Positions 1-64,000 of a DNA stretch of 64,000 nucleotides are shown piece after piece. Origin of the DNA: Zootoca vivipara. Lineage: Eukaryota. The position numbers were made by a program, and so were the translations under genes. Each line of letters starts with the position of its first letter. Within the stretch, counting starts at the first letter, position 1. Location: NCBI RefSeq assembly GCF_963506605.1, contig NC_083285.1, forward strand, positions 1,674,001 through 1,738,000. Reading direction: 5' to 3'. The notes beneath the pieces are model-generated. The model had not been told where the DNA came from. It worked only from the letters and a program-made list of their open reading frames with translations, and did no database searches.

Positions 1-519
1 ACACACACACACACACAAATGTACAAAACACATTAATTGCATCTGTAATTGAGACTAGGGATTGCCTGTGAAGAGTCCCTGTTAAACATATTTCTACCTT
101 TTGCAATACAGGGATATTGGTTTTCTAATACGTAGATCCATGGTCATGTTTTTTCCATAATTATTGTGGTTATTGTGTAATAGCCTGGTCACTGGAAACT
201 CTCTTGTTGTAATGCACAGCTAATATCAATCAATTTGAAAGGAAAGATTTCTCAAGGGAACTCATACAAATCAGCCGTGAAGCTGTAATCCAAACAAAAT
301 GTGGCACACATTTCAAGATACCTCTCTACCTTTATTATTAAGCACTGGAAACAATGTGTGGAGACAGCTGCTCTGAGGACAAGAGGATATTTTTTCCAAC
401 TTTGTGTGACCAAGGACACTCTGCCTTGTGGCAGTTTTTTTAGTGTGGGATTTTTTATTTTGAAAAATGAGGTTCATCTGAGGATATGAAATGCAATCTG
501 AATAGATAACCTAGGTATA

Positions 520-1741
520 GAGTTGTAGAATTGAAAGGGACCCCCAAGGGTCATCTAGTGTAACCTGCACAATTCAGGAATCTCAGCTAAAGCCCCCAAG
601 ACATATGGCCATCCAACCTCTGCTTAAAAGCCTCCAGTGAAGGAGAGTCCACAACCTCTCGAGGGAGACAGTTTCACTGTTGAACAGCTCTGACTGCTAG
701 AAAGTTCTTCCTGATGTTTAGTCAGGATCTCCTTCGTTGTAAATTGAAGCCATTGGTTTGTGTCCTACCCTCCAGAGCAGCAGAAAAACAGCTTGTTCCC
801 TCTTCCATGTGACAGCCCTTGAAATATATTTGAAGATGGCTATCATATTTCTCTTAGTCTTCTCTTTTCCAGGCTAAACATACCCAGTTCCTTCCACCGT
901 TCCTTATAAGGCTTGGTTTCCAGACCCTTGACCATCTCCTCTGCACACCTTCCAGCTGGTCAACATCTTTCTTAAATTATGGTGCCCAGAATTAGACATA
1001 GTATTCCAGGTGTGGTCTGACCAAGACAGAATAGAGTGGTACTATTACTTTCCTTGATCTGGACACTACTGTTGATGCAACCTAGAGTAGCATTAGCTTT
1101 TTTTGCTGCTGCATCACACTGTTGACTTGTGTTCAACTTGTGGTCCACTAAGGCGCCTAGATCCTTTTCACATTTTCTGCTAGTAAGCCAGGTGTCCCCC
1201 CATCTTATATTTGTGTATCTGGTTCATCCTGCCTAAGTGCGGAACCTTACGTTTGTCCCTATTGAAATTCATTTTGTTAGCTTGGGCCCAGTTCTATCTG
1301 TTAAGGTCATCTTGAATCCTGATTATTTTCTTTTGCAGCATTAGCTACCCCTCCCGGTTTGGTGTCATCTGCAAATTTGATGAGCATCCCCTCAATTCCT
1401 TCATCCGAGTCAATTATAAAGATGTTGAACCCTGCAGCACCCCACTTGTCACTTTTTTCCAGGATAACAAGGAACCATTAATGATTACTCTGTGGGTTCG
1501 GTCAGTCAATCAGCTACAAATCCACCTAACAGTTATTCAACCCATATTTTACCCGCAAAAATATAATGGGGAACTTTGTCAAAAGCCTTACTGAAATCAA
1601 GATAAACTATTTCCACAGCATTTCTCTGATCCACCAAGCTTGTAACTCCAACAAAAAAAAGAAAAAAATGAGATTTGTCTGGTATGACTTATTTTTGAGA
1701 AACCCATGCTGAATCTTAGTAATTGCACCATCCTTTTCTAA
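520..1741 (-). mobile_element. Degenerate CR1 LINE, 3' part (decayed RT region)
   Basis: Reverse complement resembles the 2430-3457 CR1 copy (ggtgtcatctgcaaatt = KFADDT; CR1-type 3' end near 520-600). No long ORF. Confidence 0.8.
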
Positions 1742-2429
1742 AAAAACATCATTGTTATCTTAAGTATACCCCACAAGATTATTTAGCTAAATTATATTTT
1801 AGTCTGCTTGTGTTAAACTGTTGTCACCCGCTTAAAGGTCTAAAAATATGGCAGGGTGGATATTGAAATAACTCCTTTTGTTTCCAACCAAATTCTCAAA
1901 TGTACAAAGAATCATTCCCTCTCAGTTGGTTAAATTGGCTATTGATAAATTGGCTGAGATTATTGATATATTTGGCTTTTACAGGGAGAAATCATTTAGA
2001 GTTATGTCAGGAGAATATGTGAGAGCTAACGGGCTTTATCTGCAGAAGTGAAATGTTTTCATTGCTGGCTATAAAAGAGGGAAAGCACAGCTCATACTGG
2101 AAGAGCTCAACTGTGGCGTGGCAGAACCATTGCCTTAAAATGATTGCACATAATAAGCTAAAAACTGGTTCTTGTCTGTTGCTTGCAAGTCCCCTAACTA
2201 CTAGATGAGGGAGGGAGACTGCCTGTGAAGACAAGGAAAAGTCAGTATGGCTGGGACAGAAAGTTCCTACAAGACCTTTGTCAAGGATAAATTGTATGCA
2301 GTTGACAGGGTTTAACCGGAGGGAACCAGGGGGCTATTGAAAGACATCTGCTGCTAGGAGAGTTAAGGCACTGGGAGTCCAGTAACTGGTTGGATGGAGA
2401 CAGAGAAGCAGGAATGTAAGTATTCCTGT

Positions 2430-3457
2430 GGATTTGTAACTGACTTACTGACCGAACCCAAAGGGTGCTCATCAATGGCTCCTCCTCATCCTGGAGAGTA
2501 GTGACTAGTGGGGTGCCACAGGGTTCTGTCTTGGGCCCAGTCTTGTTCAACATCTTTATCAATGACTTGGATGATGGGCTTGAGGGCATCCTGAGCAAGT
2601 TTGCAGATGACACCAAATTGGGAGGGGTGGCTAACACCCCAGAGGACAGGATCACACTTCAGAATGACCTTAACAGATTAGACAACTGGGCCAAAGCAAA
2701 CAAGATGAATTTTAACAAGGAGAAATGTAAAGTACTACACTTGGGCAAAAAAAATGAAAGGCACAAATACAGGATGGGAGACACCTGGCTTGAGAGCAGT
2801 ACATGTGAAAAGGATCTAGGAGTCTTGGTAGACCACAAACTTGACATGAGTCAGCAGTGTGATGCAGCAGCTAAAAAAGCCAATGCAATTCTGGGCTGCA
2901 TCAATAGGAGTATAGCATCTAGATCAAGGGAAGTAATAGTACCACTGTATTCTGCTCTGGTCAGACCTCACCTGGAGTACTGTGTCCAGTTCTGGGCACC
3001 ACAGTTCAAGAAGGATACTGATAAGTTGGAACGTGTCCAGAAGAGGGCAACCAAAATGGTCAAAGGCCTGGAAACGATGCCTTATGAGGAACGGCTTAGG
3101 GAGCTGGGTATGTTAACCATGTTCAAATATATAAAAGGATGTCATATAGAGGAGGGAGAAAGGTTGTTTTCTGCTGCTCCAGAGAAGCGGACACGGAGCA
3201 ACGGATTCAAACTACAAGAAAGAAAATTCCACCTAAACATTAGGAAGAACTTCCTGACAGTAAGAGCTGTTCGGCAGTGGAATTTGCTGCCAAGGAGTGT
3301 GGTGGAGTCTCCTTCTTTGGAGGTCTTTAAGCAGAGGCTTGACAGCCATCTGTCAGGAATGCTTTGATGGTGTTTCCTGCTTGGCAGGGGGTTGGACTGG
3401 ATGGCCCTTGTGGTCTCTTCCAACTCTATGATTCTATGATTCTATTCTATGATTCTA
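2430..3457 (+). mobile_element. 5'-truncated CR1 LINE (RT C-terminal ORF 2465-3367)
   Basis: ORF has [17 protein letters not shown] and [11 protein letters not shown] motifs. Ends in ...ttccaactctatgattctatgattct, the CR1 (ATTCTATG)n tail. Confidence 0.95.
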
Positions 3458-3775
3458 AGTAGAAAAAGAGTGGAAGCAGAACCCTGAAGGGAACAATTAT
3501 TATACAGTAGTTATATCCAAATAAGATGGGAATAATTATGTCCTTGGCTTAAAGCAGGGTAGTCATCAGCAACATTTGACACCCCCCCCCAACAGCACTT
3601 TTGTTGCCTTTCCAAAGCCAGGTTTGATGTGGGTTTGAGCAGGAATTCGCCTTTTACTTATGATATACACCAATAAATTATGTAGGGTTTGGGGCCATAA
3701 GTAGGAATAGTGAGCAGACGACACTAAATTGTAAATACATTTTTGTAGCCTCAGTATATTAACTTTTCTAGATTT

Positions 3776-3968
3776 AGTTACAGGTAGGTAGCCGTGTTGG
3801 TCTGAGTCGAAGCAAAATAAAAAAATTCCTTCAGTAGCACCTTAAAGACCAACTAAGTTTATATTTTGGTATGAGCTTTCGTGTGCAGAAGTGTGCATGC
3901 ACACGAAAGCTCATACCAAAATATAAACTTAGTTGGTCTTTAAGGTGCTACTGAAGGAATTTTTCTAT
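3776..3968. mobile_element. Penelope pseudo-LTR remnant in inverted configuration
   Basis: Perfect 67-bp inverted repeat (3821-3887 / 3898-3964) matching the terminus of the Penelope at 26265. Flanked by 12-bp direct repeat ttttctagattt (3764-3775, 3969-3980). Confidence 0.8.
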
Positions 3969-5213
3969 TTTTCTAGATTTGTTTCTTTTTAAACTAAATT
4001 TTAGGAAAAGAAATGTCACGGGTATTATTATAGTGAAAATTCTAGAAAAAACATTATGGGTTGTATTCCATTATGTCCTTCTGCTCATGGAAGCCTTTTT
4101 GCTCCAGCAAATTCCCCTTTCTCCTACCAACCTCGTTGCCACTTCATGCTGTTCCAACGGGTCCCCCTAAGCCTCTGGAGCAGTCTTGTGGGGTGGGATA
4201 TGCAAAGAGATGCAGAGGGAAGGGAATATCAGCTAAAGTAACCTTTTGTCCTCCATTTGAGAACAGAATTAAGTGGAGTCACTTTGTCTTACTCTGAAAG
4301 GTGGCAATTCAAGAAGTTCTCGTAAGCTGCTGTGGGTAATTTGAAAAACTGCTATTCCTAAATTAATAAATTAGAATGCCATTTTGTAAAACAATTTACT
4401 TGTGTTCACTGATAAAAACTGATTCCAGAATCAGATCTTGCCCTAGAGCCAGTTATTGTAAGTTCTTAAGCTGAATTTGCAGTTGGGAATCAAAGATAAA
4501 TAGAAGGGCTTTTTCATGCAACATGTCATTAACATATAACATAAGGCGTGATGAAAAGCACAAGCTGAAATAGCTTTGAAGGGGGATTCACCAAATAAAT
4601 GGAAGGTAAGTTGATCAATGACTGTTAGTCATAATAGTTAAATGAAGCCTTCATGTCCTGCTCTTGAAATTTCCAGGGGCAAGTGGCATGCAGCTTTTGG
4701 ACGAAATAGGTGTTGAGCAACAAATATTATTGTTCTTATACTCTGACTTTTGTTTCCTTATATTACTTGCTTAGATTTCAAGTAATGTGATCACTACAGT
4801 TTATTATGGTGGGATTAAACATTTAACAGTGAGTGCAGGATTGTAGCCATAGTAATTTTAGTTCAAATTCCTAATCGGCAGTATCCAATTATTCAAAGCT
4901 GCTGCTGTACTGAATAAATATTTCATAAATGCAGTTGCCTGCATTAAATTCATTAACATCCAGGTAACTAGCTCCTTGGGATTTCCCCCTGTTCTAGTAA
5001 TTATCATTTTGTAAAGATAATGGACATAGCACGTTTTGATGTGCATTTTGTTATACTCAGTTGATAACTTTTATTTCAATGAAATAGGTGTCTATTCTGG
5101 TGTCAAAAAAGTCTAGTATGTGTGTTGATGTCAACATATTTTCCTTGGATGTCATTTCTGGACAAAATAGTTATGAAATATGTGCTAATAAAGCATTGAT
5201 ATTCTTTTGGTAG

Positions 5214-5439
5214 CCAGAAGTGCAACTTGCTGAAGGCTTTGACGTCTTTATGCCGAAATCACAACTGGACTCTATATTAGCAAATTACACGCGTTCAGGA
5301 AGTCTGCTGTTTCGAAAGCTGGTGTGTGCATTTTTTGATGACAAGACCTTGGCCAACTCTTTACCCAATGGCAAGAGGAAAAGAGGTCTCAATGACAACC
5401 GAAAAGGACTAGACCAAAATATTGTGGGTGCAATAAAAG
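5214..5439 (+). CDS. BEND7: BEN domain-containing protein 7, internal coding exon (BEN domain, first part)
   Basis: tag|CCA...AAAG|gtatt. Translates PEVQLAEGFDVFMPKSQLDSILANYTRSGSLLFRKLVCAFFDDKTLANSLPNGKRKRGLNDNRKGLDQNIVGAIK, recognised as BEND7. Synteny with SEPHS1. Confidence 0.93.
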
Positions 5440-5450
5440 GTATTGTTTTC

Positions 5451-5455
<5 letters not shown>

Positions 5456-5482
<27 letters not shown>
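5456..5482. repeat. (TA)n microsatellite
   Basis: Direct TA run just downstream of the BEND7 donor. Confidence 0.9.
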
Positions 5483-6995
5483 CATCTAGTGGTTATGCTG
5501 TTTCACATTTTGGGAGTTGCTAAAAACACTGGTGATCTTTACACATTTTTCAAGCTCATCTGCAAGCCAGCCTTGGCTATGTGTTTCTGATTGTCTGATC
5601 TGAATCAACAACCTTTTGCATGGTCAAACTGTTTCAGGACTACATCATTTCAGATTGTAGGTTGAGGAATAACGAAATGTAGTACTGCACACATATCACT
5701 AATGACATAAAACCATCATGCCAGAATCCTTCATCACATTTAAGACTTGTTCCCTCGTTAACACGGAACACAGCTCCAAACTGGCACTACACGTGTACAA
5801 GGGCTTGTGTGAAAGACTGTACACTTGCTGATTTGTACATCTCAACTATTGTGTGCATGGACTGCACATTCATTGAATGTTACAGGTGAATAATAGTACA
5901 AATATACAGCTCAATTGTTGGTATACACAAGTACAAAGATTCTACACTTATTTAATGTAATATGTGAACACACATGCAGGGATACTTTTTTTGAAATGGG
6001 GGAATCATTCAAATATGCAGTTTCCAACCTACAGTTTAAAATGGTTCAGTGTGTATTTTACTGCACAACAAGATGCTTGTTTTCACTGGGCCTCTGTCTT
6101 AACTGAACCTTTTTGATGTGGTGCTTACAGAACAGCATTGAAGAAAGCTCATTATGCAACTGTGTATGATGATCTTCTTTTGTGAGAAATGAAATTATTA
6201 AATATAATGATTATCATCCCTAACATAATGATAGGGATGGCAAAATGCTATTGAGGGTCAATGAAATAAAATGTTGGTTTAAAATGTAGATATTAGGAAG
6301 CACACCATGGATTTTTAAGAGTTGTATTCTCTGGCCCCCATTTCTTTGAAATTTCCAACTACAAATTAATTATTTCACCTACAACATTCTTGGGATGTTT
6401 TGGGGTTGCAGCAGTGATGCTGCTGCAAGATTTTATGTTAACAGCTTAAAATGTTTCTTTTGATTAAGTGGTGCATACATTTTGATAAATAAATAAAATA
6501 AACAATATACCCTAGCCAAACATGTTGCTGGCTATGATAGCTCTGTGTAGAATGGAAAGGTAGAGAGGGTGGTTTGCTGGTTCACATTGTGGAGCCAAAT
6601 AGCTCTCTGACCTGTATGTCTTCCTCTGTCTGGTGCCATTCCTGCAGACAGCTATGGAATCAGGAACCCAGCCCTTGCCATGCAGGTGGGACAAGCAAGC
6701 CCAGTTTGGTTTGTATAGCAGGGATTGTGGCTGCTGCTCTTCTTGTTCAGAGAGGTGGATAAAAAAATTAGGAACTAGGGTTTGTGCTTATTGCACACAA
6801 TCTCCCGGCAACTATACTTGTGTGTAAGTCGAAATCTAACTGGAGTCCCACTCCACATCATATTTAGCCGAGTTACTAATCTGACATTAGCTGTTGCTTT
6901 TGACTTGTAAGACAGAACTTGAAGTGAGCACTGAAAATGGGGAGGCGGCTTACATATATGCTGCCAGTCAGGCAAACTGCCTTCACTTGTTTGTA

Positions 6996-7238
6996 CAGTG
7001 GTACCTCTACTTACGAATTTAATGCGTTCCGAATGCACATTCGTAAGTTGAAAAAAATTGTAAGTCGAATCCCATAGGAATGCATTGGGAGAAAAAATTC
7101 GTAAGTAGAAGCAACCCTATATAAAAATTCGTAAGTAGAAAAAATCCTATCTAAACCGCATCCAAGATGGCGGACGGAGCTCCATTCGTAAGTAGAAACA
7201 TTCGTATGTAGAGTTATTCGTAAGTAGAGGTAACACTG
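6996..7238. mobile_element. TA-flanked Tc1/mariner (Tigger/pogo-like) MITE
   Basis: TA|cagtggtacctctacttacg ... cgtaagtagaggtaacactg|TA terminal inverted repeats. Confidence 0.85.
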
Positions 7239-9884
7239 TATTGTGTTTTATCCTGCATACCTGAGCATAGCCATTTTAATCTGGAGGTATCAATATGGTT
7301 CCGTTTAGCTTCAGGGGCTTTGTCAGCACCAGCCTGCTACTTCAGAAATCTGAAGTCTATGGCTCACCAGTTGTTTCTGGACTACAGCTTCTATTGTTCC
7401 CAGATCATTGGTCTTACTGGTTGAAACTGATCAAAGGTGGAGTTCAGCAGTGTCTGTAGTGCCATAAGTTCCCCATCAATGCCCTAACCTAAGGCAGTTC
7501 TCAAATACTGATCATTTTCAGTTACATCCAGCAGCTGATAGTATCTGGAGTGGTACTGCTAGGCACTGTTTATAATAAGAGGGCTCTCTTTATATTGTCT
7601 TTATGGTATCACACAAGGGATGCTGCATTGAGGACTTTGATATGCTGGATGGGGGTTCCTCTCCCAGAAGCAAACACAAGGGATGGCAGGCACCCTGTGG
7701 AACTTAACTCTGCCTGGCTCCATTTGCACGTTCTGCCTTCCAAGAGCTGTTCGGCTGGATACTATGGGCCCATTTATCCCTTGTGGTGGCTCAGCCAGTG
7801 TAAGATCTCACTAAGAATGAAAAGATGTTCTTTGCAGCATTGCCACTGGGTTCCTCTGTAGCCCTTTCAGATGTTCTGTAATCATACTTTTGGCTCTACT
7901 CAATGAATCAATTAAGAGTGTAAAGAAAAATGTTTACTGGGTAGTTTTATATCAATGACAGTTGTTCTCTCGCACTTTAGAAATGTGCACTTTTAAGCAA
8001 AGAAAATTTCAGAGTATTCCCCCCCTTTTTTACATCTGGTATTTTTAATAGTAGAGTGATGGTCATCAAAGGATGAGAATGTTTGCAGAAGTGAAGCCTT
8101 AAAGATGGGCTTGTAGCTTAGTGTGTGGTTTGGGTACTTTTTAAAGTTGGCTTTGCTACACATTTCTCCCCATAGCCCATCTTTGTCTACCTGGACTGTT
8201 GCCTTTGTTCACTGCCTCACTTTTACCTGTTCCTCAGGTCTTTAGCCCAGCTTTCCCCAACTTGCCCTCCCCCCAAATATATTTTGAGCTACAACTGTAG
8301 TGGGGAACCTCTAGCCCACAGGCATCTATAGGCCCACCAGGCCTCCCCATTTGGCCCATGAGACCGTTTGGGCCAAGCCACACCCACACCCACTTGACCT
8401 ATAATGGGATGGATAAACATGTGGCTGATCCAAGAGGGGCTTTGCAGGCACCACTAATCACAAGGTCTGACTGTCAGCTGATTGTTGTGCCCCTGGGCAC
8501 ACTTCCGTTGTGGATGTGTGGTGGCACTTTTGAATGGGAGCAAATATCAGCTCTCTTCCCTGGTAGGGCCCCCCCCCCCCAACATCTTAAGTTGCCAAAA
8601 ATGCAATGTTGCCTATCAATGAAAACTATTGATTTCCTAACTGAAATATGGGTACAGATCTAGGAAATCAATGGATTTCATAGCTCTACAGGCCAGAGTG
8701 TTACATCTTGGGAATATCAAATAAAAAGCATCCAGGGGTCTGGTGGAGAGAGCAGGGAAGGACCCTTCTAAGACCTTGTGGTCCTTGGGGTTGACCACTG
8801 GGGTGAAGCCAGGCTGTTTTAGCTCATCGTTGGGGCCATGTTAGAGGCCTGCATGGCTCCATGCTTGGCTCTATTTCTTGGATAGTTCTTAATCAGGAAG
8901 TACAGTGGAGGAATTGAGGTTGGCTGCATGAAACATGCAAGTAGGGCAGCGAGAGGAGCTGATTGGTCATTTGCCTGGTGATAGCATAGCTGACATTCAT
9001 CCTTCATTCAAAGCTGCTGTTGTTGTAAGGAGCATCTGAGGCTGTCTCTCAGGTTAAAGGCCACCAGTTCCCCAACCGCACTGAAATACTTCCTGTTTTT
9101 CTTTACTTCCTCGTACTCCCACTCCTGACCATTCTGGTTAAACAGCCCGGGAGCAATAAGGCATATAAATAGTGAACTCAGACAGTAGTGTAAAATGTTA
9201 TTATAAAGATACCTGATTATATTTTTTGAATCTTTCACAGAAGACTAAGACAGATGATCTATATCTCCTTTTCCCCTTTTGCAATTAAAAAAATACTTTA
9301 AAAAAATGACGTGTCAATATTTTGTTTCACGAGGAAGCAGTTTTGTCAAATATATTCATCTGTTCATAAAAAGCACTGATGTGTAGATGAAATGTAGCTT
9401 GAAATGTGCATGAAAGGTTTACCCTTGTTAATTCTGTTTTATAGAATCAAAGCCAAATGTTGGTCATATTTGCATGTAATGCTGAACAGTGGTTTAGTGC
9501 TACATGGGTTGAGCTGGAAGGAGCCCAACCAAAAGCATCTGCCTCCCATGCTGCCCTATCCACTTTCCACTGCAGCCACTGCTGGGTTTAGTTTCACTTT
9601 TATGGAATCCTGGCTTAGTATTGCATGTGAACCAGAGAGCCTAGCTTGGCATTACATTTAACCCATGGGTTGTAAAGCTAGCCTGTTTAAATAATATGTT
9701 TGTCATGAACCATGATCTCTGGTTCACAACAGAATTCTCCAAAAATGAAATAAAAAATTTCAGAAGTCTTCTTCCTGACTGCATGGGGGAGAGTAAGTGT
9801 GGAGAGAGGTGTGTAAGCTCAACAATTTGTCTTGGCTTGTTCCACTTCATCTGAGTAACATTTTATGTGCATGTTACCACTGTG

Positions 9885-10255
9885 GACCCAGGTGGCTCTG
9901 TGGCATGGACCCAGGTGGCTCTGTGGTTAAACCACTGAGCCTAGGGCTTGCTGATCAGAAGGTCGGCGGTTCGAATCCCTGTGACGGGGTGAGCTCCCGT
10001 TGCTTGGTCCCAGCTCCTGCCAACCTAGCAGTTCGAAAGCACGTCAAAATGCAAGTAGATAAATAGGAACCGCTACAGCGGGAAGGTAAACGGCGTTTCC
10101 ATGTGCTGCTCTGGTTTGCCAGAAGCGGCTTTGTCATGCTGGCCACATGACCTGGAAGCTATACACCGGCTCCCTCGGCCAATAATGCGAGATGAGCGCG
10201 CAACCCCAGAGTCGGTCATGACTGGACCTAATGGTCAGGGGTCCCTTTACCTTTT
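9885..10255 (+). mobile_element. Sauria SINE (Squam1/POM-type)
   Basis: tRNA-like head with B box ggttcgaatcc and ccctttacctt tail. TSD ttaccactgtg on both sides. Five more copies in the window. Confidence 0.9.
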
Positions 10256-10765
10256 TTACCACTGTGTTTTCAAATTTCATAGTTTCGTGTGTCACTTTGT
10301 TCCGGAGATTCCAAGGCAATATTTTGTGGTGTTCTCTGATCTTTCTAGTTAATAATATTTCTGGAATGTCAATGCCATCTTCTGCTAATGTTTTTCAACA
10401 TGGTAAACATTTGCAGAGTGCTTAGCTTACCTAATATATGCAAAATCTCTTGGTTATTTGAGTGCTTTCAAACAGCTACAATCCAAACTTATATTGCAAG
10501 TTAGTTTGTCTGAAGGTCTCCCATGTTAGTATCTTCCTGCACTTAGAAAATCATTTGGGAAGAATAAATTTACATGCTGACTTTTCTCAATCATGGAGAT
10601 TTTAAGTTACAAAAATGTAAACATCCAGTTCTCACATTTTATATAAAATGTAGAATGTTGTTGTGATTTTACTTTGCTTGTGTCTGGTTACTTAAACCTT
10701 GGTTTGCAGTTTTCCATCTTTTTCAACCTTTTGTTAAAGAGATTATTTGTACCTTCTGTTTTTAG

Positions 10766-10885
10766 TGTTCACAGAAAAATACTGCACTGCAAACCATGTG
10801 GATAAACTACCCGGCCCAAGAGACTGGGTACAGATTCTTCAGGATCAAATCAAACTGGCAAGAAGACGGTTAAAAAGAGGCTCAG
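10766..10885 (+). CDS. BEND7: BEND7 coding exon (BEN domain, second part)
   Basis: tttag|TG...TCAG|gtaag, phase 1-1, in frame with the previous exon. Translates (V)FTEKYCTANHVDKLPGPRDWVQILQDQIKLARRRLKRGS. Confidence 0.93.
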
Positions 10886-12607
10886 GTAAGGGAGGGTTAG
10901 AGGTAGAAAGCAGAATGAATGCAGATAGCAAGGTGGCAAGACAAACAGTATGACAGTGAGCAGCCTGAACCCAGCCTTTAAGAATTACTGAGGAAGGACT
11001 CTGCTCCTAAGGGCTGGTTTATGCCTATGTACATTTCTTAGTCTTGTCACTCAACTAGTTATAATGACTCAGAGTTGAATATCTGAATCACCTCCATTGA
11101 AATGTTTTGTGTCTTATGATGGCAAGCCAGCGCTTGACATTACAGACCTCAGGAGATTCACTGAGACAACTGGTGTTACTCCTCACCTGTCTTGGTGCAT
11201 CCTTTTTAAAACTGTTGCATTAGAGTGATTATTCCAAAGCTTCAGCTGAAACAGAGCCAGGGTTCTCAAGGCTTAGGGTAGAACCTCTCTAAGACTTGTT
11301 CTGGTTGGTGAAGAACTGGTGGTACAGCTTCCTTGTTTTCACTGCTTTTACATTTCCTTGAGCTACTCCATCACTTTCAGTGGACCTGTGAGTCAATGTG
11401 GTTAGAATTTAAGCCCTATTCATTCATTACTTGTCTTTGGAACGCACAAGGTTTCAAGCCAGAACATGCTAGCTGCACCCTCCAACCATATGTTGCCGTC
11501 TGATAGGGAACCCCAGATCATAAGTAGCTGCTTGAACACACCAGCTGCACATAATGAGAAGACCAAAGGGCAGTGATAGCATGGCAAGATGACATCAGGG
11601 CAAGGAACAAGGCCCCGCTCCAGCTTGAAACCATGAGTGCCTTACATGCCTGTAACATGAGGGCTATAGAATCCTCTGGGTGATGAAGACCTATTTCACC
11701 ATTTGCTCTGTGTGTGGTTCCAGAAATCAACTTCTAACTGCAACATTTACTCAAACGATCTTGTGACTTTTTGAGGTGAAAATAATCTGCTGTAAAGCTT
11801 GACATTTAACATCAACTGTATAGCTTCTGTTTTGTATTAAACATCACAGTCAGTTTTCATTACTGCTGTACCATTAAAAAACAACAACCAGACCTCTACT
11901 TTAATATCCCATGGGAGCGGGGCTCATGGTTCTTGCACATATATGCAGATCAGAATATTACCTAGGTTTGTGGTACTCAGTGAGTATAATGTGTATGCTC
12001 AACACCCCTTTGGTAAGAATCACAAGAAATATTTTTATATAACACAGTATCCACTGAGAATATAGGGGGGTTTTTTTTATAAAAAAGTAAGTTTTGCTTT
12101 CATACTTAAAAATATCCAAAGAGGCACACAGTATTTAAAAAGGACCAATAACAGTCTTAAGTACAATAATGCAATAAAAATCACAACCCAATATTACTTC
12201 TCCATGAAGCAACCTAAAACCATAAAAATAAAGCAACATTGATTTATGGTCCCTTTCCCAACCTAAAGTGGACATTAATGTACACTGCTTTTTGACCATA
12301 TGAAATTGTCTGATATAAAATCAGTTCATTAGCCTGTGTAGCCCAGTATTGTCTTCTGTGACTGAAAGTGGCTGTCCCAGGGCTCAGGTAGAGAGCTCTT
12401 TCTAACGTCTGCTCCAATTTAACTCTAGGGACCAGGGATTGAACCTTCTGTATGCAAGGCTCTGCCCTTGAGTATAGTCCTTCAGTCAGTTTAGTGTTGG
12501 GAGCACTCATTTTGCTTGATGGGAAGTTCAGTGAAACTCTGGCACAATTGCTGTTGGCCTAAAAAGATGTGATTGCTTCCAATGTAAAAAATGTGAGATG
12601 TGTTTAT

Positions 12608-12742
12608 CAGGCATCCCCAAACTGTGGCCCTCCAGATGTTTTGGCCTACAACTCCCATGATCCCTAGCTAACAGGACCAGTGGTCAGGGATGATGGGAAT
12701 TGTAGTCCAAAAATCTGGAGGGCCGAAGTTTGGGGATGCCTG
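12608..12742. mobile_element. Palindromic hAT-like MITE
   Basis: caggcatccccaaact ... agtttggggatgcctg TIRs with an internal near-palindrome. Related copies at about 7345-7480, 33640-33720, 51150-51265 and 53475-53570. Confidence 0.75.
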
Positions 12743-13233
12743 GTTTAACTGCTGCTTAGGTGGAGACAGAATATCATCCTTGTGGGTGTAGAGCTAACCT
12801 GCTTAAATCATGAAACCCGTACCTGCATAATGCAGACAAATACTGTACAGCAAAAATCTTTCCATGTGTATGAAGCAATATGACTATCAACCATGAGACT
12901 TGTAAAGCTATTCATGTAGTATATGGAGTTGGCGCTGTGAGAGCTTTGGAGCAAACTATCACATTTGGCATTATTTATACCTACTTTTCAGAGAACTGGA
13001 TATTTATCAGTCACCTTCTGAAGGGAACTGGTTATTGTCTTATGGAGCAGCTCTTCCTTTGAATTCACTAAGTTCTTAAAATGCTTCTAATTTGTAGGGG
13101 TTTTGATGCATTCATGTAGTACACTTGCCTGTTTTCCATACCACTTTTCCCATTTAATTTTATTACTACTGTTTTACTTAATTTTGATTGTATTATGGAG
13201 AAATAATATATTTTATGTATTGTCTTTATTTAG

Positions 13234-13284
13234 TAGAGACAGCCGACTGTGATGAGAAACTGGACCTTTCTCTACTACAAACAG
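13234..13284 (+). CDS. BEND7: BEND7 short C-terminal coding exon
   Basis: tttag|TAGAG...ACAG|gtaaa, 51 nt, phase 1-1. Translates (V)ETADCDEKLDLSLLQT, similar to recalled mammalian AEIADSDERLD...PT. Confidence 0.8.
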
Positions 13285-13383
13285 GTAAAAAAGCTGTTGG
13301 TTAATAAAAACAAATTGGCCATTTGTTTGCTTATAGTCTCATTAGAATGGGGCTGTCTGGAATAACCTTGCACAATATAACAC

Positions 13384-13732
13384 CTGTGGGTTAAACCACA
13401 GAGCCTAGGGCTTGCTGATCAGAAGGTCGGCGGTTCAAATCCCCGCGACGGGGTGAGCTCCCGTTGCTCGGTCCCTGCTCCTGCCAACCTAGCAGTTCGA
13501 AAGCATGTCAAAGTGCAAATAGATAAATAGGTACCACTCCAGCGGGAAGGTAAACGGCGTTTCCGTGCACTGCTCTGGTTTGCCAGAAGTGGCTTAGTCA
13601 TGCTGGCCACATGACCCAGAAGCTGTCTGTGGACACACACCAGCTCCCTTGGCCTATAGAGCGAGATGAGTGCTGCAACTCCAGAGTCGTCCGCGACTGG
13701 ACCTAACGGTCAGGGGTCCCTTTACCTTTACC
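13384..13732 (+). mobile_element. Sauria SINE
   Basis: Aligns to the other copies; tail tttacctttacct. Confidence 0.9.
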
Positions 13733-13949
13733 TAAACTTACATTTTCCTTTGCCACTACATGCCTCACATTTTCTTACTCTCTGTCCACACTGCCTGTTC
13801 CATAGTGCTGGGAGTGGAGGTTATTCCATGCTGAAATGCTCCTCCACTGGAGGCAGGGGACTGAACATAAAACACTACAATTCAGGAAGAAGGCCAGACA
13901 ACACCCTTCTTCCTGACATCATTGTGCCTGTGCACAAGGAGTCCTTCAT

Positions 13950-14400
13950 TGTGTGGCAATGTCCCTCCCTCCCCGTGAAATAAGACACAAGACACAATGA
14001 ATAAATTTTAAGTGGGTGAAAAGGCCACAACTTTATTGGTTACGGATGTTAAGCAGTATTGGCTTAGGCATTGGAACCTAACCGGCTATATCCGACTGCA
14101 ACCCGTGTGTTACAGTCCGGGAGAAATTAACCACCAGAAAGGAGCCCAGTGACGTACATCTACCGGAACACCTCCTATGGCCACCGTTGGGGGGTGCCAT
14201 AAGGCCCTGACCTCCGCAGGCTCAGGACAAAGAGGCAAAGCCCCACCTCCCAGCCAACCCTATTGGTCGGCCCAGGTCTGACGGAGGCGGGAACTCCCAC
14301 CTCGCGAGGGGGCTGAGCTCTCAGTCCCCATCGCGAGAGTTCGGTCGGGGCCAGCCCACAACACCACCTCTGTGGGGATGCGGAAGTGGTTTTACAGAGA
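13950..14400 (-). mobile_element. Probable terminal repeat of an LTR- or DIRS/Ngaro-like retroelement
   Basis: CpG-rich block distinct from its flanks. Minus strand has AATAAAgttgtggcc followed by a GT-rich tract. Family not determinable by eye. Confidence 0.35.
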
Positions 14401-17400
14401 AGCATTGAAAATGTGACCTTATAACAATCAGAAGTCTAGGGAAAGCTTTCGTACTCAGTAACTACAGAATATATAAATCTGTCCTCAGATCACAGACATT
14501 ATAAAGATCTCTTCACTCTTACTCTTGCTCCCCACACCCAATCAAGCAATCAAAGCAATTTATGTAAGAAGACATGACCATCAATTTCCTTAACAAAGTC
14601 TTTATATGTCAGCTTTTAATTGCTTTAGTAATTTTATTTAGTATTTTACTGGTGCCCATTTCATCTCATGCAATTTCTTAGTGCTGCTAATTTTTATACT
14701 AGCAAAAGTTTATAAGTGAGACACAAAGAGGCAGACACATTAGTAGAAATCTTATTTCTTTAGTCTCCTTTCTGCAAAATGTGCATAAGGAGAAAAATCA
14801 GCTAATATTAGCCATAAAAACAGAAAAGCTTACTTAAAATGCCTGCTAAAATTAAATCTAAACCAAACACCTGAAGTTCAGTGGGGAGGGGGCCTGTTTA
14901 TCACCTCCAAGAGGGTGTTCCACAGAATGGGGACCCCAACACCAAATGCATGGATTCTGGTGTATACGGGCTGTGCATCAGAGCCATGGGGGACTACTAA
15001 CAGCAACTCTCCTAGAGACCTCAGTGGCTGGGCCCTGATATAAGGCATCAAGTGGTCCTTTAGGCTTTTAAGCACTGAAACTTTGTGCTGGTGGTTGTCT
15101 GTTCCTACCAACAGTCTAGCCATAGCATTTTACACCAGCTGGAGCTTCTAGACCAGCTCTAAGGGAAGGCCCACATGGAGCACACTGCAATAACTGAGTC
15201 TTGAAGTACATAATGGATGTCTGTAGCTGGTCACGGGCCCTCTACTTGAGCCTTCAGCGGCAAAGATGGATCCAGAAGCCTGCTCTTTCAGGAGGAGTGC
15301 AGCCTCATCCAGAACAGGCAACTGACCAGTCTACCTACCTGCCATTCCTCCATCTTCCCAGAGCAGGAGAAAACAAGCTTGTTCACCCTCCCATGTGACA
15401 GCCCTCGAGACATTTGAAGATGGCTATCCTATCTCCTCTCAGTCTCCTCTTTTCCAAGCTAAACTGACCCAGCTCTCTCAACCTATTTGTCCCTATTGAA
15501 ATTTGTTTTGTTCATTTGGCCCTGTTCCCCAATCTCTTAAAGTCATCTTGAATCCCAATTCTGGCTTCAGCAGCATTGGCTACCACTCCCAGTGCACAGA
15601 CGACACACTGCCCCCAAAGGCTGAATGGCCACATTCAGTGGCTTCATTTCAAAGTTGAAGAGCATTGGGGACAATATTTTTGCCCTGCAATGCAATCTCC
15701 CAATACTGTTATCTGGACATGACTCTCCAGGTTGTGGGGGGTTATCATTTGTGCTATATTCTGTTGGCCTCCCAGAGTGGCTAGGGAAACCCAGCCAGAT
15801 AGGGAGGGTATAAATAATAAAATTATTATTAAGTGACCCAAAATAAAAGTGAGCAATCAGGGGAGGGGAGATCATTATAATTATATATATTTGTAGGGAG
15901 GGTGGGGTGGGAGAGTTCTGTTTAAGTGCCCTCTGTATTATGTTTTGGGGAAAACCTCAATAGAGCGGTGCTGTTCTTCCCACTTTGCAGATTAATTTCA
16001 GATATTTGATAGACCCTCCCTTGCATTGTTATGTAAGTGCTTTGTTCTCCATCCATGTGTGTAATATTTTTAGATGAATTCCCTGTTGCTCTTAATACAC
16101 ACCATGTGTTCTCTCCCTTATTCACCACTTCTATGTACTGGATTTCCCTCACAGTAATTAATACCTTTCCATAAGTGATTCCCAGGGGTTGTAATAAAGA
16201 TACATACCAAGAAATAAATTATGGACAGCCTGTTAGTGTTCTAATTCTATTGCAGACAACACCTTTTATTACTTTAATGTTGAAATCCATAGGTTACTTT
16301 TAATACTGGTGTCTCAGCTCCTAAGCCCAGCTCTTCTTTTTCAGGTAACCTCTTTGAAACCACACATTCTGCACCAGAGTTTCACTAGCAGATCCAGACA
16401 TCTTTACTTTTGAGCAGGACACCAGCATTATTTTCAGACTTCTTCAATATCTGTGTTCTCTATCCTGGCCTCAATCTTAAGTTTGTTCATGCTTTTGTAA
16501 CATAGGGTAACAAAGCCACAAAATTACTTGTTTCTTATTTTAATCAGAATAGACTTGTTCAGCAAGGATATAGTGCAATTAATCTGATAACCACTGAAAT
16601 AGAACAACTTTTGTCTTTATGATTGCATTTCCCCACATAAGTATATGCATGCATGCTGGCTGTTTGTTCCATCTTTGATTAAACATTGAAACATTAACAG
16701 AGTTAAGGGCCTCCCTTAGAAAGGTGTTCTGAAGGACCCCATTTCAAATTGGATTCTTGTGCAGAAATCAAAGGACTAAAAAGCTTCAAAGTTAATGAAT
16801 CATTAGTCATCTGTTCTGAAGACCCTTCCCCTCCCCATCTTTCCTTAGCCTTTGATTTTCCTTCCTGGCAAAAGATGGTAAATTGCCAAGTATTCTTCTC
16901 TGCAAAAGTTGTAATATGGTATTTGACCATAAGAGCCCCACTAATTGATGCTAATATATTGCCTGGTGTTTTGTCCAGAACAAGTACAGTGGTACCTCGC
17001 AAGACAAATGCCCTGCAAGACGAATATTGTGAATATTGTAGGCCAAGGATGAAGGAAATTGGCCCAGAATCTGCAAATTAATTTCCACGACAGATTTGTT
17101 TTTTGAAATTTCAGATAGATGACCAAACATCCTCTGGGTCAAGCTCCACACACTCCATTGTAATCAGATATATTAATATTCTATCAGATATATTAATATT
17201 TGTTATCCCCTGGATCATGGGTGGTACTGGGAAAGAGAGGCCAGTGTACAAAATATGAACCCTAAATCATATTAATATATATATATAATCCCATCTTATC
17301 ACTTGCCAGTTAACTAATATTTATATTAAATTCCTTCCAAAACGTATATATTTATCGCCATTGTGTATTGATCTCCTTACCTCATTCCTCAGAGTTAAAA

Positions 17401-17580
17401 ATAATGCAAGTGTTCTGCTCCCTGCCAAATATTTTTGGCTTATTTTATATTTCTGCTTTCAAAAGGAAACTTTGACATGGATGTTCATGAATTTATACAC
17501 TGGTCTTTAAGGTTATTAACCACAAAAGCCCATAATAACAACTGAAGATATGGTTTATGTATTCTTGTTACCTTTTGAAG

Positions 17581-17630
17581 AATCGGGCTTCTGTCCTAGT
17601 CTGTGTATGAAAAGGTCATACTTCCAATGA
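17581..17630 (+). CDS. BEND7: Candidate BEND7 terminal coding exon
   Basis: Two possible phase-1 acceptors: ttttgaag|17581 gives ESGFCPSLCMKRSYFQ*, and tcctag|17600 gives VCV*. Followed by AT-rich, TE-poor UTR-like DNA with AATAAA at about 18012, 18211 and 19143. Confidence 0.4.
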
Positions 17631-20007
17631 AGGATTAATGAATGTTATATAATGAAAATTTCATAGTCATCTTAAGCACACCAGAAGACACTGCTGTAGA
17701 TGTTTATGCAGAATCTTTTGTGTTTGTTCAACTCAGGCTGAATAACTACTTCTACTGCAGTTTAACACTTTTATGGAATTTTACACATAATGTGTAATTA
17801 TTACACATGGAATTGTTGAAATGTGGCTGTGTTCTCTTGATGACAAGATAAACCTGACTTGCACTGCAGTCTTTAAAAAGTACATTTTCTCCTTAGAGAT
17901 GGAAAGGATTTAGAGACTGTTCCCTCTGGAACAGAACTACTTAGTCTCCCCAGTAAATCTACAAAGAAGGCATACATATTGTAACAGTTAACCAACAATC
18001 AGCATTCTTTTAATAAATCTTAAAAATAATAGTATTCTTGTCTACTTACTGTGACTACTGTTCAAATTTTTTTCAGAAGTCTTTTTATAGGTTTTATTAG
18101 GAAATCATTCCATATTTAGGTAAAAAAAAAAGTACCAGTATCTCAATCTTATGTATATAAGTTTTATTAATATGTACATATTTAGCTATTTTTTAAATTA
18201 CTATGTTCTTAATAAAACCAACAAGGGACTAGTTGTGAATTGGTGCATAAGATTGTGTTGTGTTATCAATCTCTGGGAATCTGTCAAGTTCAGAAAAAAA
18301 AACACAATAAATTACTCTAATTCAACAAGTGTGTCTGGTGTGTGTGCTTTTCAGACATAGTTCAGAAAAGATTGCAGTACAAAGTAATTTGTCCAAAAAG
18401 CCTGAACCAACTTTGAGCAATACTCGAGCAGCCACAGTATTGCTCAAAGATGATACTTAAGAACTATCTATTTTATATATTATTGTTTTTTCTCTCTCTT
18501 TTGCTGGTCTACGACCGTAATAAAGATATTAAGATATCTCTGACTATTTACATCACTGTTGATAACCATACTGCAAACGGAACATTAGAATTTCTGTCCC
18601 TGGACAAAACTTTGCAATGGCCTTCATTGTCATTGTAGAAAAGCAACTATATTTCAGTATATCAGCCTCTGCATTACCTCTATCTATCTCACTGAGTGAG
18701 GCCTCAATCCTGTCCTTACTTGCTTGTAAGCAAGGCCTGCTGAAATCAGCAGGTCTTATTTGTGAGTAAACATGGATAGGATCATGTGTAGAAGTACTAC
18801 ATACACTTTGTCATATGCTTATAGAGATGACAATGGATTCCTTTGTGTGTATAAGATAATAATGTGATCTATATACTGTATTAAACTAAATGTTCTAATG
18901 CCCATCCTATATAACTTGGACACTTTTTTTTAGAAAGATACATGGGATTCATATTTTGTTTGCCTATGCTTTTTCACGTTATGGTAAACTGATGGCTTGG
19001 CATTGTAGTAAAGTGTATGCAGAACCTCCTTGGCTGTTCAGGAGTTAATGGTGTCTGGGAATCTGCATCTGTTTGTGTTCCGCCATGATGGCTGTCTCTG
19101 TTATGATGCTCCATCTCCTGGGATTAACTGTATATCCTAAAAAATAAAGATTGTTTCTGTTCTCCAACCCCCCTGCCCAGGTATGAAGAACATTCTCAAA
19201 AACACATTGCAGCAGCTATTGGAAGTTATCTGTAGGGGGAAAACATCTGTCTGGAGCTGAGAAAAGGAAGCAGATAATTTTTAACAAGAAAGGAAATGGG
19301 TATCCATTTTGTCCAATGTTCAATTACACCACAGCTAGAAGAAATAAAAATAGTGGGTGTATTAAGCAGGAGTCACTATGGTTGGGATACTGGCAACCCC
19401 ACACAAAACCAAAACTAGAATGTGTGAGGGGATCAAAGGAACAGGTTTTGAGAAAGGGATACTGCATTTGTGGCTGAGGCATAGAATTTTGCTCCTGCTT
19501 GACAGGGTTTATTTTTGTGTTAAAATAAATAAGCAATAACTCCCTGTAGAATGTCTGTTGCCAGGCTATATCATTCCAGATTGAATATGGAAAACAATAA
19601 TAATATTTGAATTTCTATTTCGCCTTTCAACCCTGAAGTTCCCAGGGTAGTACCTAATACACTACACAAAACACAGAGAGAGCAGAGAACCAAACTTTCA
19701 GACAATCCAGCAGCAACCCAGCTCTCAATCGGCCCGAGAAAACAAATGTGTGTCCAGTCAACGCCTAAAAGCAAAGAACACTGGGAACCATCAAATTTAT
19801 GTGGTGAGGAAATTCTACATCTGGGGTGCCATAACAAAGGATGTGCCACTGCCCCACAAACTGGAGTTGGAGGGAACGATGAGCTGCTCTGCTCCCACAA
19901 ACCTTAATGCATGGGGTGGAAAGTAAGGGGGTGGGGGAGGAGTCCATATATTTGGGTCCTGGGCTGTGTAAGGCTACATGGAACAAAGCCCGAAATGCTT
20001 ATAACCT

Positions 20008-20376
20008 AGAGGTCGGCAACCTCTGGGCCATGGATGCCGTTTATCCGGCCCATGGGCCGCCTGTGAACCGAGCCGCCCGCTCAGCGAGTCCCCCGCATTC
20101 TACGCTAAAGCAGCGCAGTGCGGCATGGGTACTTGCCGAGCAGTGCCGGAAATTGCACCTGTGCAGACGCCGGAAATCACGTCTGCGCGTGCCCAGGTGC
20201 CGAAAATCGCTTCTGCGCAGTCGCGATTTCTGGCGTCTGCGCAGCTGTAGAAACAATTTCTGGTGCTGCAGACATGCACAGACACCATTTCCGGCGTTGC
20301 GCTGCGCCTGTCCGGCCCACAGACAAGGTCCGTGGGAGCAATCCAGCCCATGGCTGGATAACCTTGCCGACGCTTG
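20008..20376. mobile_element. hAT-type non-autonomous element with GC-rich internal repeats
   Basis: Ends gaggtcggcaacc / ccttgccgacgcttg form imperfect TIRs. Internal (ctgcgca/ccggaaat) motifs resemble those of the 46346 element. Confidence 0.6.
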
Positions 20377-20377
20377 T

Positions 20378-22825
20378 AATAATAATAATAATTAAAAAAA
20401 AATTATTTATACCCCGCCCTCCCCAGTCAAAAACCGGGCTCAGGGCGGCTGACACCAACAGAATTACAATAAAACATAAAAACAATTAATTAAAATACAG
20501 ATTAAAATACAGTATTAAAATTTAAAGTGCAGCCTCATTTCAAGTAGGCCATAAATCCAAGCCATGAGGGAGGAAAACACAGGGGTCAAGCTGTGAGGCG
20601 GAACAGCTCTGTCTTGCAGGCCCTGCGGAAAGATGACAGATCCTGCAGGGCCCTGGTCTCCTGGGAAAGAGCGTTCCACCAGGTTGGGGCCAGTACTGAA
20701 AAGGCCCTGGCTCTAGTAGAGGCCAATCTAGCCATCTTATGACTCGGGATCTCCAGAATATTATTATTTGTGGACCTTAAGGTCCTCCGTGGGGCATACC
20801 AGGAGAGGCGGTCCCGTAGGTACGAGGGTCCCAAGTTGCATAGGGCTTTAAAGGTCAAAACCAGCACCTTAAACCTGATCCTGTACTCCACCGGGAGCCA
20901 GTGCAGCTGGTAAAGCACTGGATGAATGTGATCCCGCGGCCGGGACCCTGTAAGGAGCCTCGCCGCGGCATTCTGCACCCGCTGGAGTTTCTGGGTCAGC
21001 TTTAAGGGCAACCCTGCGCAGAGCGAATTACAATAGTCAAGCCTGGAGGTGATCGTCGCATGGATCACTGTGGCCAGATCGGGGCAAGAGAGGTAAGGGA
21101 CCAACTGCTTGATGCGGCGGAGATGGAAAAATGCCACCTTTGCTGTGGATGCAACCTGCGCCTCCATGGAAAGGGAGGCGTCAAGGGTTACACCCAAACT
21201 CTTGACAGAAGGTACTGGTACCAATTGAGCCCCTAGCCAGAGGACCTCTGTCTTCGAAGGATTTAGCTTCAGTCGGCTCCCACGTAGCCATCCAGCCACA
21301 GCTTCCAAGCACCTGGTGAGTGTGTCCGGGGCCGAGGCAGGGCAGCCGTCCATCAACAGATAGATCTGGGTGTCATCAGCATATTGATGACAACCCAGCC
21401 CAAAACTCCGGACAATCTGGGCAAGGGGGCGCATAAATATATTAAAAAGCATTGGGGAAAGGATTGCGCCTTGCGGGACTCCACACACCAAGGGGTGCCG
21501 CGGCGACAACTCCCTCCCTAGCGCCACTCTCTGTCCCCGACCTGAGATGAAGGAACGCAGCCATTGTTGGACTGTGCCCTGAATCCCCACATCGGCAAGG
21601 CGGTGGTCTAAAAGTTCATGATCGACCATATCAAAGGCTGCTGACAGATCTAAAAGAATCAGCAGTCCCGACCCACCTCGATCCAGCTGTCTACGGAGAT
21701 CATCAGTTAAGGCGACCAGAGCTGTCTCGGTCCCATGACCAGGGCGAAAGCCGGACTGAAATGGATCTAGAGCCGATGTTTCATCCAGAAACCTACCAAG
21801 CTGTTCGGCAACCACTCTCTCAATTATCTTACCCAGGTACGGAAGATTCGAAACCGGGCGATAATTGGATAGATCTAAAGGATCTAGAGATGCTTTCTTT
21901 AAGAGTGGACGCACCACTGCCTCCTTCAACTCCTCTGGGAAAGTCCCTGTGCCCAGGGACAAGTTGATGATCTCACCCAGGGGGGGGGCGTACCTCATCT
22001 GGACACGCTCTAATCAGCCAAGACGGGCACGGGTCAAGGGAGCAAGTGGTGGGCCTTCCAGCTCGGAGGAATCTGTCTACATCAGCAGGGAGTATCTGAT
22101 CGAATTGGTCCAATACTGAACTCGAAGACAGTCGAGGAGCCTCCAGTTCTGTTATTGTATCCAAATTGGCAGGGAGGTCACGGCGGAGTGTCAAGACTTT
22201 CTCCGCAAAAAAGCTCACAAATGCCTCACAGCTATGGGTCAAATTCGTATTTAAATTTGGCTGTTCCTCTAGGGTTGTTAGAGACCTAATTATTCTAAAA
22301 AGTTGTGCTGGGCGAGAGCTAGCGGATGCGATGGAAGCTGAGAAGTAGGACTTTTTTGCAGCTTTCACCGCTATCTCATAGGCTTTCATAAGTTTCCTGT
22401 AAGATGTTCTTGAGGCTCCGTCGTGAGCACGCCGCCATACTCGCTCTAGCCGCCTAAGGTCCCGCTTCATTTTCCGAAGCTCCTCGGTAAACCAAGGGGC
22501 CCGGTTTCGGTGGGGTCGCAGAGGGCGCTTAGGTGCAATCTCATCGATGGCCGCCAAGAGCCGGTTATTCCAGTTCTCGACCAGCTCTTCTAATGAGCCG
22601 CCAGGGGGAGTAGGGTCCCGCAAGGCCTGACGGAATCCGTCAGGATCCATCAACCTTTGCGGGCGAGCCCAAATAGGCTCGCCACCCAAGCAGGGGAGGG
22701 GCGGGAAGTCAATCCTGGCTTTCAGAGCGTAGTGATCAGACCATGGCACTTCCACAGTTGGGGACATGATCACGTCTATACCCGCACCAAAGATCAAATC
22801 CAGCGTGTGGCCTGCTTGATGTTAT
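20378..22825 (-). mobile_element. Young 5'-truncated L2 LINE (end of endonuclease plus RT; ORFs 22797-21973 and 21998-20586)
   Basis: [44 protein letters not shown] and SRLDYCNS motifs. One frameshift at the G run 21980-21988. AT-rich tail at about 20378-20410. Confidence 0.93.
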
Positions 22826-22974
22826 AACCCAACAACAAATAAATCCCATAGTGTTGGAGCCCAAAGAGAGCAGGCAGCAGCTGAGGGGAGGGGAACTGAG
22901 TAGAGAAGCAGCTGATGAAGGGTTAAGTGTACCAAGCACTCCAAATCTCCCTCCTGAAACTGCTTGGACTTTGG

Positions 22975-23740
22975 TTACAAAAGAATTTCAGAAATAGACT
23001 GGAAAGAGAAGTTGCTGAATTGCAACTTATTGCCAAACTTAAAACCATGGAGAGACCTGGTCTGAATAGAGACATTGGATTCTTGTCTCATTATACATGA
23101 TAAATTTTTAGCCATCTCACCCCTTGCTTTTTCCTTTAAGACCAATTGCAGTCGTTAACAGTTGTCAACAGGTTTACCACACCTATCAGCCAATCACCCA
23201 TTCCCACCACCCTTCTGAGTAATACCCCTCCCCACCCTCTCACTATATATAAGGGTCTGGTGACTTCTGTTTCAGTGTATCTAAGAAGTGTGCATAGGGA
23301 CCCAGGTGGCGCTTTGGGTTAAACCACAGAGTCTAGGGCTTGCTGATCAGAAGGTCGGCAGTTCGAATTCCTGCAAACGGGGTGAGCTTCTGTTGCTCGG
23401 TCCCAGCTCCTGCCCACCTAGCAGTTCGAAAGCACATCAAAGTGCAAGTAGATAAATAGGGACCGCTCCGGCGGGAAGGTAAACGGCGTTTCCGTGCGGT
23501 GCTCTGGTTCGCCAGAAGCAGTTTTGTCATGCTGGCCACATGACCCGGAAGCTGTCTGCGGACAAATGCCGGCTCCCTCGGCCTATAGAGCGAGATGAGT
23601 GCCGCAACCCCAGAGTCGGACATGACTGGACCTGATGGTCAGGGGCCCCTTTACCTTTTTAATAAGTGTGCATGCACACAAAAGCTCATACCAATGACAA
23701 GCTTAGTTGGTCTCTAAGGTGCTACTGGATGGAATTTTTT
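22975..23740 (+). mobile_element. Penelope 3' fragment (end of GIY-YIG domain plus pLTR), interrupted by a SINE
   Basis: Encodes KNFRNRLEREVAELQLIAKLKTMERPGLNRDIGFLSHYT*, nearly identical to the C-terminus of the 26540-27724 ORF. Confidence 0.88.
23296..23663 (+). mobile_element. Sauria SINE inserted in the Penelope pLTR
   Basis: Full head and tail. 10-bp TSD aagtgtgcat (23286-23295, 23664-23673). Confidence 0.92.
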
Positions 23741-25313
23741 GCATTCTATTCCATACTTTAAGACTGGCGCTTGGATTGGAGATAGTATCTAAACATCCAT
23801 TTGTTGGCCCATTAAAGACTTTTTAACGGACAAACATCCATTAGATACACATTTCCTGTTTTGTACTTCTTGGAACTGATATAGGACTAACTTTGTGTTC
23901 AAAATAGGGACATGAAGGAACCTAAAATTTGGGTTTCTCAGTCCCCCATATTTGGCCCAACATTCTTCTCTGCAAGATGTGTATACGGTACTATGCGTTG
24001 CTCTGCCATACACCTTTGATAGATCCCTTCACCTCCATTTCCTCCTTTTCCCATCAGTACAGAAAATAAAATTACATTTAATTATAGAAAGTGCCTTTCT
24101 AGCTACAGATGATGGGCGCTATATAAATAACATAGAAGGAATAATCTCACTGTAGTGCCCACAATCCAACTCCTCCTTGAAGCAAATTGCTCTTCAACTA
24201 TTGCCATCTTGTGGCTTCTGGCCTGTTACACACTTTCATTTTATCTGTTAATGGTATTAGTTTGAATTGGAAACACACACAGAGGCAACCTTAAAATTAA
24301 AAGTACTGTAAATGAATTAGAAACGCCTACAGGAGATGCATTAGCATAAATCCAATCAAGGAAGTTTATTTAAGTTGTTATAAACAGCTTAAAATTTTAG
24401 TGTGTGTTGGGGGTGCTAAGTAGCTTTTGCTTATGTTCCTTAACTTTTAGAGTCACCACTGCCTCTAGCCAGGACATCTCTGTGTGTTTTTAAAGTGTGC
24501 TGCATCCAAATAAAAATGCTTCTGAAGTAATACATCATATTACAGAAACATATTTACTCATATAGGAGGATCTGTGTTGATAACACCGGCCCCTGGTAAA
24601 CAAAACAATTAATAAGAGTAACCAATCCCAGGTAATAGAGTAACAGTATAGGATTGACAACACCAAGTAGAGCTTGCTGGGAAGCCCTCTGGCAGTAGCT
24701 TGCTTCCACCCACTGTTACAGACACCCACTTTTCCCTAACCCCAAGCACAGGCCCTTCCATTTGATGGCATAGTTCTTTCCTAAACTTTCACCCTGCCCC
24801 TCAGTCAAGGCCACATCTTTTTCCTGCTCCATTTCTGATTCTAGACTTTTAATCTCTTTTGTATTTCACAGAACTTCAGGTTAACAGTACTAAACCTTAT
24901 ACAAAAGCTATAAGGAACACAACTGCAAGGTAATGAATCCCAGTTTTAACTACTGTATATGCTTTGTTTGTTTGTTTGTTTTTACAATATGTTGCTCTTA
25001 GTTTTCAGTTTATGGTAAATCTTTTCACAAATTAAGGTAATAGCATAAAACTATTGCATGCACCGCCATTTTCTGAGTTGTAAAAAGTTCCAGGGGCAAC
25101 AATATTGGTTTTAATTTCTTTTGGATAATAGAGCATTGAATACTTAAGGCACCTTTGAAACATTTGCTTGATGTGCAGAGCTAAAAGCAGAGCATAAATG
25201 AATGTGAAAGAGCAGTCCTACAAGGCAGATACTCCTAACTATTAGCACCCTTTGATGAAACATCAACGGCCATCTTTGATTCTTAGCCAGCAATCTGCCT
25301 AACAAAAGAACAA

Positions 25314-25528
25314 CAGTGGTACCTCTGGTTAAGAACTGAATTCATTCCGGAGGTCCGTTCTTAACCCGAAACTGTTCTTAACCTGAGGTACCACTTTAGC
25401 TAATGGGGCCTCCCGCTGCCGCCGCACAATTTAGGTTCTCATCCTGAAGCAAACTTCTTAACGTGAGGTACTATTTCTGGGTTAGCGGAGTTTGTAACCT
25501 GAAGTGTTTGTAACCTCAGGTACCACTG
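25314..25528. mobile_element. Tc1/mariner-type MITE
   Basis: cagtggtacctc ... aggtaccactg TIRs. Reverse complement of the 57146-57360 copy. Confidence 0.85.
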
Positions 25529-26264
25529 TATTGGTCAACAGTCATAACAATAGTTAGACCTAAAAAATAAAAATAAAATCATGTCAGAAAATGCCTAAAT
25601 AAGAATTTGTTACATATTATGTTTCAGAACATAATATCATGCAGTAATATTTCCAAAACATCTCCCTCATAAATGTTAAGCATCTTAGCATATTTGGAAA
25701 ATGGATTCAGCATTCTCAAATCCTTTAAGAGGGGAGGGGACTATTTGCTTTTAGTTTAAAAAGTCCTAGGTTTCTGTTCAGGTTAGTTTAGGGGGGGAAG
25801 TTGTTTTTATTTTTGGCATTGAAGAAAGACTGAGAAAATAATGACTAAAACTTGCTAAAAATGTCATCTGAAGCAGGTGGTTTAAGCTTACAGGAACACG
25901 AGATAGATTCTCAAGCAGTTTGCAGGGAACTGTGTGTGATTATATAAAAAAGAACAAAAGAAGAGCAAGGCAGATGTTTTGATGGCTGCCAGTGACTGCA
26001 ATATGACACCTGCTTTATGACACCTCCCTTGCTACTTGATATGGTAATTCAGGAAGCTAATGCTGGACTTGAATCCTCAAGAAAGCGAGGCCACAGATCA
26101 GGTATCAGCAGACCTGGTGGTAGAACTAAAGCTCCTCCCTTCCAAACAAAGGTCGGAGCAGGAACTCTTTCTGACCAATTTCAGAGAAAGAAAATATTAT
26201 GGTACATAACTCTATACAGAGCACAGGCTGGGTGAAAGAAAAGTCAAACAGTGAACTCTTCAGT

Positions 26265-27781
26265 AAAATAAAAAAAATCATTCAGTAGCACCTTAAAGAC
26301 CAACTAAGTTTTTGTTTTGGTATGAGCTTTCGTGTGCATGCACACTTCTTCAGATACAGTGAAATAGAAGTCCCCAGGCACTTATGTAGAGAAGGGGTGG
26401 GGATGGGGAGGGGAGGGGGGATCACTCAGAAGGGTGGTGGAAGTGGGTGATTGACTGACTGATAGCTGTTGATGACCGAAAACGACTGCAAATGGTTTTG
26501 CATTAAAAAGCAAGGGTTGAGATGGCTGAAGATCGCTTATCATGTATAATGAGATAAGAATCCGATATCTCTGTTCAAACCAGGTCCCTCCATGGTTTTG
26601 AGCTTGGTGATAAGTTGTAATTCAGCAACTTCTCTTTCCAGTCTATTTCTGAAATTCTTTTGTAGTAAGACAGCTACTTTGAGATCTTGTATAGAATGTC
26701 CTGGGAGATTGAAGTGTTCTCCTACTGGTTTTTCTGTCTTCTGGTTCCTGATGTCAGATTTATGTCCATTTATCCTTTGGCGTAGGGTTTGGCCTGTTTG
26801 TCCAATATAGAGAGCTGAAGGGCACTGTTGGCATTTGATGGCATACACAATGTTAGAAGATGAGCAATTAAATAGTCCTGAGATGGTATGTTGGATGTTG
26901 TTGGGGCCAGTAATGATGTTGTCCGGGTGTATGTGGCAGCAAAGTTGGCATCTGGGTTTATTGCAGGCTCTGGTACCAGTGTCCATGTTAAGTCTGGTGG
27001 TTGTATTATTGTGGGTGAGGAGTTGTTTAAGATTGGGTGGCTGTCTGTAGGCAATGAAAGGTCTTCCTCCCAGAGCTTGAGAAAGGGAGCTGTCATTGTC
27101 CAGGAGAGGCTGTAGATCTCTGATGATGCGTTGTACTGTTTTAACTTGGGAGCTGTATGTGATGACTAGTGGTGTTTTGTTATTTTCTTTTTTGGGTCTG
27201 TCTTGCAGCAGGTTCTCTCTAGGTATCAGTCTGGCTCTGTTGATCTGTTGTTTAACTTCATCAGGTGGATATTTTAGTTCTAAAAAGGTTTGCTGTAGAT
27301 CTCTTAGGTGAGATTCTCTGTCTGTAGAGTTGGAACAGATGCGGTTGTAACGTAGGGCCTGGCTGTATACGATGGATTGTTTGGTATGTTTGGGATGGTA
27401 GCTAGAAGCATGTAGATATGTTTGTCGGTCAGTTGGTTTTCTGTATAAGGTGGTGTCTATACGTCCATCCTGTATTTTTATAGTAGTGTCCAAAAAATGT
27501 ATTTCTTGCATAGATTGGTTCATTGTTAGGTTGATGGTGGGGTGAAAGTCATTGAATGTCTGGTGGAAGGTTTCCAGGGTCTGTTGTCCATGTGTCCAGA
27601 TAATAAAAATATCGTCAATGTATCGCAGGTACAAGAGAGGTTTGAGTGGGTAGGAGTTTAGGAAACGTTGTTCTAAATCTGCCATGAAGATGTTGGCATA
27701 CTGTGGGGCCATGCGGGTGCCCATGGCTGTGCCGCTGATCTGGAGGAACAGGTCATCACCATGTTAAACTGTCCATCACCA
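26265..27781 (-). mobile_element. Penelope-like retroelement (probably Neptune clade), 5'-truncated; RT plus GIY-YIG ORF 27724-26540
   Basis: GTAMGTRMAPQYANIFM, YLRYIDDIF, TTLYRKPT, Cys-rich linker CNKPRCQLC and VYAIKC...YIGQT endonuclease motifs. 13-bp TSD tgaactcttcagt (26252-26264, 27782-27794). Confidence 0.95.
26320..26357 (-). ncRNA. Minimal type I hammerhead ribozyme motif in the Penelope pLTR
   Basis: Minus strand reads GUAU-CUGAAGA-A-GUGUG(CAUG)CACAC-GAAA-GCUC^AUAC: catalytic core boxes, 5-bp stem II, 4-bp stem I and palindromic AGCU in place of stem III. Confidence 0.75.
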
Positions 27782-28738
27782 TGAACTCTTCAGTGAGCAA
27801 TCTGATTCAGGAACTATTGAACAAGCTGCTAAAAAAGTGAACCTTCTCATACTCGGGTATAATAAGCAACTAATACAACTTGGGTCTTTCAGCTGGCAAC
27901 CAAGTGTTTGTATACACTGGTATAAAATATCAACACCTGGGGAGGTAGAGCAATCCTAAAAGGGCAGAGACAGGGCAGAAGGTGGAGGGTCCAGAGACTG
28001 GGGGAGTTGGTTGATTTGCAGAGCTTTGCCTGGTGCCCTGGCCTGACCCTGCAACACACTACTTCAGGACTTTCTGTTCTGCTCAGATCGCCTCTGCTTC
28101 TAAGCAATATGTAGTAAAACATTTATTTCAGCAATACAACAAATATATATTAAAGTCTTTTAAAACCGTAGTGATACAATAATAACAGTTTAACAATTAT
28201 ATATTTTTAAAAGGTATCCCCTGGTATTGAAAAGATAGCCAAGGAGGCACCAGGCAAGCTTCCTTGAGGAGAAAATTCCAATAATGTGGTGCTACAATTT
28301 AAAAGACCCTCTCTTCAATCACCACCCCCTTCACTTCCAATAGTGGGGAAACTTGGAGATGGGCCTCTGATGATGAACTAAGCAAGCACAGGCTGCTTTG
28401 GCGGCAGGCATTCCTTCAGGCATATTGATCCCAAGCTAAGAACATGTTCAAAAAGAGAATAGCAACTAATGCCACTACTTAAGATTAAGAGAGATGTGTT
28501 CCCACCTATGGATCCCAATCAACAGCCTTGCAGCTGAAGCTTCTGAGCAGCATTCAAAGGAAAACCCATAGTCTAACCTGGATGTTACCAGAGCAAGGAT
28601 AACTGCATCTAGGCAGCCGGCACATAAGCCTTAGCTAAGGGAAGGCGCTCTAGAGGCCCTGTCACCACTTGCACCTGGAGGGCCAAAGGTGGATCTAAAA
28701 GCACCTTGACCCCTCATGTTGGGCGTGGTTGTTTTGGA

Positions 28739-29213
28739 GAGCCAGTGTGGTGTAGTAGTTAAGAGCGGTAGACTCGTAATCTGGGGAACCAGCTGCTGGG
28801 TAACCTTGGGCTAGTCACACTTCTCTGAAGTTTCTCAGCCCCCCTCACCTCACAGAGTGTTTGTTGTGGGAGAGGAAGGGAAAGGAGAATGTTAGCCGCT
28901 TTGAGACTCCTTAAAGGTAAAGGGACCCCTGACCATTAGGTCCAGTCATGACCGACGGGTTGTGGCACAGGTCCAGTCATGACCGACTGGGGTTGTGGCG
29001 CTCATCTCACTCTATTCGCCGAGGGAGCCGGTGTACAGCTTCCAGGTCATGTGGCCAGCATGACTAAGCCGCTTATGGTGAACCAGAGCAGCGCACGGAA
29101 ACGCTGTTTACCTTCCCGCTGGAGGTAAGCACTTTGACGTGCTTTCGAACTGCTAGGTTAGCAGGAGATAAGGTAGTGATAAAGCGGGATATCAAATCTA
29201 AACTCTTCTTCTC
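28739..29213 (+). mobile_element. tRNA-derived SINE (Squam3-like), split by a Sauria SINE
   Basis: 28739-28913 plus 29169-29213 is colinear with the intact copy at 63208. Confidence 0.8.
28914..29168 (-). mobile_element. Sauria SINE, 5'-truncated, nested
   Basis: Begins aggtaaagggacccc (reverse complement of the family tail). Small internal duplication of aggtccagtcatgaccgac. Confidence 0.88.
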
Positions 29214-29448
29214 AGGGCCAGTGCAATCTCATCCACAACAGATTGAACTCCACCTCCTTGTCACCTCCTGCCAACAGTTCTTACACAGTAATACTTCAGT
29301 GTGTTCACAAGACTAAAGTTTCCCTTATATAAAAGTTAAAGGGCAAATTTGGACTTTCATTAAATTAAAAAACTAACAGCCTACAGAGAGAGAGAAAGCA
29401 AAATGTGTCTTTAGACGTTTTCCAACATTTCCATAATTTTATTTTATA

Positions 29449-30459
29449 CTAGCTGGCCCTGCCACGCGTTGCTGTGGGTTATTTGTGTGTTTTCCCCTAC
29501 CCTGTGCCGATCCATGACGTATCCCTGTGATTCCCCCACTCCTCCCCTCACCCCCCGGCTTATCCCTGTGATTCCCCCCTCATCCCTGCGAATCTCCCAA
29601 CTCTGTCCTGATCCATGACCTATTATGCCCCCTCTTCCCCCCACCCAACTTACCCCTGTGATTTCCCCCCTCTCCTCCACTAACCCCCCCACTTACCCCT
29701 GTGATTTTCCTCCTCTCCTCCGTCCAACCCCCGTGACCCGTTTATTTTGCACACAATCATTCCCCCAATGCGCGTGTTCTGTAAAATTTTGCCCTGTCCC
29801 AACCCTGACTCCCCTACCCACGTGTGTTATGTGAAATAACATTTATTATACCCAAAGGCATGGCCCTGTAAAAGGCCCATATTCAGTTGATTCTATGCTG
29901 CGGCCTATTCGGGGCCCCCCACCCCCCACCCAGGCAGGCCCCTAAATCCACTCAGCCTAGTCTGCAAAGCCGAGGCGAGATACTGTGGAGAGGGCAGGTT
30001 TCATCCCTGTGTCCCCCCCCCCCGTTCTGACCCATTACCTATCCCTGCCCCCTATTCGCCCCATCCCCCCCCAGGCAGGCCCCTACCTCCACTTGGCAAT
30101 GTTGGGCCTTGTTGCTGCAAAAGGCCTGTTTTCAGTTGGTTGCTGTGGAATTTTGTGATGTCATCTGGTGGTGCGGCTTTGGAGGCAGCAGTGTGCGATC
30201 TGCCTTTCTATTGGATGCTGCTGGAGTCTTCAGAGCTTCTGCTGGTGACGTCTAATTTGGGCGCCACTTTTTGTGTTTAATCATTATTTTAGGTATGAAA
30301 GGTTTGCTTTTTTGGAAAAAAAATTATGCCAGATCCCTCACTGATGGGCATGGAACGTTGTGGCCAAATTTGTTACATTACAGTTCAGCGGTTACGGAGA
30401 AAGGCTGTTACATCTGCGCGCGCAATGCCTACATTTTTATATATACAGTACTGTATAGA
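29449..30459 (-). mobile_element. Non-autonomous Helitron (about 1 kb) with internal minisatellite
   Basis: Minus strand: A|TCTATAC... 5' end; 3' hairpin CCACAGCAACGCGTGG about 10 nt before CTAG|T; no TSD. Internal tandem (tatccctgtgattccccc)-like units at 29520-29710. Confidence 0.75.
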
Positions 30460-31369
30460 TAAACTGATTTCTCTTATGTGTAAAGTATCTTAAATTAAGT
30501 TTCTTTGTTCCGCAACTGAGATGAAACATTGTAAAAGGAATTTTGAAGCAGTTTGTGAGGAAAGTAAAGCAATAGTCACTCCAAGTTATTGCTCAATAAA
30601 TCCACAACTGAAAGGGGAAAAATCAGTCCTACTAGCAACAACATGGTAAGTGGCGTCCATACTTTGTGGGTCCTCATGCAAAATACATTTTACATGCACA
30701 CAGCCCATTTAGTCTGATTATACATCAGCATCTAATCAATACCTTCTGAATGGAGATGAAACATTATTTCAATATCTTCTAGTAAGACAAAGAACATATC
30801 TTCAGAATGCATAAGAATTATACATGCATGTTTTTTAGACATTATAGTATATATTGTATATTATACACTTTGCCCATGTTCAGAGGCGATTTAAAAGCTT
30901 TGCCCAAGATTCTAAGACACACATAGTATGCAGTGCTACATTAAAAGAAAGAGAACAAATGGCATCCCTACCTCTCCAGATACACCTCACAGATGTACAA
31001 GCCCTTGCTCTCTCTCTGGGTGTCTTTGGAGAATATACAAGACTTTAATGTCTGCCCGTAAAGCGCCATTTTTTATATAAATATTTTTTATTAAAGGTTT
31101 CTTGAATTACAAAGGTGTGTGCAGTGTCTCTCATATTTTAACATGTATCATTTTTGCAAATCAGTTTCATTTGTTAAGACACTAAAGTGTCATTTTGTGC
31201 TTCCCACGAGACTGGAGGCAGGCATCCTTGGGAAAGGGGGGGGGGGGAAGACGGGCAAATCTGCCTCAGGGGCAAATATTAAAATACACCCCCCCCTACA
31301 CACAAAGCCCCTCACCCTCTTCTCGCACCTTGGCACAAAAGGAGGCGCACCTTCCCTCCCTATCGCACT

Positions 31370-32830
31370 TTGGGGTTAACTCGGGGGGGGGGGGAGGGAT
31401 TCAGCTTCGCACTCGGTTTGGGCGCCACCTGCACACCTGGGGAGCAGCCCCTCGTTTCCCTCAGCCATGATGGGGAGGGGGGAGGGGGGTCCGAAGGCCC
31501 CTCTTGGGCCAAGACCGTGACCGGGCTGAGAGGGGGCGGGGTCTGTGTCCGGCTTCTCCCCCCCCCCACCCGAGCGCAGGCGGAGCGCGAGGCTCCCTCC
31601 CCTTAAAGGCAGGTAGCGGCCCTCGCTGCTCGCCCCTCCCCTCCCAGGTTCCCTGGCGGGCGGGGCCGAAGCGGCCGTTGAAGGAGGCAGAGAGGAAACG
31701 CGGGAAAAGGGGGGTGGCTTAACCCTCTCGCTGCCGCGGCGGAGCCTTCTGTGCTGAGAGAGCGAGCCGGGCCGGCCAGACGCCCGGTGCATTGTGGGAC
31801 TGGCTGGCTGGGCTGGGGGGGCGAGGAGGTGGAGGGGAGTCCCGTTCGCGGGCGAGCGAGGAGCAGGCAGGGAGACGCGGTAAGAGGCCTGGGCGGGCGG
31901 ACTTAAAGGGGAACGCGGCCCCCTTCCCGCAGCCGCCACCAAGCTGGAGGGGCTGGGCAGGAAGAAAAGGCCTCTCCGCGGGCTTGAGGGGCGCGGCGGC
32001 GGCCAAGGCAGAGAGGGCCGGGCGGGCAGGCGGCGGAGAAGGATGGCTTCGGGCCGCTGTGGCCCAGAGCGGAGTCTGCGGGGAAGGCGGAGGAGGGGAT
32101 CTGCGGGCGCCAGGGCGGGGAAGGGGTTAACTTTACACCCGCCGACATTTTTCCTTGAGAGGAGAAAGAGGGAGCGCTCGCTGGCCCGCCGGCCGGCCGC
32201 GTGGAGCCCGAGTCCCCTCCCTTCCCTTCGGAGAAGCCGCCCCGAGGCCCCTCAGCCCGGCCGCCTTCGCTTCCCGCCCGCGTCGCGCTTCCCCGCCCCC
32301 CCCAAATGCCTTTAAATTCACCCGGCGAAAGGGTTAAACCTTTTCCTGAAGCGCCTCGGCGCGCGCACACGATGCCTGCCTGCCCTCCCTCCCTCCCTCC
32401 CACCCACCGCGGCCCCTTCCCTTTTAACTTCTTTTAACTGCCCCATAGATGTGTAGGGCGCATGGCGGCGGTGGCCCTTCCCCGAGGATTCCCTGTTTCT
32501 GTTCGCCAAAGGGCAGCGAGGGAGGCGGGAACCCTGCCGCCGCCTCTGCACAACAGCCAGTCGCTAAGGGCCCGGCGGGCATTACGGGAGGGTGGGCGAG
32601 CGGGTGGGCGACGTGAAGGTATGCGGGAGCCGGGGCTTCCTGTGCTGCAGGGCAGAGTCGCCCTCTCCGCTCCCCGGGCCAGGCATGGTTGTGAGCCCTT
32701 TCTGCACGTGGCTAGGTTTCCTTCCTGATAGGCGTGTCGGCCTAAAATGTATGTCCCTGCGCAGAATCTCAGAAGGGGGGTAGAGTTGGAAGGGACCGCG
32801 GGGGTCACCTGGCCCAAGGCCTTGCAGTGC
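31370..32830 (+). promoter_or_regulatory. SEPHS1: SEPHS1 CpG island / promoter
   Basis: Very GC- and CpG-rich, with GC boxes (ggggcgggg 31532, gggcgggg 31658). Lies about 2.4 kb upstream of the first coding exon. Confidence 0.88.
31730..31879 (+). other. SEPHS1: Probable non-coding exon 1 of SEPHS1 (start approximate)
   Basis: Good donor GCG|gtaaga at 31880 inside the CpG island. The first coding exon starts at an acceptor (35207), so an upstream exon is required. Confidence 0.55.
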
Positions 32831-32908
32831 AGGAGTCTCTTGCTCGACGTGGGGCTTGAACCCACGACCCTCAGATTGAGTCTCGTGCTCTACCAACTGT
32901 GCTCGTTT
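32772..32908 (-). mobile_element. tRNA-Lys-headed, CR1-tailed SINE (Squam2-like)
   Basis: Minus strand gagcacagttggtagagcacgagactcaatctgagggtcgtgggttcaagccccacg resembles tRNA-Lys(CTT) with a damaged anticodon loop, followed by the CR1 3' end (ggtcccttccaactcta). Confidence 0.78.
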
Positions 32909-33291
32909 GCCAGATCTACGGTGAAGCAAAGGTTAAATTCTCTGAGCAGTGTTGATTTTTGAACTAATGGAAACTGGGAGCTTCGTTTTTTCCGGACTGA
33001 CTTAATGCAGAACTTTAACTCTGTGTTTTCAAAGTTACAAAACAAAATTGCAAGAAATTGTCCTAAAGTGGTGGATAAAGTATGGTATTGCAAACACTAT
33101 AGTTGTTTGGAACACCTCTGCGCTCTTCTTTCCTCATTTCAGAAAACAGAAAAAAACATGTTCAGTCGAGATTCAGAATTTTGCATCTTTCCATTATATA
33201 GGAAGCTGCATTAAGTACTCCCAACTCTTTGCGTGGCTTATAAGGCTTATAGTTTTCCATGGGGAAAATAGGTGTCTGTTTCTCATTCAAA

Positions 33292-33607
33292 ATCACTGAG
33301 CCTAGGGCTTGCTGATCAGAAGGTCGGCGGTTCGAATCCCTGTGACGGGGTGAGCTCCCGTTGCTTGGTCCCAGCTCCTGCCAACCTAGCAGTTCGAAAG
33401 CATGTCAAAATGCAAGTAGATAAATAGGAACCGCTACAGCGGGAAGGTAAACGGTGTTTCCATGTGCTGCTCTGGTTTGCCAGAAGCAGCTTTGTCATGC
33501 TGGCCACATGACCGGAAGCTATACGCCGGCTCCCTCGGCCAATAATGCGAGATGAGCGCGCAACCCCAGAGTCGGTCACGACTGGACCTAATGGTCAGGG
33601 GTCCCTT
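33292..33607 (+). mobile_element. Sauria SINE in SEPHS1 intron 1
   Basis: Nearly identical to the 9885 copy. TSD ttctcattcaaa. Confidence 0.9.
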
Positions 33608-34579
33608 TTCTCATTCAAACTAGGATGGGTGGACTTGGTTTGCATTGTTGGACTCCCAACAACCCCAACTGGTTTGGCCAGGGAGGATGGAAGTTTGTTG
33701 CCCAACAACATCTGGAGGGAACAGAATGAGGAGAAAGCTCCTGTTTTGTTTGTGGGTTAAAGTTCAGTTCTTAACAGGAAACGTAGAGGAATCCATAACT
33801 TTTTACTGTCTATTAAATACAGTGGGCACAATTCCATTGAAATTGATTTGTTGATGTTACTGTTTCATTTTCGTAGTGTCATAGGTGCTTAACTTTGCTT
33901 GGGACTGCTTCAGACATAATGAACTCAGCTACAGATTTTCACTAACAGAAATTCCCTTTATGAAGTTTACAGCGGGTTAAACGAATCACTTTTTTGATGT
34001 GTCTAGATCCAGCCAATGTTTATCTTCTCAACTGCATCCCACACAAATGTCCCATTTTTTCCTGGGTACCCAGAGAGCGCAAAATCAAAATACATGTGTC
34101 TTTTTGTTTTACGCTCTCTTGGTTCTGCACCTTTGCTGGCCACCACTTGCTACGCACATATGAGGAGGGCTACAGCTTCTGGAAGAACGGTGCCACTTCC
34201 GGAAGTATGTCACTGTGGCCCTTCTCTGTGTGGTAGCAGGCGGATGCTTAGGCAGCAATGGGGAGGGCGAGCAGGCAGCAGCAGCAGGATGGTGTGTGTG
34301 TGTGTGTGATGTCCCAATTTCTTCTTGGGAAATGTTGGAGCATATGCAACTAAGGGTGGAGCAAAGTGGGACATCTTGGGCTGAATACACAGGTCAATTT
34401 GCTATAAACATAGCTGACCTTTTAACGCCCTGGTTTTCTGTAAGCCTGTCGGAAGATCATGTACATGCTACTATTATGCACTGAATTCAGTCCAGTTGGC
34501 TCGGCGCAGCACTTCTAAACTCATGTTTGGCATGTCATTAGAGACATAAATTGAATTCAACCATGGTAAACGTTCCCTT

Positions 34580-34902
34580 AAAGTCGTCCAGTTGTGGACA
34601 ACTCTGGGGTTGCGGCACTCATCTCGCTTTATAGGCCGAGGGAGCCGGCGTTTGTCTTCAGACAGCTTCTGGGTCATGTGGCCAGCATGACTACGCCGCT
34701 TCTGGCGAACCAGAGCAGCATGCGGAAATGCCGTTTACCTTCCCGCCGGAGCGGTACCTATTTATCTACTTGCACTTGATGTGCTTTCGAACTGCTAGGT
34801 TGGCAGGAGCAGGGACCGAACAACGGGAGCTCACCCCATTACAGGGATTCGAACCGCCAACCTTCTGATCAGCAAGTTGAGACCACAGCGCCACCCGCGT
34901 CC
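34580..34902 (-). mobile_element. Sauria SINE in SEPHS1 intron 1, inverted
   Basis: 12-bp TSD aaacgttccctt (34568-34579, 34903-34914). Confidence 0.9.
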
Positions 34903-35282
34903 AAACGTTCCCTTGCCACTTGTCAAAGTGACCTAAGGAGGGTGGGTAGTTTTATATCCATCCCCTGCTACAAAACTTGCAAGAAAGTGATTATGCAGGG
35001 GCTTTATATGCAAAAATGAATGTTGCCTTTTTTAAAAAAAAAAAATGTCAAGAGCTGGTAGCCTTAGTGAAGGAGGCATCTGTTCTTGCAATGTATGGTT
35101 GCAGCTCAGATTTTTACATAGAAGGGAAAAGATATATATGAGAAACTATTCTGCATAACAAGCTGAGAAAGTCTATATTGTATTAATACTTCTTTCTTCA
35201 AACTAGGATAATTACCAGGAAAGCATACCAACAAATTTCCTGAAGAAGAGAAAAAGCTTCTGGTACTTATTGTGTGGGAATC

Positions 35283-35475
35283 ATGTCTGTCCGGGAGTCC
35301 TTTAACCCAGAAAGTTATGAACTTGACAAGAGCTTTCGGCTAACAAGATTCACTGAACTTAAAGGCACTGGCTGTAAAGTGCCTCAGGACATTTTACAGA
35401 AATTGCTTGAATCTCTACAAGAAAATCACTTCCAGGAAGATGAACAGTTTTTGGGAGCTGTTATGCCTAGATTGG
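35283..35475 (+). CDS. SEPHS1: Selenophosphate synthetase 1, coding exon 1 (exon starts at acceptor 35207)
   Basis: ATG at 35283. Translates [42 protein letters not shown]...MPRL. Donor G|gtaagc. 193 nt. Confidence 0.98.
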
Positions 35476-35997
35476 GTAAGCAGTAGTTCTTCAATGATAT
35501 TTAATGGTTGTACCATGTGTTGGAGAATACAGAAAAGTAATGTACTCTGTGTGTGTACAAGGTTTATTTCACCAACAACAAGGTTAGTTATTTCACCAAT
35601 CAAAAATGCGTGGTCAATGGTGTATTTACTGCATCTGTATAGTCGCCCCATAACAGTTGCCCCATAACAAATTTTCTGGGCTGCTCCCAATGCAAAACAA
35701 CAGTAGCAACATTAAAATACAGTACAAAAGAATGAAAATCATAACAGATTAATTAAAAAACAGAAACACAAGTAAAACTTCAAACAGAGAGGCTCAAACT
35801 GTGAAATGCAAGTTGTTTAAAGGGTTTTTACATTTATTCTTATTCTTTAAGTTTTGTATATAACTTCCCTTAGAGGTATGTAAGTGAAGGCAGAGCATAA
35901 TTTTAAAAATAAAAATAAAATCAAGACACAAACAAGAAAGAGAAACAACCCGTGTAGAAGGGCAAACAAAGGGGAGGGGGGAACCCAAAATTATATA

Positions 35998-36639
35998 CAG
36001 TGGTACCTCGGTTTTCGAACGTCTCCATTGAACGTTTTGGGAACTCGGACGCCATAAACCCGGAAGTAAATTCTTTGGTTTTTAAACTCGTCTCAGAAGT
36101 TGAACCGGAAATGCGGCTTCCGTATTAAGTTTTGAGTTCTCAGTTTTCGAATGTTTTGGAACTTAAATGGTCTTCAGAAATGGATTACAGTGGTACCTCG
36201 GTTTATGAACACAATTGGTTCCGGAAGTCTGTTCATAAACTGAAGCGTTCATAAACTGAAGCGAACTTTCCCATTGAAAGTAATGGAAAGTGAATTAATC
36301 TGTTCCAGACGGTCCACGAGTACTTAAACTAAAGCGTTCATAAACTGAAGCGAACTTTCCCATTGAAAGTAATAGAAAGTGGATTAATCCGTTCCAGTCG
36401 GGTCCGCGGAGTACTCAACCTGAAGCGTACTTAACCCGAAGCATGGGTGTAATTGGTTCCGGAAGTCTGTTCATAAACTGAAGCGTTCATAAACTGAAGC
36501 GAACTTTCCCATTGAAAGTAATGGAAAGTGAATTAATCCATTCTAGATGGGTCCGCAGCATTCGCAAACCGAAAATTCGTAAACCGAGGTGTTCATAAAC
36601 CGACGTTCCACTGTATGTTTGAAAACTGAGGTACCACTG
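35998..36639. mobile_element. Nested TA-flanked MITEs (inner element 36188-36613)
   Basis: Outer and inner elements both start TA|cagtggtacctcgg and end ccactg|TA. The inner one has three tandem copies of its core. Confidence 0.85.
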
Positions 36640-36644
36640 TATTT

Positions 36645-37575
36645 TACAAGGTTGTTATTGTACTTCACCAGATCTTAACCTATTACAGTATTTGTAAGAA
36701 TGGACTCCAAATATCATTGAATTTGTCCATTGTGAGTCTGCGTTTATATCCAAGTTGTTTATATGTTGTGAGTTTGTATATAAGGCTTCAATCCAATCAT
36801 AGAAGGGAGCCACATTCCCCCCTCCCATCAGTCTTTTTGCTGTGCTAAGGGCATGGAGAGTCCACTCATATTGTCCTTTTGTAAGATTCCATGTGCTGGG
36901 TATATAACTCAAGAGGATATTTTGCTCTGTAAATGTAAGGTTGTTCTATACATTTATGTTGATGGTTTGTTACCTTCTGCCAAAAACCTTTCAATGTAGG
37001 ACAATGAAAAAACATACAGTATGTTTTAGAAAAGCATTATCCCTATTTCATCTCCAACAGCCCCATTTTTAAAAAAACAAATGTAATGGGGTCCAGTATA
37101 TTCTAAATATTATTTTTTGTTGTATGAACCTCAAATTAAGATCCAGAGACACCCTTGTTATACCAGTGAAAACCGTTTCCCACTGTGTGGTTGAAATGGA
37201 GACCTCTAATTCTTTATTCCAATCCTCCCTCAATACCTGTATATCAAAATGGTTTGCTAATAACAAATATTTATATATGTTGATGGCCGTTTTTTTGGTT
37301 CCGTAAGAATTAATCAGCTGTTTCAATATCTCTGGGGTCTCTGAGGCTGTAAAAGCTGCTGGTCCGTAGATGGTGGTTAGCAAGTGTTTTATCTGGAGAT
37401 ATTGCCATTGAGCATTTGTAGGTAATCTGTATTTGTCTCTAAAGATGGAATATGTATAAAATTCATCCTCTTCGTTTATCAACTGGTCTGACGTTAATGT
37501 ATCCAAATTCATCCACCTCTTCCACACGACCCTTTCCCCATTTTTAAAGACTGGTTTCCCCACAAAGTGGACATA
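36645..37575 (-). mobile_element. L1-clade LINE ORF2 C-terminal fragment, decayed
   Basis: ORFs 37563-37069 and 36912-36655 contain WQYLQIKH, WNKEL, FIQQKIIFRIYWTP and a CWR...HC zinc-knuckle remnant typical of non-mammalian L1. Confidence 0.7.
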
Positions 37576-38339
37576 TCTGTTGTGCCATAATTACAAGCCT
37601 CAGGACTACTACTACAGCTCCAGGATGAAAAGAGGTGGGGTTGGCAGCTTATCAGCTTGGCTCGGCATTTCTGAGGTGCTCAGAGTGCTTTGGAACTGCA
37701 TGGCCAAAACAAGTCCTAGCCCCATTTTGCAGCTCAGAACATTTTGCAGCTCATGCTTCACTTCCATGTTGTATGATCCCCTTCTGCAGCTCCTCATAAT
37801 GCTTCTAAGTTGGTGAAAAAAGGATGGTAGACCACAAAAACAAAAATGTATGCTTTTTCTGCCAAAGGGTACGTTTGTATTCTTTTAATCTTTGGTTCCT
37901 GAGTATTTTACTTTTTAATTTTCAGAACTCTTGTCATGTTATGCGATCAATTTCAGAATGGGAGCACCAACATTTTCATTGACTGAGATTTAAGTATACA
38001 TGCAAAAGCAAATTTAGAAAGCTAATAATTTGAATCAACAAATATCACCATTTTCCTTTGGGTTACAAGCCTGTACCATTCTTTCCTACTTTGCTGGTGC
38101 ACTTACTACTGCTACCATCACACAGAATGCTCAGAGGCCATTTTTGTTATTTATTATTAAAAAAATTTATACCACCCTTCATCTGTAGATCTCAGGGCTG
38201 TTCACAGCATAAAATATAAGATTTTGTGTTTTTACACAAAATACATAATAAAAAGAAAGCAAACCAATAACCCCACCCCCTCCCAAATAAGTTTTTGGGG
38301 CATTCAATACTTTACATGGCTGGATCACTCAGGCATTCC

Positions 38340-39030
38340 AAGCCCTGTTTAAAGTTCTTTGAGAGTATCAACAGGTATGTGGATAAGAGTGATCCAGTAA
38401 ACTATGTACAGTATACTTGAATGTTCAAAAAGCTATTGATAAAAGCCTTTGTTGAGGAAATTTAAGTAAATTTGGCACAATGGGATTAGAGGGCTGGCAT
38501 CTTGTGAATTTGTAACTGGCTAAAAAAGAGAAAGTAGACCACAGGAATGAATATAGTTTTCACAAGAGGGGCACAAGAGGATCTATATTGATCTATATTG
38601 AAACTAATTCTTTTTCGCGTGTTTATAAATGATCTGGTGTTAGGCATGAGCAGTGAGGTGACCAAGGATGGACGAAATCAAAAGAGTGTCTCCAAATTGG
38701 GTGAAGGAGCAGCAAAATGGCAAATGCAGTTCAGTATAAATAACTGTAAAGTCTTGTACATTGGAACGAAAACTCCTAAATTTACATGCACACTGATGGG
38801 ATGCGAACTAGTAGTAACCAATCAGCAAAGAGATATTTGTATTGAGGTGGACAGCTCACTGAAAAACCTGACATAATAATAGAATTTGAGGCCATTCAGT
38901 GAAACTGATCTTTAGGAGATTCAGGATAGAAGATACTTTACACAGTGCACAATTAATTTATGAAATTTGATGCTGCAAGATGTGATGATTACTGTACTAG
39001 AATAGTTAACTCTGAAAGGGGATAAGATTT
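38340..39030 (+). mobile_element. Old CR1 LINE fragment
   Basis: Degenerate FINDL...WQMQFSINNCKVLYIG similarity to CR1 RT. Confidence 0.65.
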
Positions 39031-39352
39031 TTACTCATGGGTTATATAGCAATATATTGATTGATTTTCCAAAATGCAAACATATATTGCCTACATTGGG
39101 TTCCAAAGTATTGTACTTGTACATTACATTTTTGACATGAAGAAGAGTAACAAGAACCTGTTAACCCTCCCTAAACAAGTCAGGTAATCAATGTAGACAT
39201 GTTGTTGTTTGTTTTACTTTTTTGGTATTGTATAATATTTCTTTTTCCAGTTCATAGGTAATGTTATAAGGACAATCCATAGCCGTCCATGTGTGGCTGG
39301 TGGATTATTTGGATGGTCATGGTTTATGTGCTGAATAAAGGAATACCAAGTA

Positions 39353-39573
39353 CAGTGGAACCTTGGGTTATGTACCGTCCTCCTTACGAATGCTTCGGGT
39401 AACGAGCTCCGCTAACCCGGAATTAGATTCTCCTGGTTGCAAATTTTGCAAGCGGATGTTGCGCAGCAGCAGCAGGAGGCCTCATTAGCGAAAGCGCACC
39501 TCATGTTAAGAACGATTTTGCGTTAAGAATGGACCTCCGGAACAAATTAAGTTCATAACCAGAGGTACCACTG
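39353..39573. mobile_element. TA-flanked MITE
   Basis: TA|cagtggaacc ... ggtaccactg|TA. Related to the 57146 copy. Confidence 0.8.
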
Positions 39574-40647
39574 TATTCCTAAGAATTACGTTCCTTAATC
39601 TCAGTCTCAACAGCAGGAGAGAGCTATTACCTTCACTTCTTGCTTGTGGGTTTTCTTCAAATGCCTGATTTCACTATTGCAGAAGCAGAATGCTTGGCTT
39701 GATGCACTTTGTTCTGTTACTCTGCTGCAAGCAGGGCATGATGAGGCAAGCCCAAGGGTGGTACTGGGCAGAAAAAAATGGCATAGTTGTTCACAGATTT
39801 CCCTCCTAGCTATGAACTGAAGTGGCCATCTGTCATGGATGCTTTAGTGGAGATTCTTGCATTGCAGGGAGTCCGACTTGATTACCCTGGGGACCCTTCC
39901 AACTCCTACAGTTCTATGTTTCTATGACTTGGGTGAGGAGTAATGCATATCTTTGTGCCACTGCTCCTTTGGTCTACAAAGAGAGTTGAGCTGGGAGTGT
40001 GTGGCGCCACATTTAACTTTTTTCCAAGTACCTCATTGATGGTGTAGGTACAGCAGAACTGGATTCGTGTGTGGCATTGTGCATTTCTGTGAAATTTTAT
40101 AGACATTTTGATTTTCAACAAATTATAAATATAACAAAAATTACCCTGTTTTCCTCCTTCCCAGAAGAGATGATCAGTCTATCAAATCTTGCTATAAACT
40201 TGTTTGTGAGCCCAGTGGATGGCAACCTGAAATTTTATTCAATAATTGCTTCACTGTTTCTTTTTGTTTTTTGTTTGGGGAGTTGTCAGCTGCTTTGGGG
40301 ATTTTATGGTTGAAAAGTGGAATAAAATATAGATACAAAAGAAGTTTGTAAATTTGGGAGACTTACTGAGAAACTGGCACTGTGTGCTCTTCAAAGGTTC
40401 TTGGAGCCAGAGAGTAGTCTGATGGAACATATTTGCTAAAATTGTTGAAGCTATACTGGTCTTGTTGAAGACTCTTTTGGTCAGAACACTGCAAAAGTAT
40501 CTCTAACTTTTAAGGAAGATCAAGGGGGAAATGGAAAATAGGGGTTAGAAAGAGGTCCCAAGTCCTGGTATCATTTGGTCTTTAAAGCTGAGAGAAATGT
40601 ATGGAAAACCTTTCTGAACAGAGCAGGAGACTTGGTCTACTACCTCC

Positions 40648-41191
40648 CAGTGGCATCGCAATGGGGGAGCGGGGGGAGGCAGTGTGCTCCCGGTGCCACG
40701 TCTCTGGGGGTGACAAGGCGGCACCCCACCGCGGCAGTGCGAGCAGCCATCACACAGCTGCATGCGGAGGATCCTCCATTCGCGGCTGCAGCCACGAGCA
40801 GAGAATCCCAGCACCATCAGTACAGCGCTGGAGTGGCGCTGTGGTGCTATGTAGCGGTTTGCCGGAGGTGGCGCACCAGTGCCGTACGAATGGTGCCAGG
40901 ATCCTCTGCTCACGGCTGCAGCTGCATGTAGAGGATCCTCCGCAGCTGCAACTGCGAGCAGAGGATCCCAGCACCATTCGTACGGCGCTGGTGCGCCACG
41001 TCCGGCAAACCACTACTGGAGCAGTGCCACCAGCAAACTGCTATGTAGCGCGCATGTGCGCCGTCGCTACATACGGCACATGTGCAGCGTATGTAGCGAT
41101 GCCACACATGTGCGTTACGTGGTGACGCCCCGTCCCCGGGTGCATGTCATGTTTGCCGCTCCGGGTGCCTGAGTGGCTTCCTCCGCTATTG
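40648..41191. mobile_element. GC-rich non-autonomous element, probably hAT-like, with internal inverted repeats
   Basis: Sharp GC-rich block starting cagtggc and ending gctattg, with internal direct and inverted repeats. Confidence 0.55.
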
Positions 41192-41882
41192 CTACAAGTT
41201 TATCTTGGAGGTCATGGGGGAATTTATAAATTCTGTGGGAGATTCACCCTAAATTATATGGTTGAAGCCAAGGAAGTATCAGAGCACCCATGTCATTTGT
41301 TCCTGACAGTTCAACTACAAGTTTCTATGGAAGCTCTGAATTCAAAGGACCAGTCTTGCACAGCGCACATTGCACGCACTCTCTCTCTCTCTTCCTCCCT
41401 CCCTCCCTTTGTTAAATCAAAAGTATGAATGGCAGCTTTTCATCTACCAGGTTCTTATCCACTAGAGAAGGCCACTGTATTTTTGCAAGAGAGATAGTAA
41501 AAAGCTCTTAGGTTCTGCAGCAATTGGATGGTCAGGCAGTCTTCATAAGGCTGCACACCACAGGAGGAGACTGAACCTCATGAATGGCTGCTGGCTAATG
41601 TGCAGATCTGCTATCATTATTTTGTCCTAATCAGCTTGTGTGTCAGTCATTTTCTGTAGGCAGACATGCTTTAAAGACTAGGGTTCTGGGCTGATGTTTA
41701 ATGAGGAGAAACAGACTGATGTACGTATCTGCCCAAACCTCACTAGCTGTTGCTTCCTTTTGAATTTCATTGGTGCGGAAGGAGTCTTTGGGTGAATGGG
41801 GTGGGCAAGGATAGAATATACTTTGAGAAATTCAAGGAAATGACTTTTATTAATTGGTAATTAACTGCCATTGTCTTTACAG

Positions 41883-41986
41883 GAATTGGAATGGACACTT
41901 GTGTTATTCCTTTAAGACATGGAGGCCTATCTCTGGTCCAGACAACAGATTACATTTATCCTATTGTGGATGATCCTTATATGATG
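41883..41986 (+). CDS. SEPHS1: SEPHS1 coding exon 2
   Basis: tacag|GA...ATG|gtgagt, 104 nt. (G)[34 protein letters not shown]. Confidence 0.98.
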
Positions 41987-42190
41987 GTGAGTTGCCTAAA
42001 CATATGTATGGGGCGGGGAAAGGTGCCTATTGGCTACCTAAATTGTGATGGGCTAGCATTGTTTCAGGCTGTTCTAGACTTTCTCAGTTGTGATTGGACA
42101 GTTGACCTGCCGGTTTTGTGAAGTCTTTCTCCTGTTAGAGGCAGAGCTTTGTATTCCAGTTATCTTGGGTTACTTTGAATCAGAATTGTA

Positions 42191-42420
42191 CAGTGGTGCC
42201 TCAGGTTAAGTACTTAATTGGCTCTGGAAGTCCGTACTTAACATGAAGCGTACTTAACCTGAAACGAACTTTCCCTTTGAAAGTAATGGAAAGTGGATTA
42301 ATCCGTTTCAGATGGGTCTGCGGAGTACTTAAATTGAAAGTACTCAACCTGAAGCGTACTTAACCTGAGGTATGACTGTAATTGGTTCTGGAAGTCCGTA
42401 CTTAACCTGAGGTATGACTG
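42191..42420. mobile_element. TA-flanked MITE with duplicated right end
   Basis: Same family as 49642, 61366 and 36188. The end gaggtatgactg occurs at 42378 and again at 42420. Confidence 0.8.
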
Positions 42421-43452
42421 TACTGTATTAGGATCACTCTTGGACTCTTAACTAAATACCTGCTCTCCATGAAATTTATTGCCCAAGGTACTCCAACCTA
42501 CTGTATTGATACAAACACATTCAGAATAGCAAGTATGAAGTCTGCAACTGGGTGCTGCAATCCAAAGAATCAGTATATACATATGGAATATATCTGCAGG
42601 TACAATCACAAGCGTGTATGGTGTTTGTGCTACAGCTGTTCCTATTACTGAAAAGATGAGTTGCTTTTTAAATGAATATCATTATACTGTATCTTGCTTA
42701 TAATGGAAACTGCTGGATGCTGACATCAAATGAAACTCCAGCTGTATGTGCAGTTTTGTGTCACACATGCCTGTTGTTTCTTTATATTGCAGACAAGCTT
42801 TCTGGTGTTCTGTTATGCTTTGTGGGGCTAGGTTTTTTTTTTTTTTGCAGATGTGTGTAACTTGAAAATTACCAGTAACAAGCAATTTGTGTCCAGTTAT
42901 GCCTGGGACAATTTAAAAGTCCTGGTTTGTGAGCAATGGCCACATTCTTTTTAAAGGGGGGGGGGGTGGCACTGCCACTTTCACTTAACTCTGATACATT
43001 GACAATTTGACACTTCAGCCTAACTCTGAAATGTTGACACTGGTTAAATATCTTCCTGAGCTTGTCTGCTGCGTCTCTTAAAGGAAGAAATACATAATCA
43101 TTCACCAATGCAATATTAAAATGTTTATTGAAACAAAAGAATTCTAATTGTAGTAGACCTGACTGCAAATGTATATTTTTGCCTGGAGGTGGTACCACAT
43201 ATATTACAGAATTCTGGACATTATTGGCAATACAGTACACTAGAAGCATGTTTTAATATAGTTGTATATTCAAAGGAAAAAAATGTTCCCTTTGAAACAG
43301 AGAATAAAAATCTTTAGTTCATTATCACTGCCTTCCTTTCCATTGTTGAAAAGTTTGGGAAAAGGATGTATCTTTTCCCCCTACCTTATTTTGTAAAGCA
43401 GCACATGAATTGATGATGCGTTGTAAATTCAATATTTTTTTTGTGTTTTTAG

Positions 43453-43560
43453 GGACGTATAGCCTGTGCCAATGTTCTTAGTGATCTTTATGCTATGGGA
43501 GTCACTGAGTGTGACAACATGTTGATGCTGCTTGGAATAAGTAATAAAATGACAGATAGG
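43453..43560 (+). CDS. SEPHS1: SEPHS1 coding exon 3
   Basis: tttag|GGA...AGG|gtaagt, 108 nt. [36 protein letters not shown]. Confidence 0.98.
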
Positions 43561-44819
43561 GTAAGTACTGTAAATACTGCTATAGGAATGCATCATGCTA
43601 ACATATTGCCTTGTGTCCCTGAAAATGAACACCAGCTTTCATAGAGAACAATGCAACTTTTATTTCAAGCATCTACAAGAGAATCCCATGTTTGTTGTTG
43701 AACATCTATCAGTTATCCTAGGATAACAAAAACCATTTTTTTCAGCTTCCGTTGTTTCATGCTCAAAGAAAAAAAAAAGAGGTCATTTAAAAAATAAATT
43801 TATATACCACCTTTTCCTCTGAGTTCAAGGCGGGACACACAGTTCTCCCCTTCCCATTTTAAAATAGTTGTAAAAAGAGTAAGCAAGCCTAGGGGAGATC
43901 AGAGGCTGGCTGAGTGTTGTGTGAACTGGGCCAGTCTGCAATTACCAGGGCCAGGTGAGACCAGACAATTTTTACAGTCAGACTAAAACATGCAAAAAGG
44001 CTTTTGCGGTTCATACCACAATTGAGGTACAGCAAGGTGCTTAAAGGTAGTTGGAATGCTTTTTCTCACACAACACTTTGGCGAGTGCATAATATCAAGC
44101 AATATATAATTTCTGTTTAATCTGGAACTCACAAATATGGGATATTTACTTGCCCAATCTTTGTTTTGCATTTTCATCTCATTATTGAATGGCACAATGT
44201 GTGGGAGGGGTGCTTTTTTGCTTGGCATGACTTGTACCATACAGAGAAGTGTTCTGCTTTTCACAATGTACATTTGTATTGTTTTGTGTTCTCCTGTACA
44301 TACCTTTCTGTATGCTTTTTATTAAAAGTTTTTGATTCAGTGGTACATAGAGGAGGCAGAGCTTTTTTTGGTCATTTCCCCACATTCCCCTATACCACCT
44401 CCCAAGCTGCCCTGAAAGGTCAAGCAGCTCCCAAGTGCAAACATTTTAGGGGTGGGGTAGAATGAGGGGAAAGAGAAAAGTTACAGAAATCTCTTCCCCT
44501 CTCCATTGATGGCAGTTGAAAGCCTCCACTTTCACAAGTAGAGCACTCCAATCTCTACATCCAACCCGTTTAAGCATAGGTTTTGAATCCAAGAAATTGT
44601 TCTTAATTGTACTTGTACTTTTAAGTTTTTGGAAAATGTGTCTCAAAGACTTTAAAATAAACTGTGAAACATTCTGCTCTGGTTTTAATTTGACCAGTAG
44701 CTCCTATGGATGGTTTGTAAGCTAAAAATGGATTCAGCAGGTGCTGGTTTGCACGTCCAGACTGGAATTTTTAAAATTGATTATAGAGTTTTTCTGCTTG
44801 TGTTGTTTCTGATCTCTAG

Positions 44820-44974
44820 GAAAGGGACAAAGTAATGCCTCTAATTATCCAAGGTTTCAAAGATGCTGCAGAAGAGGCAGGAACATCAGTGACTGGTGGT
44901 CAGACAGTATTAAACCCTTGGATTGTTTTAGGAGGAGTGGCCACAACAGTCTGCCAGCCTAATGAGTTTATAAT
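44820..44974 (+). CDS. SEPHS1: SEPHS1 coding exon 4
   Basis: ctag|GAA...AT|gtgagt, 155 nt. [51 protein letters not shown]. Confidence 0.98.
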
Positions 44975-45916
44975 GTGAGTTGAAGTATTTAATCCTATGC
45001 GAAAGGGGTTGCAAAATGTTAAAAGGGGTAGCTACTGTTGAAATTCTGGCTATTTCCGTTCTGTAACGTTATCTGTAAGAAAATTTATATTATTTAGGCC
45101 TTTGGGTTCTTGGATATTAATCATACATGTCTAACTGTAGAATCCTATACATATTTTCTTGGACATAAGTCTTGCTGTGTTCAATGAGGCTTACTCTCTA
45201 GTAAGCGTGTTTAGAATGGCAGCCTCAGAAACCTTTAAAATGAGTTACCCTTTTCATTTGGAGAAGAATGAAAGGTAAGCTTCTGTTTTTCAAAACTAAG
45301 AACTCTGGTGTCACATTCTAGATTAGAATGTTAATTGAATGTGAACATTACTGATTTTTTTAAAAGGTCCTTGAATAACATGTATAAACACTGGCTACCT
45401 TGTTATATTGTACCCTACAATGTAGAATGAACATGCTTGGAGCACTATGTGGCTGTAAATCCTTCCATGATTGCAGTTGTTGGCTTTGAAGTCTGCTTAC
45501 TATGTTTCTCCTTGATACAATAACTTATGCTGAAGTCCTAAACTCTTGAAGTAGGAGGAATGAGATTTCCTTCTACATACAGAACTGAGACCAGGATCCT
45601 GCTATGGAAGCTTGACATAAGATCTACAGTACTATTATAGGTAGCATGAGTGGCTATTTCTCATCATTCAGCACTTTAAAAACAATCCTCTGAAACATGA
45701 ATCAGTGTCGCACAACTTATTTATGCCACCTAAACAAGCACATTTCATGGGGTTTCAAAAAGTATTTTTGTTATTTAAAAATATAATCTTTGACCTTTTC
45801 TTTTACTTTGTCTTTATGATTATATTCTTTTTTAAAACAAACACGCACCACAGGTCTAGTATTTGTGACTGATTCACAGTATAGTTCTGAAGATGTTTTT
45901 TCATTGGTTACTTATA

Positions 45917-47741
45917 CAGTGAGGGAAAAGTATTTGATCCCCTGCTAAATTTGCCTGTTTGCCCTTCTCTGACGAAGAAATGACCAGGTCTTAATTTAAA
46001 TGTTAGGTTTATTGTAGCTGTGAGAGACATAATAACAGGAAAACCCCCAGAAACCCAGAAGACAAAAGTCAGAAATTGATGTGCATTATAATGAGTGAAA
46101 TAAGTATTTGATCCCTTTGCAAAAGATGACTTAGTACTTGGTGGCAAAACCCTTGTTGGCAATTACAGAGGTCAGACGTTTCTTGTAGGTGGCCACCAGG
46201 TTTGCACACATCTCAGGAGGTATTTTGTCCCTCTCCTCTTTTTAGATCCTCTCCAAGTCAGTAAGATTTTGAGGCTGATGTGTACCATAGCTACTTGAAC
46301 CTTCAGCTCCCTCCACAGATTTTCAATTGGGATTAAGGTCTAGAGCGGGGTCCCCAAACTTACCTTGCCGAGGGCCGGTGCTGCCAGTGCCAGTCGCGCT
46401 GCGAGCCGGAGCACGCATCCATACGCGTGCGCACAAGCAATTTCCGGTGCACTTCCAGGTTGCTGGAACGCCGGAAATGTCTCATGCGCATGGGCCTCCT
46501 CCGGCCTGGAAGCGCACCGGAAATGACGCTTGCACATGCGCACAAGCTATTTCTGACGCTCCCGGCGACCTGGAAGTGGGCAGCCGCACCGGTAAGAGCA
46601 GGCGCCAGGGGTCGCATGAATGAGCATCGTGGGTTGCATCTGGCTCGTGGGCTTTAGTTTGGGGAACCCTGGTCTGGAGACTGTCTAGGCCACTTCAGGA
46701 CCTTAATGTGCTTCTTCCTGAGCTACTCCTTTCTTGCCTTCGCCATGTGTTTTAGGTCATTGTCATGCTCGACCCATTTTCAATGCCCTGGCTGAGGGAA
46801 GGAGGTGCTCACCCAAGATTTGACGATGCATGGTCCCGTCCATTGTCCCTTCGATGCGGTGAAGGTGTCCTGTCCCCTTAGCAGAAAAACACCCCCAAAG
46901 CATAATATGTCCCCCTACATGTTTGACGTGGGGATGGTGTTCTTGGGGTCGTAGGCAGCATTCCTTCTCCAATCACGGCGAGTTGAGTTGATGCCAAAGA
47001 GCTCGATTTTGGTCTCATCTGACCACAACACTTTCACCCAGTTGTCCTCTGGGTCATTCAGATGTGCATTGGCAAACTGAAGATGGGTCTGTACATGTGT
47101 TGTCTTGAGCAAGGGGACCTTGCGGGCTCTGCAAGATCTCAGTCCCTCACGGCGTAGTGTGTTACCAACTGTTTTCATGGTGACTATGGTCCCAGCTGCC
47201 CTGAGATCATTGACAAGTTCCCCCCGTGTAGTTCTGGGCTGCTTCATCACCGTTCTCCTGATCATTGCAACTCCACGAGATGAGATCTTGCATGGAGCCC
47301 CAGACTGAGGGAGGCTGACAGTTATTTTGTGTTTCTTCCATTTGTGAATTATTGTACCAACTGTTGTCACCTTCTCACCAAGCTGCTTGGCAATAGTCTT
47401 GTAGCCCAGTCCAGCCTTGTGCAGGTCTACAATCTTGTCCCTGACATCCTTGGACAGCTCTTTGATCATGGTCATGGTGGCAACTTTGGAATCTGCTGGA
47501 TTGATTGCTTCTGTCGACAGGTGTCTTTTGTACAGGTACCGTAATGAGCTGGGATTACAGGTAAAACATCTCCCTTACAGCAGGTGCTTCTAATCTCAGC
47601 TTGTTACATGTAGTGAAGATACCAGGTAGCCTGACATCTGGCTGGTTGATAGGGGATCAAATACTTATTTCACTCATTATAATGCACACCAATACAGTAT
47701 CTGACTTTTGTCTTCTGGGTTTCTGGGGGTTTTCCTGTTAT
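45917..47741 (-). mobile_element. Tc1-family DNA transposon (IR/DR type) with defective transposase
   Basis: TA|cagtg start. About 200-bp TIR with internal DR aagtatttgatccc (about 45928, 46102). Partial second TIR at 47652-47741. Transposase pieces [42 protein letters not shown] and SPDLNPIE, with frameshifts and a stop. Confidence 0.93.
46346..46671. mobile_element. hAT MITE inserted in the Tc1 transposase
   Basis: TIRs cggggtccccaaact / agtttggggaaccctg. 8-bp TSD gtctagag / gtctggag. Confidence 0.85.
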
Positions 47742-47974
47742 TCTGCTTTATCTTTCCATAGCCTGCTGTAGGTGGACAGAGGGCTACTGTTACTCAGTTT
47801 GAGATGCAAATTTCATAAAAATTGTGGTCTGGCATTTCACTTCTCATAGTCCTCAGTTTTAGAGTAAGCTTTTTTGGTGGTTGAGCATTGCTGTACCGGT
47901 ATATATTCTGTGGAATTGTGATTGGGAAATAGTCACATCATAGGTATCTTTTTATATGGGTGTCTTGTTTGCAG

Positions 47975-48065
47975 GCCAGACAATGCAGTGCCAGGAGACG
48001 TGCTTGTGTTAACTAAACCCTTGGGAACGCAGGTTGCTGTAGCTGTCCACCAGTGGCTAGATATT
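47975..48065 (+). CDS. SEPHS1: SEPHS1 coding exon 5
   Basis: tgcag|G...ATT|gtaagt, 91 nt. (M)[30 protein letters not shown]. Confidence 0.98.
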
Positions 48066-49641
48066 GTAAGTAAATGCGTCTGAATGGGGTCGGAGTAAAG
48101 GATCAGAGAAATAATATGTGTAGTTTTTTATCTGAGGCAGCTATCTTAACCTTGAAAATATATACCTGTTTAATCAGTATTTGAACCAGTGAATAGGCAT
48201 AGGGTTAAACCTATTTACATAAACTGCTAGCAATTTGCTATTGAAATCTTTGAAACGGGGGTTTTGCTCTGCAAGTATAGATCAGTTAATTATCTAGAAA
48301 TTTTAAAACATATCTCTGAAATGCAGTATTAGTGGTAGTATTGAAACTTTTCACTGTAAAAGCACATCTTTATGTATATTTAAATAGGGCATCTATTTTG
48401 ATAATGTGCTTTGCATTGTGCTTGATGAATACTCAGTTTATTATTATTATTATTATTATTTAATTATTTAATTAATTAAAATTGGTATACTGCCCTTCAT
48501 GCAACGATCGCAGGGCAGTTCACAACATAAAAACAAAATGAGAACACAGAATACATAACAAAACAAAAAGAAACCAATAACCTCCTCCCACAAACACATT
48601 TAAAAGGCCGTAGACTGTGTTCAATCAGTCAAAGGCTTAAATATATGTGATGATGGCACTAGGTGAGCTTTCCTGGGGAGACCATTCCACAGGGGGGAGC
48701 CACTGCAGAAAAGCCCCATTCTCATGTTGCTGCCTCTTGTGGAGGTGCCACATGAAGAAGGGCCTTAGATGGTAGTTGCAGGGTTGGTAAACCACTAGTA
48801 AACTATATATTGACTGTTTTTTTAGGTGTGTCATCTTTTTAAAAAAGGTAACATATAAATAAAAGCAAGTTGGGCTATCATGTATGTTACATGCAAAGGC
48901 CAGGAGTTTTCTTGGCACATTTCCTACCGTCTTAGGATGAGGAGACATGAAAGAACAATTCGGGAGATTCCTTAGTTATTTGAATGTGGGATATTCCTTT
49001 TCAGATCTTACAATCCCATTTGAGTATTCAAGTACTCACAACCTAATTGAAAATGAATACAGATTGTTTAGAAACCCTTTGCTTTGAGGTGGATTAGGGC
49101 ATTCATTAGACAGATTTACTGTCCTCTGCCCACACTGTTAGGCAGACTTGAAATGCTTCTTGATTAATTGTTGCACCTGGATTCCCAGGTTGCATCCGTA
49201 ATTATGTGTGAATTATGTATTGCGGTTCATATTTGTTAACTCATTTTAAATATTTTTGACATTAAGGCTGCAACCCTACACACTTACCTGATAGTAAGCC
49301 CCATTGAATACAGCAGAACTTTCTTCTAAGTTAATATACACAATAGGCCATTATTAAGGATGGTAGAAAGCCAAGCAAACTGTAAAGAGCTCCAAAAGCA
49401 GTTCTTTAATGTGGGTGAATGGATAACATTATTGCAAATGCAGTTCAGAGAAAGTAAATGTGAAGTGATGCACATTAGGTGAAAAAAATCCCATCTTCAT
49501 TTCCACTAGCTTAGACGACTTTAGAAAGGAATTTGCCTTGAGATATGTTTGGAAGGCAACAAATAAATGACACTTGACTCCTGTTGGAAGCAAGATGCTG
49601 GACTATATAGACCTTTCGTCTACTGCACTTTAAACAAACTA

Positions 49642-49813
49642 CAGTGGTGCCTCGGTTTAAGTACACAATTGGTTCTGGAAGTCTGTACTTAACCTGAAGC
49701 GAACTTTCCCATTGAAATTAATGGAAAGTGGATTAATCCGTTCCAGACGGTTCCACGGAGTACTTAAACTGAAAGTACTCAAACCGAAGCGTACTTAAAC
49801 CGAGGCATGACTG
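49642..49813. mobile_element. TA-flanked MITE
   Basis: TA|cagtggtgcctcgg ... cgaggcatgactg|TA. Confidence 0.82.
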
Positions 49814-49887
49814 TAATTGCACCACATGCAGAATTCATGTAGTTAAAACATAGAGAGTTTGATCTTGTTTCTTCTTCAACATACTAG

Positions 49888-49987
49888 CCAGAAAAATGGA
49901 ATAAAATCAAGCTGGTCGTTACACAAGAAGATGTGGAGCTAGCCTATCAAGAAGCAATGATGAATATGGCAAGACTCAACAGAACAG
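49888..49987 (+). CDS. SEPHS1: SEPHS1 coding exon 6
   Basis: ctag|CCA...ACAG|gtatga, 100 nt. [33 protein letters not shown]. Confidence 0.98.
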
Positions 49988-50370
49988 GTATGAGAATGGG
50001 GTATACATGCTTCACGATAAAACTTTTTGGAGTTAAACATGGCTAAATAAGTCACTAAGAGGCAAACAGTTTTTGAAAAGCATGGACACTGTATTAGAGC
50101 TAGAAAAATATTAGTGTTGCAGTAAATCAGATTTTCAAAGTCCTCCAAGGACAAGTTACAACAGTTTCAAATTCAATTTGGAAAATAATTCAGATAAATT
50201 ACAGTCACAGGAATAGGGTGGGTCCTGAAACCACATATCTTGGGTCAAAGTTCAGAGTAAAGTGATGAGTCTTGAAACTTCACAGTACATAACTCTAAAC
50301 TGGTTCACATAGTGGTGGAAAAGAAACTCCAGAATTCATCGTAACGTTTTCTCCTGTTTTCCATTTCCAG

Positions 50371-50583
50371 CTGCAGGACTGATGCACACATTCAATGCAC
50401 ATGCAGCCACAGACATCACAGGCTTTGGAATCCTGGGGCATGCACAAAATTTAGCCAAGCAGCAACGCAATGAGGTTTCTTTTGTTATACACAATCTTCC
50501 TGTTCTTGCCAAAATGGCTGCAGTCAGCAAGGCGTGTGGCAACATGTTTGGCCTTATGCATGGGACGTGTCCTGAGACTTCAG
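50371..50583 (+). CDS. SEPHS1: SEPHS1 coding exon 7
   Basis: tccag|CT...TCAG|gtaaat, 213 nt. (A)[26 protein letters not shown]...GTCPETS. Confidence 0.98.
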
Positions 50584-53500
50584 GTAAATCTCCCTTTTTA
50601 AAATCGGGTATTTTCTCCTAAGAATGTCATAACATACCATATCTATAGGAGGAAACTTAATATGAATTTGTGTCAGCAGTGTCTTGGCTAGGCAAATGCT
50701 TTCTTAATGTGACTGGGCAAATTTCCAAACTTTGTGCACTGCATTTTTAACAATATTTGAATCATTGCATGGAGAGCATAATACATATTGCTGAGATTTA
50801 TCTTTATAGAATTAAATGGCATTTGTATATTTGTGTTAAGTGCAGCCTGCATTACAATTGATGGAGACTGCGAATCAATTCTAGGTAGGTTGCATTTCTG
50901 CAATTGCAAATATGCCTTCAGTGAGACAAATAGAAAGGAAGGTTTGCCAAATTGTAGGGGAAAAGACAGGATCCTGATTCCAAGTTTTTAGGGCTTTGTA
51001 CACCAAGTCAAATCATTTTCTTATGATCAATGACCAGTATCAAGACAGACACCAATTATAAAATATCACCATCAGGGGCATACCCAGGATCAAAACTGGG
51101 GGGGGGGGGAGCATAAGAGAAAGAAAGAGAGGCGAGTAGTTGTAATCGGTTTCCAGCTGCTGTTGGACTACAACTCCCATCATCCTTAGCTAACAGGACC
51201 AGTGGTCAGGGATGTTGGGAGATGTAGTCCCAAAACACCTGGTGGGCCGAGTTTGCCTATGCCTGCCCTAGAAGTTTGCTCCTATGTCCAGTTCCAGCAG
51301 AGGTGCGTTAGAATGCCTTCTCTGCCCCGCCCCTCCCAGTCCACCCGATGTCCACATCTCTCTCTCTCCAGCCAGAGTTGCCCGCTCGGTTCCGGGCCGT
51401 GCTTCGCTTATTGTTCATTAATCCGGTGGCATCCCTGCCTCCCTCCCCTGCGCCCGGTTTGCCTTGCGGCGGTGGCGTACCAGCCCTTTCCCCGCCGTCG
51501 CCTGGTTACCAGCACTGCAGCGCATGCGGGCACCGTCAAGTACCCTGCCGCGGGTGGCTCCTCCTCCCTGGAAAAGGGTCCATACCGCCTGCCTGCCTGC
51601 CTGCGGAAGACCCCTCCCCATCCTGCGGTTATTTATCTTGGCTGCCCCCCTGCCAAGGCGCATGCTCCCTGCCCGGGAGGAGGAGGCTTTCTGCTGCTCC
51701 TCCACAAAGATCAGTAGCAAAGCAGCAGCAAGTGCCATTCTTTCAGTGGCCTATTAGGATGGTAATATTCTGCCCCATGGAGCTGTCCAGCTGTTGCATT
51801 TTGCACCAGCTGCAGCTTCTGGGTCAGCCTTGAGCAGTCCTACACAATACATTGTAGTCATCCAATCTTGTCTCCTGTGCATCTTGCCACCTGCACGAAA
51901 ATGCTGGGAGAAGTCACCTGGGAATTTAGAGTGGGTGCCATGAATACAGTGATTACGCTCAACACTCACTCAATCTCTCTCCCTCCCCCCCCCCCCAAGT
52001 GGGTTGAGGTAGTGGAAGAAGTGCAGAACCAGTTTTCAGAATTGGCACTGAGCCAGATGCAGACCAATAAACTGAATCAAACTCCTGACAAATGAGGTTC
52101 TATCAGTACTTTAGTTGCTCAAGGACATGATGTTCAGTCTGCTCTAGACTGAGTTACACCCTCCCAAAGGATCGTGTTTGCAGTTTGGCGATACTGTTGT
52201 GCCAGAGGTGGGTCAAACTTGGCCTGCGAGGCTCTTTTCTTCAAACGCTGCCCACCTGCCATCATATGTCACATCAGGTGGAGCCTTGGGCACAATGGGG
52301 CACTCCTGGTCATGCACTGGCAAGTGAAAGCAGCTTTGGCTCTATTGCCCCTAAGCTGATGGACAATTGAGCCAAGGCACGCTGGATCAGGTGTGGGAGC
52401 AACTTCCCTGTAGAGAGCACCCCTGCATGCCGCAAGGCTGGGCTATGCATGGTGTTTGGAAGTCCTGACTTCAGACCGCAAGATGCCCAGTCCCCCAAGG
52501 TTTAATTTTGCAGCAAAGAACTGTTGAGAAGAGCACGCCTGGCAGTACTGGGCAGCACAATATGGGGTTAGCCCATTGGCATACAAACACTGCATTTTGC
52601 ACAAGAATTACTTAAAGAACTTCTTCCAGAGGTCAGTAGATGGTGCTCTTTTCCCAGAGAGCTCAATTAGCTACTGCTGCTGTGTGTTTCGTGCAAGTTC
52701 TAGTCTGGAATAGTCTCCCAATGTCCACAATGTCGTGGCTGTAGACCAGATGTGTGTTTTGCAAATTACACAGAAGGGTAAGAAAGCAGTATTATGTAGG
52801 GAGAAAAAATATTCATGGAGTAACATTTCTGAGTATGCACTCCTAAGAGTTGGTTTCTCATGTTGGCCTGCTTCACATGGTCACATTAAACACCCTTAAA
52901 GTAAGCACATATGAACGCTAATGTGAACAAGCAGTGTGCTGGTGCACACTGCCAAAATTGTGCTTCACTGTTCCCCTGATGCTGTTGTGCTTCCAGGAAA
53001 GAAGCCATACTCAGGCTTGTTGTGTGGGCTGAGCATGGGCTCCTGGTTTCTTTCCTCGTAAGGCTGGGCCGTTCAGACAACACAACAAGCCAGACTTGCC
53101 TTCTTGGCAGCCGGGGAGAACAAAGTGGGCATTCCCATTATGCCATAGTTTATTTTAAGTATGGTTTGATGTAACATAATTCACACATCAGGATAAGTTA
53201 ATAAAGGGTAGCTTGCACAATTAGGTACTGTTTTTGTACATACTCATCAATATTAAACGTATCCGTTTACCTGGAGTTCTTTTAGGTCATGCTTTGTACA
53301 TCTCTCTGTAATGTGTAAATAACCGCACAAATTAGCCTCCAATTTTCAAACACCTTCTGAAAGGAACTTTCTGAAGATCCTTTTGGAAATCGAATTTGAA
53401 TCAAATCAGGAAGAATAAAAGGCTAGGACAATATTTTCCAGCACAAATTATTGAGACTGCTTTTACCATATGCATCAGGGATGGGGAACCTGTGACTCTC

Positions 53501-53677
53501 CAGGTGTTGGTGGACTCTAATTCCCATCAGTTCCAGCTAGTATGGCCAATGGAAAAGTATGATGGGATCTGCCATCATCCCTGGTACCCACTAACAGTAT
53601 CCCTAATTAATGAACAACATTCATTGATATACGTCAAAATTGTATCTGGATTCTTAGTTTAAAAAATGGAGTAGAAC

Positions 53678-53776
53678 TCCTTCATGGATCACTGCCTTGT
53701 CATGGCGAAGGGGCTTGAATGCAGCTATGAGCTATGCCGTGCAGGGCCACCCAAGATGGACAGGTCATAGTGGAGG
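53678..53776 (+). mobile_element. RTE/BovB LINE 5'-region fragment
   Basis: catggatcactgccttgtc...gccgtgcagggccacccaagatggacaggtcatagtggag resembles the recalled BovB 5' sequence. Confidence 0.6.
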
Positions 53777-54636
53777 AATGGTGGGGGCAGAAGGGCAGGG
53801 AGGTGACCAAATAAAATAGGATTAGATGCCTGCAGTATATGTAGGCAAGACAACCTGCATGTGGATGAATCCCCATGGAGAGCATTCTTGTAGAAATTTT
53901 ATAGTGTGCTCTGTCTCCAAGCACCATATTTGTCATCTTTATTTTCTTCACCACAGAAGTTCTTGCTCACACTTGGTAGGAAGGATGCTGATAAATATAA
54001 ATAAATTTTAGTTCAAAAGGTTTTGCTGACTGATAACCATGTATTGTATAGCAGTGTCTGTTGATTTGGCATGCTACTCACTCCAAAGAAGCTGTTTTTC
54101 GTTCTGGAGTTGATGATACAGTATAAGGACCAGCATCTTTGATGCCATTGGGTTTCCTTTATTCATTTATGTATTTTTAAAAAAATACATATAACTATGT
54201 CTGAAGAGAACTTGGTTGAAAAACTGTTATATCAGATTTGTTTAAGAGCAGGAGTTCTCAAATGGTTTTCATGGTGAGCCTCCCCAAATAAAATGCTGAG
54301 CTTTTCCTATCTTGACGCAGGGAAAATTGCTGGTGGCTTAGGTCTATTAGAAGGCATATGAAATAAAAGGAAAGAATCAGAATTACATGGAAGAGTGTTT
54401 GAAGAACCACAAGACATAGATGGGGAGGGAAGCAAAATCTCATGGAAAATACGAGCCTACCGGTATTCAATTGTACACAGGCATCATCAGTCAACAAGGA
54501 TGCCCAGACTTGCATCCTTTGTAGCTGAAATAACTTTTACCAACTTCCATTTTAGGAATGATGGGATTTAGATTGGAGTAATTGAGAAGGTTTGTAGTGA
54601 CTTCTGACCTGAACTGTCAACTCTTCTTCCTTTCAG

Positions 54637-54851
54637 GAGGACTCCTTATTTGTTTACCACGTGAACAGGCAGCACGTTTCTGCGCTGAAATCAAGTCTCC
54701 AAAATATGGTGAAGGTCACCAGGCATGGATTATTGGGATTGTAGAAAAGGGCAACCGCACTGCCAGGATTATAGACAAACCTCGAATCATTGAGGTAGCA
54801 CCACAAGTGGCTACTCAGAACGTGAACCCAACGCCTGGAGCAACTTCTTAA
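54637..54851 (+). CDS. SEPHS1: SEPHS1 last coding exon
   Basis: ttcag|GA...TAA, 215 nt. (G)[70 protein letters not shown]. Exon lengths sum to 1179 nt = 392 aa plus stop. Confidence 0.98.
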
Positions 54852-54994
54852 TCTAGATGAAATAGCTTTTTTTAAATAGATCTATTCCTTTACCATTTTA
54901 CAGCCTAAAGAACTGTAAAAAAGAGAAAAAGAAACACATTGTGTCTGAAAATCTGGTGGCCTTAGGTCAGTTTGAGTGGATGCGTTTAATAAAA

Positions 54995-55134
54995 NNNNNN
55001 NNNNNNNNNNNNNNNNNNNNNNNNNNNNNNNNNNNNNNNNNNNNNNNNNNNNNNNNNNNNNNNNNNNNNNNNNNNNNNNNNNNNNNNNNNNNNNNNNNNN
55101 NNNNNNNNNNNNNNNNNNNNNNNNNNNNNNNNNN
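54995..55134. other. Assembly gap (140 N) in the SEPHS1 3' UTR
   Basis: Run of N. Confidence 1.
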
Positions 55135-55898
55135 GCTCTTTTTAAAAAAGGTGCTTTCACGTAGCACAGACATTACCAATAGTGGTGTCAAATAGCAGTT
55201 TATGTCCTTTTTCACTATGTGTATATTTATCATTAGGTCTAATTTCAGATGCCTTGAATGAAATTCCAGGAAGGCAATAAATTTGATAAAGTGATGCACA
55301 GAGCTTTTATCCATTAGCCAAGAGGGTTGCATGTCTACAGTCAATCTTTGATTTGTAAAAGTCTTATCCGTGCGCATCTAAAACCCTGGACATTGCTTGG
55401 TTATACATTCTGCTAAAAACAAGCAAGTGCTGACTTTGCATGGAAGCACTTCAGAGTTGAAGGGAAAAAATAATTTTCTTCTTTGTAGATCAGACAATAT
55501 TTACCTGTATTATCAATAATTGTTTCCTTTATTGATAGCATAAATGACAATTCTCAGTTTTGCAATGTGATTGGGTGTGCTATAGAGCAACAAGGTATCG
55601 CCAGCCAAACAGGTTATTGTATAATCATTTACAATTCACTATATGATTAACTACACAAATAATTTTTAAATATAACCAATTTAAAAAACTGTTTTGTGGA
55701 TGGTAGTGTTTAATACATTTTATATTTTGTATAGTGATTATTATAAATCTTTTTGTTTTTTGTTTTCTTAAATCAGCTGTCTAGTATAATGCCTAGTATT
55801 TTTGTTCTCTGCTCAAAATTCATTTTTGTGCACGCTTTTGTGATGTGTTTAATATCTGCATTGCCAACATTTCAGCCTGAACTTAAGCTTATTATTTG

Positions 55899-55904
55899 AA
55901 TAAA
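55899..55904 (+). terminator. SEPHS1: Probable SEPHS1 polyadenylation signal (alternative AATAAA at 54988)
   Basis: AATAAA ending about 1 kb of AT-rich, TE-free UTR, followed by a T-rich tract. Confidence 0.55.
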
Positions 55905-56483
55905 TATTTAATTTTTTTACTGCTCTTGTACAAATCGATGACTTTTAACATTTTATGCCTAAGCTTACTGTGGGTGAAAGGTGGCGAGTAGGTTATTATG
56001 CCATTTAGAATTATGGTATTGACATTTAATAATCCGTGAGAAGTGAAAGCAGTTATATCCAATAGCTATTTTGGAGTTAAATTGCCTGTAAAAGTGCAAT
56101 CCTATACTCGTTTACCTAGGAGCTCCAGTGAGCTCAGTGGGACTTGTATTCAGAAATAGACATGCATTGGATTATAAATTCTAGAATGCGGCATCTAAAG
56201 GGGGTTCATTTCTTTTCAAGAGAATGAATGTGGAAGCCATAGGGCTGCATACAGTTATGGGTGAGTTGGCTAAATTACATCCTGCCATTATAAAGAGGGA
56301 GGATGGAGAGTAAGTTCTATAGCTTATGGTTGGAAAAATAAATGATTTCAAAGGAGAGGTAAGACTGAGGGTGATTGGTGCATGTGAGTGTGGTTTATCT
56401 CACTCACTACTGGCATGCAGCTCTTTTGCAAAGGCGGGTAAGTAACCAATGTTTTAAAAATATTCTATATTGAATACCATATA

Positions 56484-56734
56484 CAGTGGTCCCTTGACTT
56501 ACGAATGACTCGACATCCGTAGGTTTCGACTTACGAACGGGACAAATGGCCGCACGCTTACGAATTTTTCTACATCCGAACGGAAACTGTTGGCGGTTTT
56601 TTATGCGGTTTCCTCGACTTACAAATTTTTTCGAATTTTTTTTTCCTATGGGAAGCCGCGCTTTGACTTACGAACTTTTCAACCTATGAATGTGCATTCG
56701 GAACGGATTAAGTTTGTAAGTTGAGGGACCACTG
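56484..56734. mobile_element. TA-flanked MITE
   Basis: TA|cagtggtccct ... agggaccactg|TA. Shares the acttacgaa motifs of the 6996 element. Confidence 0.82.
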
Positions 56735-57145
56735 TACAGGACAGTTAAAAGAAAACTACAAAATGGTGTTGGAAAGTATTTCCTAAGACCCAAGCCCCAG
56801 AGGAGGCTTTAATTTTATTCTGTTTTTCCCTGTACTCTAGCACCCTCCCCCCCCCATCATACAGTTGCGTGATTTTTATTTCCAAGATAGCCTATCCAAA
56901 GGTCACTCATGTATTGCGGCTGGCTTTAGTGAATTAGGTTGCAAAGGTCCTACCATAGTTTGTTAGCCACATCAGCTTTTCATAAAAACATATGCAAAAT
57001 GCGAAACTTAATTCTGCTCCCCTTTCCTAACCACAGCCACCAAAGTGTTACAGTACTTACCTCATTGGGGAAAACTAAACATAAATTCATATACCATAAC
57101 TGCAGCATGTTGGGCAACTGTTCATTGAGATGGAGAAGCCCTGTA

Positions 57146-57360
57146 CAGTGGTACCTCAGGTTACAAACGCTTCATGTTACAAATTCCGCTAACCCAGAAA
57201 TAGTACCTCGGGTTAAGAACTTTGCTTCAGGATGAGAACAGAAATTGTGCGGCGGCAGCGGGAGGCCCCATTAGCTAAAGTGGTGCTTCAGGTTAAGAAC
57301 AGTTTCAGGTTAAGAACAGACCTCCAGAACGAATTAAGTTCTTAACCAGAGGTACCACTG
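57146..57360. mobile_element. TA-flanked MITE
   Basis: TA|cagtggtacctc ... gaggtaccactg|TA. Confidence 0.85.
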
Positions 57361-58370
57361 TATATTGCAAGAACTTGGGGTGAGAGTACACCCCTTTTCA
57401 GGATCCCTGTCACTGAAGTTTGGGCCCACCCATATCAGATATTTGTCTCAAAAGTCCAAAGGTTCTTAACCTTTCTACCCCCAGGGCCCACTGGGAATGG
57501 CCAAAACTCAGAGGCCCACCAGTCACAAATTGACAGCAGATAGTGGCAGGGTTTGGAATAATCAGCTGGCAAACGTTGACATTATTTTCTACTTCTGTCT
57601 AATCCCATTTCTGGAAATGGCTGAGTTATTTGCTACAGTGTGGTAGGGTGTTATGTTACCTAGCTTTCTTCAAGCCAAGTACAGTCCTTTGCCATGGAGG
57701 TATTGTAACTCGGCCTCCCCTGATGCAGAGGTGCCCAAACATTGTTCAGAGAGGGGCAGATTTGATGAAGCGAACATGTGTGAGGGCACAACCAGAGTTG
57801 TAGACTTTTTAGGATTGAAGTTGTTGAGCTTTGGACTTTGGACATGCCTGCTCTAAGTGGGAGCTTTTTCTTTTGCAGCTTCTAGTTCCCACTCCTTTCG
57901 GCCCCTCAAAAGTATGTTTACCCATCTCCTGTAACTTACTTCCCCCAACTGACAGTTTCTTCCCCTTGGGTTCCTTTAAGCTCACTTCCTCCTCTAACAG
58001 CTTTCCACTCTTACCCCTTCCAATTCCCAGTTTTCATTTGTTTCTTAGTAATGACACTAACCTTTCACTTTCTGATTTCCTTTAACAACCTCTTGCAAGA
58101 CAGTTACTAGTGCTGGCATTCGTCTGTCTGTGCCATGGATGGCGAAGGGACAGGTCAGGCAAGTGAGGAGGCCACTGGGCAAGCTGTAGCCACGAGGGCC
58201 AATGTTTGGGAAATGCTGCCCCCAAGTGTATTGGTTTACTTTCCCTCATAGGAAGGAATGGCATGTACTCTACCAGTGCTCATTTTCTGGTTACGGAAAA
58301 AGGAAATCTCACTGAGTTCAAGGTGAGTTGGTCCCAAATCTTGTGTTTTTGGCTAAGAGGAAGGCTAGAA

Positions 58371-58488
58371 AAAGGTTACCAGTCCCCATTTCCCGGGGAC
58401 AGTCCCCGGATTTACAAATCAGTCCCCTGGCAAAATCCATCCCCTTCAACTGAAGTTGGATTCATTGAAAAAAAATCTGGTAACCTTA
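58371..58488. mobile_element. hAT MITE
   Basis: TIR aaggttaccag / ctggtaacctt. Perfect 8-bp TSD ggctagaa (58363-58370, 58489-58496). Confidence 0.85.
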
Positions 58489-59289
58489 GGCTAGAAAAGT
58501 TCTAACACCAGGCAGCCTGTGGCCCTCCCCAAATTGGTTGGGCTCCAGCATAGCCTGGGGTGATGGGTGTTTCAGAGACCAGTCATCAGTACTGTAAGCA
58601 AGTTTGAAAGCAGATTTGTTGTTACATGATATTAAAGTATATTAATACAAATAATGAAATTAATGGCTGATTAAGCAATCTGGCCTTTTTGCATGTGTCG
58701 GTTACCTTGTGAGATATTCTGGAGAGAAGAAAAGGCTCGGGAGTAAACCCTACGCAAGTGGAGTCCCTAAGGCGGTTGGATGGTGCCTTTTGGCAACTCC
58801 TGCAGCCAAGCTGGTGCTAGACGTCTTGCTCTGCTTTCCTTTGGACCTCATCAGAGGGGCTGAGTCTTGCCGTCTGGCCAGCCCAGGACCCCCAGACCCA
58901 CTGCCGGGGCTTGCGTCCCAGAGAGGTCACTTGGGTGCTGCTGGCGCAGCAAAAGCGGACCGGGAGGCCGGTGCTGCGATTCTCCAGTGGTTTGCCTTCC
59001 CCCTCCCGAGACAGAAGGATGCCCGCTAGTGTTGTTACGGTAATTTTGTGTTTTTATGTTGTAAACTCCCCTGCGACCTATAAGTTTAGCAAATCTTGAT
59101 AATAACCACACCAGTTGTATGTAGCTTGCCAGCACTATTCTCTAAAACGAGCAATACTTTCCCCTTGGGATGGAAATGTGAACCTTGTAAAACGTGCTGC
59201 AGTTCCTAATTCCCCCGCGGAATCTCAGGATGGGCGACTGGGGAGGGTACACCGGGGTCATCTAGTCCAACCCCTTGTTGCAAGTCATG

Positions 59290-59930
59290 ACTCGGAGCGG
59301 TTTTTTCACACGTGACGCCTTCGAACCTCTGCCCGCCTTCCCTGCCTGCCACGAAGCGCTTGCTAGTCGCGCCGGGTCCTTCCTTCCGGTGGAGAGGAGT
59401 ACGGGGGGGGGCGGCCCTCTCTCCCTCCCTCCCCCCCCGGTAGGAGGAGCCCCGCAGGGCCCGGCCTCTTCCCCGCCCTGGGCGGCGCTCCTCCGCTCCC
59501 TCAGAGACACCGAGGCAGAGGAGGAGTCCGCATTTGAGGGCGCCATGGCGGAGGCCGAGGCCGAGGGACCCAGCCGCGCCGACCCCGCCGCCTCCACCGC
59601 CTCGGTCCGGCTGCGCGCCCTGCTGCGCCACGTCCTGCCCTCCTCGCTCGGCGCCCGGCGGGCCTGCGCCTCCTCGCCGCGCCCCGTATCCTTTGGGCCG
59701 AGCGGGCAGCCGGGGAGGGAGCCGAGGCCGGCCGGCCGGGAGGAAAAGCACCTGCTCCGCATAGCTGCCAAGTTTTCCCTTTTCTCGTGAGGAAGCCTAT
59801 TCAGCATAAGGGAAAATCCCTTAAAAAAATGGATAACTTGGCAGCTATGGCTCGGCGGGCGCCGGAGGGGAGGTCTCGCCCGGCTGGGCCGGCCCGGAGG
59901 TTGCTCCTCCTCGCCCAGGTCCAGGAGCCG
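59290..59930 (+). promoter_or_regulatory. PHYH: PHYH CpG island / promoter
   Basis: CpG-rich block with GC box ccccgccc at about 59471, upstream of a perfect-Kozak ATG. Confidence 0.75.
59545..59685 (+). CDS. PHYH: Phytanoyl-CoA 2-hydroxylase, probable exon 1 (PTS2 presequence)
   Basis: gcgccATGG. Translates MAEAEAEGPSRADPAASTASVRLRALLRHVLPSSLGARRACASSPRP with PTS2-like RLx5HV. Phase-0 donor gtatccttt. PHYH follows SEPHS1 on the same strand in amniote synteny. No catalytic exons are visible in the window. Confidence 0.7.
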
Positions 59931-59937
59931 TGGGGTT

Positions 59938-60055
59938 AAATGGTAGAGCTGGAAGGGACACCCGAGGACCATCGAGTCCAGCCCCCTGCTATGCAGGACT
60001 CTTTCCCGACGGGGGACTGGAAGCCACGACGCTCAGGTCCAGAGACTCGCCTGTT
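59938..60055 (-). mobile_element. Diverged tRNA/CR1-tail SINE
   Basis: Colinear with 32772-32908 (gtagagctggaagggac...gccacgacgctcag), more degenerate. Confidence 0.55.
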
Positions 60056-61365
60056 TCTCGTGGGGTTCATTTCTCGGACAAGCTTTCTAACTCCATCTGA
60101 CCCTCATACAATCGAGAGGGTTGGAAGGGTCCCGAGAGGCATCTAGTCCAGCCCTCCTCTGCAAGGCAGGAATCTCAACTGAAGCCCCTCTCTCTCTCTC
60201 CTTCGCCTTTCTGTGCTCAATCACTTCCAGGTAGCTGCTCCCTTAACCTGCGTTTCCCTTCCGCGTCTGCAGACAAACAGAGCCATTGAAACTGGGGCTG
60301 GACACAATCTCTGGAAGACTTCTTGAGCATATTGGACAACTGCATAGCAGCAGAACTTTTTTTAAAAACCCCATATTTTCATCACATTCAAATGGATAAT
60401 GGGAAAAAGCTTCACCTGTCAAATTGCTGCTTTTCTGACACTTGTTAGAAGTGCATAAACCTCCTATGGGGAGAGGGCAGAGAAGACCTTGGTAACCGCC
60501 TCTCTCAGACATGGCTGACCATGGCTGACCTGGGACTTAATTCTATTTCCCCGACCAGGTGCCTTCTCAGGCCTCACCACTTTTTGGGTTTTGTTTGTAT
60601 ACTGATTAGAGAGCTATGTAATTCTTTCATAACTTGATGGGCCACTTGAATGGCTGTGTGTCTATCATGCAAAGCAGCCCTTTTAATTATAAATCAAATT
60701 ATCCTGTATCTAGTCAAGATTGCATATGTCTGAGCAAGGCTTGTACAGATTTTAGCCCCGGTGAAGCTGAAACTATTTAAACGTTTGAAGCATTTCAGGG
60801 GTTGGACTAGATGACCTTCAGGGTTCCTTCCAACTGTACAATTCTGTGTTTATATAATTTTATCAGTGGGTGACAAATTACTGCAAGTGTGTTTAAGCAA
60901 AATTGTGCACAGCACAAAGAATTCTGCAGGAATAGGAAAATACCTGCAGTGGCCTTTGCCCGCCCCCCCATCCTGATGATTTGGACATGTATCAATCTAA
61001 TTTCTGTTGTCTCTCCATTGTTATTCACGACTTTGCAGGGATATATTTTGACGGAAGAAACATTTCCCTATATTGCATATTAGATCTACAGCTCTGATTG
61101 CTGCTAACCTTTTTATTTATTACCATTTTTTTAACTACCAATCTTGTTTTTGACCTTTGTACCTGGTACTGTTACATAAGGTATATGTGATTATCTAATA
61201 CTTTTTCCTTGATTCTGTTCCTTCCCCTCTTCCCCACTATTACTAATGTGTTTCAAGATGAGGAACAATAGAGAAGTCTGAGCATTTTCAAGGTTTCCTG
61301 AAATTTCTTCTATTTGAATACAGACTTAGCAACTCCCTTTAATTCTGTCACTAGTTATGTGTATA

Positions 61366-61553
61366 CAGTGGTACCTTGGTTTACAACCACAATTGGTTCC
61401 GGAAGTCTGTACTTAAACTGAAGCATACTTAACCTGAAGCAAACTTTCCCATTGAAAGTAATGGAAAGTGGATTAATCTGTTCCAGACAGGTCCGCAGAG
61501 TACTTAAACTGAAAATATTCAAACCGAGGCGTACTTAAGCCGAGGTATGACTG
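61366..61553. mobile_element. TA-flanked MITE
   Basis: Same family as 49642 and 42191. Confidence 0.82.
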
Positions 61554-62135
61554 TAGTATTATGCATCCATATACAAACCAGGGACAGTTGAATCAGCACC
61601 TGTCCTGGCCCTTCTACTTTGGAGAAAATACTAAAAATGATCAGAATATTGATAGCAACAACAATGGATGTTTCCCTGTTAGAAGTTCCTATTGATGATC
61701 ATTCCAGACTGAATTCTCTGTGAAAGAAATGAACATGAAATGAACCATGATTGTTCTTTCAGACTGGGCACCAATTCTGGAAAAAAATAGATTGAAAGAG
61801 TAGCATGTATGCCTTGGTCTTTTGACTCGTATTTTTGTAATTTTTGTAGATTGGAATGTGTGGCACAATGCGTTTAATGTTGTTGCAAAAATACTTTTTA
61901 AAACTGAATAGCGTTAATATCACAAATGGGTTCATCAGTAAGCTATGGTTGTCCACAGTTACCAAAATATACATACTTGCAAAACTGCCTGTGTGGAATG
62001 CCTTATTGGATAAATGAGCTTACTTGTATTAATATAAAACACTTTTTTCATTAAAAAAAAGAATGTCAAAGTCAAAATGCATATTTACATTATTACAATC
62101 ATGAGCATCATAGTCTTGGAATGGATTAATAATTT

Positions 62136-62192
62136 TGTTGTTGTTGTTCAGTCGTTTAGTCGTGTCCGACTCTTCGTGACCCCATGGACCCC
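62136..62192 (-). mobile_element. BovB/RTE extreme 3' end with (CAA)n tail
   Basis: Minus strand ggtccatggggtcacgaagagtcggacacgactaaacgactgaacaacaacaa. Flanking direct repeat ataattt. Confidence 0.75.
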
Positions 62193-63207
62193 ATAATTTA
62201 ACCAAGTTTAAATAAAAAGGGGGGGGAACCCCAATGTTCTTCCCCTGCTATTACGGCATTTGCAACAAATGTATTTTCGGAATTACATAAATGGCATTTC
62301 CATTCTAAAATATATCTCCAGTTGCTATGAAAGACTTATTTACTTTTATTTGGCCATACCAAAGCTGCAACTTCAGAAAGGCCTTCAGTGAAATTAATTG
62401 CACTACTTGAGTATGGAAGAAGTCTGATATCCATTTGGAATCTTGCTCTTAAGGGAATACTTCCTGCTGTCAATTCAGTTTTTGCACAGTTCTTTGATAT
62501 TTCCAACTAAAATTGTTCTATGATTTAGTGGAAGTGCATATCCAGTTCAGCTTATTTCTTCATTGAATTATTTCTTATTTCTATATTTCCATCCAACAAA
62601 CCTTCATTTTGAAAGTGTTATTCCTACAGTTGTTTCCAACAGTTTCCTTTTTTTATTCTGTAGATTTTTCTGACAAAATGTTATATCACTGGTATTTTTT
62701 CTTAATTTTCTTGGAAGACACCACTTTGTGTTTGGCAATTGTTTTCCATCTGGTGTTTTTGTTAATATTTAGAAAGTACAAATATGGAAGGCACTATTGT
62801 AAAAAAAAAAATGCTTTCCCCAAATACTTTTCCATTTGTCACTTTAAGTTGCCACCAAGGTGAGAAATAAAAACTTAAAGCAATCAATGTTTGTTATCTA
62901 AACTCTGTTAACTGTAATATTTGTTATAGAGAGTTTAGAATGCAGTCTATGGGTTACATTAAAATTTCCCCTTCCTATGCAGTTAACTTGCATCAGGGAA
63001 GGGAACCTTTGGCTCCAATCCTGTGCCTGATAAACTTCTTGCATTGCACAAGATGATAGATTGCATAACTCAGTTTAAAAAGAGTGAAAACAATGGGGAG
63101 TGTGTATGAGGAGAATCACTTCTTTTGTTACAATCTGTGGAGCGGATCCATCCATACATTCTATTCTATCTTCATATATCCATACTGCATCCCAGGCTTA
63201 ATAATTT

Positions 63208-63439
63208 GCCAGTGTGGTGTAGTGGTTAAGAGCGGTAGACTCGTAATCTGGGGAACCGGGTTCAGGTCTCCGCTCCTCCACATGCAGCTGCTGGGTGACC
63301 TTGGGCTAGTCACACTTCTTTGAAGTCTCTCAGTCCCACTCACCTCACAGAGTGTTTGTTGTGGGGGAAGAAGGGAAAGGAGATTGTTAGCCGCTTTGAG
63401 ACTCCTTAGGGTAGTGATAAAGCGGGATATCAAAGCCAA

Positions 63440-63470
<31 letters not shown>

Positions 63471-63493
63471 CTTCTTCTTCTTCTTCTTCTCTT
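63208..63493 (+). mobile_element. tRNA-derived SINE (Squam3-like) with (CTT)n tail
   Basis: A box tggtgtagtgg, B-box-like ggttcaggtc, and (CTT)n microsatellite tail at 63441-63493. Confidence 0.82.
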
Positions 63494-64000
63494 CAATTCT
63501 TATTTCAGCAGAAGGAGCCCTATCCAATGCTACTACTATTCTGCTAGCACAGCAGATTTCTACTGGAACTAAACTTTCCCTCTTCTCCTCTCTTTCTGGC
63601 AGTCCCCCTTGGACCCTCAAAATCTGCTCCAAAGGGTTGCAGAACCCTCCTCAGTAGATTGAGGGTGTGCAGGGAGGTCCTGTTATGTCACTGCAGCATT
63701 GGAATGTATCATATAATCCAAATATTCCTTATTTGCTCTCCCCTCCTTTCTAATATCATAGTAAGTATTTCAATAGGATAGTTCATCTTCTTTTCTGTTT
63801 TTAACCAGCAGGGTTTTTTCATTTCTGAAGGGCCATAATAATCCATATTTGTGAGAGAAGACACAAAGATCATAAACTTTTTAATAGATGCATCTTGTTT
63901 CAAATTAAAGTTGTTTGTAGAATCCTTTCCTCAGGTTTCTTTAGAAAAGAGAAGTGGTATATTTCCGGGGGGGGGGGGTATTAATAAAACATTCATTTTC

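Follow-up and report, generated by a model that had tools for sequence, protein, structure and literature searches.

Does the region around the first exon of SEPHS1 contain the means by which the coregulator Zincore might control the supply of one of its own subunits? As established from published papers, Zincore consists of QRICH1 plus SEPHS1. Its usual effect is taken here to be mainly activating, and ZNF652 to be one of its client factors. The complex with ZFP91 was reportedly described by Bianchi et al. (Science 2025, doi 10.1126/science.adv2861), the supplements of which may well settle the question; in titles and abstract starts, we found no paper on SEPHS1 autoregulation. Throughout this work we take CTTTAAR to be the ZFP91 motif and GGGTTAA, or its extended form of about CGAAAGGGTTAA, to be the site of ZNF652 and of its paralogue ZBTB47, which are indistinguishable from sequence; this consensus is said to come from Kumar et al. 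2008. Our literature search found neither a statement that ZNF652 is a Zincore client nor a tie, given in letters, of CTTTAAR to ZFP91 or of GGGTTAA to ZNF652.

According to the available parts of the sources, Zincore is a recently described coregulator needed in embryonic development, with a link of QRICH1 to a human neurodevelopmental syndrome (10.64898/2026.10.26.761783, PMC13383152), and it locks zinc-finger proteins including ZFP91 onto DNA (10.1101/2024.10.23.619601). A promoter motif (cluster-5) predicted to be functional by a model is bound by ZFP91, and is given without letters in the accessible text (PMC13017510). No description of how the Zincore level is set was found in the accessible literature, and nothing on SEPHS1 was found in the supplements of PMC13383152, PMC13017510 and PMC7398277, the last of which includes a FLAG ChIP-seq data set for ZNF652 from HepG2 cells.

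The SEPHS1 gene and the Zincore proteins

SEPHS1 is an intact, spliced gene on the plus strand of the window, i.e. the whole 64,000-nucleotide stretch of DNA that was analyzed, and its coding exons were located (Table 1). Its last exon, the one covered by the structure comparison, is identical to chain 9hjt_F over 64 residues (321-384), which together with the splicing bears out the gene identity given in the initial annotation. R330 and R371, presumably the clamp residues of SEPHS1, are kept in this alignment. A broken Tc1/mariner-like transposase frame, judged from its translation and not from a family search, is located in an intron of the gene (46915-47574, minus strand).

RNA data document the splice between exons 1 and 2: in four raw reads from X21 and a contig from X14, the sequence jumps from 31880 to 35208, and an AG acceptor precedes position 35207. 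Since contigs cannot show a transcript start, 31674 is the minimum 5' extent of exon 1; a pile-up of starts was absent in the raw-read runs, which place 27 reads in total on 31000-33250. X23 reads of opposite mate orientation at about 31660-31810 (depth 2) were too few to call antisense transcription. A known structured RNA was rejected, as Rfam gave no matches in 30500-35500.

The 5' end of the gene lies in a CpG island that was called in 300-bp windows with a GC content of at least 0.60 and a CpG o/e of at least 0.65. A high-copy repeat, seen as a pile-up of contigs from relatives, is present at the 3' edge of this island (32780-32903). The second CpG island of the window (59141-60150) contains an ORF start with the word RLxxLxxH, which we take to resemble a peroxisomal PTS2 signal and to fit the label PHYH. 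This island has no CTTTAAR, as had been claimed, and one GGGTTAA (at 59933).

Table 1. SEPHS1 gene features and predicted motif sites around its 5' end (positions within the window)
Feature	Position	Strand	Remarks
Weak ZNF652-type core GGGTTAA	31373..31379	+	upstream, just beyond the island call; presumed factor
CpG island, SEPHS1 5' end	31451..32880		GC 0.69
CTTTAAG, ZFP91-type	31602..31608	-	~65 bp before the first position covered by spliced RNA; presumed factor
SEPHS1 non-coding exon 1, minimum extent	31674..31879	+	X14 contig spans 31674-31880
CGAGAGGGTTAA, strong ZNF652-type 12-mer	31719..31730	-	in exon 1; GGGTTAA core 31719-31725
ZNF143/Staf-like site	31789..31799	-	in exon 1; putative site
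SEPHS1 intron 1 (GT...AG)	31880..35206	+	RNA splice; GT donor 31880
CTTTAAG, ZFP91-type	31902..31908	-	intron 1, 22 bp in
Weak ZNF652-type core GGGTTAA	32124..32130	+	intron 1
CTTTAAA, ZFP91-type; includes CHR variant TTTAAA	32310..32316	+	intron 1
CGAAAGGGTTAA, best ZNF652-type site	32326..32337	+	intron 1; GGGTTAA core 32331-32337
SEPHS1 exon 2	35207..35475	+	ATG at 35283
SEPHS1 last coding exon	54637..54851	+	codons R330 (54660), R371 (54783)

The partner proteins were searched for in the genome. QRICH1 is found on C2 and matches chain 9hjt_H at its N-terminus, and ZFP91 adjoins CNTF on C1; in its last zinc fingers, 69 of 70 residues agree with 9hjt_A. On C13, a gene with multiple zinc fingers that lies upstream of a PHOSPHO-family gene is presumably ZNF652, a name that we base on this synteny. 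Of the parts that the circuit would require according to the initial annotation, SEPHS1, QRICH1 and ZFP91 are thus present in the genome and occur together as chains in PDB 9HJT/9HJU, whereas ZNF652 is only probable.

Motif sites at the SEPHS1 island and in control sequences

The SEPHS1 promoter had been described as packed with motifs of Zincore-recruiting factors. The three CTTTAAR heptamers all proved to lie where, and on the strand on which, they had been placed, and the claimed GGGTTAA sites were found at 31373, 31719 (minus strand), 32124 and 32331, with two full 12-mers among them. A motif cluster is present at the 5' end of the gene, but the boundaries of exon 1 leave only two sites upstream (31373, 31602), with one in exon 1 (31719) and four in intron 1 (31902, 32124, 32310, 32326), so that most of the cluster is not upstream.

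Compared with the presumed ZNF652 consensus, the GGGTTAA sites comprise one exact 12-mer, one match at 11 of 12 positions and two core-only copies. The two strong sites (31719 and 32326) are alike at 14 of 16 nucleotides and lie 607 bp apart on opposite strands; an origin of the sites as copies of a local repeat or duplication was rejected by comparison of their sequences. CTTTAAA (32310-32316) and the best ZNF652-type site are separated by 9 bp (32317-32325), in agreement with the spacing claimed before. The island also holds nine GGGCGG boxes and one ZNF143/Staf-like site in exon 1, which is a possible second activator input independent of SEPHS1. Only two TTAA cores in the island belong to neither motif, and both lie in a 9-bp direct repeat, CTTTTAACT twice (32420-32438). 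In exon 2, the codons for Phe-Asn-Pro (35302-35308) read TTAACCC, a minus-strand GGGTTAA that is also present at the same codons in the distant vertebrate contigs L201 and L202; this probably reflects codon usage.

Both motifs were named beforehand from gene identity and were not mined from the sequence. In 5000 dinucleotide shuffles of 31350-32750, CTTTAAR was expected 0.26 times and is present three times (p 0.005), while GGGTTAA was expected 0.10 times and its four occurrences were reached in none of the shuffles. Across the 64-kb window, CTTTAAR occurs 49 times against 37 expected, a number reached by 5 of 100 shuffles. As this is barely above chance, the excess is specific to the GC-rich island. 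When 1,048 7-mers were ranked blindly, G/C-run words came out on top, GGGTTAA was fifth in an order-2 model and second in an order-3 model (p 1.5-2e-4), and CCTTTAA was eighth at order 2 and not within the top eight at order 3. GGGTTAA was not significant once corrected for the 1,048 7-mers, and the case therefore rests on motifs chosen from gene identity.

For a comparison with real islands, a YY1-like 12-mer served as an independent marker of putative promoter islands, so that background islands were picked by sequence alone. An NRF1-like pattern was dropped as a guide, since its 4,289 matches suggest repeats. From the 100 YY1-like matches listed, 16 that form close inverted pairs and four others were dropped and 80 loci were fetched, 37 of which had no central island and 11 an island shorter than 600 bp (one of these short islands, L012, contains two CTTTAAR). 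All other islands of at least 600 bp in the fetched DNA were added to the guide-centred ones, resulting in a background of 53 islands of at least 600 bp (54,850 bp) from the same genome, without the ZNF652-type 12-mer.

With both motifs summed, 42 of these 53 islands have no site, eight have one and three have two; for CTTTAAR the respective numbers are 44, seven and two, while GGGTTAA is absent from 50 and present once in three. The SEPHS1 island contains three CTTTAAR and three GGGTTAA, i.e. six sites in 1,430 bp, with 31373 excluded. For CTTTAAR, 0.29 sites would be expected (Poisson p 0.003) and none of the 53 islands has three, and for GGGTTAA the background rate gives a Poisson p of 7.5e-5; a rank test is limited by the 53 islands to p ~0.02 at best. 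All 13 islands with a GC content of at least 0.65 have at most one site, versus six at SEPHS1. The density of TTAA is 5.6 per kb in the SEPHS1 island and 1.8 in the background; however, six of its eight TTAA cores lie inside a motif, whereas 14 of 100 background cores do (Fisher p 4e-4), and the result is thus not merely a TTAA excess. Among 70 islands (that of SEPHS1, the 53 of the background and 16 selected because they carry the 12-mer), the SEPHS1 cluster is the densest. Taken together, the cluster of the two motifs at the SEPHS1 island is real, locally unusual and probably non-random.

The genome (1.44 Gb) contains 134 copies of the 12-mer CGARAGGGTTAA, which is thus rarer than its reversed control (507). 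Two pairs within 1 kb were present among the 100 of the 134 matches that were listed. One of these is a 33-bp tandem duplicate outside islands, and the other, at SEPHS1, is the sole non-tandem pair at such a distance among the matches listed. We fetched 88 other 12-mer loci, covering 89 of the 98 remaining listed matches; 16 of these loci are in islands and 72 outside, with a maximum of three sites in any. The next densest cluster, an island on C4 (L147, G000:C4:48549329), combines a perfect ZNF652-type 12-mer with two CTTTAAR. Several of the non-island 12-mers, examples of which are L096, L099, L135, L162, L179 and L189, share the upstream flank AATGCA, which suggests a repeat family that may have spread ZNF652-type 12-mers through the genome. 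One extra DNA match (L093) was discarded as low-complexity G/C sequence. The pair CTTTAAR-N0-25-ARGGGTTAA was found 175 times genome-wide versus 204 times for the reversed control; as the two motifs show no excess of pairing at up to 25 bp, a composite-element grammar for the 9-bp pair was rejected.

Comparison of the sites in relatives

In relatives C and D, which are ~95% alike, no change was listed inside the sites at 31602, 31719 and 31902, although few are expected at this distance. The CTTTAAG at 31902 was covered at high depth in both, and changes were listed beside the sites, at 31600 and 31899. This comparison was made from the listed differences, beyond which there are 64 further substitutions and 29 further gaps. 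At the weak site 32124, a T is inserted within the core in one contig of relative C, and the pair at 32310-32337 was only partially covered, by one contig at a depth of 2.5. The pieces of organism B are identical, at low depth. A metagenome scan for distant orthologues returned the vertebrate contigs L201 and L202, which extend beyond the 5' border of exon 2 by 2.1 and 1.15 kb, respectively, and end before the island, as well as a weak match (L203).

The proposed circuit and competing explanations

In the proposed circuit, zinc-finger proteins of the ZFP91 and ZNF652 families would bind the sites around SEPHS1 exon 1 and would recruit QRICH1-SEPHS1, the SEPHS1 subunit of which would lock or stabilize these factors on the DNA; more complex would then result in more SEPHS1 RNA, a predicted positive loop. 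In our judgement the predicted sites are very probably bound, and an autoregulatory loop of SEPHS1 of either sign is plausible, albeit unproven, with the balance slightly in its favour; both gradings are judgements and not computed values. That the cluster of Zincore-recruiting motifs drives positive autoregulation of SEPHS1 is proposed tentatively. Arguments against it are the blind 7-mer ranking, the genome-wide results on the 12-mer and on the motif pair, the lack of sites inside the island calls of ZFP91 and the putative ZNF652, and the altered weak site in relative C. It appears rather doubtful that exon 1 and intron 1 constitute a dedicated amniote-wide feedback module, in which two client factors would let Zincore set its own supply. 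Occupancy, recruitment of Zincore, feedback and the sign of this feedback at SEPHS1 are points that we infer from the sequence.

Binding without measurable effect is common, and the predicted sites could be bound while SEPHS1 is an ordinary target among many, driven mainly by GC-box and ZNF143-type factors and with no meaningful feedback from the SEPHS1 protein level. Such a target would be in line with the G/C-run words as the most enriched 7-mers, with the GGGCGG boxes and the ZNF143-like site, and with the presence of CTTTAAR in 9 of the 53 unrelated islands. However, the cluster is the densest of all 70 islands and is located at the gene of the shared cofactor, and we consider this explanation somewhat unlikely. 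If there is a loop, it could also be negative: ZNF652 or ZBTB47, either with CBFA2T3 or locked by Zincore, would dampen SEPHS1 from within exon 1 and intron 1, and strong and weak sites together would serve as a dose sensor. While three of the four GGGTTAA sites are indeed inside the transcribed region, the mainly activating effect of Zincore argues against a dampening role, which we regard as unlikely. In the accessible part of one source, ZNF652 is described as a transcriptional repressor (PMC8697023), which counts against the positive sign and favours the negative one. A precedent for a negative loop is provided by ZNF143, which, according to the available text, is negatively autoregulated via low-affinity sites and likewise has a cluster of stronger and weaker sites about its own first exon (PMC3936768). 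In that case, a DNA-binding factor acts on its own gene in a loop shown by experiment, whereas at SEPHS1 a non-DNA-binding cofactor is predicted, from the sequence alone, to act through client factors.

The cluster might also be a chance or lineage-specific build-up of TTAA-containing words that was picked out post hoc, as would fit the TTAA-rich island, the loss of significance upon blind correction over all words, the limited rank test and the alteration of the weak site at 32124 in a close relative. Since both motifs were fixed in advance by gene identity, two of only 134 full 12-mers in the genome are found 607 bp apart, and TTAA cores fall within a motif much more often than in the background islands, such a build-up seems quite unlikely. 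Finally, TTTAAA within 32310-32316 could be a CHR element for DREAM/MMB, in which case the cluster would reflect cell-cycle control. As far as the accessible text shows, human SEPHS1 has a conserved CHR 123 bp from the annotated start and Sephs1 is weakly bound by DREAM, but the human element has the form TTTGAA and is located upstream (PMC3287175), and it therefore differs in hexamer and position from the CHR variant of the same gene studied here, which overlaps the third CTTTAAR. Within 31301-32900, CHR-type words are restricted to positions 32311 and 32855, well inside intron 1; none of TTTGAA, TTTAAA, TAGGAA and CTTGAA occurs within ~200 bp of the start, the nearest being more than 430 bp past the exon-1 donor, and there is thus no canonical CHR near exon 1. 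Moreover, a CHR would leave GGGTTAA and two CTTTAAG unexplained, which makes this last explanation highly improbable.

The SEPHS1 circuit is accordingly presented as a testable hypothesis built from known parts and not as a demonstrated circuit. In comparison with the Zincore-ZFP91 complex of 9HJT/9HJU, it involves the same three proteins, which are near-identical where compared, and three CTTTAAR, with the cofactor's own gene as the putative target. As both the factors and the kind of circuit are known, it would be a useful addition and not a new principle. If true, a loop through SEPHS1 would tie Zincore activity to subunit supply, and a shift in SEPHS1 RNA would be expected in QRICH1 or clamp mutants. 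If the amniote-wide module were true as well, clamp variants of SEPHS1 and haploinsufficiency of QRICH1 would shift SEPHS1 transcription and thereby amplify or buffer the disease effect.

Judging from their islands, the genes of both Zincore subunits may be targets. No site was found inside the island call of ZFP91 or of the putative ZNF652, and one CTTTAAR is located just outside each. The QRICH1 island (L088, G000:C2:20562111), upstream of the first coding exon, contains one CTTTAAG ~100 bp before a YY1-like word, a number that is unremarkable given that 9 of the 53 background islands show as many. Another island (L087, G000:C2:20558215), situated 4 kb before the QRICH1 island, carries the palindromic CTTTAAAG.
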